Assembly: GCF_004010195.1 (NCBI RefSeq)
Contig: NC_057718.1
Coordinates: forward strand, 76,057,843-76,121,842
Source of the DNA: Chiloscyllium plagiosum
Taxonomy: Eukaryota
DNA length: 64,000 nucleotides
Direction: 5' to 3'
Shown here: positions 1 to 64,000 of the stretch, piece by piece
Numbering within the stretch: position 1 is the stretch's first letter
How the letters are laid out: each line of letters starts with the position of its first letter
Made by a program: the position numbers and the translations under genes
Notes under the pieces: generated by a model
What the model saw: only the letters and a program-made list of their open reading frames with translations
Database searches by the model: none
What the model was told of the DNA's origin: nothing

Positions 1-570
1 GACCAATGAAGTTAGGGCCACTGGGCGGTAGTCATTGAGACATGCTGCATGAGCCTTCTTAGGCACAGGGATGATGTTGGCCCTCTTGAATCAGTCAGGG
101 ACAGTAACGTGCTGCAGGGAGAGGTTGAAGATGTTAGAGAAGACCTCTGCCAGTTGATCTGTGCATGTTCAGAGTGCACAGCCTGGGACTCCAACTGGTC
201 CCATCACTTTCCTTGGATTCACACAAAGGAAAACTGATCTGACCTCTGACGCAGTGACTGTTGGGATAGGTTCATCAGGACTTGTCGGAATAGGTGTTAC
301 ACCTCTGCCGAAGTTCTGCTCAAAGCGAGCATAGAAGGCGTTGAGACGATCTGGGAGGGATGTGTCATCATCTGCTATTTTGTGGGTCCCCTGATCTGAA
401 GGCCTCATGCCTGGTTTTTAACAGGTTATGAATGTCCTGATTCATCCAGGGTTTCCTGTTTGACTTCCTCGAAATGCAGTCCTCCACACACTTGCTGATA
501 AAGTCTGTGATGGTGGTAGCGTACTCGTGCAAGGTACCTGCGGACTGTTTGACAAACTCCAGTATAAATT
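1..570 (-). mobile_element. Rex1/Babar-type LINE fragment (pre-RT region), decayed
   Basis: Minus ORF 169-408 reads LPDRLNAFYARFEQ...VTASEVRSVFLCVNPRKVMGPVGVPG, typical of the Rex1/Babar ORF just upstream of RT. Confidence 0.75.
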
Positions 571-1689
571 AATAAGGTGCAAAGCTTGAACAGGTAATGG
601 GTTTCTGTATGTCAATAGGTACGTGTAAACTACAAACGTAAGTAAGTGGTTATCTTTAACTGGTTGTTTGTACAACTGTTGGCACACTCTTGTTCAGCAA
701 GTGTAGCCCAATGGCAGAATCACATCTAATCATGATATTTTGGTTTGGACTTTGCTAGAGCAGGCTGGTTCAGTATGGTGTATACCCTGCCTATTGTGAA
801 CAGCCAAAAGAATTTGCTGTTGAGGCTATAAATAACTCAGAATAAAAGGAGATCATTTAGTACTACATGGACGAAAAGTTGATAAAGCAAAGACACCAGA
901 CAAGGTGGATTCTGCTTCAGTGTTTCTTTATTGAGAGTTAGAAACATGTAGTTATCATCCTAAAACTAGGATTTATTAGGTAGTGCTCACATTGAATTCA
1001 GAAAATACAGGAGAGGCACTGCTTACAGCATTTTTCTAGTGTGTTGCCAACACAGTCGAGGACTCACTGAAGTGCAGGAGTGTGGCGACAACTCCTCTTC
1101 TGGACACGAGAGGTTTTGATGATTTTTTGGAGACCTTTATTGTTATTATTTTTAAACATGAACTTCTTTGTTATCCCAATTTTCTTTGCCGGAAGAATAC
1201 TGAAGATTAGGGGAAAAAGCTGTTTGGGCAATGTGTTTGGAGCAGAAGGTCTTGCAATGAAATATCTCAAAAACAACTTATAAATGCAGATGAATCTACC
1301 ATTTATATCAATTATTTCAAAATCTCTCCAATAAGAAGTAGCCATTGTTAGAATGAAACCTTCTATAGTAGTACAATTAGTCTGTTATTGTGCCTATTGC
1401 TATTTTGGTAATGAAGATTGACTGGATACCACATCAGATGTTAGTAAGAATGAACGAACTGTGACATGGAAATACTTACACAGGGTTTGAAGTGTAGTGT
1501 AAAGTGCACAGCAACAGTAGGCTTGTAACTTCAAACAATACCACATTTTGGAATCAAAACTTCAGTAAAACAACTTCAAGATACAACAAATGATTCCCAA
1601 ATCTTCATAACAGAAATAAGCCAAACCTTGCAAAAAAAAACTTTGACCATGTTGACTTTACAGAGAAACACCAGCCTCTGACAACACCA

Positions 1690-3110
1690 TTTCGATTTTC
1701 TTTATTCTTTCATGGGACATGTGGGTCACTGACCAGGCAAAGCCAAACAGATATTGTTCAGCTAATTGGCCTGGAAAAGGGTAATAATGAGCTGCTTTCT
1801 CGATCTGTTACCATCATTGGGGAATAGGGAGACCCTCAGTGCTGTGAGAAAGGGAGTTCTAAGATTTTGATCCAGTGACAGGAAGAAACAGCGATGTAGT
1901 TGCAAGTCAGAATTGCGTTGAACTGATGGGAACTGTGCACATGCTGTTTTTTTGAAACCATCCACTGCTCTTGCCCTTCTAGGTGGTAGAAGGTACTACC
2001 AAAGGAGCCTCAGTGAATTACTGCAGTGCATCTCGTTAAAAAAGGTACACACCACTGTCACTGTTAATAGAGAGGGTAAATGTTTGTAGTGGTGAATGGG
2101 GTGATGATCAAGTGTCCTGGATGGTGCCATGTGATGTTGGAGCTGTACCCATATGGTTAAGTAGAAAATATTCCATAACACTCCTGATATGTGCCTTATA
2201 GATAGTGCTCAGGCACTGGGGAATCAAGGGTTGAGTTACTGCAGAATTCCCAGCTTCAGATTGCTCTTGAAGCTATTATTTATATGACTAGTCCAGGTCA
2301 GCTGCTGGTCAATGGTCACCACCAACATCTTGGTGAGAATGTGTATAAGGTATGAGCAGGTAGCGAAAGAGTTAAAGTTTTGGGTTGTATGACAAAGGCT
2401 CAGCTAGCATGACTCTGACCAAATAAGAACTTGTAGTAAACAATCAGGTGCTGGAGGCAAGGGTAGAGGTGAAGAACATCCATTGTGTAATGCCAGATAG
2501 CTTAAACTTTACTATCGATGCTGACTGATTGTAACAGCCACCCAATCAATATAGATGTTGCCTTATTTGATGCTGTTCCCCGTTAGTGACTAGATAATCC
2601 CTTAAGAATCTGCTGTTCGAAAGAAGACCAAGAACTCATGTCTGTGTGTATGTGGGCGATCCCGCCCTCTCCAGGGCGGAGAATAAAGGTGAAGGTGGTA
2701 GAGCCATACTGTGTCTTTGAGCATTTGCTTCGACTGATATGGAAATGGGACGCCTTTGGGAGTTGCCAAATTAATGCTATTAAGAGTCAGAGAGGGATGA
2801 TTAGATTCTCTCTTGTTAAAGATGATCATTGCCTGGCACTTGCATAGCACATATCACTTTCCATGGATCCACCCAAGTCTGGCTGTTATCCAGGTGCATA
2901 TAATCATGGACTGCTTTTGAAATTAAGGAATTAAGATCAGTACTAAACAATGCACATTAGCAGTGAATACCTCCACCTCTGACCTCTGTTGGATGCAAGG
3001 TCATTTATCAAACAACTAATGATGTTTGTTCAGGCAGAGGGCTCTGCCCTGAGGAACATCTGCACTAATATCCTAGGGCAGCGATGTTTAGCATTCAGCA
3101 ATTTTGACTA
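1690..3110 (-). mobile_element. Old CR1/L2-superclade LINE remnant
   Basis: Degenerate similarity, in reverse orientation, to the old LINE copies at 37.9-40.3 kb and 61.7-62.3 kb; boundaries approximate. Confidence 0.45.
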
Positions 3111-4321
3111 CCTTCCCTCCCACTGTGAAATCAGCAAGCATCCCCTCCTCTTGTCTTACAACACCCCAGTCTTAGACAGTACACAATGCAAATCAGTCTC
3201 CGACAATATAGCAACACTCATCATTATTCAAACAATACCACTGAGTCATATTGTAATGTACTAAATAGGGGTCAGTCTTTCTGTCATGCACTAACAAGGA
3301 CACTCAGTTTCTGTCCAATGATTGAACAACATCAGTCTTACTTGAATGTGCTAAATTGGATCTAATGTTTTACCACAAATAAATCTTTGAAACTTCATAT
3401 AAATAATGGATCTTTTGACTCATAACACCAACATAAATGCACTCATTGTCTTCTAGTTCCAGTCTGCTGTATATCTGCATATAAAATGATAGGTCATTCA
3501 TGTCAATGAAGTTTAAATTCTAACAACTTAAAATTTATCAGTACAATACCACAGATTTAAAGACTATATCTCAAAGTTAATTTTGAAAAAGGCAAGCACA
3601 CAAGATGCAGCACAGCAATAACTTCCTTGATTAAATAATAAATGGCAGCTAAACTGATGTGTTTCAATACAAAGTCAAAGCTGGAAACTAGTGCTGGAAA
3701 CAAAGACAAATCCAGTTGCACATTTTATGTGATGAAAGAATGATGGTTAATTTGTCACATTGAAAAGAATCTTTAACAATCTTCCAAAAGTTTCAAACAG
3801 TTTATCCAATATAATAACAATTTCCTGCATTCAAACAACTTTATACTATACTGGGCAAATTATACCATTAATTACCTGGATAGGTTAGACTGAACTGTGC
3901 TACATAAATTAGACAAATGATAGGTTCAATCACCGCTTTGGAGTAAATTGACTGTTGTCAGTTGCAGCACCGAGACAATAATGTTTGGTGAACAGAATGT
4001 CAGCCAACCTTGGCCATCATTCAGTGATTCCCTCTAGGTCATGCACACAATAGGTGCAATCAGATTGGTTATTAGCCTGCATAGCCTGCAAATCCACAAT
4101 CTACATTCTCTGAAGAACGCTTACTGGACAAGGTATCAGGGCAAATGTATTTTGTGGAACTGTTTTGTCATAGCAGTGCAAATCCAGTTACTGGAGAGGT
4201 TTCCCTCTGATTCCCACCCATCAGTTCTACTACAGGCTCCTTGGTGCCATACTAGGTCCAATGTTGCCATGATGCACACTTGGTAACATTAGTGAACCAG
4301 ATGGGTTTTTTAAAAAACAAA

Positions 4322-5052
4322 CCAGTGCAGGACTTGCACAGTTAAAATGTTAGAGCTCTGGGGAGCGTTGTTGAATAGAAGGACCTAAGGGTGCAGATAC
4401 ATAGTTCCTTGAAAGTGGCATTGCAAGTAAACAGGTGAAGGTGGCATTTGGCACGCTTACCTTTATTGGTCAGAGTACTGAGTATAGAAGTTGGGATGTC
4501 ATGTTGCAGCTGCATAGGACCATTGGTGTAGTCATTTTTAGAATACTGCATACAATTCTGGTTGCACTGCTATAGGAAGGATATTGTTAACTAGAAAAGA
4601 GAGCAGAAAAGGTTTACAAGAATATTACCAGGACTGGAGAGAATGGATAGGCTGGAACTTTTTTCCCCTGAAGTGAAGACTGAGGAGTGGCCTTATAGAG
4701 GTTTATAAAGTTAAGAGGGGCATGGATAGGGTGAAAAGGGAAGGTCTTTCTCTAAGCATAGCAAAGTCCAAAACTAAAGGGCATAGGTTTAAGGTGAGAG
4801 GGGAAACTTTAAAAATAGGGATTTTCTTTTCATACAGAGGGTGGTGCTTATATGGAATGAGCTGCTAGATGGAATGGGAGAGGCAGATATAATTATAACA
4901 TCTAAAAGACATTTGGACAGGTATATGAATAGGAAAGGTTTAGGAGGTATATAGACCCTATTCAGGCAAATGGGACTAGTTCAGTTTGGGATACCTGATC
5001 AGCATGGAAGAGTTAAACCGAGGGGTCTGTTGCTATGCTGTATGACTAACTC
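4322..5052 (+). mobile_element. CR1 (HER1-like) LINE 3' fragment
   Basis: Decayed RT C-terminal motifs (DLGVQIHSSLK-like, LEYCIQFW) and a 3' tail like the copy at 26110-27055. Confidence 0.85.
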
Positions 5053-5161
5053 TATAATAATCAACACTGGTTACTTAGTCACCATTAAGGCAGATCATTA
5101 TTCTGAATTTTGTTGAATTCAAATTTCTCCATCTACTACAATGGGATTAAAACCCATGTCC

Positions 5162-5343
5162 AAAAATAAAATCAAAAATGACTGGAAATCTGAAACACAG
5201 AAATCGCTGGAAAATCTCCGCATCTGAGAGATGTTAACATTTCAGGTCCAGTGATCCTGCTTCAGGATTGCAGACTCGAAATGTTAATGCTGATTTCTCT
5301 GACAGACCGGCTAAGATTTTCTAGTAATTTTTGATTTTGTTTC
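5162..5343. mobile_element. Old palindromic Penelope-terminus-like insert
   Basis: Imperfect inverted arms (gatgttaacatttc / gaaatgttaatgc) flanked by the imperfect direct repeat aaac(c/t)catgtcc. Confidence 0.5.
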
Positions 5344-7451
5344 AAACTCATGTCCCCAATCATTAGTTTAGGATTCTGGCTTACTAGTCCAGTGACATTA
5401 CCACTAAATCACTGCCTCCCTCTATTAATTAAGGCATCTTAACCATAGAGGTAGCCTTGGAATACAGTTGTGTCATTCTCTTCCCGTCAGCAGTCACTAA
5501 GTATAAATAACCCCAGACTAATAGCAGCATCAATCCACTTCTGGGTCGACATGGTTAAGATCAAAAAGTTCTGAAGGCTGGTGGTCTTCAGGAGGTACAA
5601 TATTAATTTTGTAATTTGAAAACTCAGAAGGTTTACCATGTAATGAGCTTAGTTTTAATAATAAAATGTCCATTTACTCCATTTCCACGCAGAAGTACAA
5701 GTAACCAGACAGGAGATTTTCAAAATACAAAATATCATTGCAAAGAAATCAACAAGCCAGAATCTTCGAGCAGATGTAAACTATAGTTAGTTCATGATAC
5801 CCATTATCAAAATATAGAACGTATGTATGCAAAATAATGGAACTAATTACTCAGAATAAACTGTTGAACTATGTGCATCTTACTGGACTAGAGTGATGAA
5901 GGAGGAATGGCATTCACTTTACTGACAAATACTTGGACTTTTCAGTTAATTGTCACATAAGATTTCCATAAATCTGGTATCTATCTTCAGTCTTTACAGA
6001 ACACCTGAGAGTTTGGCAAAAAGAAGGAAGCTCTTCAATTGGGCTTGGGAATTGTGGATCTTTTACTAAGATATGCATAATTCAAACTAGGAGCTTTCAT
6101 CCTGTTAATCAAAGTCAACTCACAACATTACAATTAATAGGAAGGCACAAGTCACAACAACAACTAAAAACTCCATATAGTGTTATAGATTCAAGGTATC
6201 AAGGCAAATTTGCACCAGATACTCATTCTTCTGGTTATTTTTCCAGCATGCTTTTGAGAGGCATGTGCTATATACCAACAGGATGGCACTATGTAATCCT
6301 CAGGTCTTTGATTTAGCACTGCAGTCTGTAGACACCACTTTGTAACCATATTCTGACTAGCCCCCTTAGTAACCTCTGAGTATTTATTAAAACACAACTT
6401 AGCTGCACAACTCTGCTACAGCCTCAGCACCCAATTCAACAGCTCAAGGTTTTACCCTTCAATCAACAGTGGTTCCTCATCCCTGTGTCAGAGATTTTGG
6501 TTCCAGTTCCATACAAGACAAGGACTCAAAATCTCGCCTGAGAGGTAGCTGCTTGGTTAGAGGTAAGAATTAAGCTCATGTCCTGGCTGCCTTCTCAAGC
6601 TGGCGCAAAAGACTCAATTAGTGGCGTTCTCCTGGTCAATATTCATCCTTCAACCAGTATCACTAAAAACTGATTAACTTGTGGTCATCACATTGCACAT
6701 ATTAAAAAGGTAAAAAACAAAAAAAAAAGTAAATTGATGTTTTCATACATTATAACACAACTTACATTTCAGAAGTACTACTTTGGCAGTTTCTTTGGAT
6801 ATCCAGAGGTCAAGGTAGACACAATGGAGATACAAGTTTTTCTTTCAAATTAAAGAAACTGGTCATATCAAATATCACATGAACATATAGATAGAAGATC
6901 AGTGCGAGCCTAAATTAAAGGCATGTCACTGATTCTTGACCCTCATTCTCATGCAATTTCAACTAAAACACAAACAGGACATCAGTCCAGATCTGCACCT
7001 GTGATTTTTGGAATGAGCAATCTAAAGTATTACTCCTTGTAGTGATTATTGCTGCTATCTTATTTACATTTAAACTTCCTCAGAAGACATTAGAAACCCT
7101 GTTCCATATCTTTCTTTGGTGGTAGAAAATTACACATTCTAACCATGCTCTGTATAAAGCAGTTTGCTCTTCTGATGGTCCCCCTCAATTCTTGTTGTAA
7201 TCACCTCAAATGTGTTACTGAACACTACCAATTAAAACAATAACTATGTAACTTATCACAAACTTTTCATCTTCGTGAAGACTTTCATCCTTCACCTTAT
7301 GAAATCCAATTAAAAAGACTTACCATTAAAAAAGTATGAGAGATGAAGGGTCCAATGTTTTTAAAATCAACCTGTCCAGATGTATTGTGACACACCTCTT
7401 GAGCAGATGAGATTGAACCCAGGCCTTCTGGTCTCCCTTCATAGAGTCAGT

Positions 7452-7740
7452 GAGTGGCACAGTGGTTAGCACTGCTGCCTCACAACGCCAGAGACCCATG
7501 TTCAATTCCTGCCTCAGGCTGTGTGGAGTTTGCACATTCTCCCAGTGTCTGCGTGGGTTTCTTCCGGGTGCTCCGGTTTCTTCCCACAGTCCAAAGATGT
7601 GCAGGTTAGGTGAATTGACCATGCTAAATTGCCCATAGTGTTAGGTGAAGCGGTAAATGTAGGGGAATGGTTCTGGTTCGAAGGGTCGGTATGGACTTGT
7701 TGGGCCAAAGGGCCTGTTTCCACACTATGTAATCTAATCA
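7452..7740 (+). mobile_element. HE1-type tRNA-derived V-SINE
   Basis: A/B-box-like head (tggcacagtggttagc...gttcaattcc), V-domain (gtgtggagtttgcacattctccc...gggtgctccggtttc), (taatc)n tail. Confidence 0.9.
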
Positions 7741-8270
7741 ACTGTACTGCATGGAAACAGACCCTTTGGTCAAACTCATCCATGTCAATCAGATATCTTA
7801 AATAAATCTAGTCCCATCTGCCAGCACTTGGCCCATATTGCTCTAAATCCTTCCTACTCATATACACTCTCCACCACTTCCTACGGCAGCTCCTTCTATA
7901 CATGCACCACCCTGTGTAAAAAAAAAAGACACCTCTTTAGGTCCCTTTTAAATCTTTCCCTTCTCACCTTAAACCTGTGCCCCCTAGTTTTATACTTTTC
8001 CCCCCCTCCACCACCATCCTGTGTCTCCAACTTTCGAACCATTTCTGTATCCAAAAGGGTAGTTCTCCTCATTCCATCTGATCAAACATTAATAACCAGC
8101 CTACCATGAGGAACCTTGTTGAAAGCTAACTGAAGTCCATACAGATCACATCCACCACTCTGCCCTCATTAATCCTCTTCGGTACTTCTTCAAATAACTC
8201 AAATCAAGTTAATGAGATTTGATTTACTACGGACAAAGCCATGTAGACAATCCCTAAACCAGTCCTCAGA
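7741..8270 (-). mobile_element. CR1 LINE fragments
   Basis: Reverse-complement CR1 3' tail (cf. 26110) plus an RT fragment; the SINE above is inserted in its tail. Confidence 0.75.
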
Positions 8271-10549
8271 GATACTTCTAATCAATCCGGTCAGATGTTA
8301 TGACACACCTCTGAAGCAGGTTGACCTTGAACCCAAGCTTCTGGCCCAGAGATAGGGACACTACCACTACCACAAGCGACCCTTGCCTTCATCTCAGGGG
8401 GGAAAAAAAAGCACCGCAGTGAATTTGCTGCAACAGAAGGCCTAACCTTCTCTTATTATTCTCATTTCCTTCAATATTTACGTGGGCTGTAAAATGGAAT
8501 CATAAATATTCCAAGCTGCTCAAGGAGTGCCATCTGTCAAAAGTTGGCACTGAGCCACAAGTGATATTAGAATATGTGAACAAACGCCACTTTTAAAGTA
8601 GTATAGAAGAGAAAAGAGAACTGGGCAGGGGGAGGTATTAGGTACAAATGTTTGAGTTCTAGATACAAGTAGTTGAAAGTCAACAATGGTAGAATGAAAG
8701 AAATCAAAGGTGCACAAGAGACCAGAATTGAGTTTGTGGAAAGTCTGGGAGGAGATTGCAGAGAAACAGATGGGTGAGGCCAAGGAGGAATTTGACCACC
8801 AGAACAGGAATTGTAAGCTTGAAGCATTGCTGAATTGAGAGCCACTATAAGTGAACAAGCATAAGGACAAAAGGGAGAGTACAGGTTTATAGGTTAGAAA
8901 ATGGAAAGTCAACCAGGAAACTGTGCCCAATGCAATATAAGCCATTCATCAAGTATGACCTTGGGCCTTGGACAAAAACTGAAAATACCTCTACTGTGTG
9001 TTTGTCTTTGGACAAAATCCAAAGATTTACTTTTGTTTCCTCATTTTACACACTAGCATGTGACCTTTATTGAAACCTGTACAGCAGAGTACAGATCTCT
9101 CTGCATCATGATTCCATTTAAGATAATGCCAAAAGATTTTTCCTGTTTCCTTACAAACTGTTTAATAAAAGTTTAAGTTAAAGGAATAGGAATGGGAATC
9201 TGAAATGACATTTTCCAGTGGATATCAAGATCAAATGTAAACCTGATTAAGAACAACTATCACAATAGAGATCAGAATTTAAAATTGGAGACTTTCCTGG
9301 TCTTTACCCCATTTATTCTACATTGGGCAAGCCTTTACTTATTAAGTCACATCACACCACTTTTAATAGCACTATTTTGCAATGATATATTTCAAAAGAC
9401 AATAGGTGCAGAAGTAGGCCATTCTGCCCTTCAAGCCAGCACCACCATTCATTATGATCATGGCTGATCATCCACAATCAGTGTCCTGTTCCTGTCTTAC
9501 CCCCATAAGCCTTGATTCCACTATCCTTAAGAGCTCTATCCAACAAGAAAGGTACAATCTTAATTAAAACCCAACTAAGAACCAATGATATTCTGCATCA
9601 CTTATATATGGATATGTTTGCAAAGCAACAGTATTAATCACATTTTAAGTTAAATGTTATAAACTATTTCCTGTGTTCTCAAAGCTCCACTCTTTTCCCT
9701 TCAGGTATAGATCAGTAGGTATATCAGCCATCTCATGAAGTCAGCAGTTTCACAATATTTTTAGAAACCAACACCAGCAGCAAATGGTTCCTGCTGCATA
9801 CCATAAGCATGTGTGTGAGGTGCAAATACAACAACAATTTATATTTACACAGTGCCTCCAATGTAGTAAAGCACCTCAAGACGTTTCACAGGGGAGTTTG
9901 CAGATATTAGGAGAAGTGAAGCAAGTTTTGAACAGCATCTTAAAGTGGAGAGATAGGGAGAGTGGTGGAGAGGTTCAGAGAAGAATTCTGCAAATAACAG
10001 CCTTCACAGCTGACTGTATGTAGCATTGAGGTGGAGCAATTAAAACTTGGGGTACACAAGAGCTCAGAACTGAATTAGCACAGATATTTGTAGGATTGCA
10101 GGAGGTTATAGAGTTAAGAAAAGGTCAGACAATGGAGTGCATTGCCATCTTGTAACCCATTATTAAATGGAGCAGAGAAGTCTAGTCAGTCATTATGCTG
10201 CTTTCACAGGTCAGTCATACAGTATCAGCTAACATGAAAGGAGGTGGTTACCAAGTGAGACTATAAAAGATTACATTCTCACAAAAGAAACTGTTTCATC
10301 AGAGTGGTTATAGTACCGGCTTAGAAATCAATCCTGAGACGCAGATTCACAGCAGGGTTATGGAACATTAAAACCCAGACCAAAATGTTATGCAAAAGCA
10401 ATAAGGTAGTGGAGTAGCAGCTATGGAAACAACAGGAAGAATAGGTTGCAAATGCAAGGGAATTCTCTATCTTAGCCAGCCTGGAAGTTCCACCAGATTT
10501 CAGCATAATTCAAGACCGCAGCAATCAAATTCATCATCTGAAGGCAGAC

Positions 10550-10645
10550 ATTTAGATGCTTCCATTGACACAGTAGGCACCTACCACTTAAATCTGAGGT
10601 ACGATATCTGTGGGAAAGTCGGTCATATCTAGGAAAAATGTGAAA
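10550..10645 (+). pseudogene. Fossil Gypsy-type gag double zinc knuckle
   Basis: Translates as CFH*HSRHLPLKS, then after a frameshift YDICGKVGHI*EKC, i.e. CX2CX4HX4C spacing with the first Cys mutated to Tyr and an internal stop. Confidence 0.55.
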
Positions 10646-13098
10646 AATCTAGGAAAACATCATTGTGGCAGCTCAGAAACAAGTTTCACTAAGATAAATG
10701 ACATGCTTGGCCCAACAACAGTCCCCAGTGCAGGATAATCAATACTGACCATGGCCTCAATCCAGCACATTGATCTTTTATTAATAAAGTAGCTTTAAAT
10801 ATTAATTGCATGCTGCATGATCTAAACACTAATGTATTCCAGCTCTGTAATCATATACTACTGCTTGTGATCATGTTACGCACCAGATTAAGTCTACTCA
10901 AAGACTTATAATAAAGAAACAAGTTCATCTCCTACACTGCAAAACACAACTATCACAAATATAGCTGAAACTTATAAGTCTGCAACTGTGAAAGTAGGAC
11001 AAAAACAACTCATTCCAATTCCCAATACTGTAGGTTTGTAACAGTCTAAATGAAGCACAAGGTGTTTTTTTTTTGCTGGGTACCATGAAATATTGTTTTG
11101 TTTTCACAAATTATTTCAAATGTGTCATTTATTATCGATCAAGGTGAGAGAGGCTTTAGAATTTGATGTTGCACAAAAACAATATTGATTGCAAGAGGTG
11201 TTAATCTGGACATTAGCATCTGTCAGTACTGGATGTACAATTACTTCAGCATCCCCAGAACAAGAACCAGCAGATTAAACAGGCTTCATTCTGGTGTTAC
11301 TACAGGTCAGTCACACTATACCCAAACATTCACAAATGGCAATTTACAGGAGAAGTCTCAGTATCTTTGGAGCCACAAACAACTTGGAACTAGATCTAGG
11401 TAAAGGTGAGAAAAAAAAAGAATGAGTTTAAGAATACTGTAAAGGAATGACAGTGAGAGCCAAAGAAAGAAACAGACAATATGAATACACTGGTGAAAGT
11501 CAATGAAATATTTTACGGCTAACGTACTCCATATCTGCATCATTGTCACACACATACACACACCCACAATTAGATGCAAATGTATCCAGAGAAGAAATTA
11601 GGAGAGCTAAATATTCCATCGATCCACTTCTGAAACATTTTTTAAAAATTAAAAAAAAAATGGAATACTTTGATTAAGGTCTTGAAGAGAGAGTGCAGAA
11701 CAAATTTACATCACATGGTACCAGAAATTAGGGACTGAAGAATGAGAAAGAGTATTAAATTGAGGTGTTTACATCTATGAATAGTTTTAATAGAATGAAT
11801 AAGTTGAAAATTTTTCAAGTGGAAGTTTTTTTCTTTTTCATTCTGCCACAGGATATGGGTCTAGCATGCAAGGCCAGAATTCTTTTCTAAATGAGTGGCT
11901 TGCAGAGCACTTGCACGTTCCTATGGTTCTGGAGTCACATGCAGGCCCAACCCAGGCAAGGAGGGAAGATTTCCTTTGCTTCATGGCAAGGGGAACCAAA
12001 TTGTGTTGTTTTTAAAAACAAAATGAAATTCCACAGCTGCTAGGTTAGAATTTTAATTCATGACCCCTGAATATTAGATGGGCCGCTGACTTACTAGTCC
12101 TTTACAATACCACTGCACCACCACTTCCCCAATTGGGATCCAAGCTACACAGTTTTAAACCCATTGGCAAAAGAACAAGAGAGAACACAAGGAGTTTTCC
12201 TTTTGAAGGAACAGCAACTTACAATCATCTGGAATGCACTAGCTTGAAGGACGATTGAAGCAGAGTCAAAACTAACTTTCTAACAGGAATTGTATAAATA
12301 TTTGAAGGAGACAAAATTACAGGGTGATGGGAAAAAACAAGTGAGTAGGATTAGTTGGATAGTCCTTCTAAAGAGCTGTATTGTGCAAATAACCTTCTTG
12401 GATGCTGTCGAGTGCTGGGAAGAGTATAGACTGACTACTTGCTTTTCCAAATTATTCGTTTAGCACACTCACTAATGCAGTTACTATGGGCCTAGAATGA
12501 GAATGATTAACAAGTAAAATTTACACTTTAAAAGCAAGAGGTCAGCAGTTCACAGATGCTGCAAATTCTGTGGAAGCGTTTAAACACAACTGAGAAGCTC
12601 ATTAGTGTTAAAGAATTTCTATTATTTATTTACAAAGTCTAAGCATTGCTGACAAGGACAACAATTAATGCCCATCTCTAAAAGGGTCATTTTGAGTTAC
12701 CTCCTTGAAGCGCTGTAGTCCATGATGTGTAGGTACACCCACAGAGCTTTCAGGGAGAAAGCAGCAGCATTATCACCCAGTAAATAATGGTTATAGGTAC
12801 GGCTATTGCAAATGGTGTCACACAGCTAGATTTCTGAAATTGCATCTAAGCAAATACCAGCAAAAGAAGCACAGAGTCAATAAAGTGTGGCGCTAGTAAA
12901 AATACAGCAGGCCATTCTGCCTGATTGGCTGTGCTTTTTCTAGTTTATCAACTGACTTCTCCAGCATCTGCAGTTCTCACTATCTCCGAAAAAAAGAAAC
13001 TTTGCCTTTTAAACACTAGTTAACCAGCTAAGTATAAGATTGTTAAATCATTATGAAGTTGAAAACCTTTAATAAATGTAGAATGGAGAAGCAGAAAC

Positions 13099-13297
13099 GA
13101 GCTGAAAATGTGTGTTGCTGGAACAGCGCAGCAGGTCAGGCAGCATCCAGGGAACAGGAGAATCGACATTCAGGAAGAAGGGCTTATGCCCGAAACGTCG
13201 ATTCTCCTGTTCCCTGGATGCTGCCTGACCTGCTGCGCTGCTCCAGCAACACATTTTCAGCTCTGATCTCCAGCATCTGCAGTCCTCACTTTCTCCC
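13099..13297 (+). mobile_element. Short palindromic Penelope-derived element
   Basis: Inverted arms (tgttgctggaacagcgcagcaggtcaggcagcatcc / ggatgctgcctgacctgctgcgctgctccagcaaca); 15-bp TSD tggagaagcagaaac at 13084-13098 and 13298-13312. Confidence 0.85.
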
Positions 13298-13863
13298 TGG
13301 AGAAGCAGAAACCATAGCTTCAGCAATTGAAACACTTCACCATACCAACATGGAGAAAGTATATTGCACATTCACAAACCAATTTCACCCCTCAGTTAGA
13401 TATAGCAGAAACCTACCAAATAGACTAGGTGTAACATCTGTCTGTGCCAGACATTTTATTATATTACAAAATCCTCCATAGGAAAATTATAAATTAAAGT
13501 ATGGCAGCAAGCCACATGAAAAGGCAGACTACTTTCAAATTACAAAAAGTGTGGTCAGAGGAACATTTTAAGGGGACTTTAAAGAAAGAGAGGCAAACAG
13601 ATACACACAAAGTGAATTCCAGAGCTTGAGGCCTAGTCAATCCAAAGGCACTTGCACCAAAGTGCAGCAATTATAACTGGGGGTGCACAAGAGAGTAGGA
13701 TTACAGCATCTGAGCATTGTGGGACACGAGGAAACAAGGATAAGAATTTTAAAGTCAAAAACATTATTTGACGAGGAGCTAATGTGAATTATTGAGCACA
13801 TGGGTAACAGAGGAATGGGAGTTGTTGCAAGGCTTCAGAGCTTTGATGGCCTCAAGTTTATAG

Positions 13864-15622
13864 GGGTGCTGGGAAAAGCACAGCTGGTCAGGCAGCTTCC
13901 AAGGAACAGGAGAGTCGACATTTTGAGCATGAGGTCTTCATCAGGAATGTGGGGGGCCCAAGGGGGCTGAGTGAGTTGGGGAGGTGACTAGGAATAAAAT
14001 AGGTGGAGGAAGGTAGGGGCTGAAGGTGATAGGACAGAGTGGAGGATGGAGCAGATAGGTGAGAAGGAAGATGGACAGGGAGAACAGTTCAAGACTGCAA
14101 TTCCAAGTTGCAGGGTTGGATCTGGGATAAGGTGGGGGTGGGGGAGAAAAGATGAGAAAACTAGTGAAATCAGCGTTAATGCCGTGTGGTTGGAGGGTCA
14201 CAAGGCAAAGATGAGGTGTTGTTCCTCCAGGTGGCTAGGATTTGGCGGTGGTGGCAGCCCAGGACTTGCATGTCCTTGGCAGAGTGGGAGGGGGAGTTGA
14301 AGTGATTGGCCCAAGGGCAGTGGGTTTGTTTAATGTGCGTTCCCCAGAGATATTCTCTGGGATGTTGATTAACTGTCAATTTCACAATCCTGACCTCAAG
14401 TTCAGATGGACCATCTCGGACACCTCCCTCCCCTTCCTGGACCTCTCATCTCCATTTCCGGCAACCAACTTAACACAGACATCTACTTCAAACTCAGACT
14501 CCCACAGCTACCTGGACTACACCTCCTCCCACTTTGCCTCCTGTAAAAACGCTATCCCTTACTCCCAATTTCTCCGCCTCCACCACATCTGCTCCCAGGA
14601 GGACCATTCCACTTCGAAACATCCCAGATGACCTCCTACTTCAAGGATCATAATTTCCTCTCCCACATGGTCAACAATGCCCTGCAGCGCATCTCCTCCA
14701 CTTTCCACACCCCCACCCCTCCAACTGCACCAATGACAGAACCCCCCAGTCCTCATCTTCCACCCCACCAATCTCCATATACATTATATCATCCTCCACC
14801 TACAGTCAGACCCCACCACCAGAGGTATATTTCCCTCCCCACCCTCATCAGCATTCCAGAGACCATTCCTTCCGTGACTCCTTCATTAGGTCCATGCCCC
14901 ACCCTACCCCTCCAACCCAGACTCCAATCCAAGCATCTTGCCTTGTCACAGCAAGAGGTATAAAACCTGCACCCACACCACACTCCTTACCTCCATCCAA
15001 GACCCCAAAAGGATCCTACCACATCCAGCAGAGAATTTTCTGCACATCCAAACACCTCATCTGTGTCCTTGATGTGGTCTCCTCTACATTGGGGAAACAG
15101 GACGCCAACTTGCAGAACATTTCAAAGAACATCTCTAGGACACCCACACTAATTAACCCCACCACCCAATGGCTTAACACTAACTCCCCCTCCCAATCCA
15201 CCAAGGACATACAAGTCCTGGGCTAGCTTGACTGCCAAATGATGGCAACGCCTGGAGGAACACCACCTTATCTTCCACCTTAGAACCCTCCAACCACATG
15301 GAATTCATGAAACTAGTGAAATCATCATCTCCCCTTCCCCCCCACCTTATCCCAGATTCAACCCTCCAACTCTGCAATGCCCTCTTGAACTGAACTATCT
15401 GTCGCCTTGTGACCCTCCAACTACATGGCATCAATGCTGATTTCACTAGTTTTCTCATCTCCCCCCACCTTATCCCAGATCCAACCCTGCAACTTGGAAT
15501 GGCACTCTTGAACTGTTCTCCCTGTCCATCTTCCTTCTCACCTATCCGCTCCTAGCTGGCTGTGCTTATCCAGCGCCACACTTTCTGACTCTGATCTCCA
15601 GCATCTGCAGTCCACACTTTCT
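13864..15622 (+). mobile_element. Penelope-like retroelement, 5'-truncated, with upstream inverted terminal repeat
   Basis: RT C-terminal motifs (LKFRWTISDTSLPFLDL; YLDYTSSH..CKNAIPYSQFLRL..ICS), then a decayed GIY-YIG; about 13865-14350 is an inverted copy of the 3' end; 12-bp TSD tcaagtttatag at 13852-13863 and 15623-15634. Confidence 0.88.
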
Positions 15623-15870
15623 TCAAGTTTATAGTGGGCAGAACGAGAGAGACTAGCAAAGTGTGTGCCAGTCTAGTTGAGTCTAGAGGCAACAAGACCT
15701 GGCAAGAGTTTTAAACAGCAGATAACCTGATAATGGGGGTGAAAAAGGTGTTTCATTATGGGAGTGGAAATAGATGGAAAAATTTAGATTGGAAGTTCAT
15801 CTCAGTCAAATGCATCACCAAGGTTTTGAACAAACTGGCTTAAATCATTAAATGTTCGGAGAGGCAGAGT

Positions 15871-16172
15871 CAGTAACACGGTGGCACAATGTTTAACACT
15901 GCTGCCTCACAGCACCAGAGACCCGGGTTCAATTCCCATCTCAGGCGACTGACTGTGTGGATTTGCACATTCTCCCCGTGTCTGCGTGGGTTTCCTCCGG
16001 GTGCTCCGGTTTCCTCCCACAGTCCAAAAATGTGCAGGTTAGGTGAATTGGCCATGCTAAATTGTCCGTAGTGTTTGGTGAAGGGGTAAAAGTAGGGGAA
16101 TGGGTTCGGCGGGGACTTGTTAGATCGAAGGGCCTGTTTCCACACTAAGTAATCTAGTCTAATCTAATCTAA
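15871..16172 (+). mobile_element. HE1-type V-SINE
   Basis: tRNA-like head, V-domain, (ctaat)n tail. Confidence 0.9.
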
Positions 16173-16859
16173 AAACTGTGGACTGAAGTTTAAAGTGGGG
16201 GCACAAAACAATAGTTTCATTCCTTCCAGTACTTACATTGGAGGAATTTTCAGGTCATCCTCCCCCAGTTGTTGTATAAGCAGTGTGCTAACTCAGCAAT
16301 GGTGAAGGAGCCAGCAGAAGTGATGGTGAGGTAGAGCTGGGAATCAGTTAGAAAACTAACACTGTTTTGGATGAAGTTTTCAAGGCGTTCAATGCAGTTC
16401 TTGGGGCTACAGGATTCAAAAGGTATGGGGAGAAAGCAGAACAGAGTACGGAGTTTGATTATCAGCCACGATCGCATGAAATGGCAGAGCAGGCTCAAAG
16501 GGCCAAGCTGCCTCCTCCTATCTTCTACATTTTCTACATCTCCGAAAAGCAGCATGAAAATGAGAAATAGGAGGAAATAAATTTCAATCCATTTTAGAGA
16601 GTGTTACATTGCTCCAGTTCCTCAAAAAGAACCTTACTGTCAACCACCCTTAGTACATTCTATCAACTTTACATTAGATTTAGAGCTGGCTGTAAAAGAT
16701 CCATCAAGCGACACTGACTCAGGTCTTACGTAATACAAAGTTAAAAGGGCCTTAGAAAGCAGAAGGTCTCCAAATCAACAGTCACACTAGCCTTACACCA
16801 AACAGCATTTGATGGCAGTTCATGAAACTGACATTGCTTCACCAATAGGTGAATTGCAA

Positions 16860-18350
16860 AATAAGGCCAGGGCAAATGCCATCTCTTTGGCCCTAACAAT
16901 CACCCCAGGCTCCTACTTATAGACTATAGTTTCACCTTCAACATCATAATTCTAAACAAACTCATCTCCAAACTCCAAAGATCTCAGGTCCCTGGCTCTG
17001 TAACTGGATCCTTGATTTCCTGACCCATAGACCACAATCAGTAAGAATGTGACAACACATCTTCCACGGTAATGGTCAGCACTGGCGTCCTGCATGGCTG
17101 CACACACAGCCCCTTACTGTACTCCTTGTACACTTACAACTGTATGGCCAAATTCCGCTCAAACTCCATTTACAAATTTGCTGACAACACCACCATTGCA
17201 GATCGGATCTCAAACAATAACAAGACAGTGTACAGGCAAGGGACTGAGTGCTTAGCAGCATGGTGTAAAGACAACAAGCTCTCTAACAACATCAGCAAAA
17301 TGAAGGAGTTGGCTATCGACTTCAGGAAGTAGAGTGGAGGGCATGCCCCGTCTGCACCAAGGGTGCTGAGGTGGAGATGTTCGACAGCATCAAGTTGCTG
17401 GGAGTGATGATCACCAACAAGCTGTCTTAGTTCATCCACGTCAAAGCGATGGTTCAAGAAAACTCAACAATACCTCTACATCCTGAGGATAAAGAAATTC
17501 AGCTTGTCCACAAATATCCTTAACAATTTTCATAGATGCCCTAGAAAAAGCATCCTGTCTGGATGCATTAATGTGAAATGGCAATAGCTGTGCCCAAGCC
17601 GTGCAACAAACTACCGAGATTTGGGGCGGCACTGTGGCTCAGTTGCATCATAGCACCAGGGACTTAGGTTCAATTCCACTCTCCAATGACTGTCTGTGTG
17701 GAACTTGCACATTTGTTGTGTCTGCGTGGGTTTCTCTGGGTGCTCCAGTTTCCTCCCATAGTCCAAAGACTTGCAGGTTAGGTGCATTGGCCATTCCATA
17801 ATGCCCTCAGTGTCCAGGGATATGCAGGCTAGGTGGATCGGCAATGGGAAATGCAGGGTTACAGGATGAGTCCGGGGGTGGGTCTGGGCGGAATGCTCTG
17901 AGGGTTGATGTGGACTTGATGGGCCGAATGGCATGTTTCCACACTGTAGGGATTCTGTACTACGATTCTGATTGGTGAACACAGCCCAGTTCCATTACAC
18001 AAACTATCCTTCTATTCAGTTACTCCATCTATTCTTCCCACTGCCTCAGGAAAGCAGCCAACCTAAAGAAGACCCCTCCCATCCCAGTTATACTCTCTTC
18101 ATCATCTTCTGTCGCACAGAAGATATAAACGTTTGAATCCACATACGAACAGATTAAAGAACAGCTTCTTTCCTGCTCTTTTCAGATTTTTGAACAGACC
18201 TCTCAAAAAAAGTTAATGCTGATTTTTTGTCCCTGCCCCTTCGCTGCAGCTGTAACACTGTATTCTACATTCTCTATATACGATCTGCTTTCATAGCACA
18301 TAAAACACTTTTCACTGTATCACAATACACGTGACACTAAATCAAATCAA
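16860..18350 (+). mobile_element. Rex1/Babar LINE RT and 3' end, interrupted by a SINE
   Basis: ORF 17072-17332 STGVLHGC..SPLLYSLYT..IYKFADNTT..WCKDNKL...KMKEL.IDFRK (RT, FADD-type); tail aatcaaatcaaa at about 18340. Confidence 0.85.
17622..17968 (+). mobile_element. HE1-type V-SINE
   Basis: ggggcggcac head, V-domain, gggccgaatggc..gtttccacactgtagggattct tail. Confidence 0.85.
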
Positions 18351-18445
18351 AAAGTAAAGCCATCTGTTTGAGCTTGATACAATTTTTACTTGCAAAAAGG
18401 AAAGAGATTTGAATGTCAGCATCTGTCTGCAGCTACTCTATCTTC

Positions 18446-18446
18446 A

Positions 18447-18479
<33 letters not shown>
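18446..18479. repeat. (CA)n microsatellite
   Basis: Directly visible CA run. Confidence 0.95.
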
Positions 18480-18480
<1 letters not shown>

Positions 18481-19080
18481 TGCAGAACAAGCCATCAAGC
18501 ACCACAAATTAACATAACATTTTCTTGAACTATATTTGTACCAGAATAATTAAAATTCCATTCATCCCTCTTCAAAACTCTGCCTGAAACTCAGATGTAA
18601 CGAGTATAGTAGTTAGTTATTAGTAATGATCATGTGGAATTATTGAGGCTGATCACCATAACCAAAGTCCACTGCACAACCTCAAACATATCTGTCCACT
18701 AGCATGACAGATAAAATGCCTATAATTGGATGTCTGTAAACGTAGCCTAAAACAAGGTATTTTTAAAAAAAACTTTAAAAGCCATTAAATGCTTTAACTC
18801 CATTGCCTCTGCAATTCTGTCAGAGTAGTATACAAGAAAAGTGCACGTGCCTGTTCAGTCATGCAGCACAGGAGACCATTTATCCCTTTGTGACAGTCTT
18901 AGCGCTTAAGAAAAGGACAATTCAATTAATTCTACATAGTCCTTAAAATCTTTGCTTTTCAGGTTCCTATGCTTTCAAAAACTTACCACTGAATCTACTC
19001 AGACCATAAGATATAGGACCAGAAATTAGGCCATTCAGCCCATCAAGTCTGCTCCGCCATTTAATCATGGCTGATAAGTA

Positions 19081-19418
19081 TAGAATCACTACACAGTGTG
19101 GAAACAGGCCCTTTGGCCCTGCAAGTCCACACCAACCCTCCGAAGAGTAACCCACCCAGACCCATTCCCCTACCCTATTACTCTACATTTACCCCTGACT
19201 AATGCACCTAACCTACACATCCCTGAACACTACAGGCAATTTAGCATAGTCAATTCACCTAACTTGCATATCTTTGGGTTGTGGGAGGAAACCAGAGCAC
19301 CTGGAGGGAATCCACACAGACACGGGGAGAATGTCTGTGTAGAGTTTGCACAGTCACCCAAGGCTGGAATCGAACCCGGGTCCCTGGAGCTGTGAGGGAG
19401 CAGTGCTAACCGCCGCCC
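19081..19418 (-). mobile_element. HE1-type V-SINE
   Basis: Reverse complement of the SINE consensus seen elsewhere in the window. Confidence 0.88.
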
Positions 19419-22400
19419 CATTTTCATCATCTTCCCTCCTAATTTTTTCCCATGTAAAAATATTTTTCAAGTTGTTTAACCATTTAGAACATATATAATT
19501 TAGACTCATCTGGCAGTCTTGGACATTTACTGAAAACAAAACTGGCTGATCAGTAAATGGGTCAGTAATTCATGACGTGAATGGCTGAGTCATATACCCT
19601 AGGATGATGATAGCTCCAAGCACAGCATTCCCAGTTAGTTTTATTGGCACATGGTCCCAAGGAGTTGATACATCATCATTCATGATTACTTCAATCACAA
19701 AGCCACTAAAATCTCATTTGGAGATTCCTAGCCAGAGTTGTGGGGGCAGAGTCTGTGTATATTTAAGGTGGAGATTGATTCTTGATCAATAGGAAAACCA
19801 AGAAAAGGGCAGAAAGTGGACATGAGAAATGTCGGATCAGCCATGATCCTATTGAATGGCAGAACAGGCTTAAAGGGCTAAATGGCCTATTCCTGTTCCT
19901 ATTTCTTATGGCTTTATGTATTGACACATTCTCCAAATAGAGATAAAATCGTGTCACTGTTCATCGTTGAATAGCTGGATAATGTTCACGCATATATACA
20001 GCTAACAGTCAGGTGAGGTACCAGAAGGTGCCTAATACCCATAAGAACAGAAATGAGAGTTGGCTGCATAAGATTTGATGGGAAAATAAATCAAAGCTTA
20101 CTACACTAAAGCATGGGTACGCATGGCCATTCACAGCTCATAGGCCCCACAGCTACTGCCCAGCATTTTCCTACAGTAACCCAAGCTGAGCTTTTGACCA
20201 CTGAAGCAAGTTGGCAAAGTAACAACAACTGGAGACTGGAGAAACGCAAATGCAGACCCATTAAAGGAATCCTAGACCACTTGCAGCATTCAGCTGCCCT
20301 TTTCAACAGATGGCAGAATGATGCAATGGCAGAGGCATGGCTAGATATCAGACCTGGCCTTGATTTCTTGACACAATGGCTATGAATACTGAAAACACTG
20401 CAATACCACATTTCAAATAGTAGTCCAGACCATTAAGTGACCTACACAGCTGTATTTTCTAGGGTTAAACTTCTAAAGGAAAATACAGGCAATAGGTTCA
20501 AAATTATCCTACAGAAGTTGCAAATCTTAAAGCTTGAACTATCAGGACACATTGGATAATATGACAGGCAGGAAATTACAATTCTAAATTCATGAACTAC
20601 AATGGCTAAGCTCAAATGAATCAGCCTTAAAATATCTGCATCCAGTTAGCCGATCTTGGTGAGAGTGATAGGGAAATCAACAGCAATTCTCATCCATATT
20701 TCTAAATGGAATGCTCCAGCAAAAAGAGGCTACTTTGACTTTGGCTGAGGATTGGTTTGGACTTAACAGATGTCACCCAACCCAATTTTTCAAACCTTCC
20801 AAAACTCAAACATAGGACAAGATGGCCAACATGCATAAAATCAGAGTTGCCTGTCTCAGCTTCAGGGCAACACTAATGCTGCTGGCTGGACATATATCTG
20901 GATATCACTACATGAACTCTGGACATCAGTCAGAGGGTGTATATGTACTCATGGAAAACTACCTCCTGAGCAAATAGGAAATTGAACAGGGTTTTCACTG
21001 TCCAACTGGATCGTCAACCATTTTGACTACCTATAGGTAGCCCCACAGGTCCAATCATTTGAATAGCTAGTAAATAGAAACGTTAAAATATTTTGTTTTC
21101 AATATTGTCCCTTTAATTTTTAGTGTCATGCTGTATTGGAAAATAGTCTTTAACTTCTGAAAACTGAAGGACAAGCCTTGAGGCCAGAGTCATTATTTTA
21201 ATGCCAAGTTATAGACGGAAAGAAACCTTGTAAAAAAGTCTTACACAAGATTACTCACCAGGCAAAGTTCTACATAATTTGCATGAAGTGGTGAATAGGG
21301 CAGTACATATAAAACAAAAGATTTAAAACTCTGACAATGGAGCACTTCCTCAAATGAAGGTTAATATGGTTTAAGACTGAGATGGGATTTTACAATATAT
21401 GTTTTTTAAAATCCACATTTGATGTATATATAAAGATCTGACAAGTATTTTCACAAACTACAGGATACATTTGCAGCAATAAGGATTTTGGAGAATTCTG
21501 CATACTTGATACAGTACTGCCCAGCATGATTCAAGAGCTGAATTAGTTTTCCTGAAACAGAACCACTGGTCTTTGAAACAATGTACATTTACAGACCAGA
21601 TTTTAAAAACATCCTAAGGAGCTTCAAGAGTGTTATCAGAAAACATTTAAGGCCGTAGCATAAAAAAAAGTGGTATTAGGTCATATAACTGAAGGCTTGA
21701 TCAAACAGATGGGTTTGATCAAAAAGCAGCAACTTGGAACTTAGGACCCATGTCGCTGGAGGCACAGTTCATGTTAGCAGAGAATCAACATTTGGATTTT
21801 TCAAATTTTAAAACAAACGTTTTGCCAGTCATTGAACATTTATTAAATCTTCTCTACACACTTTAATAGAGTCTTAAGGGGGTTAAATCATGCTGTAGAA
21901 AGCAAATTCTTATGTGCAGAGAATCATTTCATTACAATCAAAACAAATGATTCTCTTCACAAAGGTGAGCAAAACCAAATCGTGGAGATTAAATATTCAC
22001 AAGTTGATAATTAATAAATTCATCTGTGAAAGAGTTTATATAATCTGCTCCAGGGAAATTTAAGGATGGGTAATAAATACCAATGACACTCCTATTTCAA
22101 GAGCAAATAAAAGCAGAAGTTAATGAGCCCACAACAAATCAAATATTCCAAAGATAATTACAGGTTTTAATGTTCAATGGCAAGCTAACATACAACAGGT
22201 TTAAAAGGTTAGCAGTTTTACCAAATAGAAGCAAGATCATTCACATACTATTGGACTGTGCGGATTTGATTCAAAATACTTTCTGCTTCACACAGATGAA
22301 GCGGTTTTCTGCGACAGTGGTCAATTTCTCATTTACAGGTTTTATAAATGACTATTACCCACTTCAAAAAAGACAGGAAGCCAAAAGCAGTTGCAACTTC

Positions 22401-22534
22401 TTTGAAGAATTATCTATTGAAACATTTCATTAACAGCTACAAAAGGTACTGAATCTCTGGTTTACTATTGGTTTCTGTTAATTACAGCATCCAGATTCCA
22501 AACATAGGGAAAAGTTTTGGATTTTGGACAATTC

Positions 22535-22960
22535 ATGCCAGGCAGTATCAGGTGGAGAAGTCGATGCTTTGGGTGTAACCCTTCTTCAGGCCTGGGGACA
22601 GGTGTGGGGGGAGCTGCAGGTAAAGGCGGTGGCAGGGGCAGGGTGGTCAATTGGGGGAAAAAGGTGAAGACAAGTCGAGAGTGTGGTACTGGAAAAGCAC
22701 AGTGTGTCAGGCAACATACGAGGAGCAGGAATAGTGAAGACTGGTGGAGGGTATGACCTGGCTGGTCAATGGGAGGAAATTCAGGAATTAAAATGGGTGG
22801 TGACTGGGAAGTCCCGTCAGCCCCCGGGGCCTGGCTGCGATGCTCGGTGAACCATTCCCTAAATTTAGGCTTGCTCTCTCTGATGTAGAGAACACATCAG
22901 GAGCACCTGATGCAGTAAACTAGGTTGGAAGAGAGGCAGGTGAACCTCTATCTCACCTGG
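22535..22960 (-). mobile_element. Penelope-like fragments (3' terminus and GIY-YIG piece)
   Basis: Decayed hammerhead-like terminus (rc ctgaagaagggttacaccc) and rc similarity to the 15.0-15.2 kb GIY-YIG region. Confidence 0.55.
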
Positions 22961-25900
22961 ATTATCCACTGAGGCAGGCTCCCTTACCATAAAAGGGAGA
23001 ACAAATCCATTTCCAACCCACTTCAACTTATATTTGGTTGGTAGCCCTTCAATTAGCACAAGGCAGGACATCCATCCAAGAGGAGGTTGCTATTCATTGA
23101 GCAGCCAGCAAAATGGAGACCAGCAATTCTCCATCACACCAGCATCAGCAGTTGATGCAGCGATTATCGAGGGCTCAGGAGAAAGAGGAAAATGGATGCA
23201 CCCAAACCCAGCTAAATCTATGTTGGCAGGCCCGAGAGAGTCATGCTGGGCAGAGCAAGAAAGGAGAGGGATTGGATGTGGCAAAGCACAAAAGGTGTGG
23301 GATGGAAGGCCATTGTTTTGGGTAGATATTCTGAGAAGGAAGAGCCAATACCTTCCCTTCTTTCACAAACCAGCAGCCTACTGGATTAACCCAAGCACAG
23401 GCCTCTCCTGCCGAACATTAATTCATGGCGGCCATGAGATGTGGCCCAGAATCAGTATTAATTGTCAATGTAGGGCCTCAACTGGACTATGGACTGGAAG
23501 CTCTCAAAGCTGTCCCTTCTCCCCCCTCCCCCCACTAACTATAAGTTGATATAAGGTGAGTAGGCTAGCTATGGAAACAACACCGGTTGCACAACTTAAT
23601 TTACAAGTTCCCTGTCTCCATCCCAAAAAACACATGGTCTGTTAAAGTTAGCTTCATTATATACATTACTGCAATCAAAAATGCTCATGTACATACGTGC
23701 ATGGAATAGAGGATTGCTTTAGAGAGTTTAGGGGGATTTTGCTTGCAGTTTTTTTAAGAAACCAACCTTTTTTAAAAATTCTCATTTCTTACATAGGTAT
23801 TCCTTTGACAAGTTTTCCAGTGAATACAGAAATCATAGAAAATGAAAAATCTCAGATCTAATTTTTTCAATTACAACAAATGGAACAGCTTTTAAAGCAT
23901 CCCATTTCAAAAGTGTTATCAGACAACATTTAAGACTGTACCGTAGAAATTGATTAGGTAATGTAACCAATGGCTAGATCAAAGAATGTCTCAAAGGAAA
24001 AGTTTGGAATTCAGGGCATATGTAGCTGGAGAGATAATTCATGCTGCCAGAGGAAATAAAGAATCCCTGGTTTCAATTCCCTGGGTTAAAGCGTCAAACC
24101 ACTCTTCAGCAGTATCAGTATCACTGTTACAAGTGGAACTAGTCTTGGTGCTGATTCACTCTCTAGCCCTAGCTCTGCTTCCCCAAGACTTGACCAACTC
24201 ATCAATACTCCCTGTTAAAGGTTCACACATGTAACAAATGAGGCAATACTCCAGGAAAATGTCAACTCTCCATGAACACTGCCCCACTAAGAACTCAAAA
24301 ACCTCAAAGTTTAGTGGGGCTTAAGGAAAAGGAGGAAGAGATGACAAGGGGTGATGCCAAGACCAAAAATGATCAAACTAGAAAGGAAGAGTTTGCAGAA
24401 GGAAGTCACATCTGATTCGACAAAAATCAGAAAAACAAGAAGTGCAAATGGCATAAATACTTTTTGCGTGATCAGACAGTTCCAAATCGGTTTGTAGCAA
24501 ACGAACATCCTTCTTAAATACAAGGGTTTCAATCCATTTTATTTAGGTCACAAGGTAAAGGACTTTGGTGTTTCATCACATATTGGAATAATCTCCATCC
24601 TCAGTTTACACTGATCATATATTGGAACAATCTTCATTCTCCGTTTCAGATGGAGATTGAGGGATCATTTTTGAGACACTCAAGTTCAAGATATAAGCAA
24701 TAATGGCCAAGTCGTTTGAAAAGTAACTGCCTCAAGTTACAGAATTAACTTCAACTGATCTTCGTGAAAAATGTTTTTTTCCTGTCAGTTTAAGATATTG
24801 AGAAGCTAGTTCAATAGTAATGTAGTAATAGTTAAGGCTAAACAAATGTGTTTTTAACAGAAAATATCTGAAATCTAAAATGATTACCAAATGCTGGAAT
24901 CCCCATTTTCTACATCAACAATGCATGCAAAGTTAAATATGTCATACATCAATTCTGTAATCAATGCAATACTCCTGCCTCAAAACCAGTGCCTCACTTA
25001 CGATCACACATTGGTTTTGCAAGCTTTAAGTTTTTAAGAAGCATGGCAGAAACAATTAAGCCACTTAATTCAAGTTCACTGAATTTAGTCAGTTATACAG
25101 GGAGCCTCAACTACAGACACGAGGCAAAGCAACCATTCATTTCACATTCAAGAAAAGTGGAAGGCCACACACTAAGGTACATGAATAGAATACATGGCTG
25201 AGGGAAAACAAATTCCTTACATAAAGACCACCTGCAGAGAGTGGCAAAGGTGGATGGGTAATACAACATGACATAACTGTTTCATAGGAACATGCTTTGA
25301 AATGAATTTTCCTTCATTAAACAACTAACTAATTGAAAATAGTATCAATTATTAGACCAGCAAACTGTGCATTCACATTCTAAATAAATATTATTACCTC
25401 GCTTTATTAGAGAGAATATAAATTAAGTAGATGCCTATCTGAAGAAAGAAATAAATGAAACAGCTCCATTCCTTTAATAACTTACAAGGGAGCAGTCATT
25501 TTTGTCCTAACAGCCTGGTTTCATTAGAGAGGTGGTACAATAGCAACAAGATGACATAAATCTGGAATAGATACTGTCATCAGAACCAACTTGGATAAGT
25601 GATATACAGCATTCATGAAAATTGTGACTCCTCATTTCCATCCACATGAGATTTTAAACAAATCCTAACGCCAAGGATGCACGAGGGTTTCAGCTTAAGT
25701 TAGGTAATCAGAATTGTGATTCAAATCCATAACTGACTCAAAGTAAAATTATTATACCAATGCTGACAACATTAGGCAAAACCAATAGACTACAGATGCT
25801 CAAAATTTGAAATAAATCAGAAAATGCTAGAAAAATTCTGCAAGTCTGGTAGCACAGTGGAAAGAAAAACAGATCAATTAATCTTCATCTCCTTTCAATG

Positions 25901-26109
25901 GTTGTCTGGGATTCCCTGCTAAATTAATGCTGCTAACAGCAGTAGCAACCTGAAATCTCAAACTTCATACCTGTCTAGTACAGTGGGTTTTAAGGACAGT
26001 TGAACAATTGATGGTCAACCACAGAGCTACATTCACAGTACAGTCTATAGCTACATTAGTTCTACTTGCCTGCACTAGGCCCATAGCCGTGAATGCTATG
26101 ACACTTCAA

Positions 26110-27055
26110 ATAGAGTCATAGGTGTACAGCACGGAAGCAGACCCTTTGGTCCAACTCATCCATGCCGACCAGATATCCCAACCTAATCTAGTCCATTTAC
26201 CAGCACCCGGCCCATATCTCCCTAAACCCTTCCTATTCATATACCCACCCAGATATCCTTTTAAATGTTGCAATTGTACCAGCCTCCACCACTTCCTCTG
26301 GCAGCTCATTCCATACACATACCAACCTTTGCGTTAAAAAGTTGCCCCTTAGGTCTCTTTTATATCTTTCCCCTCACCCGAAACCTATGCCCTCTAGTTC
26401 TGGACTCCCCCACCCCAGGGAAAAGACTTTGTCTATTTATCCTATCCATGCCTCTCAAATTTTGTAAACCTCTTTAAGGTCACCCCTCAGCCTCTGACTC
26501 TCCAGGGAAACAGTCCTAGCCTATTCAACCTTTCCCTGTAGCTCAAATCCTCCAACCCAGGCAACATCCTTGTAAATCTGTTCTAAACCCTTACAAGTTT
26601 CACAACATCCTTCCAATAGGAAGGAGACCAGAATTGCATGCAATATTCCAAAAGTGTCCTGCACAGCCACAGCATGACCTCCCAACTCCTGTACTCAATA
26701 CTCTGACCAATAAAGGAAAGCATACCAAATGCCGCCTTCACTATCCTATCTACCTGCGACTCCACTTTCAAGGAGCTATGAACCTGCACTCCAAGGTCTC
26801 TTTGTTCAGCAACATTCCTCAAGACCTTACCATTAAGTGTATAGGTCGTGCTAAGATTTGCTTTTACAAAATGCAGCACCTCGCATTCATCTAAATTGAA
26901 CTCCATCTGCCACTCCTCAGCCCATTGGCCAATTTGATCAAGATCCCGTTGTACTTTGTCCACTACACCTCCAATTTTGGTGTAATCTGCAAACATACTA
27001 ACCATACCTCTTATGATCACATCCAAATCATTTATATAAAATGACCAAAAGTAGT
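26110..27055 (-). mobile_element. CR1 (HER1-like) LINE 3' part
   Basis: ORF 26583-27026 SMFADYTKIGG..WQMEFNLDECEVLHF..DLGVQVHSSLK..LEYCMQFWSP; tail ending ctatgactcta. Confidence 0.92.
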
Positions 27056-27218
27056 GGATCTTTCCTTGTCAAATTTCTTTTTTTGAAAAAAAAGCGTTGA
27101 GGTTTCTCAGCTCAACTACCCTCCTAGCCAGTGCATTCCAGATGCACGACCCTTCTTACTGAAAAAGATTTTCCTGATATCCCCTCTAAACCTCCTGCCT
27201 TTCACTTGAAAATTATGA

Positions 27219-27414
27219 GCTTAAAAATGTGTTGCTGGAAAAGCGCAGCAGGTCAGGCAGCAAAGGAACAGGTGAATCGACATTTCGGGCATAAGCCCTT
27301 CTTCAGGAATCATACGATTCTCCTGTTCCTTTGATGCTGCCTGACCTGCTGCGCTTTTCCAGCAACACAATTTTAAGCTCTGATCTCCAGCATCTGCAGT
27401 CCTCACTTTCTCCT
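27219..27414 (+). mobile_element. Short palindromic Penelope-derived element
   Basis: Inverted arms; hammerhead-like motif on the minus strand (ctgaagaagggcttatgcccgaaatgtc); 15-bp TSD acttgaaaattatga at 27204-27218 and 27415-27429. Confidence 0.85.
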
Positions 27415-28669
27415 ACTTGAAAATTATGACCTGGTAACACTTTTATACAGCAGGACTGAATAAGACAGTAATGATCTTTTCCCTGAAAGCTGAATAAAGC
27501 TAAGACTTACTTCCTAGCTTTGGTCTTCTAAAATCCATATTCTTAACCTTGTTCTTTGAGTTTGAGCACAGATAACTCAAAAGTCAACTAGGATGGACAA
27601 GATTGAGCATAATGTTGCTCCATGGTTTGCAAAGTAACATTCACAATCAAGTCCCCCTTGAAAACGCAGAAGGTAGTTATTCAATCTGAAGAGGTAAAAA
27701 GAGAATATTTCCTAGATTCCCTGAGGAATTCCTACAGTGATGTCCTGCAGTTGAGATGCTGAGCTTCAATAACCACAACTGTTTTCTTTGTTAAGACACC
27801 AACTAGTGAAGAGACACACACACACGTTTTTCCTCGGGCTCCTTGATAACAAACTCGATTAATTTCTGTTTTAATGTCAAGCACAGTCACTCTTGCATCA
27901 CCTCAAAATTCAGCTCTTTTGTATGTGTGTGTGTGTTGTTTGGACTAAGAGACCCTGGGTGAAACCCAAACTCATATCAAACTGCAGTTTATTTATTTAA
28001 AAGTGCCACTTGACAGCACCAATCAACTACAACTTCCAGTACTTTGCTAATTATCAAGAGTGGACTGATAAAGGTGATAAATTGGCCAGGTTGGATTTGT
28101 CCTACTCTTAAGTACAGGGTATGCTTTGGTAATTTTCTAAGTTGACAGTGTTATTCCTGTACTAGGACAACTTGCCTAGACACCCCAATAATTTTTGGAG
28201 CATGGGTCTTCAATATCTGGTTGAAGACTGCCATCTGAGACACCAGGACTTCGACAATTTCAGTGAAAAACTACTTTCAATGTATCACATCAAACTGAAA
28301 TCAAATGCCCCAATAAAACGTTCCATAGTAGAAACTGGCAATTAGAACAGCTTTTATAGTCACAGTTTCATCTTTTCCAAAACATATGCTGTGTTCAGTT
28401 AATTATTATAATATGTTGTCACATTTGAGCTGAAAATAATCTATTGTGTCATTAAATGGGTCAGTAATGCTGTGCCTTGCCTTTTAGCAAAGGAGTCCCA
28501 GTTTCATGACAAATAGTAAATATTTGAGATATCATGCCACTCCCTTCTGTGTATGAAGCCTCTACCATGACTTGATATAACTGACTTACATTTGATGAAG
28601 CTTTTGGGAAGCAAAACACCAGACCATAATAATTTGCAACCTACCAATGTCTAAAACATGGTGCTTTTC

Positions 28670-29255
28670 AAGAACATGAAAAAATTCCCGTAATACAGCA
28701 CCAGGGGTCCTTTAAATCTACTGAACAACTACTGATGAACTTAAAAAGGACCCCATACCCACAGCCAGCAGAACGAACGTAACATACAACATACCCTTGC
28801 AAGGACTGCAACAAATAGTACATTGGAAAAACCAGCAGGAAACTGGCCACCAGGATACAGGAGCACCAACTAGCCACCAAAAAACATGACCAACTATCAC
28901 TGGTATCCATGCACACAGATGAAGAGGAACACCAGTTTGATTGGGACAATGCATCCATCCGGAGACGTGCCAAAAAAAAAAGATGCGCGGGAATTCTTAG
29001 AGGCTTGGGATTCAAATCAGAACTCCATTAACAGACATTTAGACTTGGAGCCCGTTTACCAACCTCTCAGAATCACACATAACAAACCAAGACACATAAA
29101 TAGCAAGTGGAACAGAACACCAGTGCTTCACCAGAGACCCTCACTGATGATGTTACCTAGCATGGTGACAAAACGTCTGAAAACAAACCTCGCAGCTCAG
29201 CGAGCAAACAGAACCTGATCCACAACCCGAGTTACAAATCTTCTCCAAAATCTGT
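28670..29255 (+). mobile_element. Penelope-like element 3' end (GIY-YIG endonuclease plus hammerhead-bearing terminus)
   Basis: Frameshifted YNIPCKDCNK*YIGKTSRKLATRIQEH...HQFDWDN...REFLEAW...SINR; hammerhead-like motif at 29141-29180. Confidence 0.88.
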
Positions 29256-29699
29256 CTTTAGATGGGCTCAATAGTTAAAAACTGCAAACACAATATCTAA
29301 AACAGGAAATGAAGAATGAGCAGGGAGCTAAGGAAGTGAATAAAATAAGGCTTCACCCGTGATCTGATTCAATGTTCAGTGCTTTCTGGAAAATCACACC
29401 AAAATATAAAGGCACGCTTTAAACAAATATTTCCAGACCTTTATTTTTAGGGATGCTTTAAGTTTAATGCTTAAGGTAAAGTTTCCGCAACCAATTTTTT
29501 AAAAACAAAATGTCGACAATAAAAGGGGCTGAAATCTTCTCCCTCCCATCATGTCACTGCCTAACTGTTTATGGTGGTACATCAGCTGTTTGCAGAGCAG
29601 TCAGTCAGAGACTGCTCTCACTTACTCTGCATTCTAAATTGATGCAGGAGAAAAAAAAAACTTTGATTTTTTTTTAAAATACAAAACCAGCACAGAGAC

Positions 29700-30340
29700 A
29701 TTTATTTGTATAAATGATTGAAATGATGGTACGTCTGCCATCAAGTTCACTGATGAAATCTTACTCCTCTGTCGCAGTACAAATTTCTCTCCTCATAAAC
29801 CTGATATACCATCCAATGCTAGCTTTGAAATCTGCAATTTTTCATTTTCCTCTCGTTCCAGTCAATGATTCAGACAGATCCACGAAAAACAGAGTCCATT
29901 TTGGTAATTTCCATTAGTACATTCTGCCAACTTTATTTTTCTTTTGAAATAAACAATAACCACAAACTTGGCTTTCTTCTGTTTACACATGCATTCTCAT
30001 TTTAAACTGTGAACAGAGCTTTCTCTAATTCCTAATAGCCTTCTACAATATCATGAATTGTCCAAATGCCACACAGTTTTTTTGCCTTCTTTGCAATCTT
30101 AACGCCTAAGTTTGAAACGGTTTATACCTCCCTTGTTTCTCCTTGATGTCATGTTGTCATGGTGAAGCACCAGAGAGGCACTCAGCTTGATAATGTGTAT
30201 CGATATGCATAGACATGAGGACCTGAACAGCTTTTTTCGAACAAATTGGTTTGCATTGAAGGAGTTCGATTTGTGATGTGGCCACGAGGAGGCCCATTTG
30301 GAATTTTTGGCCAAAAGTCAGAGGTCAACTTTTACACAAT
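29700..30340 (-). mobile_element. Fossil pogo/Tc2-type DNA transposon 5' part (transposase DNA-binding region)
   Basis: Minus strand gives MTSRR..FKL.. and DFKASIGWYIRFMRR..VLRQRSKIS, matching the CENP-B-type HTH signature of pogo-superfamily transposases; many stops and frameshifts. Confidence 0.65.
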
Positions 30341-30989
30341 ATTGACATTTACTGAAGTATGCATATCTTCAATTCATTTTATATCTACACAGATGTGGTT
30401 TAAACACTATCAAAACTATTCATTTTTTTTAAAATTACAAAACCAGCACAGTGAAGAAATCAGTTTGTGTAGACTAAGTTCATATAAACAGTAACATTAT
30501 TGGACTGGTAACCCAATGTACCACTTTCTCCCCAACTACATGGGAGTTGTGAAATTACTCCAGGATCAGGTAGGACATTGGCTAGGAAGATTGTAGTTCA
30601 GGTGAGATAGTGGCTAGGAAAGGTGTGAAGTTAGTGGCACAGTAATGTGTATGCGGAGAGTCTTAAATAATGGCATTATCTGCCCAACATTTACATGGAC
30701 AAAATTGTCATTTTCAAGCCAGAAGTTCAGAGAAATCTTCAGTTGATTTAGATGCAATGAGGAAGATTGGAGAGGTAGGTGGAACCTAGTAGAGTATCAG
30801 ATGTGTACATACTAAGGCTGATGAATTCTAATGGCAACACATGGACAACAAAAGCGATGGGGAGAGTGGAAAAGTTAAGGAGCACTGATGGATTGGTCGT
30901 AAGATTTGGGGAGACAATATAGCCACCAAAGAAGAGTGACAGGAGAGAGAAGTGAAAAGGGGTTTAAAAAAAAAACATGGAAACAGAAA

Positions 30990-32045
30990 ATGAATGGATC
31001 AGAAATTGGCTAGCTGTAAGAAGACAGGATGATGGTTGATAGGGAATGTTCATCCTGGAGTTCAGTTGCTAGTGGTGTACCACAAGGATCTGCTCTGGGT
31101 CCACTGCTGTTTGCCATTTTTATAAATGACCTGGATAAAGGGCATAGAAGGATGGGTTAGTAAATTTGCAGATGATACTAAGGTCAAGAGAGTTGTGGAT
31201 AGTGACGAAGGATGTTGTAGGTTACAGGGGCACATAGATAAGCTGCACAGCTGGACTGAGAGGTGGTAAATAGAATTTAATATGGAAAAGTGTGAGGTGA
31301 TTCACTTTGGAAGAGGTAACAGGAATAGAGAGTACTGGGCATTTGGTAAGATTCTTGGTAGTGTAGATGAGCAGAGATATCTGTGTCCAGGTACACAGAT
31401 CCTTGAAAGGGTGCCACCCAGGTTGATAGAGTTGTTAAGAAGGCATACACTGTTAGCTTTTATTGGTAGAGAGACTAAGTTTCAGAACCATGAGGTCATG
31501 CTGCAGCTGTACAAAACTCTGATGCGGCCGCACTTGAAGTATTGCGTACAGTTTTGGTCACCACATTATAGGAAGGATGTGGAAGCTTTGGAAAGGGTTC
31601 AGAGGAGATGTGCTAGGATGTAGCCTGGTATGGAGGGAAGGTCTTATGAGGAAAGATTGAGGGACTTGAGGCTGTTTTCATTAGAGAGAAGGTGGTTGAG
31701 GGGTGACTTAACTGAGACATAAGATAATCAGAGGAATAGATAGGTTGGACAATGAGCCTTTTTCCTCAGATGGTGATGGCTAGCATGAGGTGACATCGCT
31801 TTTAAGTTAAGGGGTGATAGATATAGGACAGATGTCAGAAGTAGTTTCTTTACTCTCAGTAGTAGGGGCCTGGAATGCCCGGCCTGCAACAATAGTAGAC
31901 TCGCCAACTTTAAGGGCAATTAAATGGTCATTGGATTGGCATATAGATGAGAATGGAAAGTGTAGGTTAGGTGGGCTTCAGGTTGTTGTGCCAAACTGTG
32001 AAACCATTGAGGGCCGAAGAGCCTGTACTGCGCTGTAATGTTCTA
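30990..32045 (+). mobile_element. CR1 LINE RT and 3' end
   Basis: SGVPQGS.LGPLLF.IFINDL, SKFADDTK, MEKCEVIHFG, LYKTLMRPHLKYCVQFWSPH; tail gcctgtactgcgctgtaatgttct. Confidence 0.92.
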
Positions 32046-32809
32046 AGTTATAGGTTCCCAGCTGACAACATCCCTTTGTGATAACTGAGGCTGAACCAAA
32101 TATATGCAACTTCTATATCATTTAATCAAGCTAAGCTTCCAACTGTACATCTGGGACATCATGAAGAACGCAGTTCAGCTGCTGAAGCTCTCATCCATGC
32201 CTTTGTTGCTCTGGACACATCCCTGGCCTGACTCCCATTTTTAACTCTCCACAGCACAGGCCCCTGAAACACTGCACTGCCCTGGTGAGGTTTTAAGCGT
32301 AAAATTTTAGATTCTTTTAAAAGTCTTGAGTGTTATGTCTTCAAAATTTATTTAGCACTTCAGTGGATCAAGTATGGCAAGGCACCTCCTGGTGCGGTGG
32401 AAACTCCAGGACATACTTGGTGGGCTGTACAATCACATGGATAGGATAGGTCATCAACTGGAGAAACTAGAGCCCCGACTTCATGTGGTGGCCATTCTGC
32501 AGCTGAACGGTGTGTAGAGAGGGAAGCTGACAAGACAAATGAATGACCAGACATCATGGCAGGATCTCCAGTCATGACAATACAGGTAGCAATGATACCA
32601 AGTTAAGTGTAGTCCCACTCAGCTGAACGTAATGCAGGAGTGTTATGAGATCTTCAAACTCTCCAATCTGTATTGAATTCCGAACACAAATGAAAATAAT
32701 GTTCCTCTGGTGGAGTCTGCCACCACATCTCAGGTTGGTCAGCTTTACAGAGGGCAGGTGGAACGTTAGGAGGGCAACACCGATAGCAAGTCCTGTAACT
32801 GGATAAACA

Positions 32810-33720
32810 CATCAGGAGTGGCAGAGATATTAAATGAGTACTTGGATTTGTCTTTACTGAGAAAGATCCTGAAGCCTAATGAAAGAGCAGGTAGCTAACT
32901 CAGAGGGTCTAAACATTGATAAAACAATTGGCACTGGAAAGGTTTGGCTGCACTTAAAAGATGATAAGGCACCCAGACTAGATGGGACGCACTCAAATCA
33001 TGGAGGCGACAGTCACAATCTTCCCTTTCTCCTTACAGACAGGGATGATTTTAAGAGGACTGAAGAATGGCAAAAGATACATTTTGTTTAGAAAAGGTGC
33101 AAGGATAAACCCAACAACTGGAAGCCAATCATTTTAACCTTAACATGGTGAAAGCTTTTAGAAGCTGAGTTGAGTTTTTTTTAAAAACAGTTAAGTTTAC
33201 TTTTTGAATGAGGTAACAAAATGGCCTCATGTCCACTCTGGACAGCATTCTTTTGGAAGAACATGAGGGCAATGGAGTAGGAACAGTCAATTTATCAGAG
33301 TGGTTCTCGAGGTGAGCGATATCAGGTTCGTGAATAGTTTGGGGAAAAAAAACTATGGTTGCCCATTTTACATGTTAGAGATATTTAAAATCATGAGTGA
33401 TATTGTCAAAGCAGATGGAGGAATCATTCACATTAGTAGAGGGATTAACAACAATTTAAAAAGGTAAATAGCGGAGGAATTTATTTCTAAAAACAGAAAG
33501 TGATCAGGTTCTAGCATGTATTGCCTGGTTGTGTGATGTAGGCAGAGTCAAATCATAGCTTCCAAAAAGATAACTGGATAAATGTTGAAAAGTATTTGCA
33601 TGGCTGGGGGAATAAAGAGAGTTGGGCATCAGGATTAGCCAAGTTGCTCTTTTAAAAAGCAAGAAAGGATACAGGCCTAATGGTCTCCTTTGGTCCTGTG
33701 AACATTCTACGATTCTGTAT
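32810..33720 (+). mobile_element. Very old CR1 remnant
   Basis: LKDDKAPRLDG.H motif (KA/SPGPDGIH-like) and a decayed CR1-type 3' UTR. Confidence 0.5.
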
Positions 33721-35797
33721 TTTCACTCACACCAAGTTCGATTCACTCCACACCTATGTGCTCTCTCCACGGTTTCCTAGTTAAATAATGCCTGTTCAGT
33801 ATGGACACCTTCAGCATTCCAATTTTAATTACTTTACCATCAGCAGGTATAATTTCAGCTGGCAAAGCCCTAAGCGCTAGAAACAGGAACAGAAATTTCT
33901 GGGAGAAACTCAGCAGATCTGGTAGCATGTGTGGAGAAAGAAACAGAGCTAATGCTTCAAGTCCAACATGGCTCTTCAGAACATAAGACTTCTTCCCTAA
34001 GCTTTAGAATTACCTCCTGACCAACATCAGACTGTCTCTCTTTTCTCTAAGACTCCCTCTAAAAATCCATCTTTCTGAATATATTTTTGTCATTGATTTC
34101 AATATCCCTAAAGTGTCAATTTTCTTTTTAAAAACTCTTACTGGTGTTGCTATTGCTATTCGGTTCAGCAATAGTCACACCTGAGAGACAGACGCCTGTG
34201 GTTTCAAGCACAGTGCCAGAACTTCAACACAATATACAGATTGATACTACAGTGCTGTATTCTCAGACACCCTATGAATAGCAAGCTATGCCCACCTATT
34301 CATATGGACATAAAAGTTCTTTGCATCTTTTTCCTAGCGAAAAGTTAATATTTTCAGGATAACATTTATCCCTCAAGTACCAAAATTGCTTAACTGGTCA
34401 CCACACTTACTAGCTGAATAGCAATACATGCTAATTGACAGCATAGTGTCTATGAAACTATTAAGTTTCCATCAAGAGTCAAGGTCAAGTATTTTTAAAA
34501 TTTAACATTCAACATTCCCTTCATCTCCTCTCACATACAACACAAGATGTATACTTCCTACTGAAAAGATGATTCCGGTCGTTCTGCTGTAACATGACAG
34601 TTGTGTTCCTCTGCAAACTCACGCTATAGAAAAGCACCCTGAAGATCGCTAATAGAAAATTACTATACCTGTCCAGTAGAAGGCTCGCATTATCCAAACA
34701 ACATCCACAATTCGTCAAATGCATTATAGCCAATTCATGCCAACAAAAATTGCATTATAATAAAACAGCTTGTATGGAGTGGTTTATTGACAACAGCAGA
34801 CTTACGTTCTTCTGAGCTAGCAAGACAATCTCCAGCTTTTGCTCAGCACTTTCCCCTTCCCACAGGATATTCGAGATTAAAAGCAACAGAAGAACTGTTC
34901 AATTTGTAACCCTGCTTTGACACATACCTGTGTGTTTTTTTTCAAATTCATTTTTATAGAACCAGCCACAAAAAAAAAATGACATTGTAAAGGTCCTTTC
35001 TTTCCCTTTAAATTGTTTTTTAATGACTCAAGGATGTCCAAAAGCATTTTAACCATAGAAGTATCTTTGAACCGTAAACACTGTTGGAAAACAGGGAAAT
35101 GTGGAGGTCAACTTCAGAGCAGCAAGATGCTACAAGCAGCAATATAACACCGACCAGATATTCTGTTTTTGCTGATGCTGGTTGAAAGATAGGTATTGAG
35201 TGGAACCATCCCACTCTGTCAGGATATCTTATATTCACTTGGGGACTGACTGGGCCTTAAACTAACATCTCATTTGGAAGATACTTATTCCCAAGGTGCT
35301 GCACTGAAATGACAGCCTGATTCTTGTACTCTGCACCAAAATCTCTAGAGTGAAACCTCTGCAACTTTCTGCCTCATGTTAAAAATATTTCCACTGTACT
35401 ATGGCTGATATTAATAACATTCTCTAAACAAAATATCTTTTACAGGCTTCACTGGCTTTCCATTGTGAACACCAGCTCAAAATCCATTCAATACATCATG
35501 GAAACAATTCAGAAGAATGTGTGAATTAAGTCCACAACTTAATTATTTCAAATCACTTCAAGTATAGCAACATTTGCGCACAAACTTCATTTTATAAAAT
35601 TACAAGGAAACTTAAAAAAAATGTAATTTGTAACATCACAACTTTAAAAAGCAAATACTTATAAGCACGTTTTAAAACATGAAAATGTTCCAGACAGTAT
35701 CTGAGGAACTGAAATGAGATGTATGTATACACATCGCCTGTCCCCACAGAGATCTAATGACAAGTTACAAAAGGGGAATGAGAAGAAACAACTCCAA

Positions 35798-36082
35798 TGG
35801 GTGACGGTGTGGAATTTGCACATTCTCCCTGTGTCTGCATGGGTTTCCTCCAGGTGCTCCGGTTTCCTCCCACAGTCCAAAAATGTGTAGGTTAGGTGGA
35901 TTGGCCAGACTACATTACCCATGGTATTTAGGGATATGTAGGTTAGGTGGATTAGCAATGGGAAATGCAGGGCTACAGGGATAGGGGAGGGGGATGGGTT
36001 TGAGTGGGATGCTCTTCGGAGGGTCAGTGTGGATTTGTTGGGCCAAATGGCCTGTTCCCACACTGTAGGGATTCTAGAATTC
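35798..36082 (+). mobile_element. HE1-type V-SINE, 5'-truncated
   Basis: V-domain and tail present, tRNA head missing. Confidence 0.85.
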
Positions 36083-37879
36083 TACAAAGCTACAGAAACA
36101 TTTCTTAATATGTAGTTACGTCTTTCATACATCAGGGAAATCAGATTTTCACAAGAAGCTTCCTGCAAGGATTTATTTTGGTACTGCTTCCACTATAGGG
36201 GCTTTGTGACAAACTATTAACCAGAGTTTAACAAAGGAAGCATTTCTCTTTGAAGAGATGTGGAAATGATTGATGTGATTAGGACTCCTATCATGTACTG
36301 TCTGAGAATGACAAATTACATTAGCCCCTTTTTACTGACCACCACAACAAAGCAGGCTAAATTGATTTCCGTAATACTGAGCAAGGGAGAAGGCTTGGCA
36401 TTTATTATATTACCACAGACATTTTTTTCTAAAATCTGCCCCAAGGTTAAAACTATAGTACACAGTAGGAATTAACTGTAAACAAACGATGGTTTGCTTT
36501 ACAAAACAGAAGTACATTACGAAAGCAATGGGCAGGCATTTTAAGGGAAGAATTGATTAATTAGTCAGATCATCCATTTCATTTTAAATTCTCTCCTCCT
36601 GAGGATGTCACCTTCCACAAATCCTGAGCTGACTTACAAATTTAGATCAAATACATTGCTGATGCACCTGGAGTTAAAGAGTAAATCTCAACCATTAAAG
36701 GCTAGGGCTAGAAAATTAAGCTGTCCCAAGTGGCACTCAAGGACAAGATAACTAAAGATTTTGACAAATGCATTTCATATTGATATCTTTACAATGTCTA
36801 TTGAACAAAAATGTAAATACCACAAAGAAAAACAATAATGAAAATTGCCTTCACACTTTCTCACTAGGTAATGACAGTCAAGTTAAAATGGGTGAATTTG
36901 TTTTGATCAAAAAGAGCTTGTCAACATGTAATATCCCTCCTATAAGTGCATGGCATCAGAAAACCTATAAATATTTCAAATCAAATATTCTCCAAATAGT
37001 TCAGTCCAAGCACAATTACAATTTGGCCTTACGTAAACACAGATGCTTACATCCATTTCAGAACTTGGTTATTTTAGTAAGATTGATTTCACTTCCACAG
37101 TCAATGTGAACTATGCAACTATAAAAGCTCAAACGTAAGGCAACGGAGCATTGATATTCACTAATTGCCTGCCAAACAGATTCCAGCTTTGTACTGCATA
37201 CCTGATACTCAAGACATGTTGCACTTCATGTGGCTCCAATTTAAAACCATTGCTTCAACAGAATTACTTTCATGTCACTCAGACAAACAGCCACAGGGAC
37301 AGCAGTTTCCCATCCAAAAGTCCAGAGACAACATTCATCACCTTAAAGTGAAGCACCTCATTATGTTCTAAACCAACAATATAAACAGTACACACTTCGT
37401 AACAACAATCCTGATTAGTACTACTGTGAAACACAGGTTAGTCAAGAGGTTAAGTGTTCCGTGCATGTCACCATACTGCAGAGTCGGGAAAGTCCCTGTG
37501 AACCAAAAGAAAAAAAATATTTTGAGTGTCAATAATAAGCTAATTCACTCAGGTCACACTTTAAATTTCTTGACCTTTAATCCTTAGAAGTGAATACCAT
37601 GGATAATCAACTTAACAACAACCTGCATTTACAAAACATCCCAATGTGTTCAGTGGTTATGTGAGACGGGGGGGGGGGGGGGCGCGTGAGAAAGAAAGAG
37701 AAGCAGTGAACTGGGCAAAACAACTGAATAAAAAGAGAAATGAATCGGTGCTCAGCCAATGGTGAGAGAGTTGGAATAGACGGATGAAAATATAGGTAAC
37801 AAGATGGATTGCAAAAGCATATTTAAAGATGTAGAAGCAAAAAAAGGTTCCAGAGGCAGAAGCACAATGAGGAGGGAGT

Positions 37880-40290
37880 TGTCCGGAAAGCCTCAACATT
37901 GGCATCAGATCATAGATGGGCAAGGAAACCTGTGAAACATCTATCGCCTCCCTCAGCTGATGAATCAGTATTCCACGTTGAACACCACATTTAGGAGACA
38001 CCAAGAATGGCAAAAACACAGAATATTCTCTGTATGGGGTACTCCAATGCCAAAAACATGCCTTGATAGCATCACTACTGATGAGCTTATTGAGTCCTAA
38101 AATGTAAACATGGTAGACTGGGTCTGGGACTACGTGCATGGCAAACAGAAACAGCATGCAATAGAGCGGGATAAGCAATCCCACAACCAATGCATCAGAT
38201 CTAATTTCTATATCCTGCCATATCCAGTCATGAATGATGGTAGACAATTAAACAACTAACGAGGTGACAGCTCCAAAACATATCACTGCCTCATGGTGGA
38301 GACGAGCACAATACAAAAGATGAGGCTGAAGTATTTGCATCCATCTTCAGCTAGAATTGATTGCTCATCTCAGCCTATCCTGAAGTGCCAAGCATTACAG
38401 AGGCCAGTCAGTCAATTTGATTCATTCCATGCAAGTTTGAGAATGAGCTGAAGGCATTGGTTACTGCAGAGACTATGGGGCTTGACAACATTCTAGCAAT
38501 AGTCTCGAACACTATTCCTGAACAAAGCATAACCCTAGCCAAGTTCATCCAGTACAATACAGCCACAACACTGGCATCTAACCTCAAATGCAGAAAAATA
38601 CCATATATGTCATGTCTACAAATCCAACCCAGCCAATTAAACTCCTATCAGTCTACTTTCAATCATCAACTAATGAAAGAGACATTGAGTGTGTTATTAA
38701 GCAGCACATGCAAAGAAATAACCTGTCATTACCACCCAGTTTGAGTTTGGCCAGGGCCACATAGCTCTTGACTTCGTACAACCTTGGTCTAAACATTAAC
38801 AAAAAAGCTGAACTGCAGAGAGTGATGAGAGTTTGACTGCCCTTAATAATTGGGCTGCATTTGACTGAATATAGCATCAAGCAGCCCTGACAAGAGGAGC
38901 TGCATTCACGATATCCAGGCTTGAAATGATTGTGACATCAAAGAGCTCTAGCAAACTGGCATCAATGGGAATCAGGGAGAAAAATATCCACTGACTGGAG
39001 TCACACCTAGCACAAAGGAAGATGGTTGTGGTTGTTGCAGGACGGTTATCTCAGTTTCAAAACATCTCTGCAGGAGCTCCTCAGGGTAACCTCATTGATG
39101 TGGCTGAAATTGGATGGGCCAATGACCTTTCTTTCATCATAATATCAGAAGTGGGACATTTGCTGCTGATTGCACAATACGTCACTTGTGGCTCCTCAGC
39201 TACTGAAGGAATGTCCAAATGCAGGAAGACCTGTACAACATGCAGGTCTTACAAGTGGCAAGTAATATCCACACCACACAATGACCATCGCCAATAAAAG
39301 AAAACCCAACCACCCCTCCTTAACGTTCAAATGCATTACCATAATTGAATCCCACACTAACAACATCTAGGGCATTATTATTGACCAGAAACTGAACTGG
39401 CCAGCCATGTAGCACTGCCTCTGCTAAAGCAAGTCAGAGGCTAGGAATTCTGGGTGAGTAACTCAACACCTTCCTCAATGCCTCGCCACCATCTACAAAG
39501 CACAAGTCAGGAATGTGTTGCAACACTGTCCATTTTCTAGAATGAATGCACCTCCAACAATATAAAACACAATACCACCCCAGACAAATCAGTACATTTT
39601 ATTGGGATTCCCTTCACCACTGAAATATTTTGGTAATATTGTGTACTATGTACAAGATGCAGCATAGTAACTGAAAGGGGAAAGAACATGGGGATAATGG
39701 AAAGGTACCAAATAAAGCAATTGACAATAAGGAAAACAAAGGATAAAGGGGATTTTGATGACTGCAGATTTCAGCATGAAACCCACACCCTTCAGAGGGT
39801 AGCATGAGATAAGGGTGCTGAACAGAATAAAAAGTTAAAAACAACGTACTGATCTCAAGAAGACCTGTGTTAAACTTGTATAATCAGCAATCCTGTTCTG
39901 AAGAGAATGTTCATGTACCGTGATCAATTATGCATTTAATTGGCACATGTATGAATACACAATTTAGTGCAATAGGTAAACATAAATCCATAGTATTGCT
40001 AAATAGCATATAAATTAATGTTTTGTAATGATCAGGGAGACAGTACAGCATCTTATAATGACTGCTGCTCCCCTGTATGTGCATGAATAGACCAGTGTTA
40101 GAGGAACTGGGACTTTCCTCTGTTGCAATAATCAAGCCTCCCTCAACAGCACCATCCAAATCAATGAACTCTATCATCTAGAAGTACAAGGGCAGTTGAT
40201 TCATGGGAATACTGTCACTTCCAATTTCCCCTTCAAGCCACATGTTATCCTCACATAGAACTATGGTTTCTCTTTCACTATTGTCAGATC
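37880..40290 (+). mobile_element. Old CR1/L2-superclade LINE (APE-RT remnants)
   Basis: Decayed endonuclease- and RT-like motifs (AMGLDNI-like, YQSTFN, ISAGAPQG), heavily interrupted. Confidence 0.55.
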
Positions 40291-40311
40291 AATGTTGTTG
40301 ATGGCCAGTTA

Positions 40312-40433
40312 GGGCCTGTGCCCGAAACGTCGAATCTCCTGTTCCCTGGATGCTGCCTGACCTGCTGTGCTGTTCCAGCAATAAAGTTTCAACTTTGATC
40401 TCCAGCATCTGCAGACCTCACTTTCTCCTCGAA
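40312..40433 (+). mobile_element. Truncated Penelope terminus insert
   Basis: Starts inside hammerhead stem II (gggcctgtgcccgaaacgtc); 12-bp TSD gatggccagtta at 40300-40311 and 40434-40445. Confidence 0.8.
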
Positions 40434-40617
40434 GATGGCCAGTTATACAACAGAGACCACATTTGGCGTACCACATATAAAACTGATCACCTTATTTAAA
40501 AGGAGGGATGTAAATGAATTTAAAAATCATTTCAGAGAAGGTTTACCAGATTAATATTAGGAATGATTGTGTTGTCTTGTGTGGAAAGGCTGGATTACTT
40601 GTTTAGTTGAGTAAGAG

Positions 40618-40798
40618 CTTAAAAATGTGTTGCTGGAAAAGCGCAGGTCAGGCAGCAAAGGAGAAGGAGAATCGACGTTTCGCACATATGCCCAAAACGT
40701 CGATTCTCCTTCTCCTTTGATGCTGCCTGAACTGCTGCGCTTTTCCAGCAACACATTTTTAAGCTCTGATCTCCAGCATCTGCAGTCCTCACTTTCTC
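40618..40798 (+). mobile_element. Short palindromic Penelope-derived element inside an old CR1
   Basis: Inverted arms; 15-bp TSD ttagttgagtaagag at 40603-40617 and 40799-40813. Confidence 0.85.
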
Positions 40799-42924
40799 TT
40801 AGTTGAGTAAGAGGTGACTTGACTGAACCAAAGGTTCCTCAGGGAGTCTCGACAGGGTTGATGTGGAAGGAATGGTTCATCGATGGGAGAATCTAGAACA
40901 AGGCATAAGTTAATGAGTCACACCCATTTAAAACAGAGATTAGGCTTTTTTCCCCCTCCCAGAAGAGTAATGAGGCTTTGGAGCACACTTCCTGAAAAGT
41001 CAGTGGAAGCAGAATTCTTGCATATGTTAAGATAGGTGGATAGCTTCTTATTAAGCAATGGAGTGAAATGCTGGGTAAACAGGAATGTGGATTTGCAGTT
41101 ACAGTTAGATTTGCTACGTCATTATTAAATGATGGTGCTGGTTTAAGGCACCAAACAGCCTATCTCCTGTTTAACGTCTATAAGCAAGGAATTTTAAATC
41201 TGGTTATATTTCCAGCATTGGCTTATATATCTGATGGGAAATATCTGCCAATTCGTTAATTCAAATAAAATGAAAAAAAAAAATGGAAATAAAACTTCAA
41301 AAAGGGCCAATTTTCAGAAGATAAATACACAACACCAGCCCAAAGCCAAAAAAAGCCATCTTGCTCTGTGGGTTATTCAGTCCCCTTATATTTCAGTGAC
41401 CAGTATTTATTAATCAGCATTTTGTGGAATAATCCTCAGGTTACGTGCAATGTCTTTGCAGTTTCGGCAAAGACGTGGCCATTCAGCTAATCGTATTGTC
41501 AGCATGCAAAGCAAATAGAGAGATGAAATATTTCAAACGTACCACAATCTACAAGCGAATAAAACCAAGATTAACAGAGGTGCACTGCATTAAGTGATAA
41601 ATTGTAGACTGTCAGAATCTGACATTTGTGTGATGATAATATCCAGTTTAGTCAGAATCACTTCCATGGCAGTTTGTATTTTTTTTAAAAAATGACTTTG
41701 TACTCATTCAGCTAGGGTGGGGACTAAAATGGAGAATTCCGCAAGAAACATCTAAATACCAGCTTCAAGGTTCCCAGCATAGATGTGCAATATTCAAGAA
41801 GAGCAGTGATGAGGATTGCCATTGAAACTTCACTCAGTTTTATAATTGTTTAGGGTGAAACATAGGAATATACGGTTCCTCCTAACTCAACCACATCAGT
41901 TCACTGGCTCTGTATATGTATCAAGTGAAACACCAATTAATGTTTGCCAGTCATCTGCAATTAAACATAATCATATACAAGTACAATACACAATAAAGTT
42001 TAATCATATGTCTTAATCCACACACTGTTCCAAAACCAGCTAATCTTGTGGTATTGGTAAAATGACAAATTTAGTGGCAATTAGTGCTCTTCAGCCACAC
42101 CCACTAAAACATATTCCACACAGACCTCTAAAACCACATCTATATTGCTCTTTAAGTCAGGTTCCGGAAGCCCTCTGTTCAGAGAACTAGCTTCTGCATT
42201 TATGCTTTTAAATCTGCTTTCCAAGATACTAACAAGTCTGCCATCAGGCAGATTTAACAGCTAAAGCAACAGGAGATGGCTCCCAGATGCCAGATTCCCA
42301 TAACAAAAACAAAAACTTCTTTTAATAGAAAACAGGAAGAGCTTCTCTCAAAGCCTGCCTTTGAACCCAAGACACCAAAGTGAAAGACTACACTAATCCT
42401 GTTGAAGTGGCTTTATTGCCTGGTTTCCATTTTACAAAAAGGAGATAAAGTATAAGCAAAATATTAGTCATGATCTTGCACAAAAGCCTCATCCAATCAC
42501 CACAGGCTGTGTTTGGGACTCAGGAGCATTGTCCTTTGAATAATCAAACCTAGCATTTACAATCTATAAAAGAGGAAATGTTTCTTAAAGTAACTAATTT
42601 CCTGAAACAAATTCAAAAGATGCCCCTCTAATATGCTCCACTGAAAACTGACAGTGGCAAATTAACTGAAAATTACAATAAATCACTTTCACTATATTTC
42701 GCCGATCCAACATGTAGCACTAGGTAGTACAGGGGAACTGCAGCAATTCTACAATGTTATGATTGCAAACCATAATCACAAGTGTAATCTATTACAATCT
42801 TAATACAGAGTGTAATATCCATCCTAATTAAGTTTGAATGTTTCCAAAGTCAGTGGATGTTTTGTTTTAGAATTGCTATCCACTATGTGGAAATACTATA
42901 GCCAGTACTCCTTCCACAGTATGT

Positions 42925-43100
42925 GTTGAAAAGTGTGGCTCTGGAAAAGCACAGCAGGTCAGGCAGCACCCAAGGAGCAGGAGAATCACATTCCGATGTT
43001 TTAGGCATAAGCCCTTCATTGAATCTCCTGCCCTGCTGTGCCTTTCCAGCGCCACACTTTTCGACTTTGATCTCCAGCATCTGCAGTCCACACTTTCTCA
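42925..43100 (+). mobile_element. Short palindromic Penelope-derived element (older)
   Basis: Arms gaaaagtgtggctctggaaaagcacagcagg / ctgctgtgcctttccagcgccacacttttc and the family 3' end ctccagcatctgcagtccacactttct. Confidence 0.75.
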
Positions 43101-46094
43101 ACGACAGTGTTGTGTGTCTTATATCTCAAATCAGCTCTTTACAATAAATTTGCAACCACTGGCTATTTCGTGTGTGGAAACAAAATTTTGTCACTGCAAC
43201 CACAGTTAAATATAGAGAGAGGATAATTTTGGTGCTAGTACCCTCCCAAATTAAAGCAAAAATAAAAATTTTGGCCATGCATCCATGTTACACATGAAAT
43301 CAGTACGAAGGTCTGAGTGATGGACTCAGAACCACTACCTTCATTATTCTTGAATCACATCAGTAATTACAGAGTGAAGCTGCATTACAACAGAATCAGT
43401 GTTAAATACATTCATCTTTACTCTAGGTACAGTGTGAATAGCAGTATTTTAGCTGTGGTGCAATTGCTGGCATCCTTACGTCCATGTTTAAAAAATTGTA
43501 CACTCAAGTCCCATTTTACTAGTCAACAGAAAGCAGCTTAAAATGTCAATAAAACTGCAGTATATAGACCAGACTGACATTCATAGCACAGGAAATGCTA
43601 TCTTTCAGTTGAGACATTAAGCCTAACATGAACCTTCCCTTCCATACTAATGTAAACAAATCTATGCCAATAATCAAAAGAGCTGGAGAATTCTCCCCAG
43701 TGACATTGCACTTATCCCTTATGTAAAATAAGATTGTGTGTACAAATTGGATAGATTATAATGTTAATGCAAAAAAAAAGTGCAAGTCTTTCTTCTAAGT
43801 GTACCCTGAACTGTGCACCAATTAACTCAAAATAATTAATCCAACTGAGGAGAGATTTTTACTACTTGAAGAGGTAAAAATGCAAGTTTTAGCCATGTGT
43901 TGAGACTGATTTTCACCATCCTCAGGTCATCCAACCTGATGCGAACAAATGGAAGCAGAAAACTACATACAGAAAATAAGATATAATGTTATAGTGGTCT
44001 TTATTCATTAGTTTAGATGTAACTCAAATATAACTGTGTCAATGTTATGTTACAAAGTTCACAATACAACACAAGCTTTGAACAACGAAATGTCACTAGA
44101 GTGTTACAGTTAAAATTGGTAAGATCCAAAATTTACACTTCTTCCATTTCCTTCATCCTGATTGGTACTGCTCAGACTCAAAAACACTGCATACCAATTT
44201 TTAAAAGAGTATCTGTGAAACTTCACAAATCAATTTAAAATGCATTCTAATCACTTAATAGTAAGCAGGGAACCTTCTCTGTATGAATTATGGAAAACAA
44301 TGAACCATCAATCTCCACATCAGCAGCAACCAGACTGCAGCACCTATTAAGTAACATAATCAATTCTATTATTTTCCATACTATTAGAGCTTTTGTGCAG
44401 GCTGAACATATTCAAACAAACATTCGACTATTTTATTAACACAAATTGAATTGTACTTGTGACACCTTTCTACAATGCTAAACTTCCTAAACATTTTCTA
44501 ATCATGCACAAATGGCATTTACAGTCATTCCATGATGTCATTCTTTTCATTTTCCCACTCCAATCAAATTTATTAATAAATCATCCATTATTTTAATGCA
44601 TCAGTGCATGCCTCAATGATACTGTGGATAGCTTATAAAGAACCTTTGTGAGAGAGTCTTCCAGTTCAAACAAAGCATGCATAAATGAACAGTTGATGTT
44701 ATCATCTTTCAGCTTTACATCTTGGACAGTACATCTTTCTACAGATTCCAGCTTACATCTTAGTCTGTGTAAAGGTGTGCACCTGACACCTTACACCTGC
44801 TCAGAGACACGTTCACTAAATTAAAGAAAAATATTAAGGAATTTTAAAAAGTATTCATTGATTGTGCTGTATGTAGAATACAATTCAGTTGATTCAACTA
44901 GAGCCAATGAGCTACTTTCAGAGAATATGCACCTTAATTGAACAGAATGTCATAATTGTGTCCATATTCTAGACAATGTTTCAATATTTGCACAATTTAC
45001 ACAAAATAATATACTGCTCTGGAAAAGTAACAGCAACTTATCATACTACTGTATTTAATCTAAGTCAAACTAAAAACTGTTCACAACTAGAGATATGTGA
45101 AAGTTGATCAATTTGTTCCTGAGGCCAGGTTATTTAATGTGGATCTAAGATTACTGTAAAAAAGTGACAAATTATTTATTTACAAAGATGGACAAATCTA
45201 ATCACAACATTTGCTGCTTCAAACAAAGTGTATTTAAAAAACACTATCAAGAAAAGGATTCAGAACAAGTTAAATTTCCTCAGCCCAGAATACAAAACTC
45301 CACCTTTTATTGCAGCGGTGTGTGGTATCTGTTCTTCATAAACTTTCATCGATTAAGGGTAACCCAAAACTAAAACAAGCTAGATACTAGAACCAGGACC
45401 CTCACCACTGTAAACTATGAATGGTTGACAACGTTAGAATTAAACATTTGGAGAATCCCTCAAAGCGTGAATTAAAATAGCACTTCATCAGGAATTAGTA
45501 ATGGTCGGAAGACATTGCCCAATCGCGCAATTATCTGATCAACCACATGAGAGAAAAAAAACTAAAAAAAAGTTTGTTGAGTCACACTCCGGACAATACA
45601 AACTGATAGGCGATATGCATAAAGAGCAGCAATATCACTAGAAATATTGAACTTGATGAAACAATATTCTTCTCGTCGCTGTTTTGACAAAGAGGCGGCG
45701 TATTTATTGTAAATGGGAAGGGAGAAAAAACAACATTTTGGTCCATTAATGTACTTGCCATCCAATACATACGCAACCACTTGGAAAGCTTCCCAGGGAC
45801 TGTGGGAACAGATTTAAACAGGGACAGTTCAGGGGAATATGAAAACAACCAATTTAAAAGGCGAAACCATTCGAACTATCGCAACGTTAACGCCCAATCG
45901 AAATCGAGGGCGATTTAAAGAATGAAGACGTTCAGGAATAGAGGCAGCTGCTAGTCATTCAACACAACCAGGAAACAACCAGACAGGATTCCCACCCTAC
46001 TACCATTTTCCGGGGAATTCTAGTTTCCTGCACGAACCAGGATACAGTCTGAAAGGGCTGCGGGAAAAGGTCACAACAAAACAACTCAGCTCTA

Positions 46095-46363
46095 CAGCTC
46101 TCTCTGGGACTCAGGAGGAACCCGAATCCACAAGCAGCTTGGATTCGACATAACTCGCTCCTTCCTTCAGGTTATAGTCCATCAGGTTTAATTGGAAGCA
46201 CATTAGCTTTCGGAGCGAGTCTCCTTCATCAGGTGATTGTCGCTCCGAAAGCTAATGTGCTTCCAATTAAACCTGATGGACTATAACCTGAAGGAAGGAG
46301 CGAGTTATGTCGAATCCAAGCTGCTTGTGGATTCGGGTTCCTCCTGAGTCCCAGAGAGAGCTG
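46095..46363. repeat. Perfect inverted repeat, 124-bp arms, 21-nt spacer
   Basis: 46095-46218 is the exact reverse complement of 46240-46363 (checked base by base). Confidence 0.97.
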
Positions 46364-46424
46364 GTGCTGTGTGATTTTTAACTGTGTACACCCCAGTCCA
46401 ACACTGGCATCTCCAAATCATGAC
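46171..46424 (+). mobile_element. Penelope-type inverted terminal-repeat insert (second family)
   Basis: Hammerhead-bearing palindromic core and 3' end gtgtgatttttaactgtgtacaccccagtccaacactggcatctccaaatc; imperfect 13-bp TSD ctcctt(c/t)cttcag at 46158-46170 and 46425-46437. Confidence 0.7.
46204..46232 (-). ncRNA. Minimal hammerhead ribozyme core (Penelope-associated type)
   Basis: Minus strand reads CUGAUGA-A-GGAG-ACUCG-CUCC-GAAA-GCUA: both conserved boxes, a 4-bp stem II, palindromic AGCU helix III and a UA cleavage site; helix I is weak. Confidence 0.6.
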
Positions 46425-46897
46425 CTCCTTTCTTCAGCAGCGAGAATGGGCCAGGAACACCCAGATAAAGAACTTTCCATCCGCCCGCCTTCAGTCAGGG
46501 AAAGGACTCTCTCCAAATCCCCTTTCTCCACAACCCCCCGCCCGGACAAGGGAAGGTCTCCTCTCCTAAACCAATTGCAGCTGAGCGGTGGATCCGGTCG
46601 TGGCGACCTTACCCAACACACCAGGCCCGGGGCACCGCAGCCCTTCACCCCCACCTCTACCCTTCACCCACTCCTGAAAACTTACCCACAGGCAATGCAC
46701 AGTTTCCCCACTCGCTGTCAAAGTACCCGGCCCTCTTACTCACTCATTACACCCCAGTCACCAATTTGACTCTTACCATTAACCGGTGCCGGAGCAACGA
46801 GTCTGTTGGACCCGGAACTCCTCCTGCTGCTCCCGGTATGAATGCCGGTGCTCCTCCCACTCTTCTCACTGCCTTTCAAGATCCTGCTTCCAGTCCT

Positions 46898-49800
46898 ATG
46901 CTCCTCCCCCCTGCTCCCGGTGTGGATCCCGTGCTCCTCCCCCCTGCTCCCGGTGTGGATCCCGTGCTCCTCCCCCCTGCTCCCGGTGTGGATCCCGTGC
47001 TCCTCCCCCCTGCTCCCGGTGTGGATCCCGTGCTCCTCCCCCCTGCTCCCGGTGTGGATCCCGTGCTCCTCCCCCCTGCTCCCGGTGTGGATCCCGTGCT
47101 CCTCCCCCCTGCTCCCGGTGTGGATCCCGTGCTCCTCCCCCCTGCTCCCGGTGTGGATCCCGTGCTCCTCCCCCCCCTGCTCCCGGTGTGGATCCCGTGC
47201 TCCTCCCCCCCCTGCTCCCGGTGTGGATCCCGTGCTCCTCCCCCCCCTGCTCCCGGTGTGGATCCCGTGCTCCTCCCCCCCCTGCTCCCGGTGTGGATCC
47301 CGTGCTCCTCCCCCCCCTGCTCCCGGTGTGGATCCCGTGCTCCTCCCCCCCCTGCTCCCGGTGTGGATCCCGTGCTCCTCCCCCCCCTGCTCCCGGTGTG
47401 GATCCCGTGCTCCTCCCCCCCCTGCTCCCGGTGTGGATCCCGTGCTCCTCCCCCCTGCTCCCGGTGTGGATCCCGTGCTCCTCCCCCCTGCTCCCGGTGT
47501 GGATCCCGTGCTCCTCCCCCCTGCTCCCGGTGTGGATCCCGTGCTCCTCCCCCCTGCTCCCGGTGTGGATCCCGTGCTCCTCCCCCCTGCTCCCGGTGTG
47601 GATCCCGTGCTCCTCCCCCCTGCTCCCGGTGTGGATCCCGTGCTCCTCCCCCCTGCTCCCGGTGTGGATCCCGTGCTCCTCCCCCCTGCTCCCGGTGTGG
47701 ATCCCGTGCTCCTCCCCCCTGCTCCCGGTGTGGATCCCGTGCTCCTCCCCCCTGCTCCCGGTGTGGATCCCGTGCTCCTCCCCCCTGCTCCCGGTGTGGA
47801 TCCCGTGCTCCTCCCCCCTGCTCCCGGTGTGGATCCCGTGCTCCTCCCCCCTGCTCCCGGTGTGGATCCCGTGCTCCTCCCCCCTGCTCCCGGTGTGGAT
47901 CCCGTGCTCCTCCCCCCTGCTCCCGGTGTGGATCCCGTGCTCCTCCCCCCTGCTCCCGGTGTGGATCCCGTGCTCCTCCCCCCTGCTCCCGGTGTGGATC
48001 CCGTGCTCCTCCCCCCTGCTCCCGGTGTGGATCCCGTGCTCCTCCCCCCTGCTCCCGGTGTGGATCCCGTGCTCCTCCCCCCTGCTCCCGGTGTGGATCC
48101 CGTGCTCCTCCCCCCTGCTCCCGGTGTGGATCCCGTGCTCCTCCCCCCTGCTCCCGGTGTGGATCCCGTGCTCCTCCCCCCTGCTCCCGGTGTGGATCCC
48201 GTGCTCCTCCCCCCTGCTCCCGGTGTGGATCCCGTGCTCCTCCCCCCTGCTCCCGGTGTGGATCCCGTGCTCCTCCCCCCTGCTCCCGGTGTGGATCCCG
48301 TGCTCCTCCCCCCTGCTCCCGGTGTGGATCCCGTGCTCCTCCCCCCTGCTCCCGGTGTGGATCCCGTGCTCCTCCCCCCTGCTCCCGGTGTGGATCCCGT
48401 GCTCCTCCCCCCTGCTCCCGGTGTGGATCCCGTGCTCCTCCCCCCTGCTCCCGGTGTGGATCCCGTGCTCCTCCCCCCTGCTCCCGGTGTGGATCCCGTG
48501 CTCCTCCCCCCTGCTCCCGGTGTGGATCCCGTGCTCCTCCCCCCTGCTCCCGGTGTGGATCCCGTGCTCCTCCCCCCTGCTCCCGGTGTGGATCCCGTGC
48601 TCCTCCCCCCTGCTCCCGGTGTGGATCCCGTGCTCCTCCCCCCTGCTCCCGGTGTGGATCCCGTGCTCCTCCCCCCTGCTCCCGGTGTGGATCCCGTGCT
48701 CCTCCCCCCTGCTCCCGGTGTGGATCCCGTGCTCCTCCCCCCTGCTCCCGGTGTGGATCCCGTGCTCCTCCCCCCTGCTCCCGGTGTGGATCCCGTGCTC
48801 CTCCCCCCTGCTCCCGGTGTGGATCCCGTGCTCCTCCCCCCTGCTCCCGGTGTGGATCCCGTGCTCCTCCCCCCTGCTCCCGGTGTGGATCCCGTGCTCC
48901 TCCCCCCTGCTCCCGGTGTGGATCCCGTGCTCCTCCCCCCTGCTCCCGGTGTGGATCCCGTGCTCCTCCCCCCTGCTCCCGGTGTGGATCCCGTGCTCCT
49001 CCCCCCTGCTCCCGGTGTGGATCCCGTGCTCCTCCCCCCTGCTCCCGGTGTGGATCCCGTGCTCCTCCCCCCTGCTCCCGGTGTGGATCCCGTGCTCCTC
49101 CCCCCTGCTCCCGGTGTGGATCCCGTGCTCCTCCCCCCTGCTCCCGGTGTGGATCCCGTGCTCCTCCCCCCTGCTCCCGGTGTGGATCCCGTGCTCCTCC
49201 CCCCTGCTCCCGGTGTGGATCCCGTGCTCCTCCCCCCTGCTCCCGGTGTGGATCCCGTGCTCCTCCCCCCTGCTCCCGGTGTGGATCCCGTGCTCCTCCC
49301 CCCTGCTCCCGGTGTGGATCCCGTGCTCCTCCCCCCTGCTCCCGGTGTGGATCCCGTGCTCCTCCCCCCTGCTCCCGGTGTGGATCCCGTGCTCCTCCCC
49401 CCTGCTCCCGGTGTGGATCCCGTGCTCCTCCCCCCTGCTCCCGGTGTGGATCCCGTGCTCCTCCCCCCTGCTCCCGGTGTGGATCCCGTGCTCCTCCCCC
49501 CTGCTCCCGGTGTGGATCCCGTGCTCCTCCCCCCTGCTCCCGGTGTGGATCCCGTGCTCCTCCCCCCTGCTCCCGGTGTGGATCCCGTGCTCCTCCCCCC
49601 TGCTCCCGGTGTGGATCCCGTGCTCCTCCCCCCTGCTCCCGGTGTGGATCCCGTGCTCCTCCCCCCTGCTCCCGGTGTGGATCCCGTGCTCCTCCCCCCT
49701 GCTCCCGGTGTGGATCCCGTGCTCCTCCCCCCTGCTCCCGGTGTGGATCCCGTGCTCCTCCCCCCTGCTCCCGGTGTGGATCCCGTGCTCCTCCCCCCTG

Positions 49801-50840
49801 CTCCCGGTGTGGATCCCGTGCTCCTCCCCCCTGCTCCCGGTGTGGATCCCGTGCTCCTCCCCCCTGCTCCCGGTGTGGATCCCGTGCTCCTCCCCCCTGC
49901 TCCCGGTGTGGATCCCGTGCTCCTCCCCCCTGCTCCCGGTGTGGATCCCGTGCTCCTCCCCCCTGCTCCCGGTGTGGATCCCGTGCTCCTCCCCCCTGCT
50001 CCCGGTGTGGATCCCGTGCTCCTCCCCCCTGCTCCCGGTGTGGATCCCGTGCTCCTCCCCCCTGCTCCCGGTGTGGATCCCGTGCTCCTCCCCCCTGCTC
50101 CCGGTGTGGATCCCGTGCTCCTCCCCCCTGCTCCCGGTGTGGATCCCGTGCTCCTCCCCCCTGCTCCCGGTGTGGATCCCGTGCTCCTCCCCCCTGCTCC
50201 CGGTGTGGATCCCGTGCTCCTCCCCCCTGCTCCCGGTGTGGATCCCGTGCTCCTCCCCCCTGCTCCCGGTGTGGATCCCGTGCTCCTCCCCCCTGCTCCC
50301 GGTGTGGATCCCGTGCTCCTCCCCCCTGCTCCCGGTGTGGATCCCGTGCTCCTCCCCCCTGCTCCCGGTGTGGATCCCGTGCTCCTCCCCCCTGCTCCCG
50401 GTGTGGATCCCGTGCTCCTCCCCCCTGCTCCCGGTGTGGATCCCGTGCTCCTCCCCCCTGCTCCCGGTGTGGATCCCGTGCTCCTCCCCCCTGCTCCCGG
50501 TGTGGATCCCGTGCTCCTCCCCCCTGCTCCCGGTGTGGATCCCGTGCTCCTCCCCCCTGCTCCCGGTGTGGATCCCGTGCTCCTCCCCCCTGCTCCCGGT
50601 GTGGATCCCGTGCTCCTCCCCCCTGCTCCCGGTGTGGATCCCGTGCTCCTCCCCCCTGCTCCCGGTGTGGATCCCGTGCTCCTCCCCCCTGCTCCCGGTG
50701 TGGATCCCGTGCTCCTCCCCCCTGCTCCCGGTGTGGATCCCGTGCTCCTCCCCCCTGCTCCCGGTGTGGATCCCGTGCTCCTCCCCCCTGCTCCCGGTGT
50801 GGATCCCGTGCTCCTCCCCCCTGCTCCCGGTGTGGATCCC
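46898..50840. repeat. 33-bp minisatellite, 119 units (8x33 + 8x35 + 103x33)
   Basis: Unit gtgctcctcccccctgctcccggtgtggatccc; the eight units at 47162-47441 have C8 instead of C6; one BamHI site per unit. Confidence 0.97.
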
Positions 50841-51039
50841 GACTCAGCGAGTTGTAAGTTCATGGAATGTCCTGCCAGTAGCAGTGGTGGACTCTCCCTC
50901 TTTATGGGCATTTAAACGGGCATTGGATAGGCATATGGAGGATAGTGGGCTAGTGTAGGTTAGGTGGGCTTGGATCGGCGCAACATCGAGGGCCAAAGGG
51001 CCTGTACTGTGCTGTATTTTTCTATGTTCTATGTTCTAT
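50841..51039 (+). mobile_element. Young-looking CR1 LINE 3' end
   Basis: TQRVVSSWNVLP..VVDSPSL.AFKRALDRHM and a (ttctatg)n tail. Confidence 0.9.
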
Positions 51040-52190
51040 CTTATTCTTTTAAACTCCAATGAGTACGAAGTTCAACGTACTCAACTTATCATAAAAAAAG
51101 TCCCTCCAGAATTAACCTAGTGAACCTTCTCTGGACCATCTCCAATTCTAAGTGAAAGTGAGGACTGCAGATGTGGAGATTAGAGTCCAAGAGTGTGGTG
51201 CTGGAAAAGCACAGCAGGTCAGGCATCATCTGAGGAGCAGGAGAATCGATGTTTCAGGCAAAAGCCCCTCATCAGGAATGAAAAATCCCTTCATCTATTC
51301 CTGAGGAAGTGCTTTTGACCAAAATGTTGATTCTCCTGCTCCTCAGATGCTGTCTGACCTGCTGTGCTTTACCTGCACCACACTATCATCTCCAATTCTA
51401 GTATATATTTCTTTCAATAAGAGGACCAAAACTATTCACAAATTTGCAGATGTGGCCTGACATGTGTCTTGTATAGTTTAAGAAAGAGTTGTCAATTTTT
51501 AGAATAAAGTAAAGAACTGCAGATGCTGGAAATCTGAAACAAAACCAAAAAGTGCTAGAGAACTTTGACAAAGAGTCAGTGGATTCAACATTAACTCGCT
51601 CTACAGATGCTGCCAGACCTGTTGAGTTTCTTCAGAACTTCATGTTTTTGCTCCCTATTTTTATATGCCATTCCCGTCAAAATGAAGCCAACAGTTAATT
51701 TGTGTTCCCTATTACCAACGAAATATGTAAGCTAGCTTTCTTTGATTCATGCACAAGGACTACAAACCCCTCTGATCTGCAGCATTATACAGTTTTCCCT
51801 ATTAAATAATATTCAGCTCTGTTATTTCTTCTGCAAAAATTGATAATCTCATATTTTCCCACATTGCATTACATTTTCCAAATTTTGGCTCACTCACTTA
51901 AACTGTAAACTCATCCTCACCAGCTTGTTCTTCTCACTTATTTTATGTCAGCTGCAAATAGTACACTCACATCCTTCATCCAAGTCATAAACATGTTTTG
52001 TAAATAACTGTGGCCCTAGCACTAATCCCTTTGGCACTCCATTAGTCATAGATTGCCATCCTGAAAATGTCCCCTTTATCCCAACTCTCTGTCTTCTATT
52101 AGTTAACCAGTTCACTGTTAGTACTAACACACTACTCCCAACACAATGTTATCTTATTAAGTAGCCTTATGTGTGGTACCTTATTGAATG
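51040..52190 (-). mobile_element. Old CR1 LINE RT fragment with nested inserts
   Basis: ORF 51948-52130 NWLTNRRQRVGIKG.FSGWQSMTNGVPKGLVLGPQLF. Confidence 0.82.
51151..51386 (-). mobile_element. Short palindromic Penelope-derived element
   Basis: Hammerhead-like motifs on both strands (rc ctgatgaggggcttttgcctgaaacatc at 51248-51275); 14-bp TSD catctccaattcta at 51137-51150 and 51387-51400. Confidence 0.85.
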
Positions 52191-52612
52191 ATAATCTGTT
52201 TCATTCATGTTCATTGAATGATAAAAAATTTCCAAGGATTCCAGAGGAGCTCCCTTGTGGTTCTTCAAAATGGTAGCTTGGGATTTTTACCCATGAAGGC
52301 AGATGGGACCTCGGTTTAATAGCACAGCAGCTAGACTGCACAGCACTCCTTCAACACTGCATTTGCATATTGGACAATATTTTACATTTAATTCCCCGGA
52401 ATGGAACTTAAACCTGAACCTTCTGATTCAGAAACAATGGAAAGCTACATAAAGCTACAAAATAACACCATGTATTGTGTAACATAGTCACTGGTATAAC
52501 AATACTATGGTTTTAAGAGGTATATTTTGTCCAGTTTTTTTGGGAGAGAGGTTTTAAGACAGAGGTATCGAGCTGTCCATTTGAATCCAATAATTTAAAC
52601 ATCTTGTGAGAC

Positions 52613-52914
52613 TAGATTAGATTAGATTACATTACAGTGTGGAAACAGGCCCTTCGGCCCAACAAGTCCACACTGACCCACCGAAGCATAACCCACCCAT
52701 ACCCCTACATTTACCCCTTACCTAACACTACGGACAATTTAGCACGGCCAATTCACCTGACCTGTGGGAGGAAACTAGAGCACCCGGAGGAAACCCACGC
52801 AGACACGGGGAGAATGTTCAAACTCCACACAGTCAGTCGCCTGAGTCGGGAATTGAACCCGGGTCTCTGGCACTGTGAGGTAGCAGTGCTACCCACTGTG
52901 CCACCGTGCCGCCC
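52613..52914 (-). mobile_element. HE1-type V-SINE
   Basis: Near full-length reverse-complement copy with (attag)n tail. Confidence 0.92.
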
Positions 52915-53067
52915 GCAAACCTAAACTTTTTTTTAATATTGGAAAAATAGAAGTAGACTGAATAAAAACATAAAGAAATAGGAGCAGGTGTAGGCCATCT
53001 GGCCCTTCAAGCCTGCTCCCCTCATTCAATAAGATCATGGCTGATCATGTTATGGCCTCAGCTCCAC

Positions 53068-53399
53068 TTAGATTAGATTAGATTACTTAGATTAGATTAT
53101 TTACAGTGTGGAAACAGGCCCTTCGGCCCAACAAGTCCACACCGCCCCGCCGAAGCGCAACCCACCCATACCCCCTACATTTATCCTTTACCTAACACTA
53201 CGGGCAATTTACCATGGCCAATTCACCTGACCCTGCACATCTTTGGACTGTGGGAGGAAACCGGAGCACCCGGAGGAAACCCACGCAGACACGGGGAGAA
53301 TGTGCAAACTCCACACAGTCAGTCGCCTGAGGCGGGAATTGAACCCGGGTCTCTGGAGCTGTGAGGCAGCAGTGCTAACCACTGTGCCACTGTGCCGCC
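53068..53399 (-). mobile_element. HE1-type V-SINE (young)
   Basis: Full length, CpGs retained, (attag)n tail. Confidence 0.93.
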
Positions 53400-53857
53400 T
53401 TACTCACCCTCTCACCATAACCCTTAATTCCTTTACTGTTCAAAAAAATTACCTATCTTAGTTTTTAAAACATTCAATGAGAAAGCCTCAACTACTTCAC
53501 TTGGTAGAGAACTCCACAGATTCACAAACCCCAGGGTGAAGAAGTCCCCTCTTAACTCCAGCATCTGCAGTCCTCACTTTCTCCCCTCTTAACTCGGTCC
53601 TACATTTGGTCCCCCTAATTTTAAGACTATGCCCTCTTGTCCTAGTTTCACCCACCAGTGGAAACATCCTCTCAACTTCTATGTTATCTATTCCCTTCAA
53701 AATTTCACATATTTCTATAAGATCCGCCCCTCCCCATCATTTTTCTAAATTCAATGAATATAATCTCAGTCTATTTAGTCTCTCTCTATAAGCCAACCCT
53801 CTCAACTCTGGAAACAACCTAGTGAACCTCCTCTGCATCTGCTCTAGTGTCAGTATA

Positions 53858-54061
53858 GGAGAAAGTGAGGACTGCAGATGCTGGGGATCAGAGCTGAAAC
53901 TGTGTTGCTGGAAAAGCACAGCAGGTCAGGCAGCATCCAAGGAGCAGGAGAATCAACGTTTCCGGATATTTCCTGAAGAAGGGCTCATGCCCGAAACATC
54001 AATTCTCCTGCTCCTTGGATGCTGCCTGACCTGCTGAGCTTTTCCAGCAACACATTTTCAG
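53858..54061 (-). mobile_element. Short palindromic Penelope-derived element
   Basis: Motif ctgaagaagggctcatgcccgaaacatc at 53973-54000; 14-bp TSD ctagtgtcagtata at 53844-53857 and 54062-54075. Confidence 0.87.
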
Positions 54062-55834
54062 CTAGTGTCAGTATATCCTTTCTCAAGTAAGGAGACCAAA
54101 GATACATGTAATACTCCAGGTGTGGCCTCACCAGCACCCTATACAGCTGCAACATAAGCTTTTAAATTCAATCCCTTTAGCAATGAAGGACAAAATCGCA
54201 TTTGCTTTCTTAATTACCTGTTCCACCTGCAGACCAACCTTCTGTGATTCATACACAAGAACACCAAGGTCCCTCTGCACAACAACATGCTGCAATGTTT
54301 TACCTTTCAAATAATAGTCATTTTTACTGTTATTCCTATCAAAATGGATGACTCCGCATTTATTAATGTTGTATTCCATCTGCAAGACCTTTTGACCACT
54401 CACTTCAACTATTTATGTCCCTCTGCAAAGTTTCATAGTCCTCTGCACACTTTGCTCTACCACTCCTCTTAGTAACACCATGCATCTTTATCTAATGCAG
54501 CAACCTTTTGTGCAGCACCTTATCGAATGCCTTTAGGAAATCTAGATGCACCACATCTACTGGGTCCCCATTGTTCACCGTGCTCTTAATGTCTTCATAG
54601 AATTCCAGTAGATTAGTTAAGCATGGCCTGCCTTTCATGAACCCATGCTGCATCTGCCCAATGGGACAATTTCTACCTAGATGTCTTGCTATTTCTTCCT
54701 TGATAATAGATTCAAACATTTTCCCCACAGCAGAAGTTAAGAAAACTGACCTATAATTCTTTCTTCTTTCTTTTGTTGTATTTTTACTACAGTGAATGAA
54801 TAAAGTCGGTTTTGCTTCAAGACTGGTAGTTTGACCAATCGAATTGCATCTGGAACACAACATCTGGCACTTGAAATAAGAAAACTTTAGGGGCTAGGCT
54901 ATTTTCTTAATATATTTGGAGGGAGTTTGGTCTGGTCCATAACACTGGGAATGATGCACCATGCACTGCGTCTGACAACAATTCATTAGTACATGTAGCC
55001 AAACCTGAACATCCTCCAGAATTGTGCACATAAATGCAAGTAACATTTGCAGCATACTGGTGCCAGGCAATGGCCATTTCAATGAAATAAATCTAATTCA
55101 TCTCCACATGATTTATAATTTTAATAGTACAGTGTTCCCTCTCATCAATATTCTGCAAGTATCACTGACCTAAACTCAACTGGACCAATGGGTAAATGCT
55201 GTGGCTGCAAGAACTACAGTATTCAGAGGTTGGGCATTATCCAACAAGAGGTTCATCTCCTGACTCTTCAAAACAGTTCTACTACCTGCAAAGAAAAAGT
55301 AAAGAATGAGGTGGAATTGACAAGATGATGACAGTGCAACAATACTCAGGAAACACAATATAGGGCAAAGCATTATCTTTGGCTGGTACATCCATTATTT
55401 AAATATTAACTCAATATACACACACACAGCCCCCCACACACCCATCTCTCTGGGCACCATGGCTCCAATATTATTTACAAGATACACAGCAGCAACTCAC
55501 CATGGCACCTTCCACAGTATCTGCCAATCTCATGAGATTTACCACCTGGAAAGAAAATGCAAGTGCATTTCCAATCATCCTGATTCAGAAACATATTGTT
55601 ATTTCTTCAGTATTGTCTGGAAGAATTCTTGGAACTGCAACACTTACAGCACTGTGTGAGTACCTTCACAACATGGACTGCAACAATTCAAAAAGGCAGC
55701 TTGCCATTTCCATCTCAAAAATAACTAGGAATGAGCAACATATATTGGGTTTTGTCAACAATGCCCACACCCATGAATGTCAATTGGAGTGATGTAATCC
55801 ATCCATAGTATTACCACTACAACTGGTATATTAC

Positions 55835-56212
55835 ATAGAGTCATAGAGATGTACAGCACAGAAACAGACCCTTCAATCCAACTCGTCCATGTCAACCAGA
55901 TATCCTAACCTAATCATGTTCCATTTGCCAGCACTTGGCCCATATCCCTCTTGGCCCTTCCTATTCAAATACCCATCCAGATGCCTTTACAATGCTGTAA
56001 TTGTACCAGTCTCCACCACTTCCTCTGGCAGTTCATTCCATACATGCACCACCCTCTGTGTGAAAAAGTTGCCCCTTTTATAGATCCCTTTTATATCTTT
56101 CGCCTCTTACCCTAAACCTATGCCCTCTAGTTCTGGACTCACCCATCCAGGGAAAAGACATTGTCTATCCTATCCATGCCTCTCATGATTTTATAAACCT
56201 CTGTAAGGTCAT
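55835..56212 (-). mobile_element. CR1 (HER1-like) 3' end
   Basis: Closely similar to 26110-26480. Confidence 0.88.
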
Positions 56213-56418
56213 CTTAAAACACTTGAAATGTGATAATCCTCATGTCGAGTAATCCCTGTAATTTCTTCAATGACCAAAATTAATCTAGAGTATGTGTTGA
56301 AACATTAACTCAGCTTCTCTCCACAGATGCTGCCAGACTTGCTGACCTTTTGCAGCAATTTCTGTTCTTGTTTCTGATTTACAGCATCCACAGTTCTTTC
56401 AGAATTTATTTAGCAATA

Positions 56419-56965
56419 CATTAGATTCTGGAACACTGTCACAAGGAATGGTTCATTACACTTTCCAACTCTGTCATAGGGAACAGCACATTACTTTCTG
56501 TAACACTTCCACTGAATGCCTATTACTGAACAATATGTTAAATGTTTAACACTGTCATTAAGACAGTGTCTTACATTCTGTAAGATTATAACTGGGAATG
56601 ACAATGCTGAGACCAATCGTGTGTTATAACACTTGAACCAATACATTGTATTTGTAACTGTCACAAGAAATAGTATTTAGGTTTAGTGACATCATCAAAA
56701 GGAACAGTGCATTGCATTTGTAATGTCTGGAGTACACATTCAAAAAAGCAAGCAGCAGTATAATTCTATCTGTAGTAGTGCCTTTGGGAGTGATGGGTTA
56801 CATTCTGTCGCACTGCTATTGTCCAGCACAAAGGGTATTACGGATTACATTTGATAGCATATAAGTTAGCACACTCTGTTCTGGGATGGCACATCAGATT
56901 TTATAACACTGTCACTGCCTGTCATTCAGATTGATGTATAACATTTGTAACACTCTGCTGCTTGG
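56419..56965. repeat. Degenerate ~35-bp tandem repeat
   Basis: Successive units cattagattctggaacactgtcacaaggaatggtt / cattacactttccaactctgtcatagggaacagca / cattactttctgtaacacttccac... Confidence 0.6.
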
Positions 56966-57649
56966 TATGCCACAAAAGATCTATCATTGGCCATTCATCT
57001 TCCTCATCTAAGTGGAGCCTCACTGTAGATTCACCTGAAGGTATAGGTTTATCATACACATTTATGCAACGACAATGTGCTCCATATCACTAAATATCTC
57101 ACCAATCTTATACTGCCTCTGAGTAATTAGATTCTTATCTGTGTTAGTTGTATATTTTATTTAAACACTGCAAAAACTAGATATGAAATTTAAGCTTTTT
57201 GTTTACTGCTCAGCAGAAACTGCTCAGACTGAAAAAAAGAAAACTAACTTAGAAGGAAACAACAAAAACAACAGCACCATTACTCTCGCCATGGTGGATG
57301 AAAGCCTGCTATTTGACATAAGTGATTTGTCACAAGGAACCTGTTGGTGAGTTCCTGTGTTTTCCATGCTTGACGCAACGGAGTCTCTTGGTAGGTCTCA
57401 CTCAGGAAGGTTGCTTCATATGTTAAGTGGGAAGTAGATGAATTGAGAGGAGAGTAAAAACAAATGGATTTTTATCAGGTTCACAAACCATAACTAGTGG
57501 CATGCCACAGGTGTCAGTCCTGTAGCCTCAACTACCGTCTATTAACAATTGATATTAATGTATTGAATGCAGACACCAAATTTATGGTAGCTAAATTTGC
57601 CAATGGCACGAGATGAGAAAGAAAGTAGGTCATCAAGAAGAACCCCAGG

Positions 57650-58660
57650 AGATGGGAGGGATACTAAATTAATATTTCATGTCAGTTTTCACTGTGGAGA
57701 AAGAAATGAAGTCCAGAGAATTCAGAGAAATAAACTTTGATGTTTTACAAACAGTTTTGTAACCGTTTCTACCCTACTATAGTTAGAATACTAAATGGAC
57801 TCACTAACTCTTAACATTTGCCTGTACCTGTGTTTTTGTTTTTGCCGCTGTTTACCTATTACTTACTTATCTAGTGATCTGCCTGTATTGCTCGCAAGAC
57901 AAAGCTTTTCACTGTGCCTCGGTACACTTGACAATAAAATCCAATTCAATTCAATTCAATTCCATTCACATTACAGATCAGGAAGTTTGGCGGTCTTAGA
58001 GAATATAAAGTTGGGTAAATCTCCAGGACTTGGTCTAATGTATCTCAGAATGATGTGGAAAATAAGGGAGGAAATTACAAGATCCCATACAGAAATATTA
58101 GCATCATCTATAACTATGGTTGAGGTGCCTGATGACTGGACGGTGTGTATTGTTGTACCTTTCTTTGTTAGACTTCTGAGTCTGACTTCGGTTGTGGGTA
58201 AGTTGTTGGAGGTGATTAGAAAAAATAGGATTCATGGGCATTTAGAGAGGCAAAAAATGATTAGGGATAGTCAACATGGTTTTGTGTGAGGAAAATCATG
58301 TCTCACAAAGTTGACTGAGGTTTTTGAGGAAGTTACCAAAAAGGTTGATGATGATAAACAGTCATTGTTTATTTGGATTTTAGTAGAGCCTTTGATGAAG
58401 TTCTGCAAGGTAGATTAATTAATAAAGTTAGGTCACATGGGATTCAGTGTGAGCTTGCCAATTGGTTACATAAATGGCTTAACGACTGGAGACAGAGAGC
58501 AACGTTGGAGGGTTGCTTTTTGGACTGGAGGCCTGTGATCAGCAGTATTCCAAAGGAATTGGTTCTAGGTTCTCTTTTGTTTGTCATTTATATAAATAAT
58601 GTTGATGAGAATATAGAAGGCACGATTAGTGAATTTCCAGATGACACCAAAATTGATCGT
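57650..58660 (+). mobile_element. CR1 LINE RT fragment
   Basis: KSPG, LSLTSVVGKLLE, SQHGF, DFSRAFD.V, WLNDWRQR, LLFVIYIN, FPDDTK. Confidence 0.88.
57757..57962 (+). mobile_element. Rex1/Babar-type LINE 3' end nested in CR1
   Basis: cttttcactgtgcctcggtacacttgacaataaa plus a (caatt)n tail, similar to the 18300-18350 terminus. Confidence 0.7.
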
Positions 58661-59929
58661 CATGATTTGGATATTTTTCTCTCATAGGGCCATTAATCTT
58701 CTGAATTCTGTTCTCCAAAAAACAATGGTGCTAGGTCATTGAATTTATTCAAAGCTCTATTACATAGGTTTTTGATCAGCAAGAAAATCAATGGTTATGA
58801 AGGGGGAAGTGGGCAACAGGAGACCATGATCAAACTAAACATTACATTATTGAATGCTGGGATGGTCTCGAAGGGTCAAATGACCTTTAGTCCATAATTC
58901 TCTGTTCCAATGAACAGGTTGTCATAGAGTGGTAAGTGATATGCAGCATAGATGTTTTCAATGATTGTACATTAATTATATACAGATAATGGATATTAAC
59001 TGGAAATTCACCTGTATTCCTATAAATAAGAACAGTCCGCTCACTCATCTTGGCCTTGTCAACAAGATTTAAACAAGTGGCCAGCCTTCATCTAAACATG
59101 GACAAAAGAGTTGGCCTCAAGAGGTGAGGTAAAAGTGATTGTCTTTGATATAAATTAAGGCAGAATTTGACTGAACGTGGCATCTAACAGCCTTCACAAA
59201 ACTAAAGTTAATGGAAATCGAGGGTAAAACTCTGCACTGGTCAGGAGGATGGTTTAGGTTGTAGGTCAATCATCTCAGTGTTGGGGCCTGGGTTGTAGGA
59301 GTTCCTTTGATTATGCCCAACCATCTTCAGTTGCTTCAGCAATGACCTCCGGCTGTAATGAGGTAAAAAGCTGGGTCCACACTCCCCACCAAAACTCTCC
59401 TCCACATCTGGCATATTTCCCTGTGGCTGTTGGAGGTGTAACACCTGCGCCCACACCTCCCCCCTCACCTCCTTCCAAGGCCCTAAAGAATAATTCCAAG
59501 ATCACAGAGATTCACCTGTATTTCTCTAACCTGAGTTATTGCATCTGTTGTTCCTGATATGGTCTCCTTTAAGTGGGAGAGACTGAGCATAAACTTGGGG
59601 ACCAGTTCAGGGAACACCTTTGGTCCAGATGCTCAAAACAACCTCACCTTCCGGTTGCCAGCCATTTCAACTCCTCCTCACACAACCCCGATGACATGTC
59701 CATCCTGGACCTCCCCCGCTGTCAAAGTAAGGCCATATTCAAACTGGAGGAAGAACACCTCATCTTCTACCTCAGGAACTTGCAACCATATGGCCTTGAC
59801 ATAAAATTCACCAGCTTCCAAATTTCCCCACACCCACTTCACTCTAGGTCCAGCCCTCCTTCTCCACTCCACCTGCTTTACCTAACCCTACCTGACCATC
59901 TTCCTTCCCACCTATCCTCTCCATGCTTC

Positions 59930-61056
59930 TGTTATGAAAGTGTAGAGGTGTACTGTACCTTTAAGAGAGATGAAGGACTTAGCAAGCACACAGAGTGCTG
60001 GAGAATTTGCAATGTAACATTTGATCCAGCAGCTAGCAGTACATCGGCTGATATGAAACAAAAAAAAATCAAATTTGACCAATCTGTTTAAATCATGCCC
60101 CAAGATACTAAACTCCAATCAAATTTGAATTTGGTATTTTGACAATATTGAGACCAATGAAATGTTCTGATGCTTTGGGGGTATAAGACCGGGAAAGATT
60201 GAACAGCTGGGGGAGAACTGACAAGCCACCCAAACTGACAACATCCCAAAAATGTGTCGCTGGAAAAGGACAGCAGGCCAGGCAGCATCAAAGGAGCAGG
60301 AGAATCGACGTTTCAGGCATAAGCCCTTCTTTAGCCACCAACATCTGCAGACTGCCTGCAGAATAGCTCTCTTAAAGGTACCTTTATCTATCAATGATCT
60401 GTAAAACAGAAAGCCTAAGAAGAAGAAAAGAAGACAGAGGAAGATACAAAGAGAAGATTCGACAGCTGGCTGGTTCTGAAATTTGAATTTTTGGTAAATC
60501 TTAATCAAACTTGTATTGTAGGGGGGAAAGTAAAGGATAAGTTAGAGAAAGGAGTTGTAAACAGTTGTTATTTAATTCATCCTCTGTTATACTTAAAGAA
60601 TAAAGAATAAAGGTGGCACGGTGGCTCAATGGTTAGCACTGCTGCCTCCCAGCGCCAGGGACCCAGGTTCAATTCCCGCCTCGGGCAACTGTCTGTGTGG
60701 AATTTGCACATTCTCCCCATATCTGCGTGGGTTTCCTCCGGGTGCTCCAGTTTCCTCCCACAGTCCAAAGATGTGCAGGTTGGATGAATTGGCTACACTA
60801 AATTGCCTGTAGTGTCGGGTGCATAGTCAGGGGTAAATATAGGAGGGTAGGTTTCTCTTCAGAGGGTCGGTGTGGACTTTGTTGGGTCTGTTTCCACACT
60901 GTAGGTAATCTAAAAAAAACTTAGATTTTTGTACTTAAAATAGTGACTTTGGAGATAGTTCTTTGCCTCTCGAATTTTAACAGATTACAGCTCGGGGTGA
61001 ATCATTTCTGTGTTGCTGGTTTAAAATAGCAGGGGTGTTTACCCTGTGTCGTAACA
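59930..61056. mobile_element. Solo LTR (Gypsy-like)
   Basis: Ends TGTTATGA...TCGTAACA (imperfect inverted termini, TG..CA); 4-bp TSD CTTC at 59926-59929 and 61057-61060. Confidence 0.8.
60612..60920 (+). mobile_element. HE1-type V-SINE inside the LTR
   Basis: tRNA-like head, V-domain, tail. Confidence 0.9.
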
Positions 61057-62307
61057 CTTCTGACTGACCAATCACAGCCACCTCTTACCTGCATCCACCT
61101 ATCACCATTCCACCATTCTTTCCCCCAGCTCCACCTCCCTCTCTCTATTTATTTCACAGCCCCTGAAAGACTCCGACCTGAAATGTCAATTCTCCTGCTC
61201 CACTGATGCTGCTTGACCTGTTGTGCTTATTCCAGCTCTACACTTTATTGACTCTGACTTTCCAGCATCTGCAGTCCTCACCATCTCCAAATTACCGTTA
61301 CTGAATCCCTCACTATCAGCCATAAGACCATAAGATGTAGGCTATTCAGCCCATCAAGTCTGCTCCACCATTTAATCACAGTTAATATATTTCTCAAACC
61401 CATTCTGCTGCCTTCTCCCTACAACCCTTGATCCCTTGACTAATCAAGAACCTGTCTATCTCTGCATAAAGACACTCAATGACTTGGCCTCCACAGCAAT
61501 GAAGAAAAAGGATATGGGCCAAGTGCTGGCAAATGGGACTCAATTGGATTGGGATATCTAGTCGGCATGGACGAGTTGGAGAGAAGGGTCTGTTTCTGTG
61601 CTGAACATCTCTATGACTCTAAATTCCTCCTCACCTCAGTTCTAAAGGATTATCCTTTCATTCTGGCTCTTCAACATCTTGGAAATTGCTATTGACCAAA
61701 AACTGAACTGACCAGCCATACAGTGGCTACAAAAGCAGATTAGTAGCTGAAAATTTTGAGCTGAGTAACTCACCTCCTGACTCTCCAAACTCTCTCTACC
61801 ATCGACAAGGTACAAGGCAGAAGTGTGATGTGTCAGCAATCCAATCAGCCATATCTTTTTCATTGATGAAACTGGCTCAATGGACTGAATGCCTCTGTTT
61901 TTATGATCTTATCAAGAAACTTGATATCATTCAGGTCAAAGCAGCATGCTTGATCAGCACCCTATTTACTGCCTTAAACATTCACTCTCTTACTTAGTAC
62001 ACAACTGTTGCATAAGTATGTTCCATAAACAAACTGAAGTGCAACATCTCACCAACTCTTCTCAGATAGCACCTTCTAAACCTGCAACTTCTATCATCTA
62101 GAAGGACAAAGGCAGCAGATACATTACATCTCCTTCAAGTTCCCTTCCAAGATACACATGGTCCTGATTTCCTCCATGCTAAAATCCCAGAAGTCCCACC
62201 CTAACAGCATTGTCAGTATACCTCCATTACCTCCATCAGATAAGTTGTGGCAGTTAAAAAAAAACGCAGATCACCACCATCTTTCAAGAGCAATTAGGAA
62301 TACACAC

Positions 62308-62638
62308 TAGAATCATAAAAACTGTATACTGTGGAAGCAAGCCATTCTGCCAATCGAGTTCACACCTGACCCTCCTAAGAGCATCCCACCCAGACCCAGC
62401 CTATCCCTGCAACCTCACATTTGCCATGGCTAATCCATCTAGCCTGCACATCCCTGGACATTATTGGCAATTTAGCATGGCCAATCCACCTAACCAGCAC
62501 ATCTTTTGGATTGTGGGAGGAAACACACGCTGACACAGAAAGAATGTGCAAACCCCATACAGACATTGGCCCAAGGCTGGAATCGAACCCAGGTCCCTGG
62601 TAGTATGAGGCACTAGTGTTAGCCACTGTGCCACGCCA
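62308..62638 (-). mobile_element. HE1-type V-SINE (older)
   Basis: Reverse-complement SINE with a partial V-domain. Confidence 0.8.
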
Positions 62639-64000
62639 CTGTTTTTTCCAGGGTAGAATTAAATTGGGGTGGGATGGGGAATGAGGAGATGTTGGAAACC
62701 AAAACTCTGGTTTTGTCTGTGAATCCCATAAAAGAATAAAGATGAGGCTTCACAGTGTCAGATTGGTCAGAACCACATACTGACGGTGCTGCGTTTTGAG
62801 CTGTCCACCATATATAATCGGGAAAACAGAGGTACAAACAAACAAACCGATTTCATATGAAGGGGGTAAATCATAAGATCAGATGACAGAAGCTTAGACT
62901 TTGCTGTCCAAAGAAATGGCATTGTCGAGATAGACTGGCCTACCATTAAAAGCTCATGACTAAGGTGGCAGGGTGCCAATGACTCAGTACTTCAGAACCA
63001 TTCATGGTGAAGTCACCCCATTTCTCAGATAGCCAGATCAGCCCTAGATAGTTAAGAGGGGACATCATATAATGAAAGTTAGAGTAATCGTTCACTTATT
63101 TTTAATTGGTAAAGAGAAATTAGGGAACATCCTTTCACAGCTATAAGCTTAAACGATACAATAATTGCAAACACTATGAAGCTTGATCAAATGATGTGTT
63201 GGTATATTTTGCCTTTTTCACATTGAAGGAAATTACTGAAAGAAGTAGACTATCATAACAAAACTGAAGCCTTTCTTTCATGTCCTTTGCCACTTTAAAG
63301 GAAGTCAGGGAACAAGAGTAATATAAGCTAAACTGAATGAGGTAACAGTGAAGAAACAGCCAGCAAATGTCCATCTGGGCTCATCTATGTTTTAACTGTG
63401 TAGTAATCTAAGCCTCTTCATTGCAATTATTTTGTTGTTATTCTATCTGGTCTTGTAAAACAATACAACAATTTTAATTAGAAGGCCATTTGATAGCTAT
63501 GGTACTCCATACCACAATGCTTTCTGAAGGAAACAAGTATCAATCTGAAGTCATTTGTGAGGGTGTTAACAGGTTATTAGAACATAAGGTAATCACTCAC
63601 AGGTTAAACCTTATTATTTTGTAAATGTAACTATTTTGCATCAGCTACATTTTCAACCCTGGTTTATTCTACCCCTCCTTCTCAACTCTTGAACACAAAA
63701 GATTACGAATAGTATGACTGTTATTCACAGTTCACGTCAGCTTTATTACTCAGTACAAGGCAGGATTTGAGTCGGGGATGATCACACTAACTAGCTGCAC
63801 ACGTGAAGAAAGCAACACAGTCAGTAATTATCAGCTGTCAGCAGCCAAAAAACATGAAAAACACCATACATTTGGTAAAAGCTAGTCTATGTTAGGAATT
63901 GGTATCAAGGGATATGCAGTTAAGGTGGTAAACAAAGTTAAACAAGAGATCATCTACGACCTATTGAATGGCTGCGCAGGTTCAAGTGGTTGATTGGCCT

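Follow-up and report, generated by a model that had tools for sequence, protein, structure and literature searches.

The 64,000-nucleotide stretch of Chiloscyllium plagiosum DNA analysed here (the window) carries a perfect inverted repeat with arms of 124 bp, the second of which consists of 51 bp of an inserted element followed by 73 bp of host DNA copied from the left flank. Hammerhead motif and architecture support the insertion as a fragment of the end-repeat of a Penelope-like element (PLE), and the locus is most likely an instance of a class of fold-back events already described for human L1 insertions. A single integration event, in which a twin-primed insertion was followed by snap-back synthesis 73 bp into the flank and by rejoining at the trinucleotide CTG, has in our judgement an even chance of being the correct explanation. 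The hairpin is real in the assembly and probably real in the genome; it is most likely a mutational scar, with no sign yet of function.

Geometry and Stability of the Hairpin

The arms, at 46095-46218 and 46240-46363, are exact reverse complements at 124 of 124 positions and enclose a loop of 21 nt. A preceding reading of the window, made from its letters alone (the sequence-only reading), had claimed a perfect 124-bp hairpin in which the left flank recurs in inverted form with CTG at both junctions, and the letters are exactly as claimed: 46095-46167 (73 bp) is the reverse complement of 46291-46363, and CTG borders the 73-bp insert at both ends (46288-46290 and 46361-46363). The runner-up among closely spaced perfect inverted repeats in the 64-kb window measures 44 bp. 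Folded as RNA, positions 46085-46445 reach -278.8 kcal/mol, a stability equalled by 0 of 100 shuffled sequences; with a z-score of -28.7, the inverted repeat is far beyond chance. The features of the locus are collected in Table 1.

Table 1. Features of the hairpin locus and of the control insertions, in window coordinates.
Feature	Position	Strand	Remarks
Left flank (host DNA, 73 bp) serving as template for the inverted copy	46095..46167	+	Single copy in the empty site of the related species
Inverted 72-bp piece, putative Penelope-type pLTR end (left arm and 21-nt loop)	46168..46239	-	Paralogue depth; loose-end consensus before 46168
Candidate minimal type-I hammerhead core	46201..46235	-	CTGATGA, bulged A, 4-bp helix II, GAAA, palindromic AGCT
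Perfect inverted copy of 46095-46218	46240..46363	-	Element arm, 51 bp (46240-46290), and host flank, 73 bp (46291-46363)
Element 3' part in sense orientation, with tail, 61 bp	46364..46424	+	Family sequence resumes where the inverted piece begins, with a 3-nt CTG overlap
Flank stretch beyond the copied part, imperfectly like the reverse complement of the element 3' part	46078..46097	+	Extended micro-homeology; ends in CAG
Left copy of the apparent 13-bp target-site duplication (TSD)	46158..46170	+	CCTT low-complexity; last 3 letters also begin the element; doubtful as TSD
Apparent TSD, right copy, or beginning of the right host flank	46425..46437	+	Species B contig resumes at 46426
CpG-rich host stretch holding the insertion	45400..46899	.	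Several CCAAT boxes; no gene identified
Control palindromes, second repeat family	13099-13298, 27217-27414, 40614-40798, 51151-51386, 53858-54061		Perfect 14-15-bp TSDs; one-sided tail of ~35 nt

The Inserted Element

Leaving the copied arm aside, the insertion is a 133-bp stub made of the 72-bp inverted piece and the 61-bp sense piece. Positions 45000-46800 were compared with the contigs of four public runs; assembled contigs were used throughout, and they were taken as proof of presence, never of absence. This comparison rests on the best 32 of 49,402 contig pieces, 15 of 165 joints and 24 of 629 loose ends. The element is a very abundant repeat in the genome, since the summed contig depth lies near 1e6 over its pieces and at about 16 in the flanks. 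Among the matches listed, the 3' ends of paralogues gather at 46420-46424. The copy in the window departs from the paralogue majority at at least 4 of 133 element positions (46182/46276, 46203/46255, 46367 and 46384). A blastn search of the 64-kb window found no other copies of the family, and a 20-nt element motif gave 0 matches in metagenome_contigs and 0 in viral_contigs.

PMC4209133 describes a minimal hammerhead core in the pLTRs of PLEs. All four of its features are present on the minus strand at 46201-46235, namely the core boxes, the unpaired base 9/10.1, the G10.1-C11.1 pair and a palindromic 15.2-16.2, with the palindromic AGCT standing where helix III would be. Helix II comprises 4 bp here, in contrast to the 7-8 bp given for Schistosoma families in the same paper. 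The variant at 46203 breaks the first pair of helix I; at this position, 94% of the depth in one conspecific run (X1) carries the other letter. Rfam at gathering scores returned no match, and hence no hammerhead, in the whole window. Ranked by E-value, 13 Rfam matches lie around the site, all below the gathering score and none of them a hammerhead. The best of these were miRNA hairpin models, which were rejected as generic, being far below their gathering scores and reflecting hairpin shape only.

An inverted truncated piece lies head to head with a direct piece that bears a one-sided tail, as in PLEs. The earlier assignment of the insertion to a Penelope terminus is thus upheld by a Penelope-type end-repeat with the minimal hammerhead core, by the head-to-head layout, by the one-sided tail and by the high copy number.

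Host Origin of the Copied Flank

A related species (species B), which differs from the window by 49 substitutions over 1191 aligned bp (4.1%), provides the only ancestral-type state seen at the locus. A single 349-bp contig of this species covers 46019-46166 and then continues directly at 46426; it is an empty site, and it carries the 73 bp once. Within the window, 21-mers of the 73 bp occur nowhere outside the arms. Among the matches listed, paralogue contigs whose match begins at 46361-46364 extend at their loose 5' ends into further family sequence, and the family sequence is therefore continuous at the point that is interrupted here. The empty site, together with paralogues uninterrupted at that point, rules out that the 73 bp belong to the element consensus; the capture of host DNA by an element terminus, as proposed by the sequence-only reading, is confirmed in this respect. 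Both outer junctions of the insertion are present in X1, where contigs end at 46197 and begin again at 46399; a second conspecific run (X5) also has the right junction, and the two runs are samples from two studies. The empty site of species B may also be a secondary deletion or an ancestral polymorphism, in which case the insertion would be old and the copy later.

Twin-Priming Layout and Junctions

When the 124-bp copy is removed, the inverted 72 bp (46168-46239) and the sense 61 bp (46364-46424) prove to be adjacent on the family sequence, which passes from the point mirrored at 46168 straight into 46364 with a 3-nt overlap and no gap. Adjacent breakpoints are said to be the signature of the twin-priming model, reportedly put forward by Ostertag and Kazazian in 2001. 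Because a twin-priming layout remains without the 124-bp copy, no prior palindrome is needed. The earlier idea that a pre-existing palindrome had been extended and homogenised accordingly finds no support, as one copy event explains the whole 124-bp right arm. The inverted piece begins about 25 nt short of the usual start of the paralogues (loose ends before 46168 in X1 and X5, among the matches listed), and the 21-nt loop is its continuation. Later trimming of a typical full-length left arm would need two changes and was rejected as having no support.

At the fold-back junction, paralogue joints at 46240-46241 (15 of 165 joints) suggest a microhomology of about 1-2 bp. At the return junction, CTG is accompanied by a looser match of 46078-46097 to the 3' part of the element. 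Of 500 flank end points, 2-10 have homeology as good as that of this return point (itself counted), and of the nearest 150, 1-6 do, depending on the scoring and on the masking of 46367; this would lend mild support to a return at this point. With CTG at both ends of the 73-bp insert, the proposal that a template switch or fold-back with microhomology produced the copy agrees well. At 46367, the letter that departs from the paralogue majority equals the opposite flank base within 46078-46097, the homeologous stretch. Such a letter is what one would expect of heteroduplex repair where the strand returned; the match concerns a single site and could be due to chance.

Apparent Target-Site Duplication

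A single position out of 13 distinguishes the 13-mer at 46158-46170 from that at 46425-46437, and the inverted copy has the left variant; an automated TSD script overlooked the 13-mer at this locus. To this extent the sequence-only reading was accurate, as regards the letters, but the identity of the 13-mers as a TSD is doubtful: the empty site of species B is 8 bp longer than one 13-mer and contains both versions, left and right, in tandem in a repeat of CCTT. On the species B allele the flanks overlap by 2 bp, which is the true overlap only if that allele is ancestral. Three readings may apply: the flanks overlap by 2 bp and the TSD is not genuine; the TSD is 13 bp long and the repeat slipped in one of the lineages; or species B lost an older insertion. 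The mismatch had also been used to date the copy relative to the perfect arms. This clock is weak, for a single random mismatch among 13 + 124 positions falls in the 13 with p = 0.095, and the overlap may be 2 bp only.

Control Palindromes and Age of the Arms

The controls were five short palindromes in the window that stem from insertions of a second repeat family. They were drawn from 8 control regions, of which 13867 and 60248 (no palindrome located) and 42927 (no TSD located) were left out. Inverted flank 12-mers number 0 in the five controls and 62 here, and a second arm with host DNA is found in 0 of 5. The two arms of a control differ at 24 of 343 positions within copies, versus 358 of 2543 between copies. 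Departures common to both arms occur in all five (1-5 per copy), so the argument that shared arm variants prove homogenisation was discarded: ordinary palindromes share them too. At least one arm-specific difference is present in each of the five controls, against 0 of 124 at the hairpin, and the arms here are therefore young or converted. A count of 0/124 mismatches corresponds to an age below about 1.2% per arm (95% bound), which would fit inside the split of about 4.1% from the related species.

The window also contains a larger inverted arrangement at 14048-15622 (14048-14206 versus 15404-15552, 89%; 14074-14366 versus 15116-15403). It ends in the tail of the second family and is possibly a longer inverted insertion.

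Conspecific Contigs at the Inner Junctions

The inner junctions, 46239/46240 and 46363/46364, appear in none of the best 32 of 49,402 contig pieces, those of the conspecific runs X1, X5 and X9 included. Contig 1 of X1 spans 45000-46197 and is unbroken at 46095, the arm boundary. In an unsimplified assembly graph, a second arm would make a branch at the arm boundary; the cleaning of contigs and graphs, in turn, tends to remove short links that occur once and lead into a repeat of very high copy number. The unbroken contig may thus reflect an individual that has the element and lacks the copy, a link lost in contig cleaning, or an artefact in the window. In X5 the contig stops at 46096 and leaves a hole at 46097-46167, and X9 leaves the unique part of the arm uncovered; such holes prove nothing.

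Allelic differences between the window and X1, X5 and X9 are located at 45144, 45166, 45243-45244, 45553 and 46649-46656, and the X1 allele has a 10-bp duplication at 46649. Since the window differs from both contigs at other sites, neither X1 nor X5 is shown to be its source.

Origin of the Second Arm

The geometry is observed, as are the empty site of species B, the descent of the 73 bp from host DNA and the adjacency of the element pieces; from them we infer an order of events, a timing and a set of enzymes for a single integration event. The nuclease of the element would cut the CpG-rich site, and the right end would prime cDNA synthesis from the 3' tail of the RNA, yielding 46424 to 46364. 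The left end would prime a second cDNA internally, where the first cDNA stops, and give the inverted 46168-46239 by twin priming. The 3' end of this second cDNA could then snap back on 1-2 bp of microhomology, leaving the 21-nt loop, whereupon a polymerase would copy back over the new arm and 73 nt further into the resected left flank. The new strand would anneal to the first cDNA at CTG, with the looser match beyond it helping, and fill-in would complete the product. The reverse direction, with the first cDNA invading the flank at 46095-46097, would be equivalent and lead to an identical product. Enzymatically, a candidate is snap-back synthesis of the kind that occurs in microhomology-mediated end joining.

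The empty site of species B fits an origin of the insertion and the copy in the same event, and an element allele without the copy may exist. The unbroken X1 contig, the inner junctions missing from the contig pieces compared, and a possible secondary deletion or ancestral polymorphism in species B speak against a single event. The at least 4 departures among 133 positions are also more than a young insertion needs, unless they come from the source copy, and the controls combine perfect 14-15-bp TSDs with imperfect arms, the reverse of this locus.

Those departures and the mismatch between the 13-mers would suit an older element, in which the second arm arose later by a template switch during replication, either at a 51-bp palindrome or at a non-palindromic twin-primed piece. 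A nascent strand would have folded back, copied the left arm and 73 bp of flank, and returned at CTG, in the manner of a four-point or quasi-palindrome event. We regard this course as possible, albeit somewhat doubtful. The contrast between 0/124 arm mismatches here and 24/343 in the five control palindromes is in keeping with it, as is the X1 contig unbroken across 46095, which would suit an allele lacking the copy. Short palindromic insertions occur frequently in the window, and PMC5453318 documents the mechanism in human-chimp comparisons. A later switch would, however, imply that the site was hit twice after the two lineages parted (about 2% per lineage), or that species B lost the element. 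If a palindrome was there before, its left arm must in addition have been unusually short, and the strand must have returned without losing or gaining a base, and the clock offered by the 13-mers counts for little, given p = 0.095 and the doubt about their being a TSD.

Improbable in our assessment is an assembly or library artefact, that is, a fold-back made in vitro at a real short insertion and kept in the consensus. The absence of the inner junction from X1, X5 and X9 among the best 32 of 49,402 contig pieces and the continuity of X1 contig 1 at the arm boundary would agree with it, as would a few further differences (45144, 45243-45244) between the window and contigs of X1 and X5. Against this stand the clean out-and-back structure, the exact resumption of the family sequence, the homeology at the return, and the outer junctions of the insertion, both found in X1 and the right-hand one in X5 as well. 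The assembly also spans a 3.9-kb VNTR, which would suggest long reads. Moreover, contigs prove presence only, and a link into a high-copy repeat is easily lost in graph cleaning.

Comparison with Known Systems

Among human somatic L1 insertions, PMC10191854 (Nam et al. 2023) reports fold-back inverted duplication of upstream target DNA in three cases, and one case in which it is combined with a twin-priming inversion, the extra synthesis amounting to 52-220 bp. The locus described here resembles its 'process B + C', in which an inverted internal piece abuts the 3' piece and an inverted duplication of upstream target is present; the 73 bp of host DNA (124 bp in all) lie within that range, with CTG at the return and about 1-2 bp at the fold. 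Unlike those insertions, it involves a PLE end-repeat with no poly-A, it is germline rather than somatic, with outer junctions common to several haplotypes, and its fold-back starts inside the inverted cDNA, a comparison with their combined case that follows the text description only. L1 inverted duplications primed on 2-bp hairpins are reported in 10.1101/2024.12.14.628481. These duplications, formed by self-annealing at break ends induced by L1, share with our locus a small hairpin, a priming homology of 1-2 bp, and genomic DNA at the reciprocal end that is copied and then ligated to the cDNA end. They differ in coming from cell lines and tumours and in keeping a TSD-like duplication, whereas the TSD is uncertain here.

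In PLEs, inverted truncated copies with a one-sided tail are standard, and how the inverted structures are made is stated to be unresolved (PMC8557442); self-priming has been proposed for PLE palindromes (PMC3846280). An ordinary insertion joins an inverted 5'-truncated copy to a direct copy with a 30-40-bp tail (PMC8557442, PMC3846280, PMC4209133, PMC11167929). Our locus is similar in its head-to-head layout, its tail on one side and its minimal hammerhead; it is unlike them in having a second arm with host DNA, an inverted piece about 25 nt short, and no clean 14-15-bp TSD. Purified PLE protein cuts and extends both strands and begins reverse transcription internally (PMC11167929), which makes two primed ends plausible.

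The local template switch of Loytynoja and Goldman (2017; PMC5453318) is comparable in that a nearby reverse-complement fragment is copied, the strand returns to its template, and no prior near-perfect repeat is assumed. It differs as a replication model with events of tens of bases, as opposed to retro-integration. No description of host-flank fold-back at PLE insertions was found among open-licence PMC and bioRxiv titles and abstract openings, though one may exist, and the retrozyme preprint 10.64898/2026.07.22.740005 adds nothing on PLE flank fold-back.

Genomic Context and Possible Function

The insertion lies in the only CpG-rich unique stretch of the window (45400-46900). The CpG observed/expected ratio is 0.45-1.08 in 200-bp windows over 45400-46999, versus 0.23 for the window minus the VNTR. 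CCAAT boxes are located at 45519, 45762, 45849 and 45894, and TTTAAA motifs occur at positions 45853 and 45914; the stretch is promoter-like, and a promoter here would be plausible. Of the promoter-proximal, CpG-rich site proposed by the sequence-only reading, the CpG richness stands, while no host gene was identified by Pfam in 117 + 95 frames. Window-wide, the 117 open reading frames of at least 75 aa (excluding a 1462-aa VNTR frame at 46469-50854 and frames wholly inside the VNTR) gave three RVT_1 and two weak sub-threshold matches and no host gene. Near the site, 95 short frames (94 of the 118 listed, known-repeat frames being dropped, plus 46469-46900) gave one weak sub-threshold match and no host exon. 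The RVT_1 matches mark fragments of decayed retroelements at 17045-17329, 54495-54893 and 58358-58684. The VNTR itself (46899-50841), 475 bp to the right of the insertion, extends over 3.9 kb and contains 119 copies of a 33-bp GC-rich unit with 99% matches; its reading frames stay open for 1300-1460 codons on both strands because of the 33-bp unit length, and its degenerate start at 46783-46900 suggests a local origin.

A run guessed to be RNA, which may be DNA, holds two short unspliced contigs to the left of the hairpin (45145-45296 and 45744-45981, depth 4-6). Retention of the hairpin as transcribed dsRNA, as a source of endo-siRNA or as a regulatory stem in a CpG-island transcript, would be compatible with either origin and might draw on these contigs, on the very stable fold (-278.8 kcal/mol, z = -28.7) and on the CpG-rich setting. 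We nevertheless consider it very unlikely, as the hairpin is absent from the related species and so has no conservation or covariation, no host gene was identified in the frames searched (reverse-transcriptase fragments alone reach the Pfam cut-off), and the Rfam miRNA matches fall far below gathering scores.

Significance

Since the second arm runs into host DNA, it was made at this locus on a DNA template and not on the RNA of the element. As a single locus, the hairpin is a scar of a class known from L1, and it would be biologically relevant only if it were transcribed and processed. A genome-wide count of flank-copy cases could test models of PLE integration. In a broader view, which we put forward as speculation and hold to be unlikely, the hairpin would be a frozen intermediate of PLE integration, and would show that the second arm of PLE palindromes can arise when twin priming on a single RNA is followed by snap-back DNA synthesis. 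Overshoot into the flank would then be a recurrent germline route, in PLE-rich genomes, to long perfect hairpins containing host DNA, some of which, lying in CpG-island transcripts, might give rise to siRNAs directed at the host locus as well as at the PLE family.
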